Below, piece by piece: positions 1 through 64,000 of a stretch of 64,000 nucleotides of DNA. This DNA is from an uncultured Chloroflexia bacterium (lineage in GTDB: Bacteria > Chloroflexota > Limnocylindria > Limnocylindrales > CSP1-4): positions 138,930 to 202,929 of the forward strand of contig CAWGEL010000023.1 in NCBI GenBank assembly GCA_963821595.1, given 5' to 3'. Below the pieces are notes generated by a model. That model was given only the letters and a program-made list of their open reading frames with translations, was not told where the DNA came from and ran no database searches. The position numbers and the translations under genes are program-made. How positions within the stretch are numbered: the first letter of the stretch is position 1; each line of letters begins with the position of its first letter.

Positions 1-1
1 G

Positions 2-928
2 GTGCGAGTCGCCCAGCTGTACTACCGGTTGCACCTCACCCAGGCCGAGATCGGGGAGCGGCTGGGCCTGAGCCGGTTCGCCATCGGCCGCCTCCTGGAC
101 CGCGCCGTCCGGGACGGCATCGTCCAGATCGAGATCGTCCATCCGGCCGCCCGTCTCGTCACCCTCGAGGACGAGCTGGTGGAACGGTTCGGCCTGCGTG
201 GGGCAGTGGTCGTGGAGGCCCCGCCGGGGGACGAGCCGGCCGCGGAGCAGATGGCCCGCGAGGCCGTCGCCCGGGGCGCCGCCGAGTACCTCGCGTCGAT
301 CCGTCCGGGCGGCGCCATCGGCGTCTCCTGGGGTCGCTCCATGCTGGAGCTGTCGAACGCCCTCCAGCCCGGCTGGACCTCGGCGACGGAGATCGTCCAG
401 CTCAACGGCGCGACGTCGCGATCGGCGCGCCCGACCCGGGCCACCGAAGTCGCCGAGCGCTTCGGGACGACGACCGGCGCCTCGATCCGGCTGCTCTCCG
501 CGCCCGCCATCGTCGGCTCCCCGGGGCTCCGGCAGGCGCTCACGGACGATCCGGCCGTGCGCGAGACGCTCGACGCCGCGCGGTCTGCCCCGACCGCCAT
601 CTTCAGCCTTGGCGTGCTGACCCCGACCAGCGTGCTGGTCGAATCCGGATGCCTCGCCGGCGACGACGTGGAGAGCCTGGCCAGGGCGGGTGCCGTCGGT
701 GACGTGATCGGCCGGTTCCTGACCGCCGACGGCCACATCGCGAGCCCCGCCGTGGACGAGCGGACCGTCGGCCTTCCCATCGCCGACCTGGCCCGCAAGC
801 AGCTTGCCGTGGCCCTTGGCGCGGGACCCGGCCGCGGGCCCATCGCGCTCGCCGCACTGCGCGCGGGCTGCGTGAACGTGCTGGCCGCCGACGAGGGAAC
901 GGCCGAGTGGGTGCTGGCCCATGGCTGA
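2..928 (+). CDS. SorC/DeoR-type sugar-binding transcriptional regulator (5-prime end probably cut by window edge)
   Basis: N-terminal HTH segment LTQAEIGERLGLSRFAIGRLLDRAVRDGIV followed by a ~250-aa SorC-type sugar-phosphate-binding domain. Co-directional with and directly upstream of rpiB/deoC. Confidence 0.75.
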   Translation: MRVAQLYYRLHLTQAEIGERLGLSRFAIGRLLDRAVRDGIVQIEIVHPAARLVTLEDELVERFGLRGAVVVEAPPGDEPAAEQMAREAVARGAAEYLASIRPGGAIGVSWGRSMLELSNALQPGWTSATEIVQLNGATSRSARPTRATEVAERFGTTTGASIRLLSAPAIVGSPGLRQALTDDPAVRETLDAARSAPTAIFSLGVLTPTSVLVESGCLAGDDVESLARAGAVGDVIGRFLTADGHIASPAVDERTVGLPIADLARKQLAVALGAGPGRGPIALAALRAGCVNVLAADEGTAEWVLAHG

Positions 929-976
929 GCGGACGGACGCTGCGCGGCGGCGGTTCGGGCGACCTCGCGGACTGCT

Positions 977-1657
977 ATGGTCGAGGCGAAGCGACTGATG
1001 GCAGATCCCCCGATCGGCAACGCGCAGGCGGTCCGGGCGCTCGTGGAGCGCGCGGTCGACGCTGCCCTCGGGGAAGCCCGGGCGGCCGTGCCCATGGGCG
1101 CCGACCGATCCCCCACCGGGGCTCCGGGAGCAACCCCGCCGGCCCCGGCCCCGGCCGCACCTGCACCCGCCGTCGCGCCGGGAGCCGCCATCGCCATCGG
1201 CGCGGATCACGGCGGCTTCGGCCTCAAGCAGGTCATCGCCAAGGCGCTGTCAGAGCGCGGCTATGCGGTCCGCGACTGCGGCACGAACGGCCCCGACGCG
1301 GTTGACTATCCCGACTTCGCCCACGCCGTCGCCCGCCTGGTGGCCGATGGCACCTGCGCCGCCGGCATCGTCATCGACGGGGCCGGCATCGGGTCGGCCA
1401 TGGCCGCGAACAAGGTTCCCGGCGTGCGGGCGGCCCTCTGCTATGACGTCTCGTCGGCGCGCAACAGCCGCGAGCACAACCACGCCAACGTCCTCACGCT
1501 GGGCGCGCGGCTGATCGGAGAAGGACTCGCCATGGAGATCGTGACCACCTGGCTGGCGACCGCGTGGGGGCCGGGCCGCCACGCGGCCCGCGTCGACAAG
1601 ATCATGGAGATCGAGCGGCGCTACGCGAGCCCGGCAACCGGCGGAGCCCCCCGATGA
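977..1657 (+). CDS. rpiB: Ribose-5-phosphate isomerase B-like (RpiB/LacAB family) with ~75-aa N-terminal encapsulation-peptide-like extension
   Basis: The core [13 protein letters not shown]...[28 protein letters not shown]...[14 protein letters not shown] aligns with RpiB. The N-terminus has an amphipathic helix ([16 protein letters not shown]) followed by a [11 protein letters not shown] linker. The stop overlaps the deoC start (ATGA at 1654-1657). Confidence 0.85.
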
Positions 1658-2532
1658 CCACGCCAGGGTTCGACCGCGACACGCTCATCGAAGCGATCAC
1701 CCGCCAGGTCCTTGCGGGCATGGCCGAAGGCCCCCTCGGCACCGGCGGTTGCGCCACCTGCCGCCTGGCCTGCGCGACCTCCTGCCCGGATCGCGTGCGC
1801 GAGGTCGTCACTTCCGGCGCGACCCGCGTGGAGTACCACGGGCCGGGCGGCGACGTCCCGCGCGACCTGGCCCGCTACATCGACCACACCCTGCTCCGCC
1901 AGGACGCGACCGCCGACCAGATCGACCGGCTCTGCGCGGAAGCCCGCGAGCACCACTTCGCGGCCGTGTGCATCAACCCGACCTGGGTTCGCCGGGCAGC
2001 CGACAACCTGCGCGGGACCGACGTGCCGGTCGCGTCCGTCATCGGCTTCCCGTTCGGCACGAGCACCAGCGAGATCAAGGCGATGGAGACCCGTCGGGCC
2101 ATCCGCGACGGCGCCCGCGAGATCGACATGGTCATCAACATCGGGGCGCTCAAGAGCGGGATGCAGGACCTGGTCCGGCAGGACATCGCGGGCGTGTCGG
2201 ACGCCTGCCACGAGGCCGGGGCGATCAACAAGGTGATCATCGAGGCGGCTCTCCTCACCGACGAGGAGAAGGTGATCGCCTGCCGCCTGGCCCAGCTCGC
2301 GAAGGCCGACTACGTCAAGACCTCGACCGGCTACGCGTCGGGCGGGGCGACCGTCTTCGACGTCGCGCTCATGCGCGAGACGGTCGGCCCTCGCATGGGC
2401 GTCAAGGCGGCCGGCGGCATCCGCACCGCCACGGACGTCGAGGAGATGATCGCCGCCGGGGCGACCCGGATCGGCGCGTCGGCCGGCGTCAAGATCGTCA
2501 CCGGAGAGAGGGGCTCGCATGAGCAATATTGA
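1654..2532 (+). CDS. deoC: Deoxyribose-phosphate aldolase (DERA) with ~70-aa N-terminal extension
   Basis: The DeoC core is recognisable: [36 protein letters not shown], and the Schiff-base region DYVKTSTGY...[10 protein letters not shown]. The extension contains the helix [15 protein letters not shown] and the motif [13 protein letters not shown]. The ATG at 1654 overlaps the rpiB stop. Confidence 0.9.
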
Positions 2533-3157
2533 GCTTCGTGCCTACGTCTTCCTCGACAGCCTCCAGGCCCAGTATTCGGCGTTCCTCGGCACGGTCGCCC
2601 AGGGGTTCCTGCCGCTGGCCGGCGATGCGTCCCTGTACGTCGAGGTATCGCCGGGCATCGAGATCAACCGCCTGACGGACATCGCCCTCAAGGCGACCCA
2701 GGTCAAGCCCGGGATGCAGATCATCGAGCGCTACTTCGGCCTGCTCGAGGTCCATTCGCCGTCGCAGGCCGAGGTGCGGGCCGCCGGTGCCGCCATCCTT
2801 CGCGAGCTCGGCATCGAGGAGCACGACCGGATCAAGCCGCGGATCCTCTCGAGCCAGATCATTCGCCGCATCGACGACCACCAGGCCCAGCTCATCAACC
2901 GGACGCGCCACGGCCAGATGATCATCGGCGGCCAGACCCTCTACGTGCTGGAGCTGGAGCCGGCGGCCTACGCGGCGCTGGCCGCCAACGAGGCCGAGAA
3001 GGCCGCCCGGATCAACATCCTCGAGGTGCGCTCGTTCGGCTCGATGGGCCGGGTGTACCTCGGCGGGGAGGAGCGCGACATCGACGTCGGCTGGCGCGCC
3101 GCGCTGGCCGCGATCGAAGGGCTCGAGGGGCGGGAGGGGCGCGAGGGGGCCAGGTAG
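2519..3157 (+). CDS. BMC shell protein, divergent tandem-domain (BMC-T-like)
   Basis: A 212-aa protein inside the shell-gene block. Its two ~90-aa halves each carry a BMC-like helix motif ([11 protein letters not shown] and [14 protein letters not shown]). A strong SD (GGAGAGAGGGG) precedes the ATG at 2519, and the gene overlaps the deoC end by 14 nt. Confidence 0.55.
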
Positions 3158-3232
3158 CACGCAACGCCGGCGACCGCCGGATCGACAGGTCGACGGGAGC
3201 CGAAGGGCTCCGCCCGAAGCAGGAGAGATTCG

Positions 3233-3541
3233 ATGGCTGACGCACTTGGGATGATCGAGGCCCGCGGGTTCGCCGCGATGGTCGAGGCCGCGGACGCGAT
3301 GGTCAAGGCGGCCAAGGTCGACCTGGTCGGCTACGAGAAGACCGGCGGCGGCTATGTCACGGCCATCGTGCGCGGCGACGTCGCCGCCGTGAAGGCCGCG
3401 GTGGAGGCGGGCGTCCGCAATGCCGCCAAGGTCGGCGAAGTCGTCGCCAGCCACGTGATCGCCCGGCCGCACACGAACATCGACATCGCCCTGCCGCTCG
3501 GCCGGGCCGACGAGGCACGCGCCGAGACGGGCGGCCGCTAG
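3233..3541 (+). CDS. BMC-H hexameric shell protein (PduA/EutM/CcmK-like, PF00936-type)
   Basis: The sequence is canonical: [57 protein letters not shown]. The SD AGGAGAG lies at 3221-3227. Confidence 0.95.
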
Positions 3542-3666
3542 CACCCGGCGGAGCGCCGCAGGGAGGAGCGCCGCAGGGAGGCGCGGCTCGAGACGGGGCG
3601 GCGCTGCCGCAGGGTGGCGCCGCCGCGCCCGGCCGGCCTCCGCCGGTTCGCCGGCTTGGAGGAACC

Positions 3667-3954
3667 ATGCTCCTGGGACGAGTCGTCGGGACGGTCGTCG
3701 CGACGCGCAAGGAACCGCAGATCGAGGGCTGGAGCCTGCTCCTGGTCCGCCAGCTCGACGCGGACAACCACGAAGGCAGCGGCTACGTGGTGGCCGTGGA
3801 CGCCGTCGGGGCCGGCGTCGGCGAGGTCGTGCTCTATGCCTCCGGCAGCTCGGCCCGCCAGACGGAGGTCACGCGGGACCGGCCCTGCGACGCGGTGATC
3901 ATGGCCATCGTCGACATCTGGGAAGTCGGCGGGAAGGACGTCTTCCGCAAGTGA
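3667..3954 (+). CDS. BMC-P pentameric vertex protein (EutN/CcmL/PduN-like, PF03319-type)
   Basis: The 95-aa protein reads [17 protein letters not shown]...LLLVRQLD...[24 protein letters not shown]...DAVIMAIVD, a typical EutN fold sequence. Confidence 0.9.
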
Positions 3955-3973
3955 CCCGGCCGGCCGGGACGAG

Positions 3974-5458
3974 GTGGCGCGAAGAGCGATGAGCGAGCTC
4001 AGCGACCGCGAGATCCAGGACATCATCGAGCGGGTCCGGCACCGCGTCGCCGGCGCGCCGGGCGCGCGGCCGGGCGCAGCCATGCGCGCCGACGCGGAGC
4101 TGGCCGCTGCGGCCGCCTCGTCGGCCGAACTCACGGACGGCGTCCACGCCACCATCGACCAGGCCGTGGCAGCCGCCCTGGCCGCCTTCGGGTCCTACCA
4201 GGCAATGGGCCTGAAGCGCCGCTACGCCATCGTCGAGGCCATCCGGACGTCGATGCTCGAGCACGCCGAGCAGCTGGCCCGCATGGCCCACCGCGAGACC
4301 GGCATCGGCCGGTTCGAGGACAAGATCCTCAAGAACCGCCTGGTGACGACGAAGGCGCCCGGGCCGGAGGACCTCGAGGTCGCCGCGACCACCGGCGACC
4401 GCGGGATGATGGCCACCGAGTTCGCGCCATTCGGCGTGGTGGCGGCCATCACCCCGGTGACGAACCCGACCTCGACCGTGATCAACAACACGATCAGCAT
4501 CGTGTCCGCCGGCAACGCGGTCGTCTTCAACGCCCACCCCAACGCGAAGCAGTGCTCGGCGGAGACGGTCCGGCTGCTCAACCGGGCGATCGTGGGGGCC
4601 GGCGGGCCGGCGAACCTCGTCGCCGCCGTTGCCCAGCCGACGATCGAGAGCGCCCGCGCGCTGATGAACCACCCCTCGGTCCGCCTGCTGCTCGTGACGG
4701 GCGGGCCGGGCGTCGTCCGTGAGGCCCTGCGCACCGACAAGCGGGCGATCACGGCCGGGCCGGGCAATCCGCCGGCGGTGGTCGACCAGACCGCCGACGT
4801 CGAGCGGGCCGGCCGCGACATCGTCCGCGGCGCATCCTTCGACAACAACCTGGTCTGCATCGACGAGAAGATCGCGATCGTCGTCGACTCGGTGGCCGAC
4901 CGCCTGATCCGGGCGATGGTCGGCGCCGGTGCCTACCTGCTCAAGGAGCACGAGCTGCGCCGGCTGGAGCGGGTCATCTTCCGGGAGCTTGGCGAGCCGG
5001 GCAAGCCGGGCGTGATGAACCCGGCCTGGATCGGCAAGGACGCCGGCCGGATCCTGGCCGAGATCGGCATGCGCCCGGAGGCGGACCCGCGGCTGCTCGT
5101 CGCCGACGTGCCGCGCGACCACAGCCTGGTCTGGACCGAGCAGATGATGCCGGTCCTGCCGGTGGTCCGCGTCGGGACCGTGGACCAGGCGATCGACCTC
5201 TCGGTGCGCGCGGAGCACGGCTTCCACCACACGGCCTCGATCCATTCCACGAACGTGGAGACGATCACGCGCATGGCCCGGGCCATGAACTGCTCGATCT
5301 TCGTGGCCAACGGGCCGAACCTGGCCGGCCTTGGCGAGGGCGGCGAGGGCTTCTGCTCCTTCTCGATCGCCAGCCCCACCGGCGACGGCCTGACCCGGCC
5401 GCGCACGTTCTCGCGCGAACGACGGATCACCGTCGTCGGCGCGCTGCGGATCATCTGA
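3974..5458 (+). CDS. CoA-acylating aldehyde dehydrogenase (PduP/EutE-like) with N-terminal encapsulation-peptide-like helix
   Basis: The active-site motif SFDNNLVCIDEK, TGGPGVV and FANGPN regions resemble PduP/EutE. The N-terminus is SDREIQDIIERVRHRV followed by an Ala/Gly linker. An alternative start is the ATG at 3989. Confidence 0.9.
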   Translation: MARRAMSELSDREIQDIIERVRHRVAGAPGARPGAAMRADAELAAAAASSAELTDGVHATIDQAVAAALAAFGSYQAMGLKRRYAIVEAIRTSMLEHAEQLARMAHRETGIGRFEDKILKNRLVTTKAPGPEDLEVAATTGDRGMMATEFAPFGVVAAITPVTNPTSTVINNTISIVSAGNAVVFNAHPNAKQCSAETVRLLNRAIVGAGGPANLVAAVAQPTIESARALMNHPSVRLLLVTGGPGVVREALRTDKRAITAGPGNPPAVVDQTADVERAGRDIVRGASFDNNLVCIDEKIAIVVDSVADRLIRAMVGAGAYLLKEHELRRLERVIFRELGEPGKPGVMNPAWIGKDAGRILAEIGMRPEADPRLLVADVPRDHSLVWTEQMMPVLPVVRVGTVDQAIDLSVRAEHGFHHTASIHSTNVETITRMARAMNCSIFVANGPNLAGLGEGGEGFCSFSIASPTGDGLTRPRTFSRERRITVVGALRII

Positions 5459-5459
5459 C

Positions 5460-6257
5460 GTGAGCCCTGCACCCCGCGCCCGGTCGGCCGCGTCGGCGGC
5501 GGGCTCGGCGGGCCCGGCGGGCCGCGGCGCGTCGGCGCCTGGCGCGGGCCGCGGCGCCTCGGACCCGCGTGGCATCACCGCCTCGGACCCGTCGGGCCCG
5601 GCTGGCCTCGACCCGGCCGTCGCCCTGCTCGAGCTGTCGTCGATCGCGGTCGGCATCGAAGCGGGCGACGCCATGGCCAAGCGCGCCCCGATCGACGTGC
5701 TCCACGCCGGCACGGTCCATCCCGGCCGGTACCTGGTCCTCGTGGGCGGGGCCGTCGCGGACGTCGAAGAAGCGCTCGATGCCGGCCGGGAGATGGGCGA
5801 GGGCTGCATCCTCGACGTCGTGCTGCTGCCGGGCGTGGACCCGCAGGTCGTTGCCGCGCTCCGTGGCCGCCGGCTGACGGGCGAAGGCGAGGCCCTGGGC
5901 GTGATCGAGACGACCACGGTCGCCTCGGTCATCGACGCCGCCGATGCCGGCGTGAAGGGCGCGCTGGTCCGCCTGCTGGAGCTTCGGCTGGCGGACGGGC
6001 TGGGCGGCAAGGCCTACCTGCTGTTCGACGGGCGGGTCGCCGACGTGGAGGCGGCCGTGGAGCTGGGGATGGCCCGGGTCGCAGCGAGCGCGCGGCCGGT
6101 GCACCCGGTCATCGGGCGGGTGATCCCGCAGCTGCACGACGCAATGCGGGCGAATCTCGAGGCCGATGGCCGCTTCCGGGCCGTGCTGCGGCCCGGCGGC
6201 GCGAGCCCAGTCGCTCACGTCGAAGCGCCGCCACGCCCGCGCCGCCGGAGGCCCTGA
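5460..6257 (+). CDS. BMC-T tandem-domain shell protein (PduT-like) with low-complexity N-terminal extension
   Basis: There are two BMC domains: ALLELSSIAVGIEAGDAMAKRAPIDVL... and ALGVIETTTVASVIDAADAGVKGALVRLLELRLA...GGKAYLLFDG. The GTG start lies 1 nt after the AldDH stop. Confidence 0.85.
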   Translation: MSPAPRARSAASAAGSAGPAGRGASAPGAGRGASDPRGITASDPSGPAGLDPAVALLELSSIAVGIEAGDAMAKRAPIDVLHAGTVHPGRYLVLVGGAVADVEEALDAGREMGEGCILDVVLLPGVDPQVVAALRGRRLTGEGEALGVIETTTVASVIDAADAGVKGALVRLLELRLADGLGGKAYLLFDGRVADVEAAVELGMARVAASARPVHPVIGRVIPQLHDAMRANLEADGRFRAVLRPGGASPVAHVEAPPRPRRRRP

Positions 6258-6261
6258 CGCC

Positions 6262-6987
6262 ATGCAGCTCGCCCGTGTCATCGGCACCGTCGTGGCGACC
6301 GTCAAGGCACCCGGCCTGGAAGGCGTCAAGCTGCTGATCGTCCAGCCGCTCGACCGACGGCAGCAGCCGTCGGGCACGCCGGTCGTCGCCGCCGACGCCG
6401 TGCACATGGCCGGGCCCGGCGAGCTCGTCTACATCGTGGCGGCCCGCGAGGCGGCCGAAGCGATGCCGGACCCGTTCGTGCCCGTCGACCACGCCATCGT
6501 GGGGATCGTCGACGCGGTGTCGCTCCTGCGGCCGGACGAAGGGGCCGCCGTCAACGACGGCGGACAGGACGACCGCGCCGCCCCGCACGAAGGCGAGGGC
6601 GCCGCGCCGCACGACCGCGCCCGACGGCGGCCGGCCATGAAGCTCGCCCGGGTGGTCGGGACCGTGGTCTCGACGATCACCATGCCCGCTCTCGAGGATC
6701 GGACGCTCCTGCTCTGCGACCTGGTCGCGCCGGACGGCAGGGCAGCCGGCGGGTACCTGATCGCCGTCGACACTGTGGGGGCCGGCGCCGGCGAGACCGT
6801 CCTGATCCTCGACGAGGGCAACTCCGCCCGGCAGATCCTCGGCCTGCGCCAGGGCCCCATCCGGACCGTCGTGGTCGGCATCGTGGACGACGTCGCGGTC
6901 GAGGCCGAGCACGTACCGGGCCAGCTCCCCGTGGCGACGCCTTCAGGAAGCCGCAGGACGATCCCGAGTCGGCGGACGCGACCATAG
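6262..6987 (+). CDS. Fused tandem BMC-P: two EutN/CcmL-type domains in a single reading frame
   Basis: Domain 1 starts at ATG 6262 (MQLARVIGTVVATVKAPGLEGVKLLIVQPLD...IVGIVDAV). Domain 2 starts at the in-frame ATG 6637 (MKLARVVGTVVSTITMPALEDRTLLLCDLV...VVVGIVDDV). No stop codon separates them, and a ~36-aa acidic/Gly/Ala linker joins them. The ATG at 6262 lies 4 nt after the BMC-T stop. Confidence 0.7.
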   Translation: MQLARVIGTVVATVKAPGLEGVKLLIVQPLDRRQQPSGTPVVAADAVHMAGPGELVYIVAAREAAEAMPDPFVPVDHAIVGIVDAVSLLRPDEGAAVNDGGQDDRAAPHEGEGAAPHDRARRRPAMKLARVVGTVVSTITMPALEDRTLLLCDLVAPDGRAAGGYLIAVDTVGAGAGETVLILDEGNSARQILGLRQGPIRTVVVGIVDDVAVEAEHVPGQLPVATPSGSRRTIPSRRTRP

Positions 6988-7101
6988 AGCCGTGGCGTCG
7001 GCGACCGGTCGGCGACTGCAATCCTGCGAGGCGGCGATGGCGGCCGACGCCGCGGCCGCCGGGTCGACGGTGGCGACCTCGACGCGAATTTCGTGCGGGG
7101 C

Positions 7102-7132
7102 TTGACTCTCAGGTGACCTGAGACCGCAGGCT
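7102..7132 (+). promoter_or_regulatory. MerR-type promoter with palindromic operator
   Basis: TTGACT (7102-7107) is followed by the perfect inverted repeat TCTCAGGT-G-ACCTGAGA (7107-7123) and a weak -10 (CAGGCT, 7127-7132). This gives a 19-nt spacer, characteristic of MerR-regulated promoters. It lies 20 nt upstream of the SD GGAAGGAGAGG and the ATG at 7153. Confidence 0.6.
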
Positions 7133-7152
7133 GCGGAAGCGGAAGGAGAGGA

Positions 7153-7965
7153 ATGCAGCGAAACCTGGTTCCCATCGGGCGCTTCTCTCGCCTCTGTCGG
7201 CTGACGATCCCGGCCCTGCGCCACTACGACGACGTCGGCCTGCTTCGGCCGGCGGCGATCGACCCTGACACCGGCTACCGCTATTACAGCCTCGCCCAGG
7301 CCGAGGAGGCGGAGTGGATCCGCATCCTGCGGTTCATGGACATGCCGATCGAGGAGATCAGCGCCCTCCTCGCCGAACGCGATCCTGAGGCCAGGGCGGA
7401 CCGGCTCGACCAGCACCGCCGGCGCCTGCAGGGTCGGATCGAGGGCTACCAGGCTTCGCTTGCCTTCCTCCGTCGACTCATGAGCCAGGAGGCAGGTCCG
7501 ATGCAGTACGAGGTCCATGTCCGGGAGACGGCCGACCAGCCCGTCGCCACCGTCCGCGACCGCACGCCCGTGTCCGGCTTCCCCGCGTTCTTCCAGGGCG
7601 CCTACGGGGAGATCCTCGGCCTGATCGGGGCGGCAGGGATCCAGCCCGCCGGGCCGCCCTTCTCGATTTACCACGATCCGGAGTTCACCGATGACGACGT
7701 CGACGTGGAGGTGGGCTTCCCCGTCGCCAGGGCCGTGGCGTCGGCCGGCCGGGTCGTCGGGCGGGTCCTGCCGGGCGGCCCGGTCGCGGAGACTCTCCAT
7801 GTCGGGCCGTACGACGAGGTGGGGCCGGCCTACCGGGCGGTCGCGGGCTGGGTCCAGGAGCACGGCCACGAGATGGCCGGCCCGCCGCGCGAGGTCTACC
7901 TCGTCGGCGTCGGCATGGCCGAGCCGGCCGAGTACCGGACCGAGATCGTGTTCCCGATCGGATAG
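7153..7965 (+). CDS. MerR-family transcriptional regulator with C-terminal GyrI-like effector-binding domain
   Basis: The N-terminal MerR HTH reads IGRFSRLCRLTIPALRHYDDVGLLRPAAIDPDTGYRYY. A coiled-coil follows, then a ~150-aa GyrI/SbmC-like domain (...FSIYHDPEF...VEVGFPV...). Confidence 0.85.
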   Translation: MQRNLVPIGRFSRLCRLTIPALRHYDDVGLLRPAAIDPDTGYRYYSLAQAEEAEWIRILRFMDMPIEEISALLAERDPEARADRLDQHRRRLQGRIEGYQASLAFLRRLMSQEAGPMQYEVHVRETADQPVATVRDRTPVSGFPAFFQGAYGEILGLIGAAGIQPAGPPFSIYHDPEFTDDDVDVEVGFPVARAVASAGRVVGRVLPGGPVAETLHVGPYDEVGPAYRAVAGWVQEHGHEMAGPPREVYLVGVGMAEPAEYRTEIVFPIG

Positions 7966-8015
7966 CCGGGCCCGACGGCACGATCGGGCACGCGGCGACG
8001 TCGCGGCGCGAGTGG

Positions 8016-8483
8016 CTACTTCCCCGCGACCCGCCGCGTGCCCACCAGGATCAGCACGAAGGTCGTCTCGACGACGTCGACCGCCGCGATCACGAGCGCG
8101 ACGACGATCGGGAGCGGACTCGCGACCAGCCAGCCGGCCGCCGCGGCCAGCGCGGCCAGGCCGAGGAACACCAGGCGGACGCCGCGGATCAGGTGGACCG
8201 GTCCCTCGACCCCGGGGTCGCGCGCCGCGTCGATGCGGCCAACGCCGGCCGCGAACGCGGCCAAACCGACGAGGACCGCCGCCCCGACGAAGCAGGCCCT
8301 CACGATCGCCGGCGGCGTGACGACTGCCTGGAGGAGGCCCGCGTCCCGGCCGAGGGCCGTGCCGAGCGCGAACGCGCCCAGGCCGACCAGCAGCGAGACC
8401 AGGTCGATGCGGCGGACGCCCGCCGCACCACGGGCGGGCTGGCTCTCGCCGTTCGGTAGCCCCGCCCCGGCCGCTCCGCTCAC
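8016..8483 (-). CDS. Small integral membrane protein (about four hydrophobic helices), function unknown
   Basis: The GTG at 8483 overlaps the mec stop (GTGA). The translation has hydrophobic segments such as LVSLLVGLGAFALGTAL, ACFVGAAVLVGLAAFAAGV, LVFLGLAALAAAAGWLV and IVVALVIAAVDVV. This is only the 3-prime third of the 497-aa track ORF. Confidence 0.55.
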   Translation of the reverse strand: MSGAAGAGLPNGESQPARGAAGVRRIDLVSLLVGLGAFALGTALGRDAGLLQAVVTPPAIVRACFVGAAVLVGLAAFAAGVGRIDAARDPGVEGPVHLIRGVRLVFLGLAALAAAAGWLVASPLPIVVALVIAAVDVVETTFVLILVGTRRVAGK

Positions 8484-8977
8484 GGCGCGACGTCCAGCGC
8501 CACCTCGAACACGTCGCCGTCGACGATGCGCCAGGCGCGGACGGACGGGGCGCCGGTGACGGGATCCGCCTCGGCTTCCGCCAGCGAGACCAGCAGGTAG
8601 AGCGCCGCCGGCCAGTTCGCGGCCAGGCCGACATCCGTCGCCGACGGCCGGGCCGGCGTCCGCACGTGACTGTGAGCGATCCCCCAGACCACCTCGTCGG
8701 CGTCGTCGATCGCCCCGAACACAGCCAGCAGGTCGTCGGGGTGAACGTTGTACCGGTGCGGCGACGCGTAGGCGTTGCGCGTGGGGTGCCAGAAGCGGGC
8801 CGTCCCACCGGCCGCCGGGTCCGCGGAACCGGAGACGATGCCGCACATCTCGTTGGGGTATTCGGCGCGCGCATGCGCGACGAGCGCGTCGCGGATCGCC
8901 GCCGGCAGGACGGCGCGTGCCGGGCCCGGGTGGGTCGCAGGATCGGGTGCGGCCGCCTCGACCGGCTGGCTCACCAC
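8480..8977 (-). CDS. mec: JAMM/MPN+ metalloprotease (Mec-type CysO hydrolase)
   Basis: It has the Glu motif NEMCGIV and a full JAMM motif, HSHVRTPARPSATD (HxHx7Sx2D). The GTG start overlaps the cysM stop. Confidence 0.85.
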   Translation of the reverse strand: MVSQPVEAAAPDPATHPGPARAVLPAAIRDALVAHARAEYPNEMCGIVSGSADPAAGGTARFWHPTRNAYASPHRYNVHPDDLLAVFGAIDDADEVVWGIAHSHVRTPARPSATDVGLAANWPAALYLLVSLAEAEADPVTGAPSVRAWRIVDGDVFEVALDVAP

Positions 8978-10026
8978 CAGTTGACCCCGCCCTCCAGGTC
9001 CGCCTCCATGTCGTCGAGCTCGCGGCTGAACGTGCCGGCGGACAGGTATTTCCAGCCGCCATCGGGCAGCAGGGCAACGATGGTCCCGGACGCCATCCGC
9101 CTCGCGACGCGCGCGGCGGCAACCAGGACCGCGCCGCAGGAAGGGCCGGCGAAGATGCCCTCCCGGAAGACGAGCTCGCGAAGGGACGCGATCGCCTCCC
9201 GGTTGGAGACCAGGAACTTGCCGTCGAGGATCGCCGGGTCGAACACCTCCGGCACGAATCCCTCGTCGAGCGAGCGCAGCCCCTGCACGTTCTCGCCGGG
9301 CAGCGGCTCCGCGGCGTAGACGCGGACACCGGGCCGGTGCTCCTTGAGGTACCGTCCCGTGCCGGTGAGCGTCCCGCCGGTCCCGAGGCCGGCGACAAAG
9401 ACGTCGATCTCCGGGCAGTCCGCCAGGATCTCGGGCCCGGTGGTCTCGTAATGCGCCTGGGGGTTCGCCGGGTTGCCGTATTGGTATGGCATGACGAACC
9501 GTTCGTCACGACTCACCAGGTACTTGGCCAGGGCGATCGCACCGTTGCTCCCCTGCTCCGCCGGGGAATCGATGATCTCTGCCCCGAACAGCGCGGCGAC
9601 CTGGCGGCGCTCCTCGGTCACGTTCGCCGGCATGACCAGGGCCACCCGGTAGCCCTTGCGACGGCCGATCATGGCCAACGCGATCCCGGTGTTGCCCGAC
9701 GTCGGCTCCAGGATCACTGAGTCCTCGTGGAGGAGCCCGCGCCGCTCCAGATCCGCCACCAGGTAGGCTGCCGCGCGGTCCTTCACGGACCCGGTGGGGT
9801 TGTACATCTCGAGCTTGGCCAGGATCCGCACCGCCGGACTCGGGCTCATCCGGGGGATCTCGACCAGCGGCGTGTGCCCGACCGCGTCGAGGATGCTCGC
9901 GTACCGGCCCCCGTGCCTCGGCAGTTCGGCGTGGTCGTGAACGTGCGGATGGTCGGCCGCGGCCGACTCCGCGGGCGACGCTGGCGCCCCGGGGCGAGCC
10001 CGGACCGGCCGCGAGGTGATCGTCAT
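8971..10026 (-). CDS. cysM: Cysteine synthase CysM-type (PLP-dependent; sulfur-carrier-protein-dependent O-phosphoserine sulfhydrylase family)
   Basis: PLP-lysine region NPTGSVKDRAA, plus TSGNTGIALA and GLGTGGTLTG. The ATG at 10026 overlaps the cysO stop (ATGA). There is a ~40-aa His-rich N-terminal extension. Confidence 0.85.
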   Translation of the reverse strand: MTITSRPVRARPGAPASPAESAAADHPHVHDHAELPRHGGRYASILDAVGHTPLVEIPRMSPSPAVRILAKLEMYNPTGSVKDRAAAYLVADLERRGLLHEDSVILEPTSGNTGIALAMIGRRKGYRVALVMPANVTEERRQVAALFGAEIIDSPAEQGSNGAIALAKYLVSRDERFVMPYQYGNPANPQAHYETTGPEILADCPEIDVFVAGLGTGGTLTGTGRYLKEHRPGVRVYAAEPLPGENVQGLRSLDEGFVPEVFDPAILDGKFLVSNREAIASLRELVFREGIFAGPSCGAVLVAAARVARRMASGTIVALLPDGGWKYLSAGTFSRELDDMEADLEGGVNWW

Positions 10027-10301
10027 GCCGCGCCGCCGGCCATGGCCGGCAGGATCACGACCTCGTCGCCGTCGGCGATGGCCGTCGCCAGGTCGCCGGT
10101 GTAGCGCACGTCCTGGCCGTCCACGTACACGTTGACGAACCGATTGAGCCCGCCATCGTCGGTGAGCAGCTGCTGACGCAGCCCCGGGTGCGCGGCGGTC
10201 AACGCGGCGAGGATCTCGCCGACCGTCGCGCCGCTGACATCGAGCGTCTTGCTGCCGCCCGCCTGCGCTCGCAGGACCGGCGGGATCCGGATCCTGGCCA
10301 T
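10023..10301 (-). CDS. cysO: ThiS/MoaD-family sulfur-carrier protein (CysO-like), C-terminus ...AMAGG-AA
   Basis: A 92-aa beta-grasp-type sequence (VRYTGDLATAIADGDEVVILPAMAGGAA). It sits between an E1-like adenylyltransferase and cysM. Both gene junctions are ATGA overlaps. Confidence 0.85.
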   Translation of the reverse strand: MARIRIPPVLRAQAGGSKTLDVSGATVGEILAALTAAHPGLRQQLLTDDGGLNRFVNVYVDGQDVRYTGDLATAIADGDEVVILPAMAGGAA

Positions 10302-11599
10302 CAGCGACGCTCCGGTGCGCCCGCGGCGAGAGAGGCAACGCCCGGCCCACCCAGGACGAAGGTCCCCTCGCCAACCGCGATCGGCGTCGTCGGGACGGCC
10401 GGTGCCGCGCCGGGTCCGGTCGGCGCTGCGCCGGGTCCGGCCGGCGCCGCGGGCCGGGCCGCCGTCCCCGCCCGGTACGCCGCGACCGCCTCGTCGGAGC
10501 AGGCCGGGCAGTCCGGGTCGCGCTGCAGCGTGAGCTCGCTGAACGTGCCATCGAGCGCGTCGAAGAGGAGCAGGCGCCCGATCATCGGCTCACCGATGGC
10601 GAGCAGGAGCTTGAGCACTTCGCTCGCCTGCAGGAGGCCCATGATCCCGGGCACCACGCCCAGCACGCCGGCGACCGAGCAGCCCGGAGCGAGCTCCGGC
10701 GGGGGCGGCGACGGGTAGAGGCAGCGATAGCAGGGCCCCTTGCCGGGGGCGAAGACGCTGAGCTGGCCCTCGAAGCGGAACACCGACGCATGGACGACCG
10801 GGATGCCGGCGGCGACGGCCGCATCGTTGAGCGTGTAGCGCGTCTCGAACGTGTCGGTGCCGTCGAGGATGACGTCGTAGCCGGCGATGATCCGGTCCAC
10901 GTTGTCCGGACCAAGGACCTCGTCGATGCCCACGACGTGCACGTCGGGGTTGAGGGCGGTGATGGTCCGCTCGGCCGAAACGACCTTCTTCTCGCCCACC
11001 CGGTCGGTGGCGTGGAGGACCTGGCGCTGGAGGTTCGAGATGTCGACCACGTCGAAATCGACGATCCCGAGCGTGCCGACGCCGGCCGCCGCCAGGTACA
11101 GCGCGGCGGGCGAGCCCAGCCCGCCGGCGCCCACGAGCAGTACCTTCGAGTCGAGGAGCCGCGCCTGTCCCTCCGAACCGACCTCCGGGATCAGGACGTG
11201 GCGGCTGTAGCGGCGCTTCTGGTCGGCCGTCAGGATCGACGGCTGAATCCAGGGCAGGCCTCGCGCCTTCCATTCGTCGAAGCCGCCCGCCAGCGAGACC
11301 ACGTCCTCGTAGCCCATCGCCCGGAGCGTCTGGCCGGCGAAGAGAGAGCGGACGCCGCCGGCGCAGTAGAGCACGACCGGCGTCCGCCGGTTCGGCACGG
11401 AACCCTCGACCTGCTGCTCGAGGTAGCTCTTGGAGATGTGCGTCGCGCCCGGGATGTGGCCCTGCTCCCACTCCTCGGTCTCGCGCACGTCGATCACGGC
11501 GACCCTAGGGTCGGCGCGGAGGCGGTCCGCGGCCGGCGGATCGACCTCCGGGATCTCGGCGCGGGCCTCGCGGAGGAGGTCGGCGTAGGTCTTCGGCAT
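10301..11599 (-). CDS. Rhodanese::MoeB/ThiF-type adenylyltransferase/sulfurtransferase (rhodanese domain N-terminal)
   Basis: Residues ~20-125 form a rhodanese domain with the active loop CAGGVRS. A ThiF/MoeB domain follows (LLVGAGGLGSPAALYLAAAGVG, two CxxC pairs CYRC and CPAC), then a ~60-aa Ala/Pro/Gly repeat tail. Confidence 0.85.
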   Translation of the reverse strand: MPKTYADLLREARAEIPEVDPPAADRLRADPRVAVIDVRETEEWEQGHIPGATHISKSYLEQQVEGSVPNRRTPVVLYCAGGVRSLFAGQTLRAMGYEDVVSLAGGFDEWKARGLPWIQPSILTADQKRRYSRHVLIPEVGSEGQARLLDSKVLLVGAGGLGSPAALYLAAAGVGTLGIVDFDVVDISNLQRQVLHATDRVGEKKVVSAERTITALNPDVHVVGIDEVLGPDNVDRIIAGYDVILDGTDTFETRYTLNDAAVAAGIPVVHASVFRFEGQLSVFAPGKGPCYRCLYPSPPPPELAPGCSVAGVLGVVPGIMGLLQASEVLKLLLAIGEPMIGRLLLFDALDGTFSELTLQRDPDCPACSDEAVAAYRAGTAARPAAPAGPGAAPTGPGAAPAVPTTPIAVGEGTFVLGGPGVASLAAGAPERR

Positions 11600-11800
11600 G
11601 AGTGGTGAACGGTGCTCCGACTGGTCGACGGGCTGCCGGCTGGGGAAGCCGGCAGGGCGGCTGAATGCGGTCGCCGGCTCGTGGCCTGACGACGCCGCGA
11701 GGAACGCCGGCCCGGTGGGCGCGGATGGCGCCGGCTCAGGCCGGCTGCCGACACCTGCAGTGGTCGGTCGCGTGCGCACGCCGGCGAGGACCTCCGATGC

Positions 11801-12232
11801 TCATCGTTCGGCGGCCTCCGCCGTCGGCGTGCCCGTCGCCGCCGGGTCGGGCGCAGCGGCTGCCGCCCCGCGGTCGGCGAGCGCATGGCTGACCGTGTCG
11901 AGCGACAGCAGCGCGCACTTCAGGCGCGCCGGGCTGATCTCGATCCCCAGCAGGTCGAGGAGGTCGTCGGGCGTCAGCCGCTCGACGTCGCTCACGGGCT
12001 TGCCCTTGATCTCGTCGGTGAGGAGCGACGCCGACGCCTGGCTGATGGCGCAGCCGCGGCCCGTGAAGGCGACCTCGGCGACGACGCCGTTGCGGATCCC
12101 GAGCATCATCGTGATGCGGTCGCCACACAGCGGGTTGGCCCCTTCGAAACGGGCGTCGGGGTGCTCCAGAATGCCGAAGTTGTGGGGCCGCCGGTAGTGC
12201 TCGAGGATGTAGTCGCGGTAGAGGTCGTCCAT
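11801..12232 (-). CDS. sufU: SufU/IscU-like Fe-S cluster assembly sulfur-transfer/scaffold protein
   Basis: The translation reads MDDLYRDYILEHYRRPHNFG...NPLCGDRITM...GRGCAISQASASL...LKCALLS, showing the conserved Cys/Asp ligands. The start is taken at ATG 12232, not the track start at 12340. Confidence 0.85.
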   Translation of the reverse strand: MDDLYRDYILEHYRRPHNFGILEHPDARFEGANPLCGDRITMMLGIRNGVVAEVAFTGRGCAISQASASLLTDEIKGKPVSDVERLTPDDLLDLLGIEISPARLKCALLSLDTVSHALADRGAAAAAPDPAATGTPTAEAAER

Positions 12233-12348
12233 CGGGAGCCGAGTGTAGCGCGGACGTCCACGATCTGCCGGAAATCCGACCTCCTGGGTCGGGTTTCCAC
12301 CCGCGTCGCCGCCGGGGGGCGGCGGTAGCCGGCGCGGCAACCGGCCGG

Positions 12349-12648
12349 CGCGCCGCCGCGCGGGCCGGGCGCGTCGCCGCGGGCCGGGTCAGGCGCCGGA
12401 TCCGCCGCGCGGGCCGGGCGCGTCGCCGCGGGCCGGGTCAGGCGCCGGATCCGCCGCGCGGGCCGGGCGCGTCGCCGCGGGCCGGGTCAGGCGCCGGATC
12501 CGCCGCGCGGGCCGGGCGCGTCGCCGCGGGCCGGGTCAGGCGCCGGATCCGCCGCGCGGGCCGGGCGCGTCGCCGCGGGCCGGGTAGGCGCCGGATCCGC
12601 CGCGCGGGCCGGGCGCGTCGCCGCGCGGGCTCAGGCGCCGGATCCGCC
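12349..12648. repeat. 49-bp GC-rich tandem repeat, about 6 copies
   Basis: The unit CGGGCCGGGCGCGTCGCCGCGGGCCGGGTCAGGCGCCGGATCCGCCGCG starts at 12361, 12410, 12459 and 12508 as identical copies. The copy at 12557 is 1 nt shorter, and a degenerate last copy starts at ~12604. Each unit contains the sub-repeat GCGGGCCGGG twice. No track ORF of 60 aa or more spans the array. Confidence 0.95.
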
Positions 12649-12850
12649 GGATATCCACCGGGAGCATGCTGGCCCGGCGAACCTCCGCGACCCCTGCCAG
12701 TTAGTCATCGGGCGAATGCTGGGGAGATCGACAGGCGGTGAACGGCCGAATCCGGGCGCTCGTCGAGCGTGCGTCCTTGGCCCGAAGCGAGCGCCGGTCG
12801 CGATTCCGTCGCTACCTGGCGCCGAAGATCCCAGGAGTGGATATTCGCCA

Positions 12851-13053
12851 GGTCTGGGCCCGGCAGGTCCGCGGCCTCGCAGGTCCGGGCCGCGCGCAGG
12901 TCCGCGGCCTCGCAGGTCCGGGCCCCGGTCCGCGGCCTCGCAGGTCCGGGCCCCAGGTCCGCGGCCTCGCAGGTCCGGGCCCCGGGTCCGCGGCCTCGCA
13001 GGTCCGGGCCCGGCAGGTCCGCGGCCTCGCAGGTCCGGGCCCCCGGTCCGGGC
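12851..13053. repeat. Array of six 26-bp GC-rich core repeats separated by 2-7 bp variable spacers
   Basis: The core GGTCCGCGGCCTCGCAGGTCCGGGCC starts at 12866, 12899, 12927, 12956, 12985 and 13016. Degenerate half-units flank both ends. The core is built from the two half-sites GGTCCG(C)GGCC. Confidence 0.9.
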
Positions 13054-13077
13054 ACGCGCGCGCCGGCGCCCCGCCGC

Positions 13078-14206
13078 CTACTTGACCGTGACACCGACCG
13101 TGGTCGGCCAGCCCCTGGTGATCACGTCGTTCGCCCTCGTGATCTGGTCGAGCGTGGGGAGGGCGGCACCGCTCGAGTCGGGCAGGTTGGCCGCCACGTC
13201 GGCCGGGATCGCGTTGGCCTTGACCATCGCGTCGTAGCGGATCGGGTAGCAGTACCCGCTCATCCACGCCAGTTGGCCTTCATTGGAGTACAGGTACTCC
13301 ATCCAGAGCCTGGCCGCGTTCGGATGCGGAGCGTAGGCGCTGATCGCCTGGACGTACATGTCGCCGAGACGGCCGCTCCTGGGCACGACGACCGTGATCG
13401 GGGGGTTGCCCTTCAGGGAGTCCCTGTCAGCGAGGGCGTTGTACGTCCATGCGATGCGGATGGGCGTCTGGCCCGAGGCGACGGTGGCCGTCCTCCCGAT
13501 GACGGGGACGAAGATGCCGGCATCGGTTGAGCTGCTTGAAGTAGTCGAGGCCTGGCTGCGCGTTGTCGAGCGAGCCACCATTGGCGAGGGCTGCCGCCCA
13601 GACGGCCGAGACCGCCTGATTCGAGCCCGTCGGAGCACCGGCCAGGGCGACCGTACCCTTGCCCGCCGCGAGCAGGTCGGACCAGTCCCGGGGCACGGTC
13701 CTGATCACCGACGTGTTGACCTCGAATGCCATCACGCCGTAGTAGTCGCCATACCAGTACCCGCTCGGGTCCTTGGCCGAATTGGGGATGTCGGCCCAGG
13801 TCGACACTTTGTACGGAGCGATCAGTCCCTCGCTCATTGCCTTCGACCCGTCGGACGGTCCGACGTCGATGACGTCCGGCGCGGCCGGGCCCTTGCTGCC
13901 CTTGTTGGCGGTGATGGCTTCGAGCGCCTGCTGAGAGCTGCCGTCCGGGTTGAGGCCGTTGACGGGGATGCCGTACCTGGCAGTGAAACCGTCGATCACC
14001 GCTCCGTAGTTGCACCAGGACCGGGGCAGGGCAATCGTCGTCAGCCCGCCCTCCGCCTTGGCCGCCTGGACGAGGCCCTCGGGGATGGTGCCGGGCGAGG
14101 CCGCCGCCGGCGGTGTCGGCGCGGGCGTGCTCGAGCACGCGGCCGCCAGGAGCGCGGCTGCAACGCCTGCCGCGGCGAGCCGGGACGACCTGCGATCGCT
14201 GTGCAA
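13078..14206 (-). pseudogene. ABC-transporter family-1 solute-binding lipoprotein, interrupted by a +1 frameshift near 13528
   Basis: The N-terminal part (frame of track ORF 13427..14344) has SD GGGAAAGGGAG, a TTG start at 14206 and the lipobox LLAAACSS. The C-terminal part continues in track ORF 13078..13638. The frames join at ...DYFKQLN|DAGIFVPVIG once one extra C in AACCGAT is removed. The length of 1129 nt is not a multiple of 3. Confidence 0.75.
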
Positions 14207-14475
14207 CTGCTCCCTTTCCCGCGTTCTTGCCGGAGATCCGGAGGCCCTGCGCACCCCTGACGGCGGGTCCGTCGCGGCGCCCCGCGGCTGCCGTAGCGAT
14301 CGATGAGAACCCGCCTGTCGAGATCCCATCACTGGCGACGCCACGGGTCGACCACGGCCCGGATGGTACCGGTCGCGGCACCGGAGTCAAACGACCGGAA
14401 GCTGAGGCTGGCATGGTTCGAGGTCGGCCGCCCGGAAAGCGGGCGACCGCCGCGCGGATCGCTCGACGCAGCGTC

Positions 14476-15795
14476 CTACCCGAAGATCCGGCGGACCTCG
14501 CGGAGGCCGGCGGCGAGCGCGTCGATGTCCTCGGTCGTGGTGAAGACGGAGAAGCTGGCCCGGACCGTGGCGGCCAGGTCGAGGCGCTCGTGGAGGGGCA
14601 TGGTGCAGTGGTGGCCGGCTCGCACGCAGACGCCGACCCGATCGAGGATCTGGGACACGTCGTGGGGGTGGATGCCGGACAGGTTGAACGGCACGACGCC
14701 GCCGCGAACGTCAGCCGGAGGCCCGTACAGGCTGATGTCCGGCACCTCCCGGCGCAGCGTCTCGAGCGCGTACGCCACCAGCTCGCGCTCGTGGGCGCGG
14801 ACCCGGTCCATGCCGAGGTCCGCAAGGTAGTCGGCAGCGACGCCCAGGCCGATGGCCGCCGAGACGTCCGGCGTGCCGGCCTCGAACTTCCAGGGCAGGT
14901 CGTTCCACTCGCTGCGGCGCAGCCGGACCTCGCGGATCATCTCGCCGCCGGCGAGGAAGGGCGGCATCTCCTCGAGGATCGCGCGCCGCGCCCAGAGGGC
15001 ACCGCTGCCCATGGGGGCCAGCATCTTGTGGCCGGAGAAGGCGTAGAAGTCCGCGTCGAGCGCCTGGACGTCGACCGGCAGGTGCGGCACGGCCTGGGCG
15101 CCGTCGATCAGGACGAGGGCACCGGCCGCGTGGGCCATGTCGACCATCTCGCGGACGGGATTGATCGTGCCCAGCGTGTTCGACACCTGGGTGAACGCGA
15201 CGAGCTTCGGGTGGAGGCGAAGCAGCACCTCGAACACATCGAGGCGGAGGAGCCCGTCATCGGTGATCGGGATGAACTCCAGGTCGCCGTCGACCTCCTG
15301 GACCAGGAGCTGCCACGGCACGAGGTTCGCGTGATGCTCCATCTCCGTCAGGACGATCGCATCGCCCTGGCCCAGGTGGCGTCGGCCCCAGCTGTAGGCG
15401 ACCAGGTTGATCGCCTCGGTGGCGTTCCGGGTGAAGATGACCTCGTGGGGGTCCGGCGCGTTGATGAAGCGCGCCGTGGCGGCCCGGGCGGCCTCGTAGG
15501 CGGCCGTCGCCATCTCGCCGATCTCGTAGATGCCGCGGTGGACGTTGGCGTTGTACTCGCGGTAGTAGCGGTCGACGGCCTCGATCACGACCGCCGGCTT
15601 CTGGCTGGTGGCGGCCGAATCGAGGTAGACCAGGGGCACGCCGTGCGACCGCTGGCCCAGGATGGGGAAATCGGCGCGGAGGGCGTGCGGGTCCAGCGGC
15701 CCGCGCGGATCGGCCGCCGGGCTGGCCGACGCGGTGGCCGGGGTGGCGGCGACGGGTCGGGCGGCCGGGGCGGTTCCCGTGGCGACGTCGGTCAT
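14476..15795 (-). CDS. sufS: Cysteine desulfurase SufS (class V aminotransferase, group II)
   Basis: The translation includes FPILGQ...VYLDSAATSQKP, the PLP lysine in FYAFSGHKMLAPMG, and the active-site Cys region RAGHHCTMPL. The start ATG is at 15795 with an upstream GAGGGA. Confidence 0.9.
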   Translation of the reverse strand: MTDVATGTAPAARPVAATPATASASPAADPRGPLDPHALRADFPILGQRSHGVPLVYLDSAATSQKPAVVIEAVDRYYREYNANVHRGIYEIGEMATAAYEAARAATARFINAPDPHEVIFTRNATEAINLVAYSWGRRHLGQGDAIVLTEMEHHANLVPWQLLVQEVDGDLEFIPITDDGLLRLDVFEVLLRLHPKLVAFTQVSNTLGTINPVREMVDMAHAAGALVLIDGAQAVPHLPVDVQALDADFYAFSGHKMLAPMGSGALWARRAILEEMPPFLAGGEMIREVRLRRSEWNDLPWKFEAGTPDVSAAIGLGVAADYLADLGMDRVRAHERELVAYALETLRREVPDISLYGPPADVRGGVVPFNLSGIHPHDVSQILDRVGVCVRAGHHCTMPLHERLDLAATVRASFSVFTTTEDIDALAAGLREVRRIFG

Positions 15796-15832
15796 GGGAG
15801 CGTTCCCTCGCGCGTCATGGCCTCGAAGGACC

Positions 15833-16723
15833 TCATCGGGCCACCGTGGCGGGCGCCTGCGCGCCGGCAGCCGGCGAGCCGGCCGCCACACCCTCGAGGC
15901 TGTCCGTCTCGTCGGGGTCGTAGCCGGCCTCCTGGAGGACGGGGCCGTAGCCCTGCTCCTCGAGCTCCAGGGCCAGCTCGCGGCCGCCGCTCTTGATGAT
16001 CCGGCCGCGCGCCAGGACATGGACGAAGTCCGGCGTGATGTAGTTGAGCAGGCGCTGGTAGTGGGTGATGAGCAGGACGCCCAGGTTCGGGTTGAGCATC
16101 GCATTCACGCCTTCGGCGACGATGCGCAGGGCGTCGATGTCGAGGCCGCTGTCGGTCTCGTCGAGGATCGCCATCTCCGGCTCCAGGACCGCCATCTGGA
16201 GCATCTCGAGGCGCTTCTTCTCGCCGCCGGAGAAGCCCTCGTTGACGTAGCGGCCGGCCATCGCCTCGTCCATCCGCAGGAGCGCCATCTTGGAGCGCAT
16301 GAGCTTGCGGAACTCGCCCATGGCGATGCCCCCGCGGGTCGGGTCTGTCGGATCGACGTCAGGGTTCGATTCGACCCCCTGGCGGCGGGCGTTCAGGGCA
16401 GTGCGCAGGAAGCTCGCCACCGACAGGCCGGGGATCGCGGTGGGGTACTGGAAGGCGAGGAACATGCCGAGGCGCGCCCGCTTGTCGGGCGAGAGCGCCA
16501 GGATGTCGCGGCCCTTCCAGCGGACCTGCCCCTTGGTGATGACGTACAGGGGATGGCCCATGAGCGCGTAGGCCAGCGTCGTCTTGCCCGAGCCGTTCGG
16601 GCCCATGATCGCGTGGACTTCGCCAGGCCCCACTGTCAGGTCGATCCCCTGGAGGATCGCGGTACCGGGGCTGGCGGCGGGCGCCACGTGAAGGTCACGG
16701 ATCTCGAGGTGCTGGTCGCTCAC
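15833..16723 (-). CDS. sufC: Fe-S cluster assembly ATPase SufC
   Basis: Walker A is [10 protein letters not shown], the signature is FSGGEKKR, and Walker B is [11 protein letters not shown]. SufC-specific context is present (LEIRDLHV..., [10 protein letters not shown]). Confidence 0.9.
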
Positions 16724-16764
16724 GGGTTCGTATGACTCCAGTTCGGTCAGGATGGAAGGAAGGC

Positions 16765-17406
16765 CTAGACGCTCGATCCGGCGGCCACCGGGCCGGCGGC
16801 CACCGGGCCGGCGGCTACCGGCTCCGCCTCGACCGGGCGGGGCCGGAGGTCGATCCGGTGCGGCGCGGGCACCAGGTCGGCGAGGGTCGTCTGCTCCAGG
16901 ACGCCACCGATCGCATCACGGACGCGCACCCACAGCAGGTTCACGGAGCAGGCCCCCAGGCGCTGGCACAGGCCCGCGTCGTGGGGATCCTCCGACGCGC
17001 AGATCATCGGCGCCAGCGGGCCTTCGAGCGCCCGAAGCGCCTCGCTGAGCGTGATCTCTCCGGGTGCTCGCGACAGGGCATACCCGCCGTGCGCGCCCCG
17101 CGTCGAGGCGACCAGGCCGGCTTCGCGCAGCGGGATCGCGAGCTGCTCGAGGTACGCCCGGGGCAGGTCCTCGTCCTGGGCCACCTCGGCGAGCGACACG
17201 GGGATGACGACGTCGCCGCCCCACCGGCGGGCGAGCTGGACGAGCATCCGAACGCCGTATTCGCCCTTCGTGCTGAAGGAGATGGCGCCGCTCGCGTGGA
17301 ACGTTCGAACGCTCAGGGTGGGGCTCCGATCTGGCGGACGGAGGTGCCGGCGGGGACTTCGCGCCGATCCGGCAAGGCCGGCGGGCCTCGCTGGCCGGCT
17401 CGTCAC
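16765..17406 (-). CDS. Rrf2-family transcriptional regulator (IscR/SufR-like position), start codon uncertain
   Basis: The Rrf2 N-terminus [19 protein letters not shown] begins at an ATC codon (17283). The only canonical in-frame start upstream is the GTG at 17406. The wHTH is [28 protein letters not shown]. Three Cys occur in [18 protein letters not shown]. The C-terminus carries the repeat PVAAG x3. Confidence 0.7.
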
Positions 17407-17409
17407 CTA

Positions 17410-17432
17410 ATTCCGACCTTTCTGGTCGGATA
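17410..17432. promoter_or_regulatory. AT-richer palindrome in the Rrf2 / GNAT divergent region (candidate operator)
   Basis: TTCCGACC-TTTCT-GGTCGGAT matches in 7 of 8 arm positions. On the minus strand a TAAGAT -10-like hexamer sits just upstream. This is the only AT-rich patch in the intergenic region. Confidence 0.4.
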
Positions 17433-17531
17433 TCTTACGTCGCGGCGCGTCGGAGCGTCAACGCGAGGGCGGAGCCGGCCGAGCGCGGCGCCCGTCGCGC
17501 GACGAGCCCCGGCAGCGCGGCCGCGGGACCC

Positions 17532-18593
17532 GTGCTGCGTCGGGGCCGCGCATCCCCACCTCCGGCAGCGCAGAATCGGCTCGTGCCCGTCCCGACCCAA
17601 GCATCGCCGGTTCCCGGCGCCCACTGGCGCCACCTCGATCCCGATCGCGACGTCGACGCCTACGTCCGCCTCCTCGAGGCGTCGCGGACGGCCGACCTGG
17701 GTGCCGAGGTCACGACCGCGGAGATCGCTCGCCGCGCCCTGACCGATCCGCTCGCGCCACCGGAGACGAACGTCATCGGGCTCGTGGATGGCGACGGCAA
17801 CCTGCTCGGCATGGCCCGCGTGGACGAACGGCTGCGGGGCGACAGCTCCCGTCGCGCGTTCGTGTGGGGCACGACCCATCCGGCCTACCGCGGCCTCGGC
17901 ATCGGCACGACGCTGGCCGGCTGGGCCGTCGCGCGCGCGGCCGAAGTCCTCTGCGCGGCACCCGCCGACCTGCCCCGCTACATCGAGACGTTCCTCGACG
18001 CACCCCTGGTGCACGCCCGACGGGTCTACGAGTGCCTCGGCCTGCGGGTTGTCCGCTGGTACGCGGACATGCAGCGCGACCTGTCCGAGCCGCTCCCACC
18101 GATGCCCGCCCTGGGCAGTGCCCGGATCGTCCCGTATTCCGCGGCCGAGCCGGAGGCGATCCGAGCGGCCCACAACAAGGCGTTCGCCGACCACTGGGGC
18201 TCGGAGCCGATCCCGCAGGACCTCTGGGCGCGCGACGTCGTCAACGACCCGAGCTTCCGCCCGGACCTCTCGTTCGCCGCCATGGACGGCGACGAGGTGG
18301 CGGGCTACAGCATCGACTGGGTCGCTGAGGCCGACTGGGCGGCGACCGGCGTGCGCGACGGCTGGATCGGGTCGCTCGGAGTCCGCCGCGCGTGGCGGAA
18401 GCGGGGCCTGGCCACGGGCCTCCTGATCGCCGCGCTGGAGGCCTTCCGCGGGGCCGGCCTGGACGCGGCCACCCTGGGTGTGGACATGGAGAACCCGACC
18501 GGCGCCGTCGGCATCTACGAGCGGGTGGGCTTCCGGGCGATCCGTCGCTTCGTCCGCCTGCGCGCACGGGTCGAAGAGGTCGACCTCCCGTGA
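17532..18593 (+). CDS. Tandem-GNAT N-acetyltransferase (mycothiol synthase MshD-like architecture)
   Basis: Two GNAT domains each carry an acetyl-CoA motif (YRGLGIGTTLAGWAV and RKRGLATGLLIAALEAF). The N-terminal boundary is uncertain. Confidence 0.6.
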   Translation: MLRRGRASPPPAAQNRLVPVPTQASPVPGAHWRHLDPDRDVDAYVRLLEASRTADLGAEVTTAEIARRALTDPLAPPETNVIGLVDGDGNLLGMARVDERLRGDSSRRAFVWGTTHPAYRGLGIGTTLAGWAVARAAEVLCAAPADLPRYIETFLDAPLVHARRVYECLGLRVVRWYADMQRDLSEPLPPMPALGSARIVPYSAAEPEAIRAAHNKAFADHWGSEPIPQDLWARDVVNDPSFRPDLSFAAMDGDEVAGYSIDWVAEADWAATGVRDGWIGSLGVRRAWRKRGLATGLLIAALEAFRGAGLDAATLGVDMENPTGAVGIYERVGFRAIRRFVRLRARVEEVDLP

Positions 18594-19087
18594 CCATTGC
18601 CGTCCGCGAGGCATTGCCGGGCGAGTACGCCCGGTTGGGGGAACTGGTCGTCGCCGCATACCGGTCCCTCCCCGAGTTCGACGAACCCGAGTACGAGGTG
18701 GAGCTTCGCGACGTCGCGCGCCAGGCCCGCGAGGCCGTCGTGCTGGCTGCCCTCGACGCGGAGACGGGGGCGGTCACCGGCTGCGCGACATACGTGCCGG
18801 GTCCCGAGAGCCCGTGGGCCGAGCTGCTGGGGCCAGGCGAGGTCGGGATCCGCATGCTGGCCGTCGACCCTGGCGACCGGGGCCGTGGTGCGGGGACCGC
18901 CCTGGCTCGAGCCTGCGTGGACCGGGCGCGCACGGAGGGCCGGCGACGGGTCGTCCTTCACACGCTCTCGTTCATGACCTCGGCCCAGCGGATCTACCGG
19001 AGTCTCGGATTCAAGGAGATCCCCGACCGGACCTGGGAACCCGAGCCCGGCATCCGGCTGCTGGCATTCGGCCTCGACCTGACCTGA
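18590..19087 (+). CDS. GNAT-family N-acetyltransferase
   Basis: The GTG start overlaps the preceding stop (GTGA). The motif is MLAVDPGDRGRGAGTALARACVDRA. Confidence 0.75.
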   Translation: MTIAVREALPGEYARLGELVVAAYRSLPEFDEPEYEVELRDVARQAREAVVLAALDAETGAVTGCATYVPGPESPWAELLGPGEVGIRMLAVDPGDRGRGAGTALARACVDRARTEGRRRVVLHTLSFMTSAQRIYRSLGFKEIPDRTWEPEPGIRLLAFGLDLT

Positions 19088-19129
19088 GTCGCGCAGCCTG
19101 GAACTCCCGTTGGGGTTCCGCGGCCCGCG

Positions 19130-20074
19130 CTATCCCTCCGGGGCCGGGTGCACGGCGGCCCAACGCTCGACGATCGCGTCCAGGCGATCGAACGCGACGC
19201 CGGGCATCTCCAGCGCCGCCCGCAGCACGCGCTCCAGCATCGCGATCCGCCCGCCTCGGCCGATGCACTCTGGGTGCATCGTGTAGGTGACCACTCCGCC
19301 CGGAGCGTGGGCATGGGCGTAGCGCAGCTCGCCGAGCCAGATCTCCTCCACCGCTGATGGTGCCGCGGAGCCGCTTCCCCCGCGCGACGGCTGGAAGTGC
19401 GGCCAGTCGTCGAGCTGGTGGCTGATCGGCACCTCGACCAGGCGGCCCGCGTGCCCGAGCACCGATCCCTCGACCGAGTGCGCGTCGCCGTGCCGGATCC
19501 GGTCCAGCCGGAAGTCGTCCCAGGCGAGCGAGCTGTCGTAGGCGAAGCCTGACTCCTCGACGATCGCCAGCGTCCGCTCGGAGAGCGACCAGTCGGGCGC
19601 CCGGAAGCCGGCCGGTGCCACTCCCCAGGCGGCGCCGATCGCATCCCGTGATCGCAGGATGACGTCGCGCTCGGCCGGCTCATCCATGCCGGCGAGGTCC
19701 TCGTGCGCCCAGCCGTGGCAGCCCAGCTCGTGGCCGGAGGCGGCGATCGCGGCCACGCTGGCCGGGAACGTCCGTGCCGTATGGGCCGGCACGAAGAAGG
19801 TGGCGCGCACGCCGAGCCGGCGGAGGAGGTCCAGGATGCGCGGCACACCGACCCGAACGCCGAACTCGCCGATGCTTCGATCGAACGGACCGAGCCCTCG
19901 CTCGACCGCGGAGCTGATGGCGTCGTGGTCGAAGGTGAGGGCGATCGTCAGGCGCGGTGGCTCCTGGGCGGAGACGGGCGCGGGCGACGGCTGGGGCTCA
20001 CCGGATGGCGCCCGGGCAGGCATCGGCGCGGCCGCGAAGCCGGACAGGCCCCGCAGGAACGACGGCTCGGGCAT
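19130..20074 (-). CDS. Polysaccharide deacetylase (NodB-homology / PuuE-like) family protein
   Basis: The translation includes LTFDHDA..., ATFFVPAHTA, GHELGCHGWAHE and FRAPDWSLS. The start is ATG 20074. Confidence 0.75.
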   Translation of the reverse strand: MPEPSFLRGLSGFAAAPMPARAPSGEPQPSPAPVSAQEPPRLTIALTFDHDAISSAVERGLGPFDRSIGEFGVRVGVPRILDLLRRLGVRATFFVPAHTARTFPASVAAIAASGHELGCHGWAHEDLAGMDEPAERDVILRSRDAIGAAWGVAPAGFRAPDWSLSERTLAIVEESGFAYDSSLAWDDFRLDRIRHGDAHSVEGSVLGHAGRLVEVPISHQLDDWPHFQPSRGGSGSAAPSAVEEIWLGELRYAHAHAPGGVVTYTMHPECIGRGGRIAMLERVLRAALEMPGVAFDRLDAIVERWAAVHPAPEG

Positions 20075-20160
20075 CGGGTGGGCTCCCGGATGATCGGGCC
20101 GGCCCGGCCGCGCGACCGGGCCGACGAGGGAACGCGGCCGGCTCCCTGGCCGGCGGATGC

Positions 20161-20868
20161 TCAGCGGCGGCCGTTGCCGCCGAAGAGCCGAAGCATGAAC
20201 AGGAACAGGTTGATGAAGTCGAGGTACAGCTTGAAGGCGCCGAAGACGGCGGCCTTCTCCATCGAGCCGAGCCAGGCCGCCAGGCCGCCGCTCTGGATCA
20301 GCTGCACGTCGTACGCGGTGAGGGCGGTGAAGATCACGACGCCGGCGATCGAGATCGCGAAGCTCAGCGTGCTCCAGCCGACGAACATGTTGATGACGAT
20401 CGCGACGATGAGCCCGATCAGGCCCATGAAGAGGTAGGCGCCGATCTTGCTGAGGTCGCGCCGGGTCACCGCGCCGTAGAAGGCGGCCCCCGCGAAGACG
20501 CCCGCCGCAGACGAGCCCGCGGCCAGGACACTGCCGAGCTCGTACGTCTGCAGCAACAGGCCCAGCGTCGCCCCCGACACCGCCGCGTAGACGAAGAACA
20601 GCAGCAGGCCGAGCGTGGCCGACATCCGCCGGATGCCGAGCATCAGCGCGAACCCGAGGACGAACTGGGCGATGACGGCCGGGAAGAAGAGGCTGTCGAC
20701 CTGGCTGGTCGGGAGGCTCGAAACGACGACGCCGACGCCCGTCGTGAGGAGCAGGCCCAGGAACATCCAGAAGAAGGCCTGGGTGAGGAACGCCTGGGCC
20801 AGGCGAGCATCCGGCCGGACACCGACCCGGCTGGGCGCCGCGAAGCCGCCAAAGTTGCCGTTGAACAT
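20161..20868 (-). CDS. Bax-inhibitor-1/YccA-family membrane protein
   Basis: It has seven hydrophobic segments and the motifs FLTQAFFWMFLGLLLT and FGAFKLYLDFINLFLFMLRLFG. The start is ATG 20868. Confidence 0.8.
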   Translation of the reverse strand: MFNGNFGGFAAPSRVGVRPDARLAQAFLTQAFFWMFLGLLLTTGVGVVVSSLPTSQVDSLFFPAVIAQFVLGFALMLGIRRMSATLGLLLFFVYAAVSGATLGLLLQTYELGSVLAAGSSAAGVFAGAAFYGAVTRRDLSKIGAYLFMGLIGLIVAIVINMFVGWSTLSFAISIAGVVIFTALTAYDVQLIQSGGLAAWLGSMEKAAVFGAFKLYLDFINLFLFMLRLFGGNGRR

Positions 20869-21004
20869 TGCGCTTTCGTTCTCCAAGTGAACGGGCCGGA
20901 CGATGGCCCGTGACAGTCCATTCTGATGGTTGTGCGGGAGAGCGCAAGCGTGCCCCCGCGAGCGCGACGCCGGCGTTCCTGGCGCCGCGTCTGGCCGCGT
21001 CGGG

Positions 21005-21706
21005 TCAGCCGTCGGTGGCCGGCGGGGCTTCCTCCGCGGCGTGGCGCCGGCGGCGGCCCGGTCGGGCGGGCGCGGACTGGCGGGCTTCGGCCCGCTCGGC
21101 GGCCCTGGCCAGGACCCACAGGAGGTCTGCCAGCCGGTTGAGGTAGGGCAGCAGGCCGTCGCCCGGCACGAGGCCGGCCCGGCGCAGCCCGACGGCGCGT
21201 CGCTCCGCCCGCCGCACGATCGTCCGGGCGAGCTCCAGCGCGGCGCTGGTGCGGGTCTCGCCGGGCACCACGAACTCGGAGGGCAATTCGACCCGCGCTT
21301 CGTAGTCGGCCAGCAGGCCGTCGAGGCGTTTGACCATCGCCGCCGAGACTTGGGTGGTGCCCTCGGCCAACCGGTCGCGAGCGGCTGGGTTCGCCGCCAG
21401 CTCCGCGCCTGCCACGAACAGCGCACGCTGGAGCTCGAGGACCAGCCCGGCGAGCTCCTCGAGCGCCGGCGGCAGCACGTCGAGGCCGCGGCGGACGGTC
21501 AGCTCGGCCCGGGCGATGCCAAGGGCAGCCACGGCTTCGTCGATCGTCCCGTAGGCCTCGACTCGCAGGTCGTCCTTCTCGACGCGTTCGCCGCCGAAGA
21601 GCAGGCCGGTCGTGCCGTCATCGCCCTTTCGGGTCGAGATGGATCGTGGGCCGGATGCCGCGGAGCGGGGAGGGCCGGGGGTTCGGGACGCGCGCGCTCC
21701 GGTCAC
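21005..21706 (-). CDS. PduO-type ATP:cob(I)alamin adenosyltransferase
   Basis: The translation includes TRKGDDGTTGLLFGGERV...D.RVEAYGTIDE and the ELPSEFVVPGETRTSAALELART...YLNRLADLLWVLAR region. The GTG start overlaps the sufT stop (GTGA at 21703-21706). Confidence 0.8.
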   Translation of the reverse strand: MTGARASRTPGPPRSAASGPRSISTRKGDDGTTGLLFGGERVEKDDLRVEAYGTIDEAVAALGIARAELTVRRGLDVLPPALEELAGLVLELQRALFVAGAELAANPAARDRLAEGTTQVSAAMVKRLDGLLADYEARVELPSEFVVPGETRTSAALELARTIVRRAERRAVGLRRAGLVPGDGLLPYLNRLADLLWVLARAAERAEARQSAPARPGRRRRHAAEEAPPATDG

Positions 21707-22053
21707 CACATGAGACCCGCGTCGCGCGGGTCCCAGCGTTCGGCGAGGAGGGTGATCTTCACCGGGTGGTCGAGGACGCTCTCCGCCTCCTCCTTGACCT
21801 GGGCGATCATCGACCCGGCATAGGGGCAGAACGGGGTCGTCAGGATCATCTTGATCTCCGACTCCTGCTCGCCCAGCACGACCTGCTTGATCAGCGCCAG
21901 CTCCACCACGTTCATCCCGATCTCCGGATCGACGACATTGCGGAGGGCGTCGAGGACCGCGAGCTCCTTCGCCCTGCGCTCGGGGTCGAACGCGGGCGAC
22001 GCTGCGGGGGCGGTGGGGTCGGGGATCTGCGTCGTGGTGCGGGGTTCGGTCAT
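21703..22053 (-). CDS. sufT: DUF59/MIP18-family Fe-S assembly protein (SufT-like)
   Basis: The translation includes VLDALRNVVDPEIGMNVVELALI...MILTTPFCPYAGSM, a typical DUF59 motif with the conserved Cys. Confidence 0.8.
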   Translation of the reverse strand: MTEPRTTTQIPDPTAPAASPAFDPERRAKELAVLDALRNVVDPEIGMNVVELALIKQVVLGEQESEIKMILTTPFCPYAGSMIAQVKEEAESVLDHPVKITLLAERWDPRDAGLMW

Positions 22054-22240
22054 GGCGGCTCAAGCGCTCCTTGTGCCGGAAGAGGGTACCAGAGATCGAC
22101 CGAATGATGAGCGCGCAGGTCGGAATTGACGGCGCCCGATGGCGCACCGATCCTGGTTGGCGTCTCCGTCGATCCGTCGCGCTCGGCTTGGCGTCGCCCG
22201 CGGGCCCCGGGCCCAACCGGCCGGGGTCCAGCCGCGTGGC

Positions 22241-22570
22241 TCAGGCGGTCTTCGCCGGTGCCGCGACCACGACGCCGGGCCGGAGGTACTGCTCGGGAAG
22301 CGCCGCGGCCTCCTCGGCCGTGTAGCCGGGCCCGCGCAACGTGCCGTCCTCGTCGAAGAAGTCCGCGAACCGGTCGCGATGGTCGGCCGCGTAGCAGAAG
22401 GCGGCCGCCACGCCCATCGTCCGCAGCTCCGGGTGGTCGGTCAGGATCCGCGTCAGGTCGTAGCCGTTCGAGCGCATCTCCAGGAGCTGGCGCACGGTCA
22501 GGCGGCTGCCATAGCAGAACGGCTCGCCGTTCATGACCAGCGGATCGGACTGGACCCATTTGATCGTCAT
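22241..22570 (-). CDS. DUF433-domain protein
   Basis: The translation includes MNGEPFCYGSRLTVRQLLEMRSNGYDLTRILTDHPELRTMGVAAAFCYAA, which matches the DUF433 HTH-like pattern. Confidence 0.65.
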   Translation of the reverse strand: MTIKWVQSDPLVMNGEPFCYGSRLTVRQLLEMRSNGYDLTRILTDHPELRTMGVAAAFCYAADHRDRFADFFDEDGTLRGPGYTAEEAAALPEQYLRPGVVVAAPAKTA

Positions 22571-22573
22571 CGG

Positions 22574-23056
22574 TCAGCCGCCCCGGTAGAGTGCGGCGAC
22601 GAAGCGACGGGGCTTCTTGCCGTCGCCGGCAAGGCGGCGGTGCCAGCGCAGGACCTCGCCGGCGGCGTCGATCGCCGCGTCGGCCGGCACGCGCTCATTC
22701 GTGGCCAGCACGGCTCCCATCGATGCCCGAAGACCCTCGGCCAGGGTGATCACGTCGTCGAGCGGCACCTGCCGGCGCCGATAGACCGGTGTGACCCACT
22801 CCGCCCACTCGCGGAGCGGCCGGACGTCGTCGGCGGCCACGCAGAGCGCAAGGCGGTCGACGATCACCTCCGTGTCGCGGAGGAGGTGGCGAAGGCCATC
22901 CTCGCCGGCCCGGTCGCGAAGCGTCGGGTCGCGGTCGAGGGCGGTCTCCAGGGCTCGTGCACCCAGGCGCGCGGCGCTCGCGCGGAGGCGCTCCGCCGCC
23001 CCCGGGAAGCCGGCCGTCTCGTCGAGCGGGGGAAGCCCCAGGCTGGGATGGCTCAC
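22574..23056 (-). CDS. Hypothetical all-helical protein
   Basis: The GTG is at 23056, giving 160 aa of non-junk composition (DTEVIVDRLALCVAADDVRPLREWAEWVTPVYRRRQVPLDDVITLAEGL). It ends 3 nt before the DUF433 gene start. No family was recognised. Confidence 0.45.
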   Translation of the reverse strand: MSHPSLGLPPLDETAGFPGAAERLRASAARLGARALETALDRDPTLRDRAGEDGLRHLLRDTEVIVDRLALCVAADDVRPLREWAEWVTPVYRRRQVPLDDVITLAEGLRASMGAVLATNERVPADAAIDAAGEVLRWHRRLAGDGKKPRRFVAALYRGG

Positions 23057-23591
23057 GGCCCGCAGTCTACCCGAGCGGCCTCCGGCGGTGGAGACCGGGC
23101 TCGGCCGACGCGGGCAGCGGGCGGCCGCCTCCGGCGGGCGCACCTTCCGGCGCGGCGCGACTTCCGCGCGGTGCGGCGCGGCGCGACTTTCCGGCGCGGC
23201 TGCCGTTCCGGTGCGGCGCGGCTGCCGTTCCGGTGCGGCGCGACTTCCGCGCGGCGTGGCCGCCGGTACCCGGACGAGCGCCGGGCGCCTGGACGAGCGA
23301 CGGCATCCCGGCTGCCGTTCCGGCAATCTTTCATGCGCTCGGCCGCGGCTCCCGAGTCCTCCGCATGGAACCGCAGCCGGAGTGGGCACAGATCCATGCG
23401 CTCGGCTGGGCCGCGCGCGTGGCCACGCTGCGGCCGGGCCTGACTGACGCGTGGTTGCCCCGCGGCCAGGGCGAGCTGACCGGGCGAACGCACAGATCAT
23501 TGCCGGAACGGTCGGCCGGAGCGGCTCGCGGAGCGGCCCGCGACGGCCCCGACACGGCCCCGACACGGGCCGGGCGACGGCCGGCGCTACG

Positions 23592-24302
23592 ATGACTCCG
23601 ATGCCCGAACGACCCGCCACGCAGCCGCCGCACGCGCCGGAGCCGGCGCACGCGCCGGAACCGCCGCCCGCGCCGGAACCGGGTGAGCCGGCGCACGCGC
23701 CGGACCCGGGTGAGCCGCCGCCCGCGCCGGAGCCGCCGCTCGCGCCGGAACCGCGTGGGCCGCAGCCCGCGCCGGAGCCGCCGCCCGCGCCGAAACCGCG
23801 TGGGCCGCAGCAGCCTGCCGCACCGGGCCCAGGGCTCGCTGTCCCGGGCGATCGGCCGCCGCGGCGCCTGCTCGACCATCCGCCGTCCGACCGCTTTGTC
23901 GCGCGCGACGAAGCAGCGTCCAGCCTGGGCGCCCGGAGAGCGGGCAGCTTCGGTCGCGCGATCGCGCTCGGTTCGCTGGTGGCGGCGGCGGGCGCGGCAG
24001 TCCATGTCGTCGCCGCGATTCCGCTCGAGTGGACGGGTGGGCTGCTGCTGGTGGCGGTGACGGCCGGCTTCGCGGTCGGAACCGCGGTTCGCCGGGGCGG
24101 CGGGACGGCAATGGCGCCGGGCAGGCGACGGCTGGCCGGCATCGTGCTTGCGCTCGCTGCCGTCACCGTGGCGCTGGCCCTCAACTGGGCGATGTCGCCG
24201 CGCTACCTGGACCCGGCCGCCTACCTCGACCAGGTCTACGGCGCGCTCGTTCCGATCCAGGCGCTCCTGGCGGCCGGTGCGGCCCTGGCCGGGACGCGAT
24301 GA
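23592..24302 (+). CDS. Membrane protein with proline-rich (PAPEP-type) N-terminal repeats
   Basis: The start is ATG 23592. About 90 aa of HAPEP/PAPEP repeats are followed by 3-4 hydrophobic helices (AIALGSLVAAAGAAVHVVAAI, GGLLLVAVTAGFAVGTAV, LAGIVLALAAVTVALAL). Confidence 0.5.
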   Translation: MTPMPERPATQPPHAPEPAHAPEPPPAPEPGEPAHAPDPGEPPPAPEPPLAPEPRGPQPAPEPPPAPKPRGPQQPAAPGPGLAVPGDRPPRRLLDHPPSDRFVARDEAASSLGARRAGSFGRAIALGSLVAAAGAAVHVVAAIPLEWTGGLLLVAVTAGFAVGTAVRRGGGTAMAPGRRRLAGIVLALAAVTVALALNWAMSPRYLDPAAYLDQVYGALVPIQALLAAGAALAGTR

Positions 24303-24323
24303 GCACGCGCTGAGGAGGCGTCG

Positions 24324-24884
24324 ATGCCTGACTGGCCGAACCTGGACCACTGGCTGCCGCCCATCGGGCCGCCGCCGGAGCGGCACCCGGCGCCGCCGTA
24401 CTCGCTGCGGCACCCCGAGGATGCCGACTTCGCCGTCCTCGACCGGCGGCTGCGGGCCTGGTCGGAGGGCCGCGCCGACCTGCCCGGCCCATGGCGAACC
24501 TGGATCCGCGACTTCGGCGTGACGGGCTGGCTGGCCGAAGCGGAGGGCTCGCCCCGGCCACTCGGCATCCTGGTCGGGTTCCTGTCGCCCGCCCGACCCG
24601 GCCGGGCCGTCGTGGAGCGCATCGTCGTCGACCCGGCGTTCCGCAGGCGCGGCATCGGCCGGGCGCTCGTGGAGCGGTTCGATGCCCAGGTGGCGGCGAT
24701 GGACGCGACCGCCGTCGATGCGGCGTGCCGGCCGGACGACCACATCGCCCTGCGTTTCTTCGGTTCCCTCCGGTTCGTTCCCGACGAGACGTCCGGCACG
24801 CGTCTCTACGGCGTTCCCGCGCACTCCGACTGGGACGGAGAGGGCGAGGATCGCGTCCTGCTCGTCCGGTCACTTCAACGCTGA
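24324..24884 (+). CDS. GNAT-family N-acetyltransferase
   Basis: The acetyl-CoA-binding motif is IVVDPAFRRRGIGRALVERF. Confidence 0.7.
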   Translation: MPDWPNLDHWLPPIGPPPERHPAPPYSLRHPEDADFAVLDRRLRAWSEGRADLPGPWRTWIRDFGVTGWLAEAEGSPRPLGILVGFLSPARPGRAVVERIVVDPAFRRRGIGRALVERFDAQVAAMDATAVDAACRPDDHIALRFFGSLRFVPDETSGTRLYGVPAHSDWDGEGEDRVLLVRSLQR

Positions 24885-24917
24885 AGAGCGATCCCGGCCG
24901 ACACACCGAAGATGCCG

Positions 24918-26222
24918 TCAGCGGGTCGCGCCTGCCACGAAGGCCCCGCCATCGGCCAGCTCGTCGCGGATGGCACCCGGTGACAGCTGCTCGACGAGCA
25001 GGCGCCGGAACCGAGCGGCGCGATCGGCCTCGGGAACGGCCTCGAGCCAGCGCCGGAGCAGGCGCTCGCCCTCGAAGTACACGAAGACGTAGGTGCGCCA
25101 GAGCGGATGCTCAATGAACTCGAGGCGCTTCGCGCACCGCTCGGGAGTTGTGAGCAGCCAGCGCTCGAGGTACGCCAGCGCCTCGGCGTGTGACGCCCCG
25201 TCGGCATGGCGGAGAAGCGCCGCGTTGCCCGCCACGCCACGGATCGCGGCCAGCGCGCGCGTGACCGCGACCTGGGTCTCGGCAGTGGCCCGGACGGCGG
25301 ACGGGTCGCCGGCGTCGACCAGCCCGGCGCGATCGAGCACCTCCGCCAGCAGGTCGGCTTCGTCATCGTCCGGGACGGCGAACCGCCGACCGAGGTCCGC
25401 CAGGCCCTCCGACAGCAGGCACTCGGGGGTGTTGATCGAGAGGACGGAGGCTTCGAGGTGGCCCAGCCGCTCGACCTGGTGCGCCTCCTTCCACGCATGC
25501 TCCAGGTGGTGGCCCGGATACGCCTCGTGGGCCAGGAGGCCGGGCAGGTCGCCTGCCCGGACCGGCAGGTCCGTGTTGAGGTCGACCCGGCTGCGCAAGC
25601 CGCCGTCGTACCAGTTGTAGCCGCTCCACGGCTGGGCACGGACCAGGCTCACGGTGACCCCCTCACCGTCAGGCAGGCCGAACGCGGACCGCGCCCGCTC
25701 GCGAAGGCGAGGGAGCACGGCATCGATGACGCCGCGGAGCCGGTCCGGTGGGATCGCGAACCGCGCATCCCAGGCGGCGATCCGGTCCTGGAGCGACCCC
25801 ACGCCCGGCAGCAGCCGGTCCAGGTCTTCGGCGGCGGTCGCGAAGACGCGCTCGTCGACGCGCTCGGGTCGATGATCGAAGCAGGCGGTGACGTGGTCGA
25901 GGTACGGCAGGGCGTCACCGGCGAGCGCGGCCGCCTGCGCCTCGAGGGCCACGAGCTGGGCGGCCAGCCAGCGCCTTCGATCCGTCTCGGGCACTTCCCG
26001 GTCCAGGCGAGCGCGGAGGTCCGCTGCGTCGGTGCGAAGCTGCGTCGGCGGTCGAAGCTGCTGGAGGTCGACCGTTGCCTTGAGCTCGGCCGGGCCGAAG
26101 AAGCCGTCAACCAGGCCGGGTACGTGCTGGTCCAGGCGCAGGACCAGGAGCAGGTAGTCGCGCGCGATGGCGTCGGGGGCGGGCACGTCGCGATCGCCCC
26201 CAACGGCCGGCACGCGGGTCAC
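24918..26222 (-). CDS. DUF885-family protein (putative metallopeptidase fold)
   Basis: It carries the family-defining motif HEAYPGHHLEH. The start is uncertain, with in-frame GTG candidates at 26213, 26222 and 26234. Confidence 0.65.
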   Translation of the reverse strand: MTRVPAVGGDRDVPAPDAIARDYLLLVLRLDQHVPGLVDGFFGPAELKATVDLQQLRPPTQLRTDAADLRARLDREVPETDRRRWLAAQLVALEAQAAALAGDALPYLDHVTACFDHRPERVDERVFATAAEDLDRLLPGVGSLQDRIAAWDARFAIPPDRLRGVIDAVLPRLRERARSAFGLPDGEGVTVSLVRAQPWSGYNWYDGGLRSRVDLNTDLPVRAGDLPGLLAHEAYPGHHLEHAWKEAHQVERLGHLEASVLSINTPECLLSEGLADLGRRFAVPDDDEADLLAEVLDRAGLVDAGDPSAVRATAETQVAVTRALAAIRGVAGNAALLRHADGASHAEALAYLERWLLTTPERCAKRLEFIEHPLWRTYVFVYFEGERLLRRWLEAVPEADRAARFRRLLVEQLSPGAIRDELADGGAFVAGATR

Positions 26223-26301
26223 GCGTGGGCCCACGGGCAGCGGCCAGCCCTCGGGCAGTTGCCGGCCGGCCCGCTCGGGAGCGGCACCGCGCGGCGCGCC
26301 C

Positions 26302-26862
26302 TCATCGCTGCATGCGTTCCGGGCGCGGCGCCCGTGGGCGGTGGTCCGCTGCCGCGTGGCGAGCGGCTTCCTCGCGCGCGGCGCGCACGCGCTCGCCGAG
26401 GTCGTCCGCGGCCGGATCACGGTCGAACCGGGTGCCGGCGAACGGCTGGTCCGCGCCCGACGCGCCGGCGCCCCCCGGAGCGCCGCGGCGGGACGGTTCG
26501 CCCGGCACCTGCCCCATCCCCTGGCCCGCCCCGATCCCGCCCGTCTCGCCGCGGAACGGCATGCGCTGGCGCTCGACGGCATCGAGGCTCATGCGCAGAG
26601 CAGCCGTCTTCTGCTCGGCGACCTCGCGGATGTATGCGGACTCCTCGTCAGGCGTCATCGCCCGACCCCTCGGCGTGTCCTTCGGCTTGCCGACCGTCAG
26701 CCACACGAGGTGGTAGCGGTCCATGCTGCCCCACGCATCGGCCAGGAGATCGTCGCAGCGCTGGAGCCACACCCGAAGCGCCGCCATCCCCGGCGCCGCG
26801 GCCAGGCGATCGCCCTCGGCGATGAGGTTCCGCGTCGCCAGGATCAGCTCGTCACGAGTCAC
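26302..26862 (-). CDS. Hypothetical protein
   Basis: The 186-aa ORF has an ordered N-terminal half (LILATRNLIAEGDRL...DRYHLVWLTVGKPKD...YIREVAEQKTAALRMSLDAVE) and a Gly-rich disordered tail. No family was recognised. Confidence 0.45.
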   Translation of the reverse strand: MTRDELILATRNLIAEGDRLAAAPGMAALRVWLQRCDDLLADAWGSMDRYHLVWLTVGKPKDTPRGRAMTPDEESAYIREVAEQKTAALRMSLDAVERQRMPFRGETGGIGAGQGMGQVPGEPSRRGAPGGAGASGADQPFAGTRFDRDPAADDLGERVRAAREEAARHAAADHRPRAPRPERMQR

Positions 26863-26921
26863 AGGGGCAGTCTAGAAGGGTCGGCGCGGGTCGGGCCCGC
26901 CGGAAGGGAACGCGTCGCGGG

Positions 26922-27005
26922 TCGGCCGGCGCACGGCGCGGCGGCCCGATGGCGGCTCGGCCGGCGCACGGTGCGGCGGCCCGATGGCGGCTCGGCCGGC
27001 GGCCC
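26922..27005. repeat. 35-bp GC-rich tandem repeat, about 2.4 copies
   Basis: TCGGCCGGCGCACGG(C/T)GCGGCGGCCCGATGGCGGC starts at 26922, 26957 and 26992 (the last partial). It is intergenic. Confidence 0.85.
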
Positions 27006-27078
27006 GGCGCCCAGATGTCGGCCGGCGCCCGGCAGCCTCGCCGGCGGTGCCTCGCGTTGCGCAACCGCGACGCGTCGG

Positions 27079-27993
27079 TCACCCGCCGGCGACGGCCCGG
27101 ATCCACGCCTCGCGGGAATCGCGCAGGCGGCGCGCCCAGGGGCCCGGCGAACCGGTCCCGATGGGCCGCCCGTCGAGCTCCACGAGCGCGCGGATCCCGG
27201 CGACCGACGAGCAAAGGATCGCCTCGCGGGCACCGAGCAGGTCGGGCACGGTCAGGTCGGCCTCGCCCGCCGGCAGGCCGATGGCCTGCGCGCCATCGGT
27301 GCCGAGCAGCCAGGCCCGCGTGGCTCCGGCCAGGATCCCGGCGTGGAGCGCAGGCGTGACCAGGCGCGGCCGCCCGGAGCCCTCGACCACCACCGCCGCG
27401 ATGTTCGCCGTGGACGCCTCGCCGACGCGGCCGTCGACCGTGAGCACGAGGGCGTCATCGACTCCAGCCCGGTCGGCCTCCAGGCCCGCCATGACGTGGT
27501 CTGCCCGGGACGTCGTCTTGGTGGCCGCGAGCGGGTGAGCCGGATCCCGGCGCTGCGCAGAGATGATCGCGCGCACCCCCGCAATGTCACTGCCCGGCTC
27601 AGCCGCGGCATGAGGCCAGGCCTGGACGACGACGTTCGGTCGCAGGTCGCGCCAGCCTTCCGGCAGCAGCCCGCGGCCGAGCGGCACGCCCCGCGAGACC
27701 GTCACGCGGACCGCGGCGTCCGCCAGTGAGTTGGCCGCCACCACCGTCGCGATCGCTGCCAGCAGGTCGGCATCGCCGGGCGCCCCGCCGATGGCGAGGG
27801 TGGCCAGACCTTCCCGAAGCCGGGCCAGGTGCTCGGCGCCTTCGATGGCCACGCCTCGCCGCACCCGAAGCGTCTCGAAGATCGCGTCGCCGAGCTGGAA
27901 CCCGCGGTCCCCGACCGGCAGGGCCGGCATGCCTGCCGCCACGATCGCGCCGTTGACCCATGCCAGGGGACTTGCGCCGAGGACGTCGCTCAT
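27079..27993 (-). CDS. Class IV (fold type IV) PLP aminotransferase: branched-chain aminotransferase / aminodeoxychorismate lyase family
   Basis: The translation includes DRGFQLGDAIFETLRV, HL.RL and the TTSRADHVMA...GEASTANI pattern. Confidence 0.7.
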   Translation of the reverse strand: MSDVLGASPLAWVNGAIVAAGMPALPVGDRGFQLGDAIFETLRVRRGVAIEGAEHLARLREGLATLAIGGAPGDADLLAAIATVVAANSLADAAVRVTVSRGVPLGRGLLPEGWRDLRPNVVVQAWPHAAAEPGSDIAGVRAIISAQRRDPAHPLAATKTTSRADHVMAGLEADRAGVDDALVLTVDGRVGEASTANIAAVVVEGSGRPRLVTPALHAGILAGATRAWLLGTDGAQAIGLPAGEADLTVPDLLGAREAILCSSVAGIRALVELDGRPIGTGSPGPWARRLRDSREAWIRAVAGG

Positions 27994-28292
27994 CGCTCGC
28001 TCGTCCCGTCCGATGCCGGCCCCAGTCCTCGCCCCCGGTTTCCGCTCACGCCTTGTCGTCTCCTTCCACGGTGATCGCCGGCGCGCGGAGCGGCCCGCCC
28101 GCCGTGGTCGCGACCTCCTGCCATTCGGGATCGACGTCGCCGGACGCGATGATGACCGGCGCCATGACCGGATTATCGGGGCCGGTCGGGGAGAGGCGGT
28201 GCGATCACGCGAGACGCCTCGAACCGGGAGGTGCCGCGCACCGTAGACTCGGTACGAAGGTGGACGGACTCGATGGGGAAGACGGAGGGATC

Positions 28293-29483
28293 ATGCGCGC
28301 ACGCGACCACGGGATCGTCCTGGGCCAGCTGCCGCCCGGTCCGCTCAACGCGATCACGGACGTTGCCGGCGTGCGCGTCGGCCACACGACGCTCATCCGG
28401 GGCGAGGGCCAGCGCATCGTCGGGGTGGGCCCGGTTCGAACCGGCGTCACCGTGATCGTTCCGCATGACGGCGACCCGTTCGTCGAGCCGGTGTTCGCGG
28501 GGTGTCACCGGCTCAACGGCAACGGCGAGATGACCGGCCTCGAGTGGGTCCGCGAGGCCGGGCTGCTCACGTCCCCGGTCGCCATCACCAACACCCATTC
28601 CGTCGGCGTGGTTCGCGACGCCCTGGTCGCCCTCGCGGTCGGTGGCCACCCGCACGCCGAGACGTGGTCGCTGCCGGTCGTCGCCGAGACGTACGACGGA
28701 GCGCTCAACGACATCAATGGATTCCACGTCAGGCCCGAACATGTGGAGGCCGCCCTGGCCGTCGCGACCGGTGGCCCGGTCCCCGAGGGCAGCGTCGGCG
28801 GCGGCACCGGCATGATCTGCCACGAGTTCAAGGGCGGCATCGGGACGGCGTCGCGCGCGGTCCCGGCCGGCGGCCAGACATGGACCGTGGGGGCGCTCGT
28901 CCAGGCGAATTACGGCGAGCGGTCCCTGCTCCGCATCGATGGCGTGCCGGTCGGCGAGGCGATCCCGACGTCAGACGTTCCCAGTCCCTGGGACGCGGTC
29001 GAGGCCGCCGAACGGGCCCGCCTCGGCCGGGATGGGCGGGTCGCCGGCCCGGGCTCTCCTGCCGGCAGCGGCTCCATCATCGTGGTGCTGGCCACGGACG
29101 CCCCGCTGCTTCCCCACCAGTGCGAGCGCCTCGCCCAGCGGGCGGGGCTCGGGATCGCCCGCCAGGGCGGCATCGGCTCCAACGGCTCGGGCGACCTGTT
29201 CCTCGCGTTCGCCACCGGCAACCGGGGCCTGCCCGGGCCGTCGATCCTCGGCGCGGAGCGGCCGACCATCGACCTCCGGATGGTCGACGATTCGTGGATC
29301 ACGACGCTGTTCCAGGCGGCCGTCGAGGCGACCGAGGAGGCGATCGTCAACGCCCTCCTCACGGCCGGCACCATGACCGGCTGTGACGGGATCACCGCCC
29401 ACGGGCTCGACGGGGCGCGGGTCGTCGAGATCCTCGCCCGGTACGGTCGCGGCCCGGCAGCCCGTCGACCTTCGACCGTCTGA
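28293..29483 (+). CDS. DmpA/ornithine-acetyltransferase-fold aminopeptidase (peptidase family S58/P1)
   Basis: SD GGAGGG precedes the ATG at 28293. The translation includes NAITDVAGVRVGHTTL, GVTVIVP, the GGGTGMICHEFKGGIGTAS self-processing region, and GSIIVVLATDAPL. Confidence 0.8.
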   Translation: MRARDHGIVLGQLPPGPLNAITDVAGVRVGHTTLIRGEGQRIVGVGPVRTGVTVIVPHDGDPFVEPVFAGCHRLNGNGEMTGLEWVREAGLLTSPVAITNTHSVGVVRDALVALAVGGHPHAETWSLPVVAETYDGALNDINGFHVRPEHVEAALAVATGGPVPEGSVGGGTGMICHEFKGGIGTASRAVPAGGQTWTVGALVQANYGERSLLRIDGVPVGEAIPTSDVPSPWDAVEAAERARLGRDGRVAGPGSPAGSGSIIVVLATDAPLLPHQCERLAQRAGLGIARQGGIGSNGSGDLFLAFATGNRGLPGPSILGAERPTIDLRMVDDSWITTLFQAAVEATEEAIVNALLTAGTMTGCDGITAHGLDGARVVEILARYGRGPAARRPSTV

Positions 29484-29827
29484 CAGCTCGCGCCGGCGAG
29501 GCGTCACGGCTTGACGCGGCCGATGCCCGGATCGGGGGCTGATCGGGCCGTTCCTGGGCCGGGCCTGCGGGAATACCCGGACCACCTGACAACGGCAACC
29601 GTCATGGACGCCCAGGCCCCGACATCGGCACGCTCGGCGTCATGCAGACAGCGTAGGCGGTACCCCGCCCAACGTGCAGGACGCATGAGCGGGACACGTC
29701 ATCGACCACCCCGCACCGCTCCACCGACTCTCCACGTGACGAGCCGCGCCCCAATCCGGCTCGCCCAGGGCGCTTTGCTCCGCGCAGCACCCTGCCGGCT
29801 GCCCCGCGGAGGAAGGAACCTCAGTCC

Positions 29828-31882
29828 ATGCACCTGTCGGTCCGAAACCAGCTGCTCGGCACGTCCGCAGCAATCCTCGCCTTGATGACGGTGATCGGCG
29901 CAATCGCCATCACCAGCCTGGGATCCGTCAATACCGGCGGATCCAGGATGTATGACGAGAGCGTCGCCACGATCGAAGCCTCGGGCGCCATCGTGTCGGC
30001 GATCGAGGACGAGGGTCGCCTGGCCACCCTGAGCGTGGTCAAGATCGGCGACGCCGCGACGCAGGAGAAGGTCGCGACGGGCGTCGCGGGCGACGAGAAG
30101 ACGATCACGGACCACCTCGACGCGCTGGCCACCCTGGCCAGCGGCGAGGAGGTCGCCATCCTCGCGGAGATGAAGGCCCAGCACGACGCATACGGCCCGC
30201 TCCGCGACGCGATCACCGCCGCCAGCCTCGCCGGCAATGCGACCGTCGCGACCGCGGCCATCGACCCGGCCGCGGCGGTCCGCACGAAGCTGCAGGACGC
30301 GGCCCAGCAGTACCTCACGGTCGCGGAGGACCAGGCCAGGGCACTCGACACGCAGAACGATGCGACCGCGAGCTCGGCCAACTTCATCGTCCTCGGCGGC
30401 CTCGGCGTCGCCCTCGTCGTCGGCTTCGCCCTGAGCTTCTGGATCTCGCGCCGCATCACGAACGGCGTGAAGTCGGTGCAGGCCACCGTGACCTCGCTCG
30501 CCGACAAGTGCGCCACCTGGCTGGCCGAAGGCATGGGCAGCCTGCGCGACGGCGACCTCACCTACGAGATCACGCCGGTCACCCCGCGCATCGACCACTA
30601 CTCCGGCGACGAGATCGGCCAGACGGCGGCCAAGACCGACGACCTGCGTGACCGCATGGTGGCCGCCATCGACGCCTACAACACCGCCCGGGACGGCCTT
30701 GCCTCCACGGTCGGGCAGGTGCGCGACGCGTCGGAGTCGGTCGCCCGCACCAGCGGCCAGCTCAATGCGGCGGCCGGCCAGGCCGGAGCCGCCACCCAGC
30801 AGATCGCCACGACCATCGGCCAGGTGGCGGCAGGCGCCGCGGACCAGGCCCAGGCCGCATCGGCAACCTCCCAGGCGATGACCAGCCTCAGCGGACTCAT
30901 CGCCGAGGTGACGGGCACGGCCACCGAAGTCGGCGGCAAGGTCGACTCCAGCGCCGCCACGATCACGGCCATGTCGGCCGCCCTCGCCGACGCCTCCACC
31001 GCTTCGAGCCAGGTCGCCTCGGCAACGGCCGGGGCCGGCGAGGCCGCCGTGGGCGGCACGAGCGCCGTCAATCGCACAGTCGCGGGGATGACCCGCATCA
31101 AGGGCGCCGTCGCCGACGCCGCCGGCAAGGTGAGTGAGATCGCGGCCAAGAGCGAGCAGATCGGGGCGATCGTCGAGACGATCGACGACATCGCCGAGCA
31201 GACCAACCTCCTCGCCCTCAACGCCGCCATCGAGGCGGCCAGGGCGGGCGAGATGGGCAAGGGCTTCGCGGTCGTCGCCGACGAGGTGCGCAAGCTCGCC
31301 GAGCGCTCCGGCCGCGCGACCAAGGAGATCGCCGGCCTCATCGGCGAGGTCCAGGGCGTGATCGCCGCAGCCGTCAACGCCATGAAGGTCGGAGCCACCG
31401 AGGTCGAGACCGGGACCGCGCTCGCCGACGAGGCGGGTGGCGCCCTGCGCCAGATCGGCACCGCGGTCACGGACGTCACCGCCGCCGTGGGCCGGATCAT
31501 CGCCGCGGTCGACGCGATGGGCACGCACAGCGCGGGCGTCGTGTCGGCCATGGACGCCATCGCCGGCCTGGCCGACCGCAACGCCGCGGCCGCCTCCACG
31601 ATGACCGCCAACGCGGGCGACGTGACCCGCTCGGTGGAGTCCATCGCCGCCGTCTCGGAAGAGAACTCGGCAGCCGCCGAGGAAGTCAGCGCCGCGACCG
31701 AAGAGATGAGCGCCCAGTCGGAGCAGGTCGTGGCCTCGGCCCAGGAACTCGCGAGCATGGCCACCCAGCTCGACAGCCTGATGGCCGGCTTCAAGCTCGC
31801 GACGAGCGAGACAGCGCACCCGAAGGCCACCGGCCGGCGGGTGGTCGAGCTCCCGAGCTCGGCCCGTCGAAAGGCGGCCTGA
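29828..31882 (+). CDS. Methyl-accepting chemotaxis protein (N-terminal TM + four-helix-bundle sensor, HAMP, MCP signalling domain)
   Basis: It carries the highly conserved hairpin [40 protein letters not shown] and two TM segments. The SD is GGAGGAAGG. Confidence 0.9.
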
Positions 31883-31885
31883 GCG

Positions 31886-32413
31886 ATGGCCGTCGGGAAC
31901 GGAGCAGACATGGGTCCCGCAGGCGCCGAGGCCGCCCGCGGGACCGAGCTCCAGATCGTCGTCTGCAGCCTCGGGGCGGAGCGGTACGGCCTCGACATCG
32001 CCGCCGTCTACGAGATCATCCGCGCCCAGACCATCACCGCCGTCCCCAAGGCGCCGCCGTTCGTGGAAGGCGTGATCAACCTGCGCGGCCGGATCGTGCC
32101 GGTGGTCGATCTCGCCGGGCGCTTCGGCCTGGCCCCGGCCAGCGTCACCTCGGCCACGCGGATCGTGGTGGCGGAGGCCGCCGGCACCCGGGTCGGCCTC
32201 GTGGTCGACGCGGTGTCGGAAGTCCTCATGGTGCCCGGATCGGCCATCGAGCCCACGCCCGAGGTCGCGGCTGGCACCGATGCGTCCTACCTGCGGGGCA
32301 TCGCCAAGCTCGGCGAGCGCCTCGTCATCCTGCTCGACCTCGACGGCCTCTTCGGCGAGGGCGAGCAGGCCGGTCTTGCCACCGCCGCCGCGGGGGTGGC
32401 CGAGGCCGCCTGA
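31886..32413 (+). CDS. cheW: Chemotaxis coupling protein CheW
   Basis: The translation includes YGLDIAAVYEIIR...VPKAPPFVEGVINLRGRIVPVVDL. The gene starts 3 nt after the MCP stop. Confidence 0.85.
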   Translation: MAVGNGADMGPAGAEAARGTELQIVVCSLGAERYGLDIAAVYEIIRAQTITAVPKAPPFVEGVINLRGRIVPVVDLAGRFGLAPASVTSATRIVVAEAAGTRVGLVVDAVSEVLMVPGSAIEPTPEVAAGTDASYLRGIAKLGERLVILLDLDGLFGEGEQAGLATAAAGVAEAA

Positions 32414-32807
32414 ACCGCCACTCCGGGGAACCGAGGCCGGGTTCCAGCCACGGACGCACGTGGCTGAGGCCCGGCCTCCCCATTTCGGCCGTGGCTCCGC
32501 TCGCGTCCTCGCAGCCTGGGTCGTGCGGGCGGCTCGGTGCCGCGGACCGCCTCGCCGGATGGGCCGCCTGGGCCGATTGGGCCTCACGGGCCAGGGCCGG
32601 CGGGCGTCGCAGAAACATGCCGTTCGACCTATCGACCTTCGCGTGCATCACCGCCACCATTCGTCGTCGGCGGCTGCATCGGCGGGGAACGGGAGGCCAC
32701 CGGGCATGATGCGGGTGTGGGGGAGTGGTTACCCGCGCTGACTGTCGCGCTGCCGGACCCTGATGACGCCGTGCGCGACAGCTCGCGCGACGGGACGCCT
32801 TTGAGGG

Positions 32808-35800
32808 TTGGCCGATATGCGGGCTGGTCGGTTCGCCGGCGCGGCGGGGGCACGGTGGCTGGGCACGGGCTCGCGCGCGCTTGCCTCGATGCCGGTGGGC
32901 GCGCGGTCACGGCTCTGGCTGGCGCCAATCGCCCTCTGGGCGATCGCGACCTGCATCTACTACTTGCCGTCGCTGGGCCCGACCGGCCGGGCCTGCACCT
33001 ACGTCGCGTTCGAAGCCGGGGCGCTGATTGCGGTCGTGCTCGGCATCGTGATCAACCGGCCGGCGCGCCCGGGTGCGTGGGTGCTGATCGCGGCCGGCAT
33101 GGTCTTCGTGGTCGCCGGCGACGCGGCATGGTACTGGATCTCGCTCGTGCAGCACGGGCCAGCGTCACCGTCGATCGCCGACATCTTCTACCTGGCCGAA
33201 TATCCGGTCCTGTTCGCGGGGGCGGTGGGATTGGTGCGCGGGCGTCCCAACCGGGCGATGTTCGTCAACGCGGTGCTGGTCACCGTCTCGACCACGGTCG
33301 TGATCTGGGAGCTCGCCGTGCGGCCGGCCGTCGGTGCGGCGGGCGGCGCCGACGCCGCGACGATCGTGGCCGCCCTCTATCCCGTTGCGGACATCGCCCT
33401 GCTGGGCGTCGTCATCGGCATCACGTTCAGCACGGGCCTTCCGTCCGCCTCCCTCCGCCTGCTCTCCGCGGGCATCATCGTCGCCTCGGCAACCGACTTC
33501 GTCGATCTCCGGCTCGGCCTCGCGGGACCGCTGCCCGATCCCTCTCTGCTCGACGCCGGATGGCTCCTGGCGATGGCGCTGTGGGCCGCCGCCTCGCTCC
33601 ATGGGTCGGCGCGGGAGGTGCGAGCGGTCGACCCCGTGGAGTCGAGACGGCGCGTCGCCGGCAACGTACTGCTCCTGGCCGGGGCGTTCGCGCTGGTGCC
33701 GCTCACGCTGCTCGCCCTCGTTGCGCTCGGCGAGGATCTCGACCTGCCCGTCCTCGCGACGGCCTGGATCGTGCTGGTCGTGCTTGCCGCGATCCGGCTC
33801 ACGGATCTCGTCGCGGATCTTCGCAGCAGCGACGAGCGGTTCCAGGCCATCGTCGAGGGCTCACCGATCGGGATCGGGATCGTGCGGGGCGGGGAGCTGA
33901 TCCTGACGAACGCGGCGGCACGGCGGATGGTGTCGAGCGACATCGAGGATGACCTCCGCGGGCGTCCGCTCACCGACTTCGTCACCACCTCGGCCCGTGC
34001 GGAGCTCCGCGCGCGCCTCGACAGGATCGCCTCGACGGGCAGCGACGAATCGCCGTTCGAGACCGTGGGCATGCGCCGCGACGGTTCGGAGTTCCCGGTC
34101 GTCGTCCACGCCCGGTCGATCACGCTCCGCGACGGACCGGCCACCGCACTGTTCGTCTACGACGTCTCGGACGAGCGCGCCGCCGAGGCCACCCTGAGTG
34201 CCTCGGAGCATCGATACCGCGAGCTGTTCGTGGGCAACCCGCAACCGATGTGGGTCTACGACCTCGAGACGCTCCGCTTTCTCGCCGTGAACAACATGGC
34301 AGTCACGCGGTACGGCTGGTCACGCGAAGAGTTCCTCGCGATGACCATCGCCGACATCCGGCCGCCCGAGGACGTTCCGGCCCTCCGGGCGAACGTGGCG
34401 ACGGACACCGAGGCCATCCAGACGTCCGGTCCGTGGCGCCACCGACGTCGCGATGGCACGATCCTGGAGGTCGAGATCACCTCCCACGCCATCACCTGGG
34501 ACGGCCGCGCCGCACGCCTCGTGCTGGCCTTCGATATGACGCAGCGGCGCAGCCTGGAGGAGCAGCTTCGCCAGGCCCAGAAGATGGAGGCCGTGGGTCG
34601 CCTCGCGGGCGGCGTGGCCCACGACTTCAACAACCTGCTGACCGTCATTGCCGGGTATGCCGACGTGCTGCGCGGCGACCTTGCGCCGGGCGACGCGAGG
34701 ATCGAGGACGTCGAGGAGATCCTCCGGGCAAGCGATCGCGCGGCCGGGCTCACCCACCAGCTCCTCGCCTTCAGCCGGCGCCAGGTGCTCAAGCCCCAGG
34801 TCCTGGACCTCAACGCCTCCGTCCGCGACGTCCAGTCGATGTTGACGCGCCTGATCGGGGAGGATGTCGAGCTCCGATCGAGCCTGGCGGACGATCTCTC
34901 GCCGATCCTCGCCGACCCCATCCAGATCACGCAGGTGCTGCTGAACCTCGCCGCCAACGCACGCGACGCGATGGCCGACGGCGGAACCCTGACGATCACG
35001 ACGGCCAACGCGGTGCTCGACGAGACCTACGTCCAGGCCCACCCGGATGCCCGGCAGGGACCCCACGCCGTGCTCGCGGTCACCGATAGCGGTGGCGGCA
35101 TGGACGCGGACACGGTCGCCCACCTGTTCGAACCGTTCTTCACGACGAAGGAGGTGGGACAGGGAACGGGGCTGGGCCTCGCCACCGTCTACGGGATCGT
35201 CCGGCAATCCGGCGGGACGATCTGGGTCTACTCGGAGCCTGGCCACGGCACGACGTTCAAGCTCTACTTCCCGGCGGCCCCGGCCGGCGAGGGTCGTCGC
35301 GCTGCCGGCGGCGGGGCGCCTCGCGCGACGCACGCCGGTACGGAGACAGTCCTGGTGGCGGAGGACGAGGAGGCTGTTCGGACGCTCGTGACGCTGCTGC
35401 TGCAGCGGTCCGGGTATCACGTGCTGGCCGCCGCCTCCGCGGACGCCGCGGAGTCGATCGCCGCTGCGTACCAGGGTCCGATCGATCTGCTGACCAGCGA
35501 CGTGATCATGCCCGGGCACAACGGGGCGGCCCTGGCCGTGCGCGTCGGCGCCCTCCGGCCGGGAATGCCGACGCTGTTCATGAGCGGCTACGCGGGAGGC
35601 GCCATCGTCAGGCGCGGCGTCATCGACGCCGGCGCGTCGTTCATCGAGAAGCCGTTTGCGCTCGACGCGCTCCTGGCGAAGGTCCGCGAGGTCCTCGACG
35701 CGCCGGCCGATTCGCGGGTGGATCCGGCGGCCCGTCCGACGGCTGGAGGGACGGAGGATCCGGCGGCCGGGCCGGCGGCCCGTCCGACGACCGAGCCGGC

Positions 35801-35906
35801 GGCCGGTCCGACGGCTGGAGGGACGGAGGATCCGGCGGCCGGGCCGGCGGCCATGACGCGGCCGGCGACGGATCGTCGCCGGCAGGACGCGGTCGCCGGC
35901 AGGTAG
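32808..35906 (+). CDS. Hybrid sensor histidine kinase/response regulator (multi-TM N-domain, two PAS, HisKA, HATPase_c, REC)
   Basis: It has ~9 hydrophobic helices and PAS segments (FQAIVEGSPIGI..., YRELFVGNPQPMWVYD...). The H-box is VAHDFNNLLTVI, the G-boxes are DSGGGMD and GTGLGLATVYG, and the receiver reads VLVAEDEE...DLLTSDVIMPG. A repeat-rich tail follows. The start is TTG 32808 or ATG 32817. Confidence 0.9.
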   Translation: MADMRAGRFAGAAGARWLGTGSRALASMPVGARSRLWLAPIALWAIATCIYYLPSLGPTGRACTYVAFEAGALIAVVLGIVINRPARPGAWVLIAAGMVFVVAGDAAWYWISLVQHGPASPSIADIFYLAEYPVLFAGAVGLVRGRPNRAMFVNAVLVTVSTTVVIWELAVRPAVGAAGGADAATIVAALYPVADIALLGVVIGITFSTGLPSASLRLLSAGIIVASATDFVDLRLGLAGPLPDPSLLDAGWLLAMALWAAASLHGSAREVRAVDPVESRRRVAGNVLLLAGAFALVPLTLLALVALGEDLDLPVLATAWIVLVVLAAIRLTDLVADLRSSDERFQAIVEGSPIGIGIVRGGELILTNAAARRMVSSDIEDDLRGRPLTDFVTTSARAELRARLDRIASTGSDESPFETVGMRRDGSEFPVVVHARSITLRDGPATALFVYDVSDERAAEATLSASEHRYRELFVGNPQPMWVYDLETLRFLAVNNMAVTRYGWSREEFLAMTIADIRPPEDVPALRANVATDTEAIQTSGPWRHRRRDGTILEVEITSHAITWDGRAARLVLAFDMTQRRSLEEQLRQAQKMEAVGRLAGGVAHDFNNLLTVIAGYADVLRGDLAPGDARIEDVEEILRASDRAAGLTHQLLAFSRRQVLKPQVLDLNASVRDVQSMLTRLIGEDVELRSSLADDLSPILADPIQITQVLLNLAANARDAMADGGTLTITTANAVLDETYVQAHPDARQGPHAVLAVTDSGGGMDADTVAHLFEPFFTTKEVGQGTGLGLATVYGIVRQSGGTIWVYSEPGHGTTFKLYFPAAPAGEGRRAAGGGAPRATHAGTETVLVAEDEEAVRTLVTLLLQRSGYHVLAAASADAAESIAAAYQGPIDLLTSDVIMPGHNGAALAVRVGALRPGMPTLFMSGYAGGAIVRRGVIDAGASFIEKPFALDALLAKVREVLDAPADSRVDPAARPTAGGTEDPAAGPAARPTTEPAAGPTAGGTEDPAAGPAAMTRPATDRRRQDAVAGR

Positions 35907-35989
35907 CAGAAGGCGCGGGCAACCTCGACCGGCTCCCGTGATGGCGTGGATCCGACGACCGGCGAGTGCCTGGCGATCGGCCAGCCGAC

Positions 35990-36724
35990 TCAGCGGGCCG
36001 GCAGCGTGTCCTCGCCGAGGGGCGCCCCCAACAGCTCGACGATCTCGGCCAGGGGCCGATTGACGCCCAGCAGGATCGGCGTGTCGCTGACCGTGGTGCG
36101 GCGACCCTCCGTGGAGCGCAGGGCGCGCACCAGGTCTCCGAAGGCGACCAGGTCGTCCATCTCGTAGGCGACGACGAAGTCCTGGGAGTCCAGGCCGAAG
36201 GAGTACGCGAGCACCTGGCGGACGGTCGGGTAGTCGTGGCCGACCCGCATGTGCTCGTTCATGATGCCCTGCCGCACGTCGCGCCCCAGCAGGTACCACT
36301 CCGCGCTCTTCGTGAACGGATAGACGACGAGGTAGCGCGAGCGCTCGCCGGAGAAGACCGCCTGCTCCTGCTCCGTCGGCTTGCGGACGTACTGGGACGG
36401 TCCGACACGGCCGATCAGCGATTGGCGCACCGTGAGCCATCGCCCAAGCCCGGCCCGGAAGAGCGACGCGGCCGCGACGTCGAGATCGTCGACCGCCGGC
36501 GCCATTCGCCACAGGAGCAGGTCGATGCCGGGCTCCAGCCCGATCGACGAGTAGGACGTGGTGTGGACGCCCGCACGTGCGCCCTCGGCGTCCGCCTCCA
36601 GGAACCGACAGCCGTCGTCGTGGCGCTGCTCGTCCTCGAGGCGGCGCCACGCCGGATCCAGGCCCAGGGCGAGGACCTGGATGTAGGTCTGTTGATCGAG
36701 ATCCATTGCGGTGCCCTCGCTCAT
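35990..36724 (-). CDS. hemQ: Chlorite-dismutase-family coproheme decarboxylase (HemQ/ChdC)
   Basis: The translation includes YLVVYPFTKSAEWYLL...RQGIMNEHMRVG...FGLDSQDFVVAYE.DDL. The start is ATG 36724 or 36706. Confidence 0.8.
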   Translation of the reverse strand: MSEGTAMDLDQQTYIQVLALGLDPAWRRLEDEQRHDDGCRFLEADAEGARAGVHTTSYSSIGLEPGIDLLLWRMAPAVDDLDVAAASLFRAGLGRWLTVRQSLIGRVGPSQYVRKPTEQEQAVFSGERSRYLVVYPFTKSAEWYLLGRDVRQGIMNEHMRVGHDYPTVRQVLAYSFGLDSQDFVVAYEMDDLVAFGDLVRALRSTEGRRTTVSDTPILLGVNRPLAEIVELLGAPLGEDTLPAR

Positions 36725-36914
36725 GTCGTCACCGGCGCCCGACGGCCGATCGTGCGGCCGGCGCTGCAGCGGCGCGGAGGCTCCGTCCATGGGCCACGAT
36801 CCGACTCTACCATCGACCGCCCGTACCGGCGCCCGCGCCGGGCTCGCGCGGCTCTGCGCGCGGCAGGCGCGCACGACTCCCCGCCAGCCGCGGTCGGGTT
36901 CAGCCGCGCTCGGT

Positions 36915-37268
36915 TCAGCCGCGCTCGGGGCGACCGACCCGGGCCAGGACGGCCTGGCAGTCCGCGACGAGGCGGAGTGCCTGGCGGACGATCCACGGAT
37001 CGACGCGTGTCGAATCCTCGATCGTGACCTCGGGACCGTACCGTCCATCGGTCAATTCGATCCCGGCCTGGCTGCGGTAGTCGGCGAGCCAGTTCGCCTG
37101 GAGCGCCAGCAGGACATCGACCACGACGCGCGGCTCGAACAGCCAGCCGGCGTGCCGCGCCTCCAGCGCGTCGACGAGGTCGGAGACCAGGGCCGGCCGT
37201 CCCCGTTCGAGGCGCGCGACCAGTTCAACGACTCGAACGGCGGTGAATGGGTCGCCGGACTCGGCCAT
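36915..37268 (-). CDS. Hypothetical small protein
   Basis: The 117-aa protein has ordered composition (FTAVRVVELVARLERGRPALVSDLVDALEARHAGWLFEPRVVVDVLLALQANWLADY). No family was recognised. Confidence 0.4.
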   Translation of the reverse strand: MAESGDPFTAVRVVELVARLERGRPALVSDLVDALEARHAGWLFEPRVVVDVLLALQANWLADYRSQAGIELTDGRYGPEVTIEDSTRVDPWIVRQALRLVADCQAVLARVGRPERG

Positions 37269-37522
37269 GACCGGCGGCGCGATCTCGGCGTCGGGAAGGC
37301 CGGCGGGCGCCGGGCGGAGTCGCAGGGTGCCGGGCGTTGCCGGCGTCCGATCCGTCACGAGTCGGAAGGATAGCGGGGCTCGATCGTGCGCCACGGACAG
37401 CGCGGTCGCCGGGACCTCCGGCACTGGCGCCGGCGGCGGCGGACGGCGAGAATCCGGGTGCTGCCGGACCCGCGGCCCGGCGCCCGGCGAGCGCCACGCC
37501 CGTGACGGGCGGGAGGTGCAGG

Positions 37523-38068
37523 ATGACGGATGGCGTCCTGATCGCATACGCCACGCGGCACGATTCCACGCGAGGGATCGCGTCCGCCGTTGCCGAGGTC
37601 CTGCGCCAGGGCGGCCTGTCGGTGCAGCTGGAGCCGGTCTCGGCGGTCGCCACGCTGACCGGGTTCGACGCCGTCATCCTCGGCAGCGCCGTCTACGACG
37701 GAGAGTGGCTGCCCGAGGTCCAGCGCTTCCTCCACGACCACGGCGGGTCGCTGTCGCGGCTGCCCGTGTGGCTCTTCGTGGCCGGCCCCCTGGAGGCCGT
37801 CCCGGCCGGTTCGGCTGCCGACATCCCCGCTCATCTTGTTCGAGCGATCGAGGAGATCCGACCACGCGACGTCGCTCTCTTCGCGGGAGCGCTCCAGCCC
37901 CATCACGTGGGCGCCGGCGTTCGCGTCCTGTCGCGGCTCGCCCGCATCCCGGCGGGAGACCATCGCGACTGGCCGGCGATCGAGCGCTGGGCCGACGGGA
38001 TCCGCACCGAGCTCCTCCTGGACTCCGACCTGCAGCCAGCGGATGCGGCGGCGCTCGAACCAGTCTGA
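37523..38068 (+). CDS. Flavodoxin-domain protein (HemG-like protoporphyrinogen oxidase family candidate)
   Basis: SD GGGAGG precedes the ATG at 37523. The translation includes VLIAYATRHDSTRGIASAVAEVL...FDAVILGSAVYDGEWLPEV. Confidence 0.6.
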   Translation: MTDGVLIAYATRHDSTRGIASAVAEVLRQGGLSVQLEPVSAVATLTGFDAVILGSAVYDGEWLPEVQRFLHDHGGSLSRLPVWLFVAGPLEAVPAGSAADIPAHLVRAIEEIRPRDVALFAGALQPHHVGAGVRVLSRLARIPAGDHRDWPAIERWADGIRTELLLDSDLQPADAAALEPV

Positions 38069-38235
38069 CGGCGAATGGCAATCCGGCTTCCGCGTGGCCC
38101 GGTGCGCCGCTCGGTCGCCGGCCTCGGCCCCCGGGGCCCGGTCCCCCCCTCGACCGGGCCCCGGGGGCGCTCCGGCTGGATTCGCCACGCGAAGTGACGG
38201 CTTCTTCATCGGTGCTGCACCCGGTCTTGAGCGAG

Positions 38236-39699
38236 ATGGTGCATCGTGTGCGGTGCATGGACGAATCGCTCCCCGCCGCCGAACCCTCGCCTCCCGCCGC
38301 ACAGCCTGCCGCCGCACCGCCTGACGGCGGCCCTGCGGGCACGCTCCCCTCACCGCCGGCCGTGGCGCCGACGCCGCAACACGGCGAGCCCGGCCGGCCT
38401 CGCGGGCCGCGTCTGGGGCGGGCGCTCACGCTGCTCCTCGCCGCAGTCTTCGTGTTCGCGGCCGGGACCGCGGTCGGGCGCACGATCGGCCCGACGACCG
38501 GGACCGAGGGCCCGCCCCCCGCGGCCACCGCCGCCCCGTCCGGGGCCGCCGCCGGTGCGACGCCCGAGGCCTCGCCGGACTTCGGCCTGATCCAGCAGGC
38601 CTACAACATCCTCCGGCAGAACTACGTGGATCCGGCCGCGGCTGACCCGACGACCCTCATCCAGGGCGCGATCAAGGGCATGGCCGACTCCCTCAACGAC
38701 ACCGGCCACACGAGCTACCTCACGGCCGCCGAGCTGGCCGCGCGCAACAATTCGCTCTCGGGCACGTTCGTCGGCATCGGTGCCGTCCTCGACACCTCCA
38801 CGAACGGTGCGGTCGTCGTGCGCATCCTCCCCAACAGTCCGGCCCAGAAGGCGGGCCTCAAGGCCGGCGAGATCATCGCCAGCGTCGACGGGCAGTCCGT
38901 CACCGGGCAAGCGGTCGAACAGATCGTGACGAAGGTCCGCGGGCCGGCAGGCACGTCGGTGACCCTGGGCCTCACGGAGCCCGACGGCACCACGCGATCC
39001 CTCACGATCACCCGGGCGACGCTCGACCTGCCGCTCGTGAGCTGGGCCTTTGCACCGGGCACGCACGTGGCCGTCGTCCGCCTGGAGTCCTTCTCCAAGG
39101 GAGCGTCGAACGCGCTGAAGTCGGCCATCACCGCGGCCGAAGGCCAGGGCGCGACCGCCATCGCCCTTGACCTGCGCGGCAATCCCGGCGGGTACGTCGA
39201 TGAGGCAGTGAGCGTGGCCAGCCAGTTCCTGGGATCCGGCGTCGTCTACGTCTCCCAGGACCGATCGGGCACCCGCGTGCCGCACCCGGTGCAGCCGGGC
39301 GGCGAGGCCACGACGATCCCGCTCGCCGTCGTGGTCGACGGCCAGACCGCCAGCTCCGCCGAGATCGTGACCGGCGCCATCCAGGACGCGGGTCGCGGCA
39401 TCATCATCGGCGAGAAGACGTTCGGGACGGGCACGGTCGTCGGCACGTTCCCGCTCCCCGATGGATCCGCCCTCACGATCGGCACGGAGCGCTGGTTCAC
39501 GCCCAAGGGTCGCGCCATCTGGCGTGAGGGCCTGGTCCCCGACAAGACGGTCGCGCTGACGACCGGCGTGAGCTACCTCACCCCGGACCTGTTCAGCTCA
39601 CTCGGCTCGGGTGGCCTCGCGACGTCCAAGGACACGCAGCTCCAGGCCGCCGTGGCGGCCCTGACCTCTGGCCAGGCGGCGGTTCCCGCCACGCACTGA
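38236..39699 (+). CDS. C-terminal processing peptidase (S41, Ctp/Prc-like) with N-terminal membrane anchor and PDZ domain
   Basis: The PDZ domain reads VVVRILPNSPAQKAGLKAGEIIASVDG. The catalytic region reads LDLRGNPGGY...VVVDGQTASSAEI...GEKTFGTGTV. An alternative start is ATG 38257. Confidence 0.85.
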   Translation: MVHRVRCMDESLPAAEPSPPAAQPAAAPPDGGPAGTLPSPPAVAPTPQHGEPGRPRGPRLGRALTLLLAAVFVFAAGTAVGRTIGPTTGTEGPPPAATAAPSGAAAGATPEASPDFGLIQQAYNILRQNYVDPAAADPTTLIQGAIKGMADSLNDTGHTSYLTAAELAARNNSLSGTFVGIGAVLDTSTNGAVVVRILPNSPAQKAGLKAGEIIASVDGQSVTGQAVEQIVTKVRGPAGTSVTLGLTEPDGTTRSLTITRATLDLPLVSWAFAPGTHVAVVRLESFSKGASNALKSAITAAEGQGATAIALDLRGNPGGYVDEAVSVASQFLGSGVVYVSQDRSGTRVPHPVQPGGEATTIPLAVVVDGQTASSAEIVTGAIQDAGRGIIIGEKTFGTGTVVGTFPLPDGSALTIGTERWFTPKGRAIWREGLVPDKTVALTTGVSYLTPDLFSSLGSGGLATSKDTQLQAAVAALTSGQAAVPATH

Positions 39700-39760
39700 G
39701 GCGCGTCAACCCTCGCCCGGGCGGAGGGCAGCGACGATCGGCGGGACGGAGCCCCGTCGC

Positions 39761-41326
39761 CTACAGCAGTTCGTGGTTGGCCGAGGCGGTCGGCATCCCT
39801 TCCGCCGGCCGCGGCTCCTCGCCGGGTCCGAACTCGGGCGCGGGTCCGGGTTCGGCGCTCGCACCGGCGTCGAGGACGGGCAGCGGCCGCCCCGCCTGAC
39901 CCTCAAGCGCCCCCACGCCGTAGGGAACCCACTTCGACGGGTCCTGGAGCCGGTGGGCCTCGGCGTTGCCCCGCGTGTGCGTCTCGATGAATCCGGCGGG
40001 CTCGATCCACATCTTCTTGCCGTCCAGGAGCCCGGTGAGGCCCTCCTGCCCCGGCTCAGGCCGCGGGTGCTGGCAGTAGCGGCAGTTCGCCGAGTCGTGG
40101 GGCGTGTACGACGTCGGCTCCTCGTACGTCGTGATGTAGCCCTCGTAGTTGCGGAGCACGACCTTGTGGTCCGAGTACGAGATCAGGTAGTTGGGCATGA
40201 CCGGGATCTTCCCGCCGCCACCGGGCGCATCGACGATGTACTGCGGCACCGCATAGCCGGACGTGTGGCCGCGCAGGCCCTCGATGATCTCCAGGCCCTT
40301 GCCGATCGGCGTCCGGAAGTGCCCGGCGCCCTCGACCAGGTCGCACTGGTAGAGGTAGTACGGCCGGACGCGGATCTCCACCAGCTTCTGGACGAGGTCC
40401 CGCTGGATGTGGACGCAGTCGTTGACGCCGGCGAGGAGCACCGACTGGTTGCCCAGCGGGACGCCGGCCCGGGCGAGCCTGTCGCAGGCGCGGGCGAGCT
40501 CGGGCGTGATCTCGTTCGAATGATTGACGTGGATGTTCATCCAGACTGGGTGGTACTTCGCGAGCATCTCGCAGAGCTCGTCATCGATCCGCTGGGGCAG
40601 GAACACCGGCACCCGGGAGCCGATCCGGACGATCTCCACGTGGGGGATCTCGCGCAGGCCCCGCATCACCGATTCCAGCAGCTTGGGCGCGAGCGTCAGC
40701 CCGTCGCCGCCGGAGATGAGCACGTCGCGGATCTGCGGCGTGCGCCGGATGTAGTCGAGCTGGGCCTCGTGCTCGCGGCGATTGAAGTTCTGGCCCGCGT
40801 CGCCGACGATCCGGGACCTCGTGCAGTACCGGCAGTAGCTGGCACACTGGGTCGTGACCAGCATCAGCACCCGGTCGGGATAGCGGTGGACCAGGCCCGG
40901 AACGGGCGAGTGACGGTCCTCGGCGAGGGAGTCCTCCATCATCCCGGTGAACGCCTGCAGCTCGCGGCCGAGCGGGATCACCTGGCGGCGGATCGGATCG
41001 TTCGGGTCGTCGGGGTCGATGAGGCTGGCGAAGTAGGGCGTGATGTCGACGCGGAACTTGTCGGGCGCCGACAGCCCCTCGCGCTCCTCGTCGGTCAGGT
41101 TGAGGACCTGCTCGATCTCGGCGAGCTCGTTGACGCGGTGGCTCAGCTGCCAGCGCCAGTTGTTCCACTTCTCGTCCGGGACGTCGGCCCACAGCGGTGC
41201 GCGCCGGCTGACCGCCGGCTTGCCGTCCGGTCCCAGCCGCTGGGCCGGGTCGCGCTGGTTGACGAACGGCTGACCGGCCGCCTCGGCCCGGTGCGCCAGG
41301 GCAGCCGTCGTGTCCGTCGCGTCCAT
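39761..41326 (-). CDS. kamA: Lysine 2,3-aminomutase (radical SAM, KamA family)
   Basis: The translation includes WNNWRWQLSHRV, the radical-SAM motif CASYCRYCTRS, ISGGDGL, and the C-terminal Zn/Cys region. There is a long acidic/Pro-rich C-terminal tail. Confidence 0.9.
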   Translation of the reverse strand: MDATDTTAALAHRAEAAGQPFVNQRDPAQRLGPDGKPAVSRRAPLWADVPDEKWNNWRWQLSHRVNELAEIEQVLNLTDEEREGLSAPDKFRVDITPYFASLIDPDDPNDPIRRQVIPLGRELQAFTGMMEDSLAEDRHSPVPGLVHRYPDRVLMLVTTQCASYCRYCTRSRIVGDAGQNFNRREHEAQLDYIRRTPQIRDVLISGGDGLTLAPKLLESVMRGLREIPHVEIVRIGSRVPVFLPQRIDDELCEMLAKYHPVWMNIHVNHSNEITPELARACDRLARAGVPLGNQSVLLAGVNDCVHIQRDLVQKLVEIRVRPYYLYQCDLVEGAGHFRTPIGKGLEIIEGLRGHTSGYAVPQYIVDAPGGGGKIPVMPNYLISYSDHKVVLRNYEGYITTYEEPTSYTPHDSANCRYCQHPRPEPGQEGLTGLLDGKKMWIEPAGFIETHTRGNAEAHRLQDPSKWVPYGVGALEGQAGRPLPVLDAGASAEPGPAPEFGPGEEPRPAEGMPTASANHELL

Positions 41327-41499
41327 CTGCTGGCTCCCCTTCGCTCTGCTGGCTCGGCGGCCGCTGGTTCAGCGGCCCGAGCCGGTCGACATCGACTCGC
41401 CGCTCGCCGGGCACCCGATCATCGCGCCCGGTGCCCGCCGGCGCCCGGTGCCCGCCGGCGCCCGGAGCCGGCCGGGGCCTGGTGCCGGCCGCATAAACC

Positions 41500-41516
41500 G
41501 TATGCAGCCTGCATAC
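41500..41516. promoter_or_regulatory. Perfect 8-bp-arm palindrome in an AT-richer patch upstream of kamA (candidate operator/promoter)
   Basis: GTATGCAG-C-CTGCATAC. On the minus strand it is embedded in TTGCCC-N17-TACGGT, about 175 nt upstream of the kamA ATG. Confidence 0.4.
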
Positions 41517-41615
41517 CCTGGGCAAGCATCATACGCGCCCCGCGATCGGCAGGTCCAGCAGGCCGGGAGGGGGACGGCGCCCCATTCGGCCGGTCGCGTT
41601 CGTCTGGGCTCGGAC

Positions 41616-41690
41616 GGCGGGCGTTGCCGGCCTGGACTCGGGTGGCGGGCGTAATCGGCCTGGACTCGGGTGGCGGGCGTTGCCGGCGGC
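41616..41690. repeat. 28-bp GC-rich tandem repeat, about 2.6 copies
   Basis: GGCGGGCGT(TGC/AAT)CGGCCTGGACTCGGGT starts at 41616, 41644 and 41672. Confidence 0.85.
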
Positions 41691-41995
41691 CCCAGTGCAA
41701 GGCTCGACCCGGGCGGCCGAGCACTGCCGCATCGCCCGCCTGGACCACCGGAGCCCCGCTCGAGGCGACCAGGCGCCGGCAAGTCCGCACGTGGATGCCA
41801 CAGCTCCGGGCGCAACCACCCGCCCCCAACCATCCACCCGGGGGATCTTCGGCGCGGACTGCCGCCGTAGCCAGCATATGACCCGCCTCCGCCGAGCGTG
41901 GGCCTGCACTCGCCACGCCGGCGCGAGGCCGAAATCCGCGGCGGGCGTCGCCGAAGATCCCCGCAGTGGATGTCTGGGGCTGGAGCGACACGCCG

Positions 41996-42134
41996 CGCCC
42001 CTGCCCGCAGCCTGCTCACGGCGCGCCCCTGCCCGCAGCCGCTCACGGCGTGCCCCTGCCCGCAGCTGCTCACGGCGCGCCCCTGCCCGCAGCTGGCCGA
42101 GCCGCGCCCCTGCCCGCAGCTGCTCACAGCGCGC
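41996..42134. repeat. 27/28-bp GC-rich tandem repeat, 5 copies
   Basis: CGCCCCTGCCCGCAGCYGCTCACGGCG recurs with a period of 27-28 bp from 41996. In one frame it reads as (A)PLPAAAHG nonapeptide repeats (track ORF 41966..42172). Confidence 0.9.
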
Positions 42135-42168
42135 CGTGGCCGGCCACGGCGGCCGCTATCCTCGGTGC

Positions 42169-42951
42169 ATGACCCGCCAGGGCGAGACCGACCTTCCCGA
42201 CCACGTCCTCCGCAACCGCACGTACTGGACCGGCGAGGCACCGGACTACGTGGCCTCGGCCCGGCGGAACTGGGCGTCCCTCGAGCCGACCTGGGGCATC
42301 TGGGGCGTGCCCGAGTCGGAGCTGCACCTGCTGCCCGACGTGGCCGGCCTCGACGCGATCGAGCTCGGCTGTGGCACGGCCTACGTCTCGGCCTGGCTCG
42401 CGCGGCGGGGCGCCCGGCCCGTCGGCGTGGACGTCACGCCGGCCCAGCTCGAAACCGCGCGCGCGATGCAGGCGGAGCACGGCCTGGCCTTCCCGCTCAT
42501 CGAGGCGAATGCGGAGGCGGTCCCCCTGCCCGATGCCTCCTTCGACCTGGCCGTCAGCGAGTACGGCGCGGCGATCTGGTGCGACCCGGCCCGCTGGATC
42601 CCGGAAGCAGCGCGACTCCTTCGCCCCGGTGGCCGGCTGGTCTTCCTCGGCAATTCGACGCTGCTCATGCTGTGCGCCCCGGACGAGGATGACGTGCCGG
42701 CCGGCAGCAGCCTGGTCCGCGACCATTTCGGTGGCCTCGGGCGCTTCCCGTGGCCCGACGGAACCTCGGTCGAATTCCACCTGGGACACGGCGACATGAT
42801 CGACGTCCTGCGGCGGAGCGGGTTCAAGGTGGAGCGCCTGGTCGAGATCAGGGCGCCGGAAGGTGCGACGACTCGCTACCCCTTCGTCACGCCGGAGTGG
42901 GCGCGCCGGTGGCCCGCCGAGGAGGCCTGGATCGCGCGCAAGGGGCGATGA
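42169..42951 (+). CDS. Class I SAM-dependent methyltransferase (Methyltransf_11-like)
   Basis: The SAM motif is AIELGCGTAYVSAWLARRGA.PVGVD and the post-I/II region is FDLAVSEYGA...LLRPGGRLVF. The start is ATG 42169. Confidence 0.8.
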   Translation: MTRQGETDLPDHVLRNRTYWTGEAPDYVASARRNWASLEPTWGIWGVPESELHLLPDVAGLDAIELGCGTAYVSAWLARRGARPVGVDVTPAQLETARAMQAEHGLAFPLIEANAEAVPLPDASFDLAVSEYGAAIWCDPARWIPEAARLLRPGGRLVFLGNSTLLMLCAPDEDDVPAGSSLVRDHFGGLGRFPWPDGTSVEFHLGHGDMIDVLRRSGFKVERLVEIRAPEGATTRYPFVTPEWARRWPAEEAWIARKGR

Positions 42952-43043
42952 GTGGCCGTCTCCCGGCGGGAACGCGCCGGCCGGCGTCGCGTCGCCCGGG
43001 GGAAAGGGCCCCGGGGGGCCGCGCCTGATCGAAGCGGACCCGG

Positions 43044-43397
43044 CTACTCCCCGATCACGGCCCAGAGCAGGCCCATCATGATGAAGAACCCGCTGAACAG
43101 GGCGATGAGCGCGGTCGAGCCGTAGGCCGATGCGGCGGTGTTGGGGAACGACGGGATCAGCAAGCCGAAGCCGACCGCCCAGATGAGCGCCAGGATCCCG
43201 AAGAAGAGCTTGGCGTTGGGCCCGGTGATCGCTCGAACCCAGCCGATCGAGCCAGTCCGGCGCTCTGCCGACGATGCGGCGCGCACGAACGTCACCACGA
43301 AGAAACCGGCGAGGAGGGCCGCCAGCCCGAACTCGATCGGGTGCTGGATGGCCGTGATGAAGAGGGTCACCGGATGCGCCTCCGCTCGGATCGCCAA
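43044..43397 (-). CDS. Small membrane protein (3-4 TM), function unknown
   Basis: Hydrophobic helices include GLAALLAGFFVVTFV, LFFGILALIWAVGFGLLI and ALIALFSGFFIMMGLLWAVI. Confidence 0.5.
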   Translation of the reverse strand: MAIRAEAHPVTLFITAIQHPIEFGLAALLAGFFVVTFVRAASSAERRTGSIGWVRAITGPNAKLFFGILALIWAVGFGLLIPSFPNTAASAYGSTALIALFSGFFIMMGLLWAVIGE

Positions 43398-43488
43398 CCG
43401 ACGAGAGGGAACGATAGCAGAGGGGCCCGCGCGAGTCGCCGATCGCGGGAGTCAGGCCGGGCCCGGCTCGCTCCGGGCAGGGTCGCGG

Positions 43489-44562
43489 CTACGGGCTGGG
43501 CGAGGGCGAGGCGCCCGCGGATGTCGCTGGGCTGGGCGAGGCACTCGAGCCAGCGGAACTGCTCGGCGAGGCTGAGGCGCCGGACGACGGGCTCGCCGAC
43601 GCAGCCGCGCTTGGCGACACCGATGGGCCGGACGACGCCGATGGGCCGGGCGAGGCCGACGCGCTGGGCACCGGGGTCGGCAGCGGGGTCCCGTTGATGA
43701 GGTTGTCCATGAGCGGGGCCAGGTCAGCCATGGTCGCACCGCCGGCCGGGGTGTTGGCCGTCCCGTCGGCCGTCGTCTTGTCGTACGTCAATGCGCCGGC
43801 TGCCGTCCGGTACAGGAACTTCCCGTTGAGGGCGAGCGACGGCGTCGAGGTGATCCCGTCCGCCCGGCCCTGCGCGGTTTCCGCGGTGACCGCGGCCACC
43901 GTCGCGGGATCCGCCATGCAGGCGTCGAACGCCGCTCGGTTCAGCCCGACCTTGTCCGCCACCTGGCCGAGCAGGCTGGCCGAGAAGCGACCGCTGTTCT
44001 CCACCTGCTGGTTGACGAACAGCCAGTCGTGGTACGGCCAGAACTTGTTCTGGGCGGCCGCGCACCGCGTTGCCGCCGCGGCCTGGTGCGACTCGCCGGC
44101 GGGGTTCCCGCCGTCGATGAAGGCGAAGTCGCGATAGGCGATCGCGGCCTTGCCGGGCTCGACGTACGTCGTGATGAAGCTCGGCATGACGTTCTCGGTC
44201 CACTGCCGGCAGAACGGGCACTGGTAGTCGGACCAGACCTCCAGGGTGGCCTTGACACCCGGCTTGCCGAGCTCCCGCGGGTCCGATGCGGAGACCAGGT
44301 CCGTCGGCGTGAACGACTGCGGGGTCAGCAGCCCGCCACCGGGCAGGCGCTGGCCCAGGACGCCGGTCGCGAGCAGCACGACCAGGACGATTCCGACCAG
44401 GACGGCTGCGGCGGTGACGAGCACCATCGGCGACTGCCACGCGGGACGCGCGGCGGCGGTGGCGGCGGCCGCGTAGCGGCGGTCGCGACGGTTGGCCTCG
44501 CGGCGGGCCCGGCGGGTCGAGGGCGGGGGTGGCGTTCCGCCACGGCGAGGATCGCTCGACAT
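43489..44562 (-). CDS. DsbA-family thiol:disulfide oxidoreductase, membrane-anchored, with Ser/Pro-rich C-terminal tail
   Basis: The active site is WSDYQCPFCRQW, there is one N-terminal TM helix, and ITSTPSLALNG is the cis-Pro region. The start is ATG 44562. Confidence 0.8.
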   Translation of the reverse strand: MSSDPRRGGTPPPPSTRRARREANRRDRRYAAAATAAARPAWQSPMVLVTAAAVLVGIVLVVLLATGVLGQRLPGGGLLTPQSFTPTDLVSASDPRELGKPGVKATLEVWSDYQCPFCRQWTENVMPSFITTYVEPGKAAIAYRDFAFIDGGNPAGESHQAAAATRCAAAQNKFWPYHDWLFVNQQVENSGRFSASLLGQVADKVGLNRAAFDACMADPATVAAVTAETAQGRADGITSTPSLALNGKFLYRTAAGALTYDKTTADGTANTPAGGATMADLAPLMDNLINGTPLPTPVPSASASPGPSASSGPSVSPSAAASASPSSGASASPSSSAGSSASPSPATSAGASPSPSP

Positions 44563-44763
44563 GATGGTTGGTCTGGCCTCGGGGGGGGGTGAGGGTGAAG
44601 GGATGGCGCGTCGAGGGTACAGGAATCGGGGCCGCGGTTCCGGCGCCGCCGGCAGCGACGCGTGGACGCCTGACAGCAACGCGGCACGGGTGCGCCGCGG
44701 TTGTGCCGGGATCCCGGCGCGGGCGGGCCGCCTCGTGGGTGGGTGGGGCGCCGGCCGGAGCGG

Positions 44764-45639
44764 TCAGACCGCCGGGGCGGTCGGTTGCGCGTTCCGCGCC
44801 GGCCGCACGACCGGGCGCAGCAGCAGGAACAGCACCGGCAGGAGGTAGGCGGCCCAGGCCGCCAGCACGATCCACTCGGGCCGCGACGAGTAGCCGAACA
44901 CCGATCGAAGGACCAGCCCGACGCCCGTCTCCTCCGACAGCACGCCGTTCAGGTCGAAGGCGACGCCCGTGGCCACCCGCACCACGTTGATCTCGACCAG
45001 CTCATGGACCGCCGCGCTGACCAGCCCGGCCGCCACGAACACCAGCAGGATCGCCGTCCAGGAGAAGAAGCGGGCGAGGTCAAGGCGCCGGCTGCCGCGG
45101 TACAGCGCGACACCCACGCCGGCGGCGATGGCGAGGCCGAGGAGCGCGCCGAGCAGGACGCTGACCGCTCCGTTTCCACCGTCGGCGGCCGTCGCTGCAC
45201 GGGCCTGGCCGACCAGGAACAGGGCCATCTCCAGGCCCTCGCGGATGATCGCGGCAAAGACGACGACCGCCAGTCCGCCGGCGGCGCCTTCCGAGACGGC
45301 CAGCGCCACGGCCCGGTTCAGGCGACCGGCCACCGCCGCCGCGCGCCGGCGCATCCAGAAGAGCATCGCGGTCACCACGCCGGCGGCGAACAGCATGGCG
45401 GTGGCCTCGAACGCCTGCTCGTACGGCGAAGGCAGGCCGCCGATCGTCAGATAGAGGGCCACGCCTGCCGCGAAGCTCGAGATCACCGCGGCCACGGCGC
45501 CCAGGCCCACGATGCGCAGGAAGCGGACGTTGCCGCTGCGGACCACGGCGGCGCAGACCAGGCTCACGATGAGCGCTGCCTCCAGGCCCTCGCGAAGGCC
45601 GGTGAGCAGGCCGGTGGCCAGGGCGCCGGGGTCGACCAT
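44764..45639 (-). CDS. FTR1/EfeU-family high-affinity iron permease
   Basis: It has two REGLE motifs (LREGLEAAL and IREGLEMAL) within 7 TM helices. Confidence 0.85.
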   Translation of the reverse strand: MVDPGALATGLLTGLREGLEAALIVSLVCAAVVRSGNVRFLRIVGLGAVAAVISSFAAGVALYLTIGGLPSPYEQAFEATAMLFAAGVVTAMLFWMRRRAAAVAGRLNRAVALAVSEGAAGGLAVVVFAAIIREGLEMALFLVGQARAATAADGGNGAVSVLLGALLGLAIAAGVGVALYRGSRRLDLARFFSWTAILLVFVAAGLVSAAVHELVEINVVRVATGVAFDLNGVLSEETGVGLVLRSVFGYSSRPEWIVLAAWAAYLLPVLFLLLRPVVRPARNAQPTAPAV

Positions 45640-46092
45640 GGGATCATCTCTCCGCGGACGCGGGGATTTCGACACCCCGTCGCCGGCGGAATTTACCGCC
45701 CCTGGGCGCGATGGTCAAGGAGCCTTGCTATTTGGGGGCAAGGTGCCTTTCGGCCAAGAGAACGGGCGGAGCCGTCCGGGCGTCCCGGCGGTACCGCCGG
45801 GATCGGAAGCGCGCGACGGCCGGCGATGGTGCCAGCGTCCCGGCGGACGAGGCAGGCAATTCGACCCCTGCGGACGTCGGCGCGTGAACGGAGCGACGGC
45901 CCGAACGAAGTCCCGGTCGCCCGCCGGACCATTGCCTGCTCGCCAGCCGGCACGACGACGAAACCATCCGCCGGCCCGACGACTCAAGCGGAGTACAGGT
46001 TCACCTGCCCACACGTCCGGGAGCCACGCCATGCCCGAGCAGCCCATGCCCGCCGACGCCGCCCTCATCCCGACCGACACGCGGACGGCCCG

Positions 46093-46971
46093 ATGCGCCT
46101 GAGCACCGCGACCTGGGTCGTCATCGGAGCGGCCCTGGGCATCGTGCTGGTGTTCGCGACCAACCAGGTCGTGCCCGCCTCGAGCGCCTACCAGGCCCAG
46201 ATCCGCGTCTGGCTCGCCGCCCGCGCGACGGGCATCACCGCATACCTGCTCCTGAGCATCCTCGTGAGCTTCGGACTCATCCTCAGCCACCCGACGAACC
46301 AGTCGACGTGGAAGCTCTCCAAGCGCCTCTTCCCCTGGCACGAGAACCTGTTCGTGTTCGTCATCGCGTTCCTCGTGGCCCACATCGTCAGCCTCGTCAT
46401 CGACCCCTACGCCGGGATCGGCAACGACACGGCAGGCCAGATCGCCGGGACGTTCATCCCGGGCCTGTCGATGTACCGCAGCGCCCCGGTGGCGCTCGGG
46501 ACGCTGGCGATGTACGCGATGCTGGTCAGCGGCATCACCGCCCGATGGACGCGACTGCTCCCGCAGGGGTTCTGGCTGAAGCTGCATCGTTTCGCGCTCG
46601 TGGCCTGGGCCCTGGCGTGGGTCCACGGCCTGCTCTCGGGCACCGATGCGGTCATGCTCGTGCCCCTCTACGCGGTGACTGGCCTCGCCGTGGTCTCGGC
46701 CGCCGCGTATCGGTACTGGGTCGCCAAGAAGGGCCGGCCCACGTTCGCGACGTCGCTGCCCGGCGCGACGGCCCCTCGCGCGGGAGCCGCGCATGCGCCG
46801 GCCGCGCACGCAGCGACCGCCGTCCATCCAGCCATCGGGGCACCCGTTCCCGCCGCGGCGAGAGCCCCGATCACACCGCGGCCCGACGCGCCGCGTCGGA
46901 CCCTCCTGCGTCCTGACGCGGCCTCGCTCCCAACGCTCGCCCCCGTCCAAGCGGAGGATTCGACCCGATGA
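46093..46971 (+). CDS. Ferric-reductase-like transmembrane domain protein (MsrQ/YedZ-type b-heme membrane component, no NAD/FAD domain)
   Basis: It has six hydrophobic helices with conserved His positions (HENLFVFVIAFLVAHIVSLVIDPY and LHRFALVAWALAWVHGLLSG). Only the last 292 codons of the 756-aa track ORF are used. Confidence 0.6.
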   Translation: MRLSTATWVVIGAALGIVLVFATNQVVPASSAYQAQIRVWLAARATGITAYLLLSILVSFGLILSHPTNQSTWKLSKRLFPWHENLFVFVIAFLVAHIVSLVIDPYAGIGNDTAGQIAGTFIPGLSMYRSAPVALGTLAMYAMLVSGITARWTRLLPQGFWLKLHRFALVAWALAWVHGLLSGTDAVMLVPLYAVTGLAVVSAAAYRYWVAKKGRPTFATSLPGATAPRAGAAHAPAAHAATAVHPAIGAPVPAAARAPITPRPDAPRRTLLRPDAASLPTLAPVQAEDSTR

Positions 46972-47459
46972 TCACGTTACGCCTCATCGTCCGGCGCGCG
47001 GTGGTGACCGCCGTCGTCGCCGCCAGCCTGGCTCTCGGGTTCGCGTCGATCCAGGCGGCCGCCGAGTGGACCGCCGCGTCGGCTCCGCTCGCGGCACCGC
47101 CCGTCTCGGCCGACACGATCACGGCCCAGCTCGCGACCGAGCAGGACCGCTCGTCGAACCTCCAGAGCCAGCTCGACGCGGTGGGCAGCCAGGCCGACCA
47201 GCTCGCCGCCGCGCTCAAGACGGCCAGTGCACAGATCGCCAGTGATGCCAAGAGTGCGGCCGGCCTGCGCCAGCGCCTGGGCGCAGCGGAGAAGCGGCTG
47301 GCGTCCACCAATGGCTCGAACCAGCGTTCGGGGGCGGCGGTCGCCACCGGCAGGCCGCGCCTGGTGCAGCGCGTGGTCACCGTCACCCAGCGGACCGGCG
47401 CGACGCCGACGCCCGCGCCAACCTACTCCGAAGACGGCGGGACCGGCAATGACAACTGA
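46968..47459 (+). CDS. Membrane-anchored/secreted coiled-coil protein, unknown function
   Basis: The ATG overlaps the upstream stop (ATGA). An N-terminal hydrophobic anchor (AVVTAVVAASLALGFA) is followed by a Q/A/L-rich heptad-like region. Confidence 0.5.
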   Translation: MITLRLIVRRAVVTAVVAASLALGFASIQAAAEWTAASAPLAAPPVSADTITAQLATEQDRSSNLQSQLDAVGSQADQLAAALKTASAQIASDAKSAAGLRQRLGAAEKRLASTNGSNQRSGAAVATGRPRLVQRVVTVTQRTGATPTPAPTYSEDGGTGNDN

Positions 47460-48171
47460 GGCGCTCAGCGTCGAAACCCTCCGCCCGTTCCGGGACGAGC
47501 CGGCCCTCCGGCCGCTGCCGGATGGCGGCGACTCGGAGCAGGCCACCCGTGACCGAGCGGCAGCCCATGCGGCAGATGCTCCGGCCGTCCGCCCGCGCCT
47601 GCGGCCGCTGCCCGAGCCGGGCCAGCCCCGGGCCGGGATCGCCGCGCAGGCCCCGAGGGCGATTGCCAGGGCGAAGCCCGTTGCCCGGCGCGGCGTCGCC
47701 CTGCCGGTGCACGTCGCTTTCGCCGCCGGGGCCGCGGTCGGGATCTACTCCGCCTCCCTGGCCGGTGTCACGGCCCTCCAGGCCCTGACCAACGCCCAGC
47801 TCAATTCGCAGGCGGCTCCGGCCCTCGCCACGATCGCCAGCATGCGGGATCAGCATGATCGCCTCGAGGCCGCGCTGAACCTGGCGAGCGCGCAGTACAC
47901 GAACGCGGCCACCTCCTACCAGTCGGTCGTGAACGATGTCCAGGTGGGCGAGCAGCGGCTGACGGGACTGGGCAAGCAGGTCGTCGGCATCGAACAGGCG
48001 GAGAGCGCCCTCAGCAGCGCTCGCTCCGCGATCGCGGCGGCGTCGAGCTCCGTCGGCTCGGGCTACGTCGCGACCGGCGGATCGAAGCTCCTGACCGTCA
48101 CCAGGACCGTGTATGTCTCGGCGAAGCCGGTGAGCAACGCCTGCACCACCGCCTCCGGGAAGCCCTGCTGA
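47449..48171 (+). CDS. Membrane-anchored coiled-coil protein, unknown function
   Basis: The ATG at 47449 overlaps the previous gene by 11 nt. One TM helix (VAFAAGAAVGIYSASLAGV) is followed by a Q/A/S-rich helical region and a C-terminal Cys pair. Confidence 0.5.
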   Translation: MTTEALSVETLRPFRDEPALRPLPDGGDSEQATRDRAAAHAADAPAVRPRLRPLPEPGQPRAGIAAQAPRAIARAKPVARRGVALPVHVAFAAGAAVGIYSASLAGVTALQALTNAQLNSQAAPALATIASMRDQHDRLEAALNLASAQYTNAATSYQSVVNDVQVGEQRLTGLGKQVVGIEQAESALSSARSAIAAASSSVGSGYVATGGSKLLTVTRTVYVSAKPVSNACTTASGKPC

Positions 48172-48317
48172 ACGCGGCGGCGGGCACGGTCCGAGCCGCG
48201 GCGGCGAGCCCCGCCGACGAGCGCGCTGCCGGCGCGGCGGGGCACGGTCCGCCATCCGCCGACGGGGCCGGACGGACACCCGGCGGTTCGCAGGTCGCTC
48301 GCTTCGAGCGCCGGGCG

Positions 48318-49328
48318 ATGGGGTCGCCATTGCGCCTGATCGTCGTGGGGGCCGAGAACGGTGCGGCCGGCTCGGCCTGGGCCGCGGTCTCGGACCGGAT
48401 CGAGCAGGTCGAGCAGTCACTGTCCCGGTTCCGGTCGAGCAGCGACGTCACGAGCCTGAACCGACACGCGGGCGACGCCGCCCTGGTCGCCGTGGACGGC
48501 GACCTGTACCGCTCACTGGCGGCGGCCGATCGCGCGATGCGCATCACCGGCGGGGCGTTCGACCCGCGCGTCCTGGTCGACCTCGAGCGGCTCGGCTACG
48601 TCGGAGCGGCGCTCGAGACGCCAGAGGACGGATCGGCGACCGTGATGGCCCGCACCGGCGGGTCGACCGCGACGACCGCGACCGTGGTCGCGACGGCTCC
48701 CGCGCCAGGATCCTCCAGTGACGCTCCAGCCCCTCGTCTCCCCGTCTTCCCGGACGGCCGCTGGATCCACCGCGATCCGTGGCGACGGGCCGTCGCGGTG
48801 GCGGCGCCGGTGGATCTTGGCGGCATCGGCAAGGGGCTGGCGCTCCGCTGGGCCCTCGCCGCGGCCCGACGAGCGGTTCCCGGCCTCGGGGACTCGGTCG
48901 GGGCACTCCTGGAGGCGGGCGGCGACATCGTGGCGTGCGGGCCGGCGCCGCAGCCCGGCCCGTGGCTCGTGGGCATCGAGAGCCCGCTGGCCGACGGCGC
49001 GGAGCTGGCGGTCATCGAGGTCGCCAACGGAGCCGTGTCGACGTCGTCGATCTCGGTCCATTCGTGGCGCGCGCCCGATGGGCGGTCGGTCCACCACCTC
49101 CTCGATCCCGCGACCGGCGAGCCCGGCGGCGCTGGGCTGCTGTCGGTGACGGTGGCCGGGCCCGATCCTGCATGGACCGAGGTGTGGAGCAAGACGCTCT
49201 TCCTCCAGGGGCCCGGTGGTATCGGCGCTCGCGCGCGGGCGGCCGGCCTGGCCGCCTGGTGGGTGGATGGCGACGGGCGGCTGGGGATGACGCCGGGCGG
49301 TCGCATGGTGACCGCCTGGGAGCAGTAG
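48318..49328 (+). CDS. apbE: ApbE-family FAD:protein FMN transferase
   Basis: The translation includes AMGSPLRLIV..., S.F...SDV..LN, AFDPRV and VDLGGIGKGLAL. No signal peptide or lipobox is visible at the called start. Confidence 0.8.
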   Translation: MGSPLRLIVVGAENGAAGSAWAAVSDRIEQVEQSLSRFRSSSDVTSLNRHAGDAALVAVDGDLYRSLAAADRAMRITGGAFDPRVLVDLERLGYVGAALETPEDGSATVMARTGGSTATTATVVATAPAPGSSSDAPAPRLPVFPDGRWIHRDPWRRAVAVAAPVDLGGIGKGLALRWALAAARRAVPGLGDSVGALLEAGGDIVACGPAPQPGPWLVGIESPLADGAELAVIEVANGAVSTSSISVHSWRAPDGRSVHHLLDPATGEPGGAGLLSVTVAGPDPAWTEVWSKTLFLQGPGGIGARARAAGLAAWWVDGDGRLGMTPGGRMVTAWEQ

Positions 49329-49493
49329 GGCCGCCGCCCGAACCCGAAGGCCACCCGAACGCGAGCGCCCACCCGAATCCGAACCCCGCGTGACCGCCCG
49401 AACCCCGAGCGCCCCGCCTATCCCGGCATCCACGCCCCGCCCTCGGCGTTCGAGAGCGCCGGCGAGTGTGGCGGGCGTCAGCCGATTCGAGGC

Positions 49494-50312
49494 CTATCCC
49501 GTGACGAACTCCCCGCCGTCGACGTTGATGACGTTGCCGTTGATCCAGTCCGAGTCGGTGCCGGCCAGCGTGACCAGCGCACCCGCAACGTCGCGCGTCG
49601 TCGTCAGGCGGCCGTGCGGGTTGCGCCTCATCGCGATGTCGACCACAGCGGCCGCCTCCGGGATCTTGCGGAGCGCGGGCGTGTCGGTGACGCCGGCCCG
49701 GATCGCGTTCACGGAGACCCCCGTCCCCAGCCTGGCGAACTCCATCGACAGCTGGCGGCAATGCGACTCCAGCGCTGCTTTCGCGGCCGAGACGGCACCG
49801 TAGGAGGGGATCATCCGGGCCGATCCCTCCGACGTCATCGCAAAGACCTTGGAACCCGGCTCCAGGAAGCCACCGCGCCAGAGGTCCTGCACCCAGTAGA
49901 CGAGCGAGTTGGCCATCACGTCGAGCGTCATCTCGAGCTGGCTACGGCTGATGGCCCCCTTCGGGTCAGCGGCGAGGAACGGCTGCAGGGATCCGAAGGC
50001 CAGCGAGTGCATGACGACCCGAACGTACGGCCGGCGGCCGGCGGCCCTCGACCGGTCGAACCGGGCGGCGAGCGCGGCGAGCGCCGCAGCCCGCTTCTCG
50101 TCGTCCGCGGCGTTCATGTTCGTGTAGAGCGCCTCCGACCCGGCGGCCTCGATCGCCGCCGTGACCTCGGCGACGTGGGCGAGTCCGGCCCGGAAGTCGA
50201 GGTGGATCCCGCAGATCCGGTACCCGGCGGCGGCGAATGCGAGGGCGGCCGCTTCGCCCATGCCGCTCGACGCTCCCAGGATGAGCGCCCAGCGCTCGCG
50301 GTCGTCCGCCAT
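49494..50312 (-). CDS. Short-chain dehydrogenase/reductase (SDR) family oxidoreductase
   Basis: The Rossmann motif is ALILGASSGMGEAAALAF, the catalytic region is YGAVSAAKAAL, and NVINVDGG lies near the C-terminus. Confidence 0.75.
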   Translation of the reverse strand: MADDRERWALILGASSGMGEAAALAFAAAGYRICGIHLDFRAGLAHVAEVTAAIEAAGSEALYTNMNAADDEKRAAALAALAARFDRSRAAGRRPYVRVVMHSLAFGSLQPFLAADPKGAISRSQLEMTLDVMANSLVYWVQDLWRGGFLEPGSKVFAMTSEGSARMIPSYGAVSAAKAALESHCRQLSMEFARLGTGVSVNAIRAGVTDTPALRKIPEAAAVVDIAMRRNPHGRLTTTRDVAGALVTLAGTDSDWINGNVINVDGGEFVTG

Positions 50313-50398
50313 GCCTGACACCTCCTCGGCAACCCACCCTGGCCGTGCCACCGATCGATCCGGCTGGCCGGCGTCGCAGCATGCGGGAGTCTAGCAGC

Positions 50399-50447
50399 GC
50401 CCCCGCGGCGTGCCCCCGCGGCGTGCTCCCCGCGGCGTGCCTCCGCG
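50399..50447. repeat. 13/14-bp tandem repeat, about 3.5 copies
   Basis: The sequence is GCCCCCGCGGCGT GCCCCCGCGGCGT GCTCCCCGCGGCGT GCCTCCGCG. It is intergenic. Confidence 0.85.
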
Positions 50448-50579
50448 TCCACCGGCCGCGACCCGCCCGCTGGTCACGGGCACCCGACGTACCGCAGCCG
50501 TGGCGGACGATCGGGTGACGGCCTCGTCATGACGCGAGGGGGTATGGTCACGGTCTCCGCACCAACGAGGAGGTGACCG

Positions 50580-51668
50580 GTGCCCAACCGGAGCACGCCC
50601 ACCGATGGCGCCGCCGCATGGGGCGGTTCCTGGACGCGGCGAAACGCCGTCCGACTTGTCGGCATGGCGCTGTTCGGGCTCGTCGCGCTGGCCGCGACTC
50701 CGTCCGGCGTCCGGGCCGCGGACCCCAGCGCGTCCCCCAGCCCGGCACCGTCGGTCGAGCCGTCCATCCCACCCTCACCGACTCCGCCGCCCAGCACGCC
50801 TCCCTCCCCCACGCCGCCGCCGAGTCCCGCGCCGTCTCCGACGCCTCCGCCCGCACCTCCTGTCGCCGTCATCGGCGCCATCCCCTCGGCACCGCTGACC
50901 ACCCTTCCGGCGACGTTCGCGGATGCGTCCACGGGTTCGATCACCTCCCGGACATGGACCTTCGGCGATGGCGGCCAGGCCGCCACGACCGCAACGTCCA
51001 TCAGCCACACCTACGCCGCCGCCGGGACGTTCACCGTCACGTTGACCGTGGTCGGTCCGGGCGGCTCCGCCTCGGCCACGGGCCAGGTGACCGTCGCGAC
51101 GGCCTACCGGCTGGACCTCTACCGCAGGACGGCCTACGTCCGCCAGTTCACCAGCACCTGGTGTGTCGGCGCTGCCGCCCAGATGATGACGAACCTTGCC
51201 CGCCGCGCGTCGAACCGATCGTGGACGAACCAGTCTGCCCTCATGCGCTACGCCCGCTCCCACGACAGCCTGGCATGGTGGCGCGCGGGTTCGGACCCCA
51301 GGGGCTGGGCGATGACCCTGCGCCGTGCCGGTGCCGGAGCCACCTACTGGTTCCGGCAATTCCCCACGCGCCAGGCCGCGATCGAGTACGCGGCGCGCCG
51401 AATCCAGCTGACTCACAAGCCGGTGGGGATCCTCGCCTGGAGCGGCGCCCACGCCTGGGTGATGACGGGGTTCGTCGCCTCCGCCAACCCGTCCACGACC
51501 GGCGCCCAGGTGGTGGCCGCCGTCATCGTTTCGGGCCCCCTCGGATCGCCGAAGGATCCGATCGATCGAGTCATGACGATACCGGCCTTCGCCAGGTGGT
51601 TCGGACCCTACGGCCAGCGGGACGGCTGGCGCGGCTGGGTCGGCAGGTACGTGGTCGTCGCGCCCTGA
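50580..51668 (+). CDS. Secreted protein: signal peptide, Pro/Ser/Thr linker, PKD domain, C-terminal papain-like (peptidase C39-like) domain
   Basis: SD GAGGAGG precedes the GTG at 50580. The signal is LVGMALFGLVALAATPSGVRA and the PKD signature is FADASTGSITSRTWTFGDG...HTYAAAGTFTVTLTV. The C-terminal domain has Q...TWCVGAAAQMM and GAHAWVMTG, a candidate Cys/His dyad. Confidence 0.6.
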   Translation: MPNRSTPTDGAAAWGGSWTRRNAVRLVGMALFGLVALAATPSGVRAADPSASPSPAPSVEPSIPPSPTPPPSTPPSPTPPPSPAPSPTPPPAPPVAVIGAIPSAPLTTLPATFADASTGSITSRTWTFGDGGQAATTATSISHTYAAAGTFTVTLTVVGPGGSASATGQVTVATAYRLDLYRRTAYVRQFTSTWCVGAAAQMMTNLARRASNRSWTNQSALMRYARSHDSLAWWRAGSDPRGWAMTLRRAGAGATYWFRQFPTRQAAIEYAARRIQLTHKPVGILAWSGAHAWVMTGFVASANPSTTGAQVVAAVIVSGPLGSPKDPIDRVMTIPAFARWFGPYGQRDGWRGWVGRYVVVAP

Positions 51669-51840
51669 TCGTGGTTCGCGGCGACTGACGCGCGGCGGCC
51701 CGCGGCCCCACCGGCCGGACGGACCAACCACCCTTCCTCCCCGGGCGTCCACGTTCGGTGCCACCCGCCGAGCCACCTCATCGGCGCCCACCTCCGTTCG
51801 AGGGCCGCACGCGGCGGTCCCGGATCGCCATACTCGTGCC

Positions 51841-52299
51841 ATGCGGCTCGAGTTGACGAAGCGCGGCGACTACGCGGTCCGGGTGATGCTCGCGCTGGCC
51901 CGGGCTCCCCTCGGCCGCCTCCTCTCCGTGCGCCGCCTCGCCGAGGAGATGACGATCCCGGTCCGCTTCCTGCCGCAGGTCATGTCAAACCTCACCGCGG
52001 CGGGGCTCGTCCGCGCGGAAACCGGCCGGTCGGGCGGGTACCGCCTGGCGCGTCCCGCGGCCACGATCACGCTCCTCGACGTCGTCGAGGCGGTGGAGGG
52101 CGACTCGCGCCGGCGGACCTGCGTGCTTCGGGGCGGACCATGCGGCCTCGACGGCTTCTGCGACGTCCATGACGTCTTCTTCTCGGCGCAGGACGCGATG
52201 CTCGCGGCGCTCGACGGAGCAGTGCTCGATGCGCTTCCGGTGCGGCGCGGCGGGAGCCTGCCCGCGGCCGATCCAGTCAAGCCTGGACCGTCGCGCTGA
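51841..52299 (+). CDS. Rrf2-family transcriptional regulator (NsrR-like by context)
   Basis: The translation includes MRLELTKRGDYAVRVMLALA...SVRRLAEEMTIPVRFLPQVMSNLTAAGLV and the three-Cys cluster CVLRGGPCGLDGFC. A nitrite-reductase-like gene lies downstream. Confidence 0.75.
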   Translation: MRLELTKRGDYAVRVMLALARAPLGRLLSVRRLAEEMTIPVRFLPQVMSNLTAAGLVRAETGRSGGYRLARPAATITLLDVVEAVEGDSRRRTCVLRGGPCGLDGFCDVHDVFFSAQDAMLAALDGAVLDALPVRRGGSLPAADPVKPGPSR

Positions 52300-52367
52300 C
52301 CTCGGCCCCGGCCCGGTCGCCGAGCCGGCCCCGCACTGCCCTGGAGGGCCTGGCGCGCCGGTCGGCC

Positions 52368-52396
52368 CTTGACAACACGTAGTAACTAGGTATTAG
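52368..52396 (+). promoter_or_regulatory. Strong sigma70-like promoter in a sharply AT-rich island upstream of the nirK-like gene
   Basis: TTGACA (52368-52373), 16-17 nt, then TATTAG/ATTAGA (52390-52396). The surrounding sequence ACACGTAGTAACTAGGTATTAGATTAG is the most AT-rich stretch in the window. Confidence 0.55.
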
Positions 52397-52497
52397 ATTA
52401 GCCCGCCTCGGATGCGAACGCCGCCGGCGGTCGGCAGGTCACCGACCGGGCTCCTGGTGGCCGTCGAGCTCCTGCAGCGCCAAGGGACGGGCACCAG

Positions 52498-53646
52498 ATG
52501 CGCAGAAACCTCGGTCGGCTTTGGGTTGTGCTCGTGGCGGCGCTCGCCGTCACTGCCTGCAGCAGCGCCGGCCCCGGATGGACATACGTGGCGGCACCGC
52601 CGGCCCCGAGCGCTGCGCCGGTGGCCCAGGCGGGCGACGCGACGGCCGCTCCCTCACCTGCCGGCTCGGCGCCGGCAACGGCGGGCATGCCCGGCATGAT
52701 GCTGGCGGCATCCTCGCCTGCGCCCGCGGCGAGCCCCCTCTCCGCACCGTCCGCGGCCCCGGCGGCCAGCGCCGCGCCGTATGTCCTCCGCGACCCGAAC
52801 GCGCCCCCGCTGCTGCCGGGCACCGTCCACGACGTGGCCTTGCCGATCACGGAGGCCAACATCACGGTCGCCCCGGGTCACGTGGTCCACGCATGGACCT
52901 TCGGGGGCACGGTTCCAGGGCCCACGATCCGGGTCAAGGTCGGCGACACGGTGCGCGTGCACCTCACCAACAACGCGACCATGCCACACTCGATCGACTT
53001 CCACGCCAGCCAGACCGCGATGGACGACCAGATGGTCGAAATCCAGCCCGGCGCGACCTGGACGTACACGTTCAAGGCGGAGTACGCCGGCGTGTGGATG
53101 TACCACTGCGGCAGCCCGCCGGCGCTCTGGCACATCGCCAACGGCATGTTCGGGATGGTGATGGTCGAGCCGAAGGCCGGACTGCCGAAGGTCGACCGCG
53201 AGCTCGCCCTCGTCCAGAGCGAGTGGTACCTGGGCGCCAACGGCCAGCCGGCCGACTACACGAAGGCGGCCGCCGCCAACCCGGCCCCCGACTACGTCGT
53301 CTTCAACGGCGTGGCCAACCAGTACAAGGACAACCCGATCGCGGTGAAGGCCGGCGATCGCATCCGGGTCTTCGTGCTCGACGCCGGCCCGAACGAGGAC
53401 AGCTCGTTCCACGTGGTCGGCACGATCTTCGACGCCGTCCGCAAGGAGGGCGTGGCCCTGCTCGCGGGCAATGACGGCAACTGGGGAAGCCAGGCCGTCG
53501 ACCTCGCTCCGGCCCAGGCCGCCATCGTCGAGTTCACGATCCCCGAGAACGGCAGCTATTCCTTCGTGACCCACGCCTTCAATTTCGTCGGGCTCGGTGC
53601 TGTCGGCGTCCTCAAGGCGGGCAACGGCGCAGCGATGAGCCACTGA
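52498..53646 (+). CDS. nirK: Copper-containing nitrite reductase-like two-domain multicopper protein (NirK-like), lipoprotein
   Basis: The lipobox is LAVTACSS. HSIDFH holds the T2Cu His and catalytic Asp, and YHCGSPPALWHIANGM holds the T1Cu Cys/His/Met. A second cupredoxin domain carries FHVVG. The Cys-His spacing is one residue shorter than the classical NirK I recall. Confidence 0.7.
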   Translation: MRRNLGRLWVVLVAALAVTACSSAGPGWTYVAAPPAPSAAPVAQAGDATAAPSPAGSAPATAGMPGMMLAASSPAPAASPLSAPSAAPAASAAPYVLRDPNAPPLLPGTVHDVALPITEANITVAPGHVVHAWTFGGTVPGPTIRVKVGDTVRVHLTNNATMPHSIDFHASQTAMDDQMVEIQPGATWTYTFKAEYAGVWMYHCGSPPALWHIANGMFGMVMVEPKAGLPKVDRELALVQSEWYLGANGQPADYTKAAAANPAPDYVVFNGVANQYKDNPIAVKAGDRIRVFVLDAGPNEDSSFHVVGTIFDAVRKEGVALLAGNDGNWGSQAVDLAPAQAAIVEFTIPENGSYSFVTHAFNFVGLGAVGVLKAGNGAAMSH

Positions 53647-53775
53647 CGGATCGACGTCGCGGCCGGCGCCGCGAGGCCAGGCGCTCGTCAGGGTGACGGA
53701 TTCGGGTGACGGCCGCGCAGGACCGGGGTCACGCCGCGGCGCGGGCCGGACGGTTCCGGCGGCGCAGCACCGGGG

Positions 53776-55860
53776 TCACGCCGCGGCGCGGGCCGGACGG
53801 GGCGGGCGGCGCCGCGTCGGGGCGGCGGCGACCAGCTCGGGCGCCGCGGCGCCCTGGAAGATGGCGACCGCCAGCCGGGCGACCTCGGCGTCAGGCCCGC
53901 CCGCGAATTCCACGCCGAGCTCCACGCGGCCGTCCGCGAGCTCCGTCCGCCGTCGTGGCTCCACCGCGAGCCGGAAGTTGCGATCGTGGAGCTGGAACGC
54001 GAGCTCCTGCGGACCACTCTGCCCCGGCAGCGGCGTCAAGGCCGCGGCAGCACCGGCGACGAGGGCCCCGGTGAGCGACAGGTCGAACAGTTCCACCGGC
54101 CGGCCGTCGAGCGTCGCCGGGAGCCGCGCCGGCAACCGGACGCTCGCCCGGCGGTTGCCCGCAAAGCGCGACGATCGGATCCTGCCGACCGCGGCCAGGA
54201 GGAAGCCGAGGTTCATGGCCATGAAGAACGCGGCGCCCACGGCGGCCCACGGTTCGTCGTAGCGGAGCGGAGTGAGACCGGCCAGCGTCGCGGAGAACCA
54301 GGCGAGGCCCAGCGAGCAGGCCACGATCAGGGCCGTGTGCAGGCGGGGCACCGGCACCTGGGCACGCTCGCCCGCCTGGCGCCCCTTCGGGGTGACGCGG
54401 AAGCGCAGGTTCCGTCGCGGCGCGAAGATCGCGAGCGTCGCGGGCAGGATCGCCGGCATGCGCAGCACCTCGAAGAGGACCGACAGCACCGGCGGATAGT
54501 GGCCCCGGGCCAGGAGTCGCAGGGCCACGAACTGGATCACGATGGTGGCGACGAAGAACGGGGCGAAAACCGCGCCGGGCGCGAGGATCGGGACCGCACC
54601 GGTCGCGACGACCGCCAGCGGGATCACGATGTAGGCGAACGTCCGCCACGAGTCGAACCAGCCGAAGAGCGTGGTCATGAAGGCGAGTCGCTGGGCCGGC
54701 GCGAGGCCGCGACCGAAGAGCGGGTTCTCGACGCGCAGGACCTGCATCGCGCCGAGGGCCCAGCGATTGCGCTGGAGGAGGTAGGAGGACGCGTCGTCCG
54801 GCGCCAGGCCACGCGCCAGGACCTCGTTGTGATACGCGCCCTTCCAGCCGGCCCGGAACATGCGGATCGACGTGTGGATGTCCTCGGTCACCGTGTCGGT
54901 TGCGACACCGCCCACCGACCGCAGGGCCGCAGTGCGGACCAGGGCGCACGTCCCGCACCAGAAGGCCGCCTGCCAGCGGTTCTTGGCGGGGGCGATGACG
55001 CGGTAGAAGACGGCTTCCTCGTTGAACACCCGGCCGTCGCCGCGACGCTGATGCTCGAACGAGTCCAGGTTGTAGAAGTCCTGCGGGGTTTGCACGAACG
55101 CGATCGCCGGGTCGTCGAAGTACGGCAGCGTGGCCGTGAGGAAGGCGGCGGTCGGCACGTGGTCGGCGTCGAGGACCGCGACGATGTCTGCCGGGATCAG
55201 TCCCAGCGCGTGGTTCAGGTTGCCGGCCTTCGCATGTGTGTTGTCGTCGCGGGTGAGGTAGCGAGCCCCAAGACGCTCTGCCAGGCGGCGAACGTCGTCG
55301 CGGCGGCCGTCGTCGAGAACCCATGTCTCGTGGGCCGGCGCGAGGGCGACCGACGCCGCGATGGTCGGCATCAGCACCTCCACGGGCTCGTTGTAGGTGG
55401 GGATCAGCACCGCGACCGAGTGGCGAGCCGCGCCCGCCCCTGGCCGGCTCACGCGCGCGGCGCGCGGGCCACCGTCGACGTCCCAGAGGGCGACCGTGTA
55501 GAGGACGAGGCCGAATGCGTTATGGAGCTCGGCCAGGAGCAACGGGAGGGCGACCCACCAGACGGCGAGGTTCACGGTGCCCGCGCCGATTCGCCAGGCG
55601 AGGTAGGCGGCCGTCACCCCGATCGCTCCGACGGCAACAGTACGGATGGCCAGCTTCCGCCGTGGCGACTCGTCCGCCGGCCGCGCGCCGTCGCGGAAGG
55701 TGGGGGCGGTATGCCCGGGTACGGTGGCCGGGCCGGCTGCATCGGTCTCCGTCGGTGCCAAGGCGCCCGCCGGACGCAACGCGGGTGCGGAAACCAGGGG
55801 TGACGTCGATGTCCTCATTTGAGCGCGATCGTCGGTGCCCAGATGCACCGGCGCCATCAC
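53776..55860 (-). CDS. Processive family-2 glycosyltransferase with C-terminal PilZ domain (cellulose synthase BcsA-like)
   Basis: GT2 motifs are present: VLIPTYNEP, VLDADH, TEDIHTS and QRNRW (QxxRW). Multiple TM helices follow, and the PilZ motifs are RRASVR and DLSLTGALV. The start is 55860 or ATG 55818. Confidence 0.8.
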   Translation of the reverse strand: MMAPVHLGTDDRAQMRTSTSPLVSAPALRPAGALAPTETDAAGPATVPGHTAPTFRDGARPADESPRRKLAIRTVAVGAIGVTAAYLAWRIGAGTVNLAVWWVALPLLLAELHNAFGLVLYTVALWDVDGGPRAARVSRPGAGAARHSVAVLIPTYNEPVEVLMPTIAASVALAPAHETWVLDDGRRDDVRRLAERLGARYLTRDDNTHAKAGNLNHALGLIPADIVAVLDADHVPTAAFLTATLPYFDDPAIAFVQTPQDFYNLDSFEHQRRGDGRVFNEEAVFYRVIAPAKNRWQAAFWCGTCALVRTAALRSVGGVATDTVTEDIHTSIRMFRAGWKGAYHNEVLARGLAPDDASSYLLQRNRWALGAMQVLRVENPLFGRGLAPAQRLAFMTTLFGWFDSWRTFAYIVIPLAVVATGAVPILAPGAVFAPFFVATIVIQFVALRLLARGHYPPVLSVLFEVLRMPAILPATLAIFAPRRNLRFRVTPKGRQAGERAQVPVPRLHTALIVACSLGLAWFSATLAGLTPLRYDEPWAAVGAAFFMAMNLGFLLAAVGRIRSSRFAGNRRASVRLPARLPATLDGRPVELFDLSLTGALVAGAAAALTPLPGQSGPQELAFQLHDRNFRLAVEPRRRTELADGRVELGVEFAGGPDAEVARLAVAIFQGAAAPELVAAAPTRRRPPRPARAAA

Positions 55861-55951
55861 CCCGTCGCGCGACGCCGGGCAGGACCATCGTCCGGGGTCC
55901 TGGGAACGGTTCGACGGTCCTGGAGCGCCTGCGCGCGCCCGAGGCGCTCCC

Positions 55952-57196
55952 TCAGATCACGCCCTCGGCCCGCATCTCGGCCACTTCCGACGGTCCATAG
56001 CCGAGCTCCGCGAGGATCCCGTCGCTGTGCTCGCCGAGCGCTGGTGGCGGCGTGCGGACGGACGCCGGCGTGGCCCGGAGGGCGAAGGGCGGCCCGACCT
56101 GCCGGATGCGCCCGAGCGTGCCGTGCTCCTGCTCGACGACCAGCCCGCGGGCACCCACCTGTGGCATCGCCAGGGCTTGGGCGACGTCGTTGATCGGCCC
56201 ACACGGGACGTCGGCCGCGTTCAGGCGCTCCAGCCAGACACGGCTCGGCTCCTGTGCCAGGCGTTCGGCGAGGATGGCGTGGAGATCCGCCCGGTGGCGA
56301 ACGCGCTCACCGTTGGCGACGAAGCGAGGGTCGGTGGCCAGGTCCGGCAGGCCGATCGCCGGCCCGAAGCGGGCCCACTGTCGCTCGCTGCCGACCGCGA
56401 TCGCGATCGCTCCGTCAGCCGTCGCGAACGTTTCGTACGGGACGATATTCGGGTGCGCGTTGCCGAGGCGTCCTGGTGCGTCGCCAGTGACGAAGTAATT
56501 CTGGGCCTGGTTGGCCAGCCAGGAAAGCGTGCTCTCGAGAAGGGAGATGTCGATCCTCTGGCCGCGGCCGGCGGATGGTGAGCCCAGGCGGTCGCGGCCC
56601 GACAGCGCACCCAGGATGGCGACCGCTCCAAGCATGCCGGTGGTCAGGTCGCTGATCGCGACGCCGACCTTCGTCGGACCGCCGCCGTCGGCATCGGGGA
56701 AGCCCGTGATCGACATGAGCCCGGACACGGCCTGGATGATGAAGTCGTAGCCGGGTGTCGCCGCGTCGGGGCCGTCGGGGCCGTAGCCGCTGATGGCCAG
56801 GTGGACCAGCCGCGGGTTCAGCGCCTCCAGCATCGCGTCGTCGAATCCCAGCCGGGCGAACCCGCCCACCCGGAAGTTCTCGACCAGGACGTCGGCACGG
56901 GACAGCAGGCGGCGAAGGACGTCACGCCCCGCGGCCGCCTTGAGGTCCAGGCGGATGCTGCGCTTGTTTCGATTGACGGCCAGGTAGTAGGCGGCGGTGC
57001 GGTCCGTGGCGTGATCGCCGGCCGCAGCCCACGGGGGGCCCCAGCCGCGCGTTCCGTCGCCCTCCGGCGGCTCCACCTTCACGACGTCCGCGCCGAGGTC
57101 GCCGAGGAGCATCGTGCAGTACGGGCCGGCAAGCACGGTGCTGCAATCGGCCACGAGGATCCCGGCGAGGGGACCGGCGGCAGGCGGGTTCGGCAT
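55952..57196 (-). CDS. Family III CoA-transferase (CaiB/BaiF/Frc family)
   Basis: The translation includes LAGILVADCSTVLAGPYCTMLLGDLGADVVKVEPP.GD.TR and LRLDLK. Confidence 0.85.
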   Translation of the reverse strand: MPNPPAAGPLAGILVADCSTVLAGPYCTMLLGDLGADVVKVEPPEGDGTRGWGPPWAAAGDHATDRTAAYYLAVNRNKRSIRLDLKAAAGRDVLRRLLSRADVLVENFRVGGFARLGFDDAMLEALNPRLVHLAISGYGPDGPDAATPGYDFIIQAVSGLMSITGFPDADGGGPTKVGVAISDLTTGMLGAVAILGALSGRDRLGSPSAGRGQRIDISLLESTLSWLANQAQNYFVTGDAPGRLGNAHPNIVPYETFATADGAIAIAVGSERQWARFGPAIGLPDLATDPRFVANGERVRHRADLHAILAERLAQEPSRVWLERLNAADVPCGPINDVAQALAMPQVGARGLVVEQEHGTLGRIRQVGPPFALRATPASVRTPPPALGEHSDGILAELGYGPSEVAEMRAEGVI

Positions 57197-57348
57197 CGGG
57201 GCCGATCCTAGCGGCCGAAGTGGGCGGAGGGAGCGACCGTTCGAGCCCGCGGCACGGGCCGTCCCCGATCCGGGCCAGGAGCCGAGTGGCCGGCACGGCC
57301 ACCCGCTCTCCCGATCACGGCTTGCCGGGCGTCACCCCTGGCGGGATG

Positions 57349-58740
57349 TCAGGGCGTCCGAAGGCGCAGGAGCCTCCCGTTCGTGTAGTCGGTGACGTAC
57401 AGCTCGCCGGTCGGGCCCTGGCCGAAGCTCGAGATCGAGAATCCGACGTCGGCGACAAGGCGGAGGCTGCCGACGCTGCTGGAGACACCACTGAGCGTCC
57501 ACACCTTCCCGGAGCAGAAGTCGGCCAGGAAGTACTTCCCGCGGAGCGCCGCGAAGGCAGAGCCCCGGTAGACGAACCCCCCGACGACCGCGCAGGAGCC
57601 GCCGGTGTGACTGTAGACGGCGACCGGCATCGTCTTGCCCGCCGTCGAGCAGCCCGTCGCCGGGTTGAAGCACGCTCTTCCTTCGAGGACGTTCCACCCG
57701 TAGTTGATGCCGCGGCCACCACCCGCGGAGTGGAGCGCGCGGTCGATCTCCTCGAAGCGATCCTGGCCCACGTCGCCGATCCACAGGTTTCCCGTGACCC
57801 GATCGAAGCTGAAGCGCCATGGGTTGCGGAGGCCGAACGACCAGATCTCGTGGCGGTAGACGGTGCTCCTCGCGTACGGATTCGTTGACGGGATCAGGTA
57901 GCGACGGGTCCTGGTCGAACCGTTGATGTTGATGCGCAGGATCTTGCCCAGCAGCGTGGTCCGCGACTGGCCGGTCCTGAGCGGGTTGCCGGCGCCGCCT
58001 CCATCGCCCGTGCCGATGTAGAGGTAGCCGTCGGGCCCGAAGGCAAGCTGGCCGCCGTTGTGGTTCGCGTAGGTCGTGTGGCCGATCGTCAGGATCTTGC
58101 GCTCGGTCGTGATCGCGCGATTGCGATTGGACGAGCTCTGCCGGAACTCGGATACCTGGAGATTGCCGGTGGTCGTGGTGTAGAACACGAAGAAACGGTG
58201 GTTGGTCGCGAACTGGGGATGGAAGGCGAGCCCGAGCAGCCCACGCTCGCCGCAGCACGACACCCTCGTGTGGATGTCGAGGTAGGGCGCCGAGAGCAGC
58301 GTGGTTCCCTTGACGATCCGGATCCGGCCGGATTGCTCCACGACGAAGAGGCGACCACTGCCATCGTTCGGGGCGGCGACCGCGACGGGACTCCTGAGCC
58401 CCCTCACGACGGTTTGGAAGGAAACGGTCAGCGCCGCGGCGGCCGCAACGTTCGGGGCCGAGGCGGCGACGGGGACCGGGGCGTTCAGGAGCACGGTGCT
58501 GCCGGGGTCAGCGGTGGCCGCCGCGGCGGGGCTGAGGGCGGCGAGCGCCGGCAGCGCGGCAGCCTCGTCCGGGGTCGCCGTGGCGGCCGGGAGGAACCCG
58601 GGCATCGCCGCCAGCGCCAGGACGGCCGAGACAACGGCCGTGGCAACGCGCCCGGCCAGGCCGACGGCATGCCGTGGCGCGACGATCGGATGAAGCGGGG
58701 TGCCGGAAGGCACGGTGGGGTCCGTCACGTGTGGACGCAT
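57349..58740 (-). CDS. PQQ-dependent sugar dehydrogenase (soluble glucose/sorbosone dehydrogenase family), secreted
   Basis: The beta-propeller signatures are GERGLLGLAFHP, HNGGQLAFGPDGYLYIGTGDGG, GKILRI and RNPWRFSFD. An N-terminal signal/anchor is present. The start is taken at ATG 58740. Confidence 0.8.
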   Translation of the reverse strand: MRPHVTDPTVPSGTPLHPIVAPRHAVGLAGRVATAVVSAVLALAAMPGFLPAATATPDEAAALPALAALSPAAAATADPGSTVLLNAPVPVAASAPNVAAAAALTVSFQTVVRGLRSPVAVAAPNDGSGRLFVVEQSGRIRIVKGTTLLSAPYLDIHTRVSCCGERGLLGLAFHPQFATNHRFFVFYTTTTGNLQVSEFRQSSSNRNRAITTERKILTIGHTTYANHNGGQLAFGPDGYLYIGTGDGGGAGNPLRTGQSRTTLLGKILRININGSTRTRRYLIPSTNPYARSTVYRHEIWSFGLRNPWRFSFDRVTGNLWIGDVGQDRFEEIDRALHSAGGGRGINYGWNVLEGRACFNPATGCSTAGKTMPVAVYSHTGGSCAVVGGFVYRGSAFAALRGKYFLADFCSGKVWTLSGVSSSVGSLRLVADVGFSISSFGQGPTGELYVTDYTNGRLLRLRTP

Positions 58741-58879
58741 GGGACGCGGGTCCTCCACGGGCTGGGCGGCGGCACTCGCCGGCTGCCGGCCATGATGCCC
58801 CACATCGGCAAGACCGGTCATCACGGGGGGCGGTCCCTGTCCGTGACCGCAATCCGGCCGGTCCGGTAGCATCGGCGTC

Positions 58880-59983
58880 ATGGCCGACCTCCGATCCAAC
58901 GGTTCACCCTCGTCAGATTCGTCGCCCGCCGGGGCTTCCTCGCCAGCCGGGACGTCGTCCCCCGCCGGAGCGTCGTCCCCCGCCGGGGCGTCGTCTCCCA
59001 GCGGGGCGACGGCTCCCCGGGCGACATCCGGAGCGGCGCCCGGCGATCCCCGCCGGTTCACGCTGATGACGGTGCACGCCCACCCCGATGACGAGGTCAT
59101 CGGGACGGGCGGCGTGATGGCCCGCGCCGTCGCCGACGGCCATCGGGTCGTGCTGGTCACCTGCACGCGCGGCGAGATGGGCGAGATCGTCGTGCCAGAG
59201 CTCGACACACCCGCCAACCATCGCCGCCTCGGGGAGATCCGCGCCGGCGAGCTGGAGGCCGCCATGGGGGCCCTGGGCGTGACCGAATGGGAGAACCTCG
59301 GCTACCGCGACTCGGACATGCTGGGCCGGCCCGGCAATCGGGACCCACGCTCGTTCTGGCAGGCCGACATCGACGAGGCCATCGGCCGGCTGGCCTGGCT
59401 CGTGCGGCGATACCGGCCGGACGTCCTCACGACCTACAACGACTTCGGCGGCTACGGCCACCCGGACCACGTGAATGCCCACAAGGTCGCGGTGGGCGCG
59501 TTCTACCGGGCGGGCGATCCCGAGTGGTACCCGGAGCAGGTGGCGGCCGAGCACGACGGCGAGGGTCCGGCCGAGGCGGACGGCGGCGGCGCCCCGTGGG
59601 CACCCGCCAAGCTCTACGAGCAGGCGACGACGCGCGCCCGGCGCGAAGCGCTCGCGGCCCGCCTGGAGGCGGCCGGGCGGCGCAACTTCTGGTCGCGGCC
59701 CGAGGCCGACGACCACGAGGCCCTCGCCCGCTGGGAAGAGTTCATGCGGCGATCCACCGTGGACGACGACGCGATCACGACCACCGTGGACTGCCGCGCC
59801 TTCGCGGAGCAGCGGTGGACGGCGCTGCTCGCCCACCGCACCCAGATCTCCGTGACGGACAGCCCGATGATGGCCCTTGGGCGCGACGCGATGACCGAGC
59901 TGATGGGCGTGGAGACGTTCATCCTGAAGGCCAGCCGGGTGCGCTCAGAATTCCCCGAATCGGACCTGTTCGCCGGCCTGTGA
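58880..59983 (+). CDS. PIG-L/LmbE-family N-acetylglucosaminyl deacetylase/amidase (MshB/Mca-like)
   Basis: The translation includes VHAHPDDE and GYGHPDHVNAH. There is an N-terminal SSPAG x5 low-complexity repeat, and the true start may be further downstream. Confidence 0.75.
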   Translation: MADLRSNGSPSSDSSPAGASSPAGTSSPAGASSPAGASSPSGATAPRATSGAAPGDPRRFTLMTVHAHPDDEVIGTGGVMARAVADGHRVVLVTCTRGEMGEIVVPELDTPANHRRLGEIRAGELEAAMGALGVTEWENLGYRDSDMLGRPGNRDPRSFWQADIDEAIGRLAWLVRRYRPDVLTTYNDFGGYGHPDHVNAHKVAVGAFYRAGDPEWYPEQVAAEHDGEGPAEADGGGAPWAPAKLYEQATTRARREALAARLEAAGRRNFWSRPEADDHEALARWEEFMRRSTVDDDAITTTVDCRAFAEQRWTALLAHRTQISVTDSPMMALGRDAMTELMGVETFILKASRVRSEFPESDLFAGL

Positions 59984-60062
59984 GCGTGACGGTGGGAGTT
60001 GGGATGTCGACAGGAACGCGAGCCTCGGCTCGAGCGCGCAGGGAGCGGGCCGCCCGGGCGCC

Positions 60063-61301
60063 GTGGTGAACGTGGCGCGGCCGGCGCTTCAGCTGGGCCG
60101 CGACGCCCGCCTCGTCTTCGTGACCCGCTCCGTCCGCATGTTCGGCTACGGACTCGTGTCCGTGGTCCTGGTGCTCTACCTCGCGGCGATCGGCCTGGAC
60201 GGCTTCTCCATCGGCATCGTGCTCGCCCTGACGCTCCTCGGCGATGCGGCGATCTCGCTGTGGCTGACGACCCACGCGGACCGGGTGGGCCGGCGGCGCG
60301 TCCTGATCGTGGGTGCGCTGCTCATGTGCCTGGCCGCGGCCGGCTTCGCCTCGACGACGTGGCTGCCGGTCCTGGTCGCCGCCGCAACCATCGGCGTCAT
60401 CAGCCCGAGCGGCAACGAGGTGGGCCCCTTCCTGGCCGTGGAGCAGGCGGCCCTCTCCCAGATCACGCCGGACGCGGCGCGAACGCGCATCTTCGCCTGG
60501 TTCAACCTCGTCGGATCCTTCTCGACGGCGGCCGGCGCGCTCGCCGGGGGAGCGATGGCCGGGGCGCTCGCCGGGGCCGGCCTGGCCAGCGCCGACGCCT
60601 ACCGGCTGGTGATCGTCGCGTACGCCTTCGTCGGCATCGCCCTGGCCATCCTGTTCTCTGCCGTATCGCCGGCCGTGGAGGTGCGCGACGCGCCGGACAT
60701 GACGGTCGCCCGCCGGCTGGGGCTCCACAGGTCGCGCGGCACGGTGGCCCGCCTGGCGGCGCTCTTCAGCCTCGACGCGTTCGGCGGCGGGTTCGTCGTC
60801 CAGTCGCTCATCGCCTACTGGTTCCACCTCCGGTTCGGCGCCGACCCTGCCGCCATCGGCGCCATCCTGTTCGGGGCGAACCTCCTGGCGGGGATCTCCG
60901 CCCTGGCTGCCGCGCGGATCGCGGACCGGATCGGCCTGATCGCCACCATGGTGGTCACCCACCTCCCGTCGAACATCCTGCTGATCGCGGTCCCCCTGAT
61001 GCCGACGCTGCCGCTGGCGGCGATCGTGCTGCTGGCTCGCTTCTCGATCAGCCAGATGGACGTCCCGACGCGGCAGTCCTACACGATGGCGGTGGTGGAC
61101 CCGGACGAGCGGTCGGCGGCGGCCGGGATCACCGGGATCGCGAGGAGCCTGGGCGCGTCGATCTCGCCCCTCATCGCCGCGCCCCTGGTCGGAACCGCCG
61201 CCCTGGCCGGCCTGCCGATGATCCTCGCCGGCAGCTTGAAGGTGGTCTACGACCTGCTGCTGTGGCGATCGTTCCGTTCGCTGCGGCCGCCCTCGGGCTG
61301 A
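60063..61301 (+). CDS. MFS transporter
   Basis: It has ~12 TM helices and the loop motif ADRVGRRRVLI. Confidence 0.8.
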   Translation: MVNVARPALQLGRDARLVFVTRSVRMFGYGLVSVVLVLYLAAIGLDGFSIGIVLALTLLGDAAISLWLTTHADRVGRRRVLIVGALLMCLAAAGFASTTWLPVLVAAATIGVISPSGNEVGPFLAVEQAALSQITPDAARTRIFAWFNLVGSFSTAAGALAGGAMAGALAGAGLASADAYRLVIVAYAFVGIALAILFSAVSPAVEVRDAPDMTVARRLGLHRSRGTVARLAALFSLDAFGGGFVVQSLIAYWFHLRFGADPAAIGAILFGANLLAGISALAAARIADRIGLIATMVVTHLPSNILLIAVPLMPTLPLAAIVLLARFSISQMDVPTRQSYTMAVVDPDERSAAAGITGIARSLGASISPLIAAPLVGTAALAGLPMILAGSLKVVYDLLLWRSFRSLRPPSG

Positions 61302-61432
61302 CCGGCGGGCGCGCGACCGCCCGTCGCGGGAACCTCCGCGCCTCGCACGGGGCCCGCACCAGTGGAGCCCGGGAGCCGGTACTGCCCGATCCATGTCGCT
61401 GCCGTGCCCGCCCGGCGTCGCCAGCGCCAGCG

Positions 61433-62284
61433 CTAGCGATTGCGGCCCGCCCGCACGAAGAAGTGCGTCCCGACGACGAGGAAGACGACGAAGAACGCGC
61501 CCGTGACGGCCAGGTCGAGCCAGAGCGGGTGCAGGACCGCCGCGGCGTATTCCGGCTTGCCCAGGTAGAAGATGTTGCGGGCGAGGTCGATCGAATAGGT
61601 CATCGGGATGATCTTCGAGAGCAGCCCGAGGATGCCCGACGATGCGGCCACGGGGATCATCGCGCCGGACAGGAACATCTGCGGGAACACCAGCAGCGGC
61701 ATGCCGACTGCGGCCGTCTTCGGGTCGTGGACGAAGCCGATGAAGATGATCCCCAGCGAGCCGCCGGCGAGGGCAAGAACCGGCGCCAGGGCGACGACGC
61801 GGAGCAGGTCGCCGGGATCCATCGGGATTCCCATGACCACGATCATCGCCACGATGCCGACCAGCGAGACCAGGGTGGCGACGGCAGACCCGATGAGCTT
61901 GCCGACCAGCACGGCATACCGCGAGATGGGGGCAACGAATAGCTCGGCCGTGAAGTCGTTCTCCCGTTCCTCAACCAGGCTGGTGATGCTGGCGATGGTC
62001 CCCTGGTACATGGACATCGCGATCATGCCGATCACCATGAAGGGCAGGTAGGCGTACGGGAGGGCGGCGCCGAAGTTCTGGCTGATGCTCCCGCCGAGCA
62101 CGCCGATGAAGAGCACCGGGAAGATCACCGTGAACGCCAGCGACGCCGGGCTCTTGACGGCCCGCAGGATCTCCCGCCAGGCGATGGCGAACGTGGCATT
62201 GATCTCAGTGACCAGGCGTCCGCGGATGTCCGGCGCGGCGACGGCGGGGCGGGCCGCGGCCCTGGTGGTGAGCTCGGCGGTCAT
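61433..62284 (-). CDS. ABC-2 type exporter permease
   Basis: It has six TM helices with an ABC-2 pattern. The ATG overlaps the ATPase stop (ATGA at 62281-62284). Confidence 0.8.
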   Translation of the reverse strand: MTAELTTRAAARPAVAAPDIRGRLVTEINATFAIAWREILRAVKSPASLAFTVIFPVLFIGVLGGSISQNFGAALPYAYLPFMVIGMIAMSMYQGTIASITSLVEERENDFTAELFVAPISRYAVLVGKLIGSAVATLVSLVGIVAMIVVMGIPMDPGDLLRVVALAPVLALAGGSLGIIFIGFVHDPKTAAVGMPLLVFPQMFLSGAMIPVAASSGILGLLSKIIPMTYSIDLARNIFYLGKPEYAAAVLHPLWLDLAVTGAFFVVFLVVGTHFFVRAGRNR

Positions 62285-63234
62285 GCGGCAGCCTCCTCCG
62301 GCTGGCGGAGGAGGTGCACATACGCCTCCTCCAGGCTTGGTTCGTGGATGCGAAGGACCGAGAGCGGCGTCGCGATCCTGGCGATGAGGGATTGAGCGGT
62401 GGCGTCCGAATAGGGGACGCGGAAGAGGCCGGACGGGTCGAGCGCCGGGGCCAGGCCGAGCTTTCGCAGCTCCGCGTCCAGCGCGGGCCGGTCCGGCGCG
62501 TCGAGGAGGACGGCCCGCTCCAGCAGCCGGCGCTTCAGGTCGTCGGGCGTCCCGTCGATGGCGATGCGGCCGCGATCGATCACGCAGACGCGATCGGCCT
62601 CCTCTGCCTCCTCCAGGTAGTGGGTGGTGAGGAAGACCGTGGTCCCGTCCTCGGCGCGCACGCCGCGCAGGTAGTCCCACAGGTCGTGGCGGCTGACGGG
62701 ATCCAGGCCCGACGTCGGCTCGTCGAGGAAGAGCACGCGCGGCCGGTGCATCAGGCTGCGGATGATCTCCAGCTTGCGCTTCATCCCGCCGGAGTACGTC
62801 TTGAGCGGACGGCCCACGTCGTCGCCGAGGCCGACCACGCCCGCGAGGTGCTCGACGCGCCGGCGGTACTCCGGCGGCATCCACCGGTAGAACGGGCGGT
62901 ACGAGTAGATGCCGTAGATGGCGACGTGGAGGCGGATGTTCTCCTCGCCGGAGAGGTGCTGGTCCAGGCTCGGGTTCTGGAAGATGATCCCGATGCTGCG
63001 GCGGACGCCGGTGGCATCGCGATCCAGGTCGTGGCCGGCGATCTCGACGCGGCCGCTGGACTTGGCCAGGGTCGTGGTCAGGATGCTGATGGTGGTCGTC
63101 TTGCCGGCGCCGTTGGGTCCGAGGAAGGCGAAGAGCTCGCCCGGGGCAACGCGCAGGCTGATGTCGTCGACGGCCGGCGTCGCCGCCTGCTTGTAGCGCT
63201 TCGTCAGGTGGTCGACCGTGATGATGCTGTCCAT
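62281..63234 (-). CDS. ABC transporter ATP-binding protein (DrrA/ABC-2 partner type)
   Basis: Walker A is GPNGAGKTT, the signature is YSGGMKRKL, and Walker B is LFLDEPTSGLD. The start is ATG 63234. Confidence 0.85.
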   Translation of the reverse strand: MDSIITVDHLTKRYKQAATPAVDDISLRVAPGELFAFLGPNGAGKTTTISILTTTLAKSSGRVEIAGHDLDRDATGVRRSIGIIFQNPSLDQHLSGEENIRLHVAIYGIYSYRPFYRWMPPEYRRRVEHLAGVVGLGDDVGRPLKTYSGGMKRKLEIIRSLMHRPRVLFLDEPTSGLDPVSRHDLWDYLRGVRAEDGTTVFLTTHYLEEAEEADRVCVIDRGRIAIDGTPDDLKRRLLERAVLLDAPDRPALDAELRKLGLAPALDPSGLFRVPYSDATAQSLIARIATPLSVLRIHEPSLEEAYVHLLRQPEEAAA

Positions 63235-63444
63235 GAGCCGGATGCTCGCGGTCGAATGTGGAGCCGCCGTGGAGTCGCGATGGCGAAACCTGGCAGGCAG
63301 CACGCGGCCCACGATCCCGGGCCCGCCACGGCGCCTCCACATTGGCTCCACACCGGCGTGGGAGCCTTCGCTCGTGACCGCTCCCATGACTGCCGCCCGG
63401 CAACTGCGCCCGATCCCGCGGGCGTCATCCCCGGCACCACGACG

Positions 63445-64000
63445 ATGCCGCTGATGCGCACGATCCTCGTCGTCGACGACGAACCGAAGATCGTCACGGT
63501 CGCCCGCGACTACCTCGAGCACGCGGGCTATGCCGTGCTGACCGCACGCGACGGCCGCGAAGCCATCGAATCGGCGCGCCGGCGCCGGCCGGACCTTGTC
63601 GTGCTCGACATCGGCCTGCCCGAGCTCGACGGCCTGGAGGTCACCCGTGAGCTCCGGCGCGACTCCTCGATCCCGATCGTCATGCTGACCGCCCGCGACG
63701 ACGAGCTGGACAAGCTGCTGGGGCTCGAGCTCGGCGCGGACGACTACCTGACGAAGCCCTTCTCGCCCCGCGAGCTGGTCGCCCGCGTCCGGGCGGTCCT
63801 TCGCCGGTCGGAGCGGGCGGCCGAGCCGGGCGAGGTCATCCGGGCCGGTGACCTGGTCATGGACGTGCCGCGGATGCGGGCGGAGCTCGGCGGGCGGGCC
63901 ATCGACCTGACGGCGACCGAGTTCAACCTGCTGGCCGTCCTGGCCGCGAGTCCCGGGCGAATCTTCACGCGATCGCAGCTCCTCGACGCCCTCCGCGGCG
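63445..64000 (+). CDS. OmpR/PhoB-family response regulator (3-prime end cut by window edge)
   Basis: This open frame is not in the track because it has no stop. The translation reads MRTILVVDDEPKI...DLVVLDIGLPELDG...YLTKPFSPRELVARV followed by the start of a winged-helix domain (LTATEFNLLAVLA). Confidence 0.85.
   Translation, partial: MPLMRTILVVDDEPKIVTVARDYLEHAGYAVLTARDGREAIESARRRRPDLVVLDIGLPELDGLEVTRELRRDSSIPIVMLTARDDELDKLLGLELGADDYLTKPFSPRELVARVRAVLRRSERAAEPGEVIRAGDLVMDVPRMRAELGGRAIDLTATEFNLLAVLAASPGRIFTRSQLLDALRG

Follow-up and report, generated by a model that had tools for sequence, protein, structure and literature searches.

The first 7 kb of the window (a 64,000-nucleotide stretch of an uncultured Chloroflexia genome) carries a microcompartment (BMC) operon of the SPU kind on the plus strand. 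Its deoxyribose-phosphate aldolase (DERA, or DeoC; 292 aa) is encoded at positions 1654 to 2532. The ATG of this gene (1654 to 1656) overlaps the TGA of an upstream RpiB-like gene (977 to 1657; PF02502) in an ATGA coupling, and direct reading of the sequence places a Shine-Dalgarno GGAG at 1643 to 1646, 7 nt before the ATG. The RpiB-like operon partner itself has an N-terminal extension of the encapsulation peptide (EP) type. Its gene was syntenic in all loci that reach upstream of the DERA gene (5 of 80 loci were cut there). The rest of the operon (2519 to 6987) encodes, as judged by Pfam, BMC-T(dp) (2519 to 3157), BMC-H (3233 to 3541), BMC-P (3667 to 3954), AldDh (3974 to 5458), BMC-T(s) (5460 to 6257), and two further BMC-P proteins (6262 to 6987). 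With shell genes for BMC-H, BMC-T, and BMC-P and genes for an RPI-like protein and AldDh around it, the DERA has the setting of an SPU cargo enzyme (Pfam; 80 GTDB loci). Related GTDB loci had the identical gene order as far as their contigs reach, with the complete gene set in about 60 of the 80.

The window operon has BMC-T(dp) and lacks both PduS/MNdh and PTAC, which fits this part of the description of SPU6 (Sutter 2021; Dwyer 2024). As far as the published description goes, it resembles the SPU6 operon of Chloroflexi bacterium GWB2_54_36 (Dwyer et al. 2024, Commun Biol, PMC11585597) in its RPI-like, DERA, AldDh, BMC-T(dp), BMC-H, and three BMC-P genes and in having neither PduS nor PTAC. 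The two differ in their regulator (SorC in the window, GntR in SPU6) and in their AldDh: the EP described for SPU6 is C-terminal (PMC11585597), whereas in the window AldDh a helix and linker (LSDREIQDIIERVRHRV) lie at the N-terminus and the C-terminus shows no evident extension. The window operon is therefore only a candidate member of the SPU6 subtype. SPU6-type compartments have neither MNdh/PduS, an alcohol dehydrogenase, nor a BMC-T with a Cys pore.

The original prediction allowed for a true DERA start downstream of position 1788. This is ruled out, as the entire N-terminus is conserved as protein. Conservation extended across the best 120 database clusters (72 to 87% identity), nearly all of which cover 98 to 100% of the query. 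It was also seen in 76 of 80 fetched species-representative genomes (the N-terminus was not recovered in 4; 2 were cut by a contig end).

The C-terminal part of the protein is a class I aldolase TIM barrel (residues 69 to 292; 1858 to 2529). Residues 75 to 279 matched Pfam DeoC (PF01791) at 70.5 bits against a cutoff of 23.8, and alignment with solved DERAs gave an E value of 1e-79, with dyvKtstg aligned to the solved enzymes. Asp158 (2125 to 2127), Lys222 of the KTSTG motif (2317 to 2319), and Lys251 (2404 to 2406) were invariant in 138 sequences. They correspond to D165, K229, and K258 of the SPU6 DERA from GWB2_54_36, an enzyme that has been characterized and assayed (PMC11585597) and that, in the published account, is the same enzyme with the same catalytic Asp/Lys/Lys. 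The barrel was also superposable: Foldseek searches against the PDB gave the closest DERAs at an E value of 2e-25 and target-normalized TM scores of 0.81 to 0.89 over 206 to 217 aligned columns. Only the barrel matched in these searches, and the extension occurs in no solved DERA. Likewise, sequence alignments with solved DERAs begin at about residues 69 to 74, the single exception being a 3ngj chain that aligned back to residue 55. The extension of about 70 aa that had been proposed to precede the DeoC core is thus borne out, with the barrel beginning at about residue 70.

The extension begins with an amphipathic helix that AlphaFold2 placed at residues 8 to 24 (1675 to 1725), close to residues 8 to 23 as originally predicted. 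The helix has an 11-mer hydrophobic moment of 0.5 to 0.6 and is conserved as LIEAITREVLAAL in orthologues. It is followed by a linker rich in Gly, Ala, and Pro (residues 25 to 32; 1726 to 1749) that shows gaps and length variation in the orthologue alignment and has a pLDDT below 50. An N-terminal amphipathic helix of some 15 to 18 residues with a poorly conserved linker is also the makeup of canonical BMC EPs (PduP, PduD, EutC, and others). This arrangement is missing from the free-standing DERA paralogue. The extension putatively directs encapsulation. Canonical EPs end at the linker, whereas the window DERA adds a conserved 30-residue Cys/His segment with invariance at the level of the active site. 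This segment starts with a Cys3-(Cys/His) motif (residues 33 to 44; 1750 to 1785) in which four Cys are spaced 2/3/3, as the original prediction had read it: Cys33 (1750 to 1752), Cys36 (1759 to 1761), Cys40 (1771 to 1773), and Cys44 (1783 to 1785), followed by Pro45. Position 43 (1780 to 1782) is Ser in the window DERA and His in many orthologues. A helix-strand segment (residues 45 to 66; 1786 to 1851) then links the motif to the barrel, with a helix at 45 to 53, G55-A56-x-R58, a strand at 58 to 61, and G63. G55, A56, and R58 were invariant in 138 sequences and G63 in the 66-sequence alignment A1, and the segment persists in orthologues that have lost the Cys motif. AlphaFold2 gave a pLDDT of 71 to 75 in this segment and of 40 to 46 for residues 21 to 39, including Cys33 and Cys36. 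The Cys33/36 region stayed below 50 with both alignments on which the prediction was run (66 and 138 sequences).

Cys33, Cys36, and Cys40 of the motif were invariant in alignments A1, A2, and A3, including all 138 aligned orthologues (52 to 83% identity; two deep clades), on a par with the catalytic residues D158, K222, and K251. The fourth position varied in a restricted way. Among 175 unique in-register N-termini, 128 had the fourth Cys and the other 47 all carried His one position earlier (HS, HN, HV, or HT); none lacked both. In the alignment rows used with trees of the DERA core alone, all 49 rows lacking Cys44 had His, and none of the 93 rows without His lacked Cys44. The Cys44 state changed 16 to 18 times on these trees; of 18 changes, 16 or 17 were among His-bearing rows. 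These covariation counts are drawn from related sequences, with only 7 independent contrasts on well-supported branches; the sequences with His in place of the fourth Cys span at least 7 well-supported lineages that are independent. A formal sign test of the exchange was not significant, because His seldom differed within a pair.

Some clades modify the motif further. Four Acidimicrobiia species have H-x3-C-x3-C-x2-H, and other clades have 4 to 7 Cys with shifted spacings; the number of Cys ranges from 3 to 7 among clades. Orthologues from Anaerolineae and Caldilineales share a six-Cys form (CSGCGxxCxGNCAxxCPDxC), and one divergent orthologue (P0146) has C-x2-C-x2-C-x3-C-x3-CP. In a few lineages, the motif is deleted as a unit; the EP helix, the VRxVVxxGAxR segment, and the operon remain. 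We found no operon difference among the core genes of these motif-loss lineages (L061, L070, and L075). A c-type heme site (CxxCH) was considered and rejected, as it is restricted to a subset of the Acidimicrobiia (CADCHG), is not conserved, and would lie in a cytoplasmic protein.

The motif was seen only on DERAs of BMC operons (80 of 80 GTDB loci and five other loci), all of the PduS-less type; the database searches and the genome-collection scan returned this type only, as opposed to the PduS-containing SPU1-5/7 loci. In the free-standing second DERA of the same genome, IDHS is preceded by only 14 residues, and the motif is absent. The comparison between BMC-associated and free-standing DeoC proteins that the original prediction had proposed thus turned out in its favor. 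A phmmer search with residues 1 to 72 against 1.84 billion representatives gave 32 matches and found the module in no other protein context. Of these matches, 17 were long enough to include the IDHT motif, and all 17 were DERA N-termini or fragments, with frameshifts or chimeric sequence downstream in several; the remainder were short fragments with the same extension. The motif is not a chance occurrence: when the window was translated in six frames, C-x2-C-x3-C-x2-(H.|.C) turned up twice against 0.04 expected, the second match being on the minus strand in a frame rich in Cys and Arg.

Extensions of this size on SPU DERAs are not new. Although the original prediction took the extension to be unusual for an EP, a helix and beta-strand extension of about 70 aa on an SPU DERA was published in 2024 and interpreted there as an EP (Dwyer et al. 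2024, Commun Biol, PMC11585597). The published SPU6 extension likewise consists of a helix and then short beta-strands of low confidence, and it is absent from non-BMC DERAs. Neither cysteines nor metal are mentioned in the main text of that paper. What looks new, judging from the sequences, is the conserved Cys3-(Cys/His) motif within the published extension, which has the appearance of a metal site.

From the conservation of the Cys residues, the Cys or His at the fourth position, and the absence of the motif from the free-standing DERA, a metal or cluster site is the best reading of the motif. To this extent, the possible metal or Fe-S center of the original prediction is supported; its ferredoxin-like details are not, as discussed below. 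We infer metal binding, the identity of the metal, and its structural role as follows. The extension would be a three-part module consisting of an EP helix, a flexible linker, and a four-ligand knuckle, a proposal to which we give an even chance. The amphipathic helix (residues 8 to 24) would target or aggregate the DERA, and the flexible Gly/Ala linker would separate it from a compact metal-binding knuckle made of Cys33-x2-Cys36-x3-Cys40 and, as fourth ligand, Cys44 or alternatively His at position 43. The knuckle would run straight into the helix-strand segment (residues 45 to 63, with the invariant G55, A56, and R58) lying against the aldolase barrel. The metal, most likely of the Zn2+ type, would be structural: it would stiffen the joint where the floppy targeting arm meets the enzyme and give a small folded patch through which cargo could contact cargo or shell. 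Class I aldolase chemistry does not need it, and the motif is not a ferredoxin domain.

Our preferred reading is this structural Zn-type knuckle; its chief rival is an Fe-S cluster. The motif supplies four conserved Cys/His ligands in a short loop, and independent lineages show compensatory Cys/His exchange; ligand sets that drift between CCCC, CCCH, and HCCH are typical of Zn sites. Structural Zn sites are also lost in some lineages, as in the C+/C- ribosomal proteins, and the deletion of the whole motif with retention of the host protein resembles such losses. Zn knuckles (the retroviral CCHC type and those of C+/C- ribosomal proteins) share with the motif four ligands within 12 residues and an initial CxxC. 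In contrast to them, the C-x2-C-x3-C-x2/3-(H/C) spacing could be matched to no named knuckle family and had no Pfam or PDB match, and the metal is putative here. The insolubility of full-length SPU6 DERA in E. coli, which deletion of the extension cured in the published work (PMC11585597), could reflect an unfilled metal site but fits EP-driven aggregation just as well. Several observations weaken the Zn-knuckle reading. AlphaFold2 gave low confidence (the pLDDT of 40 to 46 at residues 21 to 39), while self-contained Zn knuckles are often well predicted; no Pfam or PDB family matched the segment; and the clades with 5 to 7 Cys hold more thiols than one Zn needs. The Gly-rich CSGCGxxC variants, in turn, look Fe-S-like.

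An Fe-S cluster ([4Fe-4S] or [2Fe-2S]) in the motif, possibly shared by the two chains of a DERA dimer and acting as a redox-active or O2/redox-sensing center, is in our view possible but unlikely. The C-x2-C-x3-C core is also the core of FS0, the [4Fe-4S] motif in Mo-bisPGD enzymes, whose NarG variant (H-x3-C-x3-C) parallels the one in Acidimicrobiia. The resemblance to FS0 and to the ferredoxin motif CxxCxxCxxxCP lies in close Cys separated by small residues. The six-Cys orthologues add to it, as does P0146, the one orthologue containing the exact classical ferredoxin spacing. The window DERA has a single motif, not two, and its fourth ligand is adjacent, not remote. The original prediction had called the motif ferredoxin-like, a near-variant of the 4Fe-4S ferredoxin motif ending in Cys-Pro. 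This detail is not supported: the spacing is 2/3/3, no ferredoxin family matched, and the Cys-Pro is not conserved; the residue after position 4 was Ala in 92, Pro in 51, and Ser in 29 unique sequences. Four divergent N-termini had no Pfam match, ferredoxin or other, even at an E value of ≤10, and AlphaFold2 predicted no beta-alpha-beta domain in the extension. A 28-sequence profile of the N-terminus found nothing significant among all PDB sequences. A nanobody CDR3 came up at an E value of 0.06, and the only Cys-motif proteins among the subthreshold matches were a 4Fe-4S protein and HdrC (E values of 0.6 to 1.3; Fe-S proteins were all above 0.5). The literature on the exact motif spacing yielded only substring matches within two-motif ferredoxin signatures. 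Free Cys/His interchange at the fourth ligand, with two Cys plus two His in one clade, would also be unusual for cubane clusters, and the predictions leave the motif segment exposed and mobile. Many host lineages, moreover, are presumably aerobic Chloroflexota and Acidimicrobiia of soil and water.

In other compartments, a relay of PduS/MNdh and PduT-type BMC-T(s), likewise BMC associated and with Cys-ligated cofactors, serves NAD+ recycling, which is listed as unexplained for SPU6-type loci (Sutter et al. 2024, bioRxiv 10.1101/2024.07.15.603600). Here, the window operon has no PduS/MNdh gene, and none lay within about 10 kb of the DERA gene in the window or in five relatives (L086 to L090), the loci inspected in full, which counts in favor of a cluster. 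Redox modules on DERA have a precedent in archaeal SPU-like compartments, which fuse DERA to a flavoprotein domain. The window operon, however, has no flavin- or NADH-binding partner to feed a cluster, and its BMC-T(s) does not carry the CPGK Cys on which the known electron exit depends. At the position of PduT Cys38 (Ser in the crystallized mutants), the window BMC-T(s) has His, with TVHPGRY aligned there, and in related loci the pore residue was His in 47 of 57, Gln in 10, and Cys in none. With His or Gln as the pore residue, the suggestion that the extension docks to a PduT-like Fe-S pore is rejected. It is improbable, but conceivable, that a redox-active cluster, perhaps bridging both dimer N-termini, supplies part of the missing means by which SPU6-type compartments recycle NAD+ or control redox. 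Such a cluster would either send electrons on to the BMC-T(s) pore with its His lining or let the lumen redox state gate cargo packing and activity.

There is also a small chance that the Cys are metal-free redox thiols, with intra- or intermolecular disulfides cross-linking the cargo or switching its packing, or with thiols scavenging reactive aldehydes. CcmM and CsoS2 in carboxysomes probably work through such disulfides, and crotonaldehyde formed from acetaldehyde inactivates DERA through a Cys. The variable number of Cys among clades would suit this role, and the i, i+4 spacing would line thiols on one helix face. His, however, is no substitute in a disulfide or a scavenger, yet it stands at the -1 position in all 47 sequences without the fourth Cys and takes the first ligand position in another clade. 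Three invariant positions at fixed spacing also exceed the needs of a generic thiol patch. The structural disulfides raised as an alternative in the original prediction are disfavored because of the same Cys/His interchange. Least probable of all is a motif with no cofactor or special chemistry, as a conserved stretch within the encapsulation signal that contacts the shell or partners via small residues: Dwyer et al. do treat the entire extension as an EP, some lineages without the motif retain the same operon, and AlphaFold2 gave no confident fold for it, but Cys is rare, and three invariant Cys over 52 to 83% identity with compensatory Cys/His exchange would be unexpected for a docking surface.

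SPU compartments belong to the most widespread metabolosomes; the extension of their signature enzyme has so far been read solely as a targeting peptide. If the proposed metal site is real, cargo extensions can hold folded, cofactor-bearing adaptor modules, beyond a helix on a string. This would bear on how cargo cores are organized and on how engineers design or truncate tags, as deleting all 70 residues for solubility would remove the putative site. If the cofactor were instead an Fe-S cluster, the motif would touch on a stated gap, the recycling of NAD+ in SPU6-type organelles.

A compact microcompartment (BMC) operon of the sugar-phosphate utilisation (SPU) type, with all genes in the same direction, takes up the initial ~7 kb of the window. 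It comprises a SorC-family regulator (2-928), an RpiB-like protein with an N-terminal extension (977-1657), DERA (1654-2532), a CsoS1D-like BMC-T(dp) (2519-3157), BMC-H (3233-3541), BMC-P (3667-3954), an acylating aldehyde dehydrogenase (AldDh; 3974-5458), a tandem, PduT-like BMC-T(s) (5460-6257) and two more BMC-P domains (6262-6987). All 80 loci fetched from GTDB have the order RpiB-DERA-T(dp)-H-P-AldDh-T(s)-P, to the extent of each contig. One ORF spans two EutN/CcmL domains at 6166-6987; two Thermoanaerobaculia-type loci (L089 and L090) have two separate BMC-P genes there, and acyl-CoA dehydrogenase, MeaB and glyoxalase genes after the operon. The AldDh begins with an EP-like helix (LSDREIQDIIERVRHRV; EP, encapsulation peptide) and an Ala/Gly/Pro linker, and a C-terminal extension is not evident. 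The EP of the SPU6 AldDh is described as C-terminal, so this operon, though SPU6-like in content, may fall outside SPU6 sensu stricto. In the RpiB-like partner, the sequence at the position of catalytic Cys66 of E. coli RpiB agrees with the published Asp: every SPU RPI is reported to have Asp at the catalytic Cys position and negligible R5P isomerase activity. Anaerolineae/Caldilineales SPU loci carry a small ORF of 83 to 98 aa directly 3' of DERA (L086, 10873-11169; L087, 10886-11137; L088, 10893-11144), with an identical C-terminal RLRHL and a conserved, ZAS-like H-x3-C-x2-C (HAMQCEMCRDRLL, HAHLCSPCRSRLL and HAWQCLDCQAKLL). This ORF has no Pfam match, is absent from the window's operon and could correspond to a "hypothetical protein", of which Dwyer et al. 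mention two.

The DERA ATG at 1654 shares ATGA with the rpiB-like stop codon and is preceded by GGAG 7 nt upstream. The 292-aa product matches Pfam DeoC at residues 75 to 279, and solved DERA structures, with one exception, align by sequence only from residue ~69-74 on, with the fold match of the closest limited to ~206-217 columns. The ~70 N-terminal residues are therefore extra. They form a helix (8-24), a Gly-rich linker, the cluster C33-A-T-C36-R-L-A-C40-A-T-S-C44-P-D (Cys33 to Cys44, nt 1750-1785) and a further segment; translation, Pfam and structure alignments confirm how the original prediction described and located the extension and its cysteines. A true start downstream of 1788 would have removed the cluster, and the comparisons speak against it. 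Almost all of the top 120 database clusters (72 to 87% identity) include the N terminus in near-full-length coverage. A scan of GTDB species representatives gave 563 confirmed relatives, and the 80 fetched came from Chloroflexota (including Limnocylindria), Acidimicrobiia, Gaiellales/Thermoleophilia and Acidobacteriota. The same extension is encoded in all 74 with a complete, readable N terminus (four were unparsed and two cut by the contig end). Both the ATG at 1654 and the extension are genuine. A second DERA in the same genome (contig 17, ~123.3-124.0 kb; L085, 1453-2130), presumably the housekeeping deoC, is 50% identical to the BMC enzyme in its core, has 14 residues ahead of the IDHS motif and lacks the Cys motif. 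The extension is thus a feature of the microcompartment paralogue alone.

The extension as such has been described before. According to Dwyer et al. 2024 (PMC11585597), every SPU-associated DERA has ~70 additional N-terminal residues, made up of an amphipathic helix and two beta-strands of low confidence, which are missing from non-BMC DERAs, often overlooked by gene callers and read as an encapsulation peptide. Full-length Chloroflexi SPU6 DERA was insoluble, and removing the extension gave an active dimer. The main text of that paper does not mention the Cys motif, "cysteine" occurring only for the RPI active site and a mass-spectrometry setting. The conserved Cys3-(Cys/His) motif within the extension appears to be undescribed.

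Conservation of all four cysteines in BMC DERAs, the key test of the original prediction, held for three of them. Cys33, Cys36 and Cys40 are invariant in an alignment of 138 sequences covering the window's clade and the Anaerolineae/Caldilineales clade (52 to 83% identity), as are Gly55, Ala56 and Arg58, all on par with catalytic Asp158, Lys222 and Lys251. Cys44 varies: of the 175 unique N termini whose first three cysteines are in register, it is present in 128 and absent from 47, but those 47 all have His immediately before that site (HS, HN, HV or HT) and no N terminus lacks both. The Cys-Pro ending noted originally is not conserved, the next residue being Ala in 92, Pro in 51 and Ser in 29 unique sequences. 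On trees built from the DERA core alone, with the extension left out, the Cys44 state changes 18 times, 16 to 17 of these among the 87 His-bearing rows. His is present in 49/49 rows without Cys44, and none of the 93 non-His rows lacks Cys44. Seven Cys44/His contrasts sit on well-supported branches; by rough arithmetic rather than a formal phylogenetic test, seven independent Cys-less lineages would all be His bearing with P of ~2e-4 to 6e-3, given His in 29 to 48% of rows. A sign test on pairs was uninformative, as His seldom differs within a pair.

Ligand spacing also varies between lineages. Four Acidimicrobiia species have T-H-E-D-D-C-D-G-A-C-A-Y-H-S (H-x3-C-x3-C-x2-H), Gaiellales C-x-C-x4-C-x3-C-x2-H-C, Caldilineales the six-Cys CSGCGxxCxGNCAxxCPDRC and other Anaerolineae CxVCxxxxCDGQC; Thermoanaerobaculia have five to seven Cys in the extension. 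The DERAs of L089 and L090 (10001-10867) gain additional cysteines: one precedes the motif and another, found in the majority of the closest group (the L089 enzyme among them), falls within the GAxR strand, elsewhere invariant, as GACR. In a few lineages (L061, L070 and L075; sequences P0140, P0151 and P0259) the motif is deleted as a block, with the EP helix, the VRxVVxxGAxR segment and the operon retained.

As judged from these comparisons, the evolutionary pattern is that of a four-ligand metal site, since three invariant Cys at fixed spacing are joined by a fourth Cys or neighboring His, the first Cys becomes His in one clade, and loss occurs only as a whole. The extension likely contains a metal or cluster site. 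The motif abuts segment 45-63, which includes positions conserved as strictly as the active site and which AlphaFold models as a helix and short strand next to the barrel with moderate confidence (pLDDT 71 to 75); residues 21 to 39 fall below pLDDT 50 in AlphaFold2 with either alignment. The extension would then run from EP helix through linker to a small metal-stabilized adaptor subdomain. We favor Zn on general grounds, namely ligand drift (CCCC, CCCH and HCCH), dispensability in some lineages and an exposed location, in host groups that are probably mostly aerobic.

A serious rival is that the motif binds an Fe-S cluster. Its C-x2-C-x3-C core resembles FS0 of molybdoenzymes, the variants rich in Gly and Cys have a ferredoxin-like look, one divergent DERA has the exact ferredoxin spacing, and two motifs could share clusters in the DERA dimer. 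A ferredoxin-like domain found no support: Pfam gave no match to the N terminus at a cut-off as loose as E<=10, and its profile retrieved nothing significant from the PDB. A redox relay in an SPU6-type compartment seems improbable to us because the operon lacks a flavin- or NADH-binding partner; in Hodarchaeal SPU-like compartments, DERA is fused to a flavoprotein domain. Docking to a PduT-like Fe-S pore, also suggested earlier, is unsupported because the position of PduT Cys38, the 4Fe-4S ligand within a CPGK motif (Sutter et al. 2024, bioRxiv 10.1101/2024.07.15.603600), is His in the window's BMC-T(s) (TVHPGRY, near 5700) and His (47/57) or Gln (10/57), but never Cys, in related loci. The three His at the trimer pore could serve metal binding or charge tuning; they do not covary with motif loss, as L070 and L075 keep the His. 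Disulfides do not fit, as His could not substitute for Cys, and the motif's evolutionary pattern is unlike that of a plain docking surface.

SPU6 is among the metabolosomes whose NAD+ regeneration "has yet to be determined" (Sutter et al. 2024). Genes for PduS/MNdh, PTAC and alcohol dehydrogenase were absent within ~10 kb of DERA in the loci inspected in full (the window and L086 to L090), and together with the unexplained NAD+ regeneration this slightly raises the stakes of the motif for these compartments.

Follow-up and report, generated by a model that had tools for sequence, protein, structure and literature searches.

A two-domain BMC-P reading frame in a Chloroflexota microcompartment locus is most likely two coupled genes joined by one extra base

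The window, by which we mean the whole 64,000-nucleotide stretch of DNA analysed here from an uncultured Chloroflexia bacterium, carries a microcompartment operon of the SPU type (977-6987, forward strand), identified with Pfam and having the same gene order as the related loci L001, L002 and L087. On the forward strand it encodes RpiB (977-1657), DeoC/DERA (1564-2532), a BMC-T(dp)-like shell protein (2519-3157), BMC-H (PF00936; 3233-3541), a BMC-P of 95 amino acids (3667-3954), an aldehyde dehydrogenase (3974-5458) and BMC-T (5460-6257); these are followed by the two-domain reading frame that concerns us here (6262-6987) and then by a MerR/GyrI regulator (7153-7965). The enzyme set, DERA (PF01791), RPI (PF02502) and aldehyde dehydrogenase (PF00171) in one operon with shell genes, is that of SPU loci, and the BMC-P genes are accompanied by both BMC-H and BMC-T. 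The gene at 3667-3954, which a sequence-only reading of the window had taken for a single-domain BMC-P, is a real one (PF03319, E = 2.2e-29).

The nearest relative of the locus, L087 (ERZ25039489 contig_33977, an ENA/NCBI record of 288 kb), was found through its identical 95-aa BMC-P; its gene order is the same down to the MerR/GyrI gene, and its nucleotide identity across the two-domain frame is about 90%. Identity is uneven along the operon, reaching 97-99% at 2343-3842, over the BMC-T(dp)-like, BMC-H and first BMC-P genes, and 78-93% in most of the remaining locus, which reflects either unusually strong constraint or a recent exchange of the shell-gene block. For BMC-T, L087 has a gene of 185 aa, about 80 aa short of the frame listed for the window (5460-6257, 265 aa). 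Indels of 68 + 1 nt separate the two sequences at 5512-5591, the Pfam stretch runs from residue 53, and the actual start probably lies near 5600. In several relatives (L001 6662-7126, L002 6708-7166 and L086 1078-1536) the last BMC-P gene is followed by an ATGA-coupled gene of about 152 aa in which Pfam matches nothing; this gene is missing from both the window and L087, where the MerR/GyrI-like regulator takes its place.

As assembled, the frame at 6262-6987 (forward strand) runs through 241 codons without an internal stop. Pfam finds PF03319 (EutN_CcmL) in it twice (E = 8.8e-50 overall; score 167.6 bits, cutoff 25), the best stretch spanning profile positions 1-83 of 83 and the first stretch covering residues 1-84, so that the family is present at full length and above the gathering score. 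Domain 1 begins at ATG 6262 and domain 2 at ATG 6637, with a spacer of 36 aa between them (RPDEGAAVNDGGQDDRAAPHEGEGAAPHDRARRRPA) and a basic tail of 28 aa beyond domain 2. Translation and Pfam therefore confirm what the sequence-only reading had described, namely two complete domains in one frame, a linker and a basic tail (there put at about 25 aa). That reading had also remarked on the ATGA at 6637-6640 and on a +1 frame open from at least 6482; both observations hold, and the opening extends further, from 6338 to the TGA at 6638-6640, leaving two frames open over 6338-6640. The genome has a G+C content of 73%, at which stops are rare in alternative frames, and an indel would consequently yield a long, clean-looking chimera. 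The two domains share 38% identity, while the 95-aa BMC-P is 48% identical to domain 2 and 44% to domain 1; given these pairwise values of 38-48%, all three are old paralogues, and domains 1 and 2 are not the product of recent duplication.

In L087 the same two domains are encoded by separate genes, which we call D1 (125 aa) and D2 (116 aa), with a 4-nt ATGA stop/start overlap. DNA alignment shows the junction GGCGGCCGGCCATGAAG to be identical in the window and L087, and locates the difference upstream, in one extra base at 6555 on the forward strand (window GTCAACGAC, L087 GTCAG-GAC). Its placement is ambiguous within 6554-6556 owing to an adjacent substitution, and the forms of the site around 6553-6556 with one base fewer are GTCAAGAC or GTCAGGAC. 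This is the sole indel inside coding sequence that is not a multiple of three when window positions 1143-6987 are compared with L087 (about 6 kb of aligned coding sequence). The sequence-only reading had stated that the fusion would be refuted if 6482-6637 were one base longer or shorter in a close relative, giving a stop at 6638-6640, and L087 is such a relative.

With base 6555 removed, D1 occupies 6262-6640 (forward strand, 125 aa) and has the length of D1 in L087. It consists of a PF03319 domain (6262-6519, Pfam) and a low-complexity tail (6520-6640), for which frame 0 holds as far as about 6554 and the +1 frame from 6556 onward, until the TGA at 6638-6640. The tail ends in ...SLLRPDEGAAVKTADRTTAPPRTKARAPRRTTAPDGGRP before the stop and differs from that of L087 at two residues, G/E and K/R. 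The distal part of the apparent linker (6557-6636) is an out-of-frame reading of this D1 C-terminal tail. D2 occupies 6637-6987 (forward strand, 116 aa) and corresponds to the second Pfam stretch and to the separate 116-aa gene of L087; its PF03319 domain (6637-6900, Pfam) is followed by a basic low-complexity tail (6901-6984) and the stop at 6985-6987. The genes overlap at 6637-6640, where D2 starts with the ATG and D1, in the +1 frame, stops with the TGA. An ATGA overlap is the usual junction for translational coupling, and a weak GGCGG Shine-Dalgarno-like motif lies six bases 5' of the D2 ATG. Single-domain BMC-P proteins measure about 85-150 aa, a range that the 241-aa frame exceeds as assembled and into which both the 125-aa and 116-aa genes fall once the base is removed.

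Low-complexity C-terminal tails rich in Pro, Ala and Arg are a feature of both paralogues in coupled loci, and their length is highly variable: in 45 such loci the D1 tail ranges over 1-47 aa and the D2 tail over 1-115 aa, often with a basic patch at the end. The D2 tail of the window differs from that of L087 by 5/8/5 substitutions at the three codon positions, with no bias, and keeps PSGSRRT..SRR.RP at its end. We found no description of the D1 and D2 tails in PMC8217296 or PMC11585597.

The frame in which the linker has been selected can be read from its substitutions. Relative to L087, and counted in frame 0 at codon positions 1/2/3, the D1 domain has accumulated 2/0/20 substitutions and the D2 domain 1/2/21, while the linker past the indel (6557-6636) shows 3/0/0. 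These three, at 6604, 6607 and 6616, occupy first codon positions in frame 0 and are non-synonymous there, so selection on the linker in the fused frame is contradicted by three out of three substitutions; in the +1 frame all are synonymous (CCG>CCA, CGC>CGT, ACC>ACG). The sample is small, and because all three substitutions past 6555 are synonymous only in the +1 frame, the selected frame is the one that ends at TGA 6638-6640. Composition agrees: the +1 translation fits the tails of 14 relatives about 14 bits better than the frame-0 linker does, being less acidic, free of His, more basic and more Pro-rich. G+C by codon position is uninformative for the linker frame, as tails rich in Pro, Ala, Arg and Gly have a high G+C content at every codon position, whichever frame is read. 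Because L087 is itself a long-read assembly, the polarity of the change is drawn from the three synonymous differences and from the overlap in 45 outgroup loci.

Another position for the extra base, in the GGCC just 5' of the ATG, was suggested by the basic end of the frame-0 tail (RARRRPA), which is common among relatives, and by the reading CCGGCATGA in L069. We rejected it because the L087 junction is identical, the indel lies at 6555 and the synonymous pattern favours the +1 frame.

One must ask whether the strain itself acquired the base, very recently, as a real 1-nt insertion that gives a protein of D1, altered tail and D2, probably together with free D2 from ATG 6637, the fusion being either tolerated or mildly harmful. 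We consider this unlikely, if by no means negligible. The tail is disordered and evolves fast (1-47 aa in relatives), which makes an indel there mutationally easy and perhaps tolerable; there is no second frame-breaking indel relative to L087 in about 6 kb of neighbouring coding sequence; and base 6555 lies outside any long homopolymer, the classic context of Nanopore error. However, the substitutions since the split from L087 still obey the +1 frame, and any real insertion must therefore be very young; the distribution of fused forms, described below, also counts against it.

To place the junction in a broader setting, one genome per GTDB species was scanned for tandem D1/D2 genes, which returned 80 loci spanning Chloroflexota (Limnocylindria, Anaerolineae), Actinomycetota, Acidobacteriota and other phyla; with two more, 82 were scored. 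D1 and D2 are adjacent and co-occur in every one. A 4-nt ATGA/GTGA overlap joins them in 45 of the 82, a 1-nt overlap in two, and in 31 the D1 stop lies at or upstream of the D2 start. The genes are fused in the remaining four (L002, L003, L019 and L062), so that the conservation of fusion and linker among orthologous SPU loci for which the sequence-only reading proposed to look is absent: L087 has separate genes, as do 78 of the 82 loci. The four fused loci all belong to the 35 from long-read 'contig_N' assemblies, and the 47 from short-read assemblies include none (one-sided Fisher p = 0.03), a contrast that is not significant within the clade of at least 75% identity (3/31 against 0/24, p = 0.17). 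Comparison of the fused L002 with its unfused sister L024 reveals a one-base difference 9 nt 5' of the ATG, a site other than that of the window's indel, which indicates that the fusions are independent, sporadic indels.

These data bear on a further possibility, a programmed ribosomal frameshift or stop read-through that would produce both separate D1 and a D1-D2 fusion. The two frames open across 6338-6640 are what such a mechanism would need, but long open alternative frames are expected by chance at 73% G+C, relatives in which D1 stops at the ATGA have no need of it, and the scattered indel positions suggest no conserved slippery site or structure. We regard it as extremely improbable.

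Other double-domain proteins do exist in databases. Searching for related proteins brought up about 20 homologues with two domains (180-277 aa, 40-70% identity), and these are one encouragement for supposing that a functional tandem BMC-P has evolved, in which two paralogues linked covalently as a heterodimer would form mixed pentamers, for example 2+2+1 with the third BMC-P. The constant adjacency and coupling of D1 and D2 point the same way, as does the observation that grey- and orange-clade BMC-P always co-occur for reasons unknown (PMC8217296). Yet the architecture is missing in L087, the linker is selected in the other frame, and none of the 47 short-read loci is fused. The linkers of the fused homologues, when aligned, are unrelated in length and sequence, as expected of products of different indels, and domain 2 always starts with M or V, that is, it retains its own ATG or GTG. 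Seven of the proteins (P0007, P0009, P0010, P0011, P0014, P0015 and P0021) clearly lose the reading frame within a domain. At about 80% identity, the nearest homologues are instead single-domain proteins of 132-155 aa, comprising PF03319 and a Pro/Ala/Arg-rich C-terminal tail.

The provenance of the fused proteins is equally telling. All ten that were looked up (nine homologues and the window's own) are singleton clusters, found on one contig each, and every fused homologue whose contig was looked up (P0002, P0003, P0005, P0018 and P0022) lies on an ENA ERZ250395xx 'contig_N' assembly. Three of those contigs contain other split genes: an AldDh of 188+299 aa in L083, a 2-Hacid_dh of 104+170 aa in L084 and a serpin of 121+289 aa in L086. 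This restriction of fused forms to long-read assemblies and singletons, on contigs full of split genes, also argues against a recent insertion in the strain. HMMER was run exhaustively against 1.84 billion representatives of clusters at 50% identity; there were 2205 matches at E <= 0.001, and only eight of the best 150 contained two matched stretches. Seven of these eight were inspected (six fetched, plus P0015; P0219, of 92 aa, was left out) and none is a clean double-PF03319 protein, all being frameshift-garbled or not truly double-domain. The search for double-PF03319 architectures that the sequence-only reading had recommended thus uncovers no clean family among the best 150 matches. We take the tandem BMC-P to be largely refuted and very improbable as a reading of the window, and are confident that the fusion is not an evolved architecture.

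Two related frames were seen in the course of these comparisons. In L084, a single 277-aa frame (6001-6834, P0018) holds three PF03319 domains in an ACI-like locus with a class II aldolase, BMC-H and a 2-hydroxyacid dehydrogenase; since several genes are split on this long-read contig, the triple-domain protein is probably the same artefact occurring twice. In L070, a long-read locus, the D2 frame from about 7540 continues into the next gene with the tail ...VTITREEARDILARWQPILRLADWDIDLRLV..., which looks like another indel-made chimera.

The window contains one other broken gene, which the sequence-only reading had placed near 13528. The frameshift there is real: about 7 kb from the fused frame, a solute-binding-protein gene (PF13343, SBP_bac_6; 13078-14344, reverse strand) is split at about 13.43-13.64 kb over overlapping frames, one part (13427-14344, reverse strand) matching profile positions 4-113 and the other (13078-13638, reverse strand) positions 140-235. 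Among candidate sites drawn from a GC-frame plot and from Pfam matches of neighbouring frames, this was the only further gene found to be split, the remaining frame switches that we checked being ordinary gene boundaries. Between the two broken loci lies a reverse-strand cluster (8480-11779) encoding a JAB-domain protein (8480-8977), a PLP-dependent PALP protein (within 8971-10551) and a ThiF-rhodanese protein (10301-11779), with a NifU-like gene (11801-12340) and a class-V aminotransferase (14476-16104) nearby; the cluster and its neighbours resemble genes for sulfur-carrier-dependent cysteine synthesis and Fe-S cluster assembly.

Our essential contention is that 6262-6987 almost certainly represents two neighbouring, coupled BMC-P genes merged by one extra base, most likely through an assembly error. 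D1 (6262-6640) and D2 (6637-6987) each encode a PF03319 domain of 85 aa followed by a short tail that is basic and disordered, and they are coupled through the ATGA; an extra base at about 6555, in the D1 tail, shifts the frame so that TGA 6638-6640 is missed, and the shifted D1 then runs in frame into D2 to give an apparent two-domain protein. Of the explanations offered by the sequence-only reading, this was the fourth, a single-base indel in the linker concealing two ATGA-coupled genes, and it is favoured by L087, by the +1-frame substitutions and by the survey of 82 loci. The other three, mixed 2+2+1 pentamers with the BMC-P at 3667-3954, a domain that dangles or bridges two vertices, and internal initiation at 6637 within a true fusion, find no support, the fusion being missing from L087 and 78 of 82 loci and no clean double-PF03319 family having emerged among the best 150 matches from 1.84 billion cluster representatives.

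That the extra base is an error of assembly, and most plausibly a consensus indel left uncorrected when a metagenome was assembled from Nanopore reads, seems likely to us; the second split gene, 7 kb away in the window, speaks for it. The window presumably derives from a long-read Nanopore assembly, to judge from its relatives and its 'ncbi,ena' provenance; among those relatives are the MFD long-read MAGs, which were assembled with Flye from Nanopore reads only and given a single Medaka polish (PMC12313526). Several observations weigh on the other side. Base 6555 does not sit in a long homopolymer; as the sole frame-breaking indel relative to L087 in about 6 kb, it gives no obvious sign of a high local error rate; the long-read and short-read loci differ only at p = 0.17 within the clade of at least 75% identity; and L087, in which the genes are intact, is a long-read assembly too.

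The structural features of the locus have analogues in known systems. Two shell-protein domains in one frame recall, at face value, BMC-T proteins, which are tandem PF00936 fusions that form pseudohexameric trimers and which, in contrast to the PF03319 'fusion', are conserved across orthologues with a fixed linker; here there is no such conservation and the linker is an out-of-frame tail. Moreover, five-fold symmetry cannot be tiled by dimers. A closer likeness is with ATGA-coupled pairs merged by indels in high-GC long-read assemblies, where an ATGA junction, scarce stops and a one-base upstream indel combine to make a chimeric frame; the same merging has occurred independently in L002, L003, L019 and L062, and in L070 for D2 and the next gene.

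Without the extra base, the locus shows no substantive difference from the 'BMC-P triplet' known from SPU, HO, ACI and FRAG loci and reported as general to SPU loci (Sutter et al. 2021, PMC8217296; Dwyer et al. 2024, PMC11585597), the comparison being one of paralogue number, adjacency and enzyme set. It has three PF03319 genes (3667-3954, 6262-6640 and 6637-6987), of which D1 and D2 are adjacent and, in relatives, always together. The triplet comprises one grey-clade member, one orange-clade member and one of another clade (Sutter 2021, PMC8217296), and the fact that D1 and D2 occur together and side by side throughout the 82 loci is consistent with this make-up. The underlying arrangement is almost certainly one already known, and no new protein architecture is involved.

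BMC-P proteins occupy the vertices of shells as homopentamers, of which only 12 are needed, yet many loci carry three vertex-protein paralogues. Had the fusion been real and conserved, it would have been the first tandem BMC-P, with a bearing on why these paralogues are retained. There is a slim chance that the insertion is real in the population and creates a covalent D1-D2 heterodimer of BMC-P paralogues that always co-occur; if so, and if the heterodimer were still assembled into shells, D1 and D2 would stand side by side in the same vertex, a natural experiment that would point to heteropentamers as the reason for the unexplained triplet. For the family as it is recorded, the consequence is more immediate: about 20 false double- or triple-domain BMC-P proteins are already in public protein collections, and the lesson is that in high-GC long-read metagenomes a single indel readily turns ATGA-coupled pairs with low-complexity tails into false multi-domain proteins.
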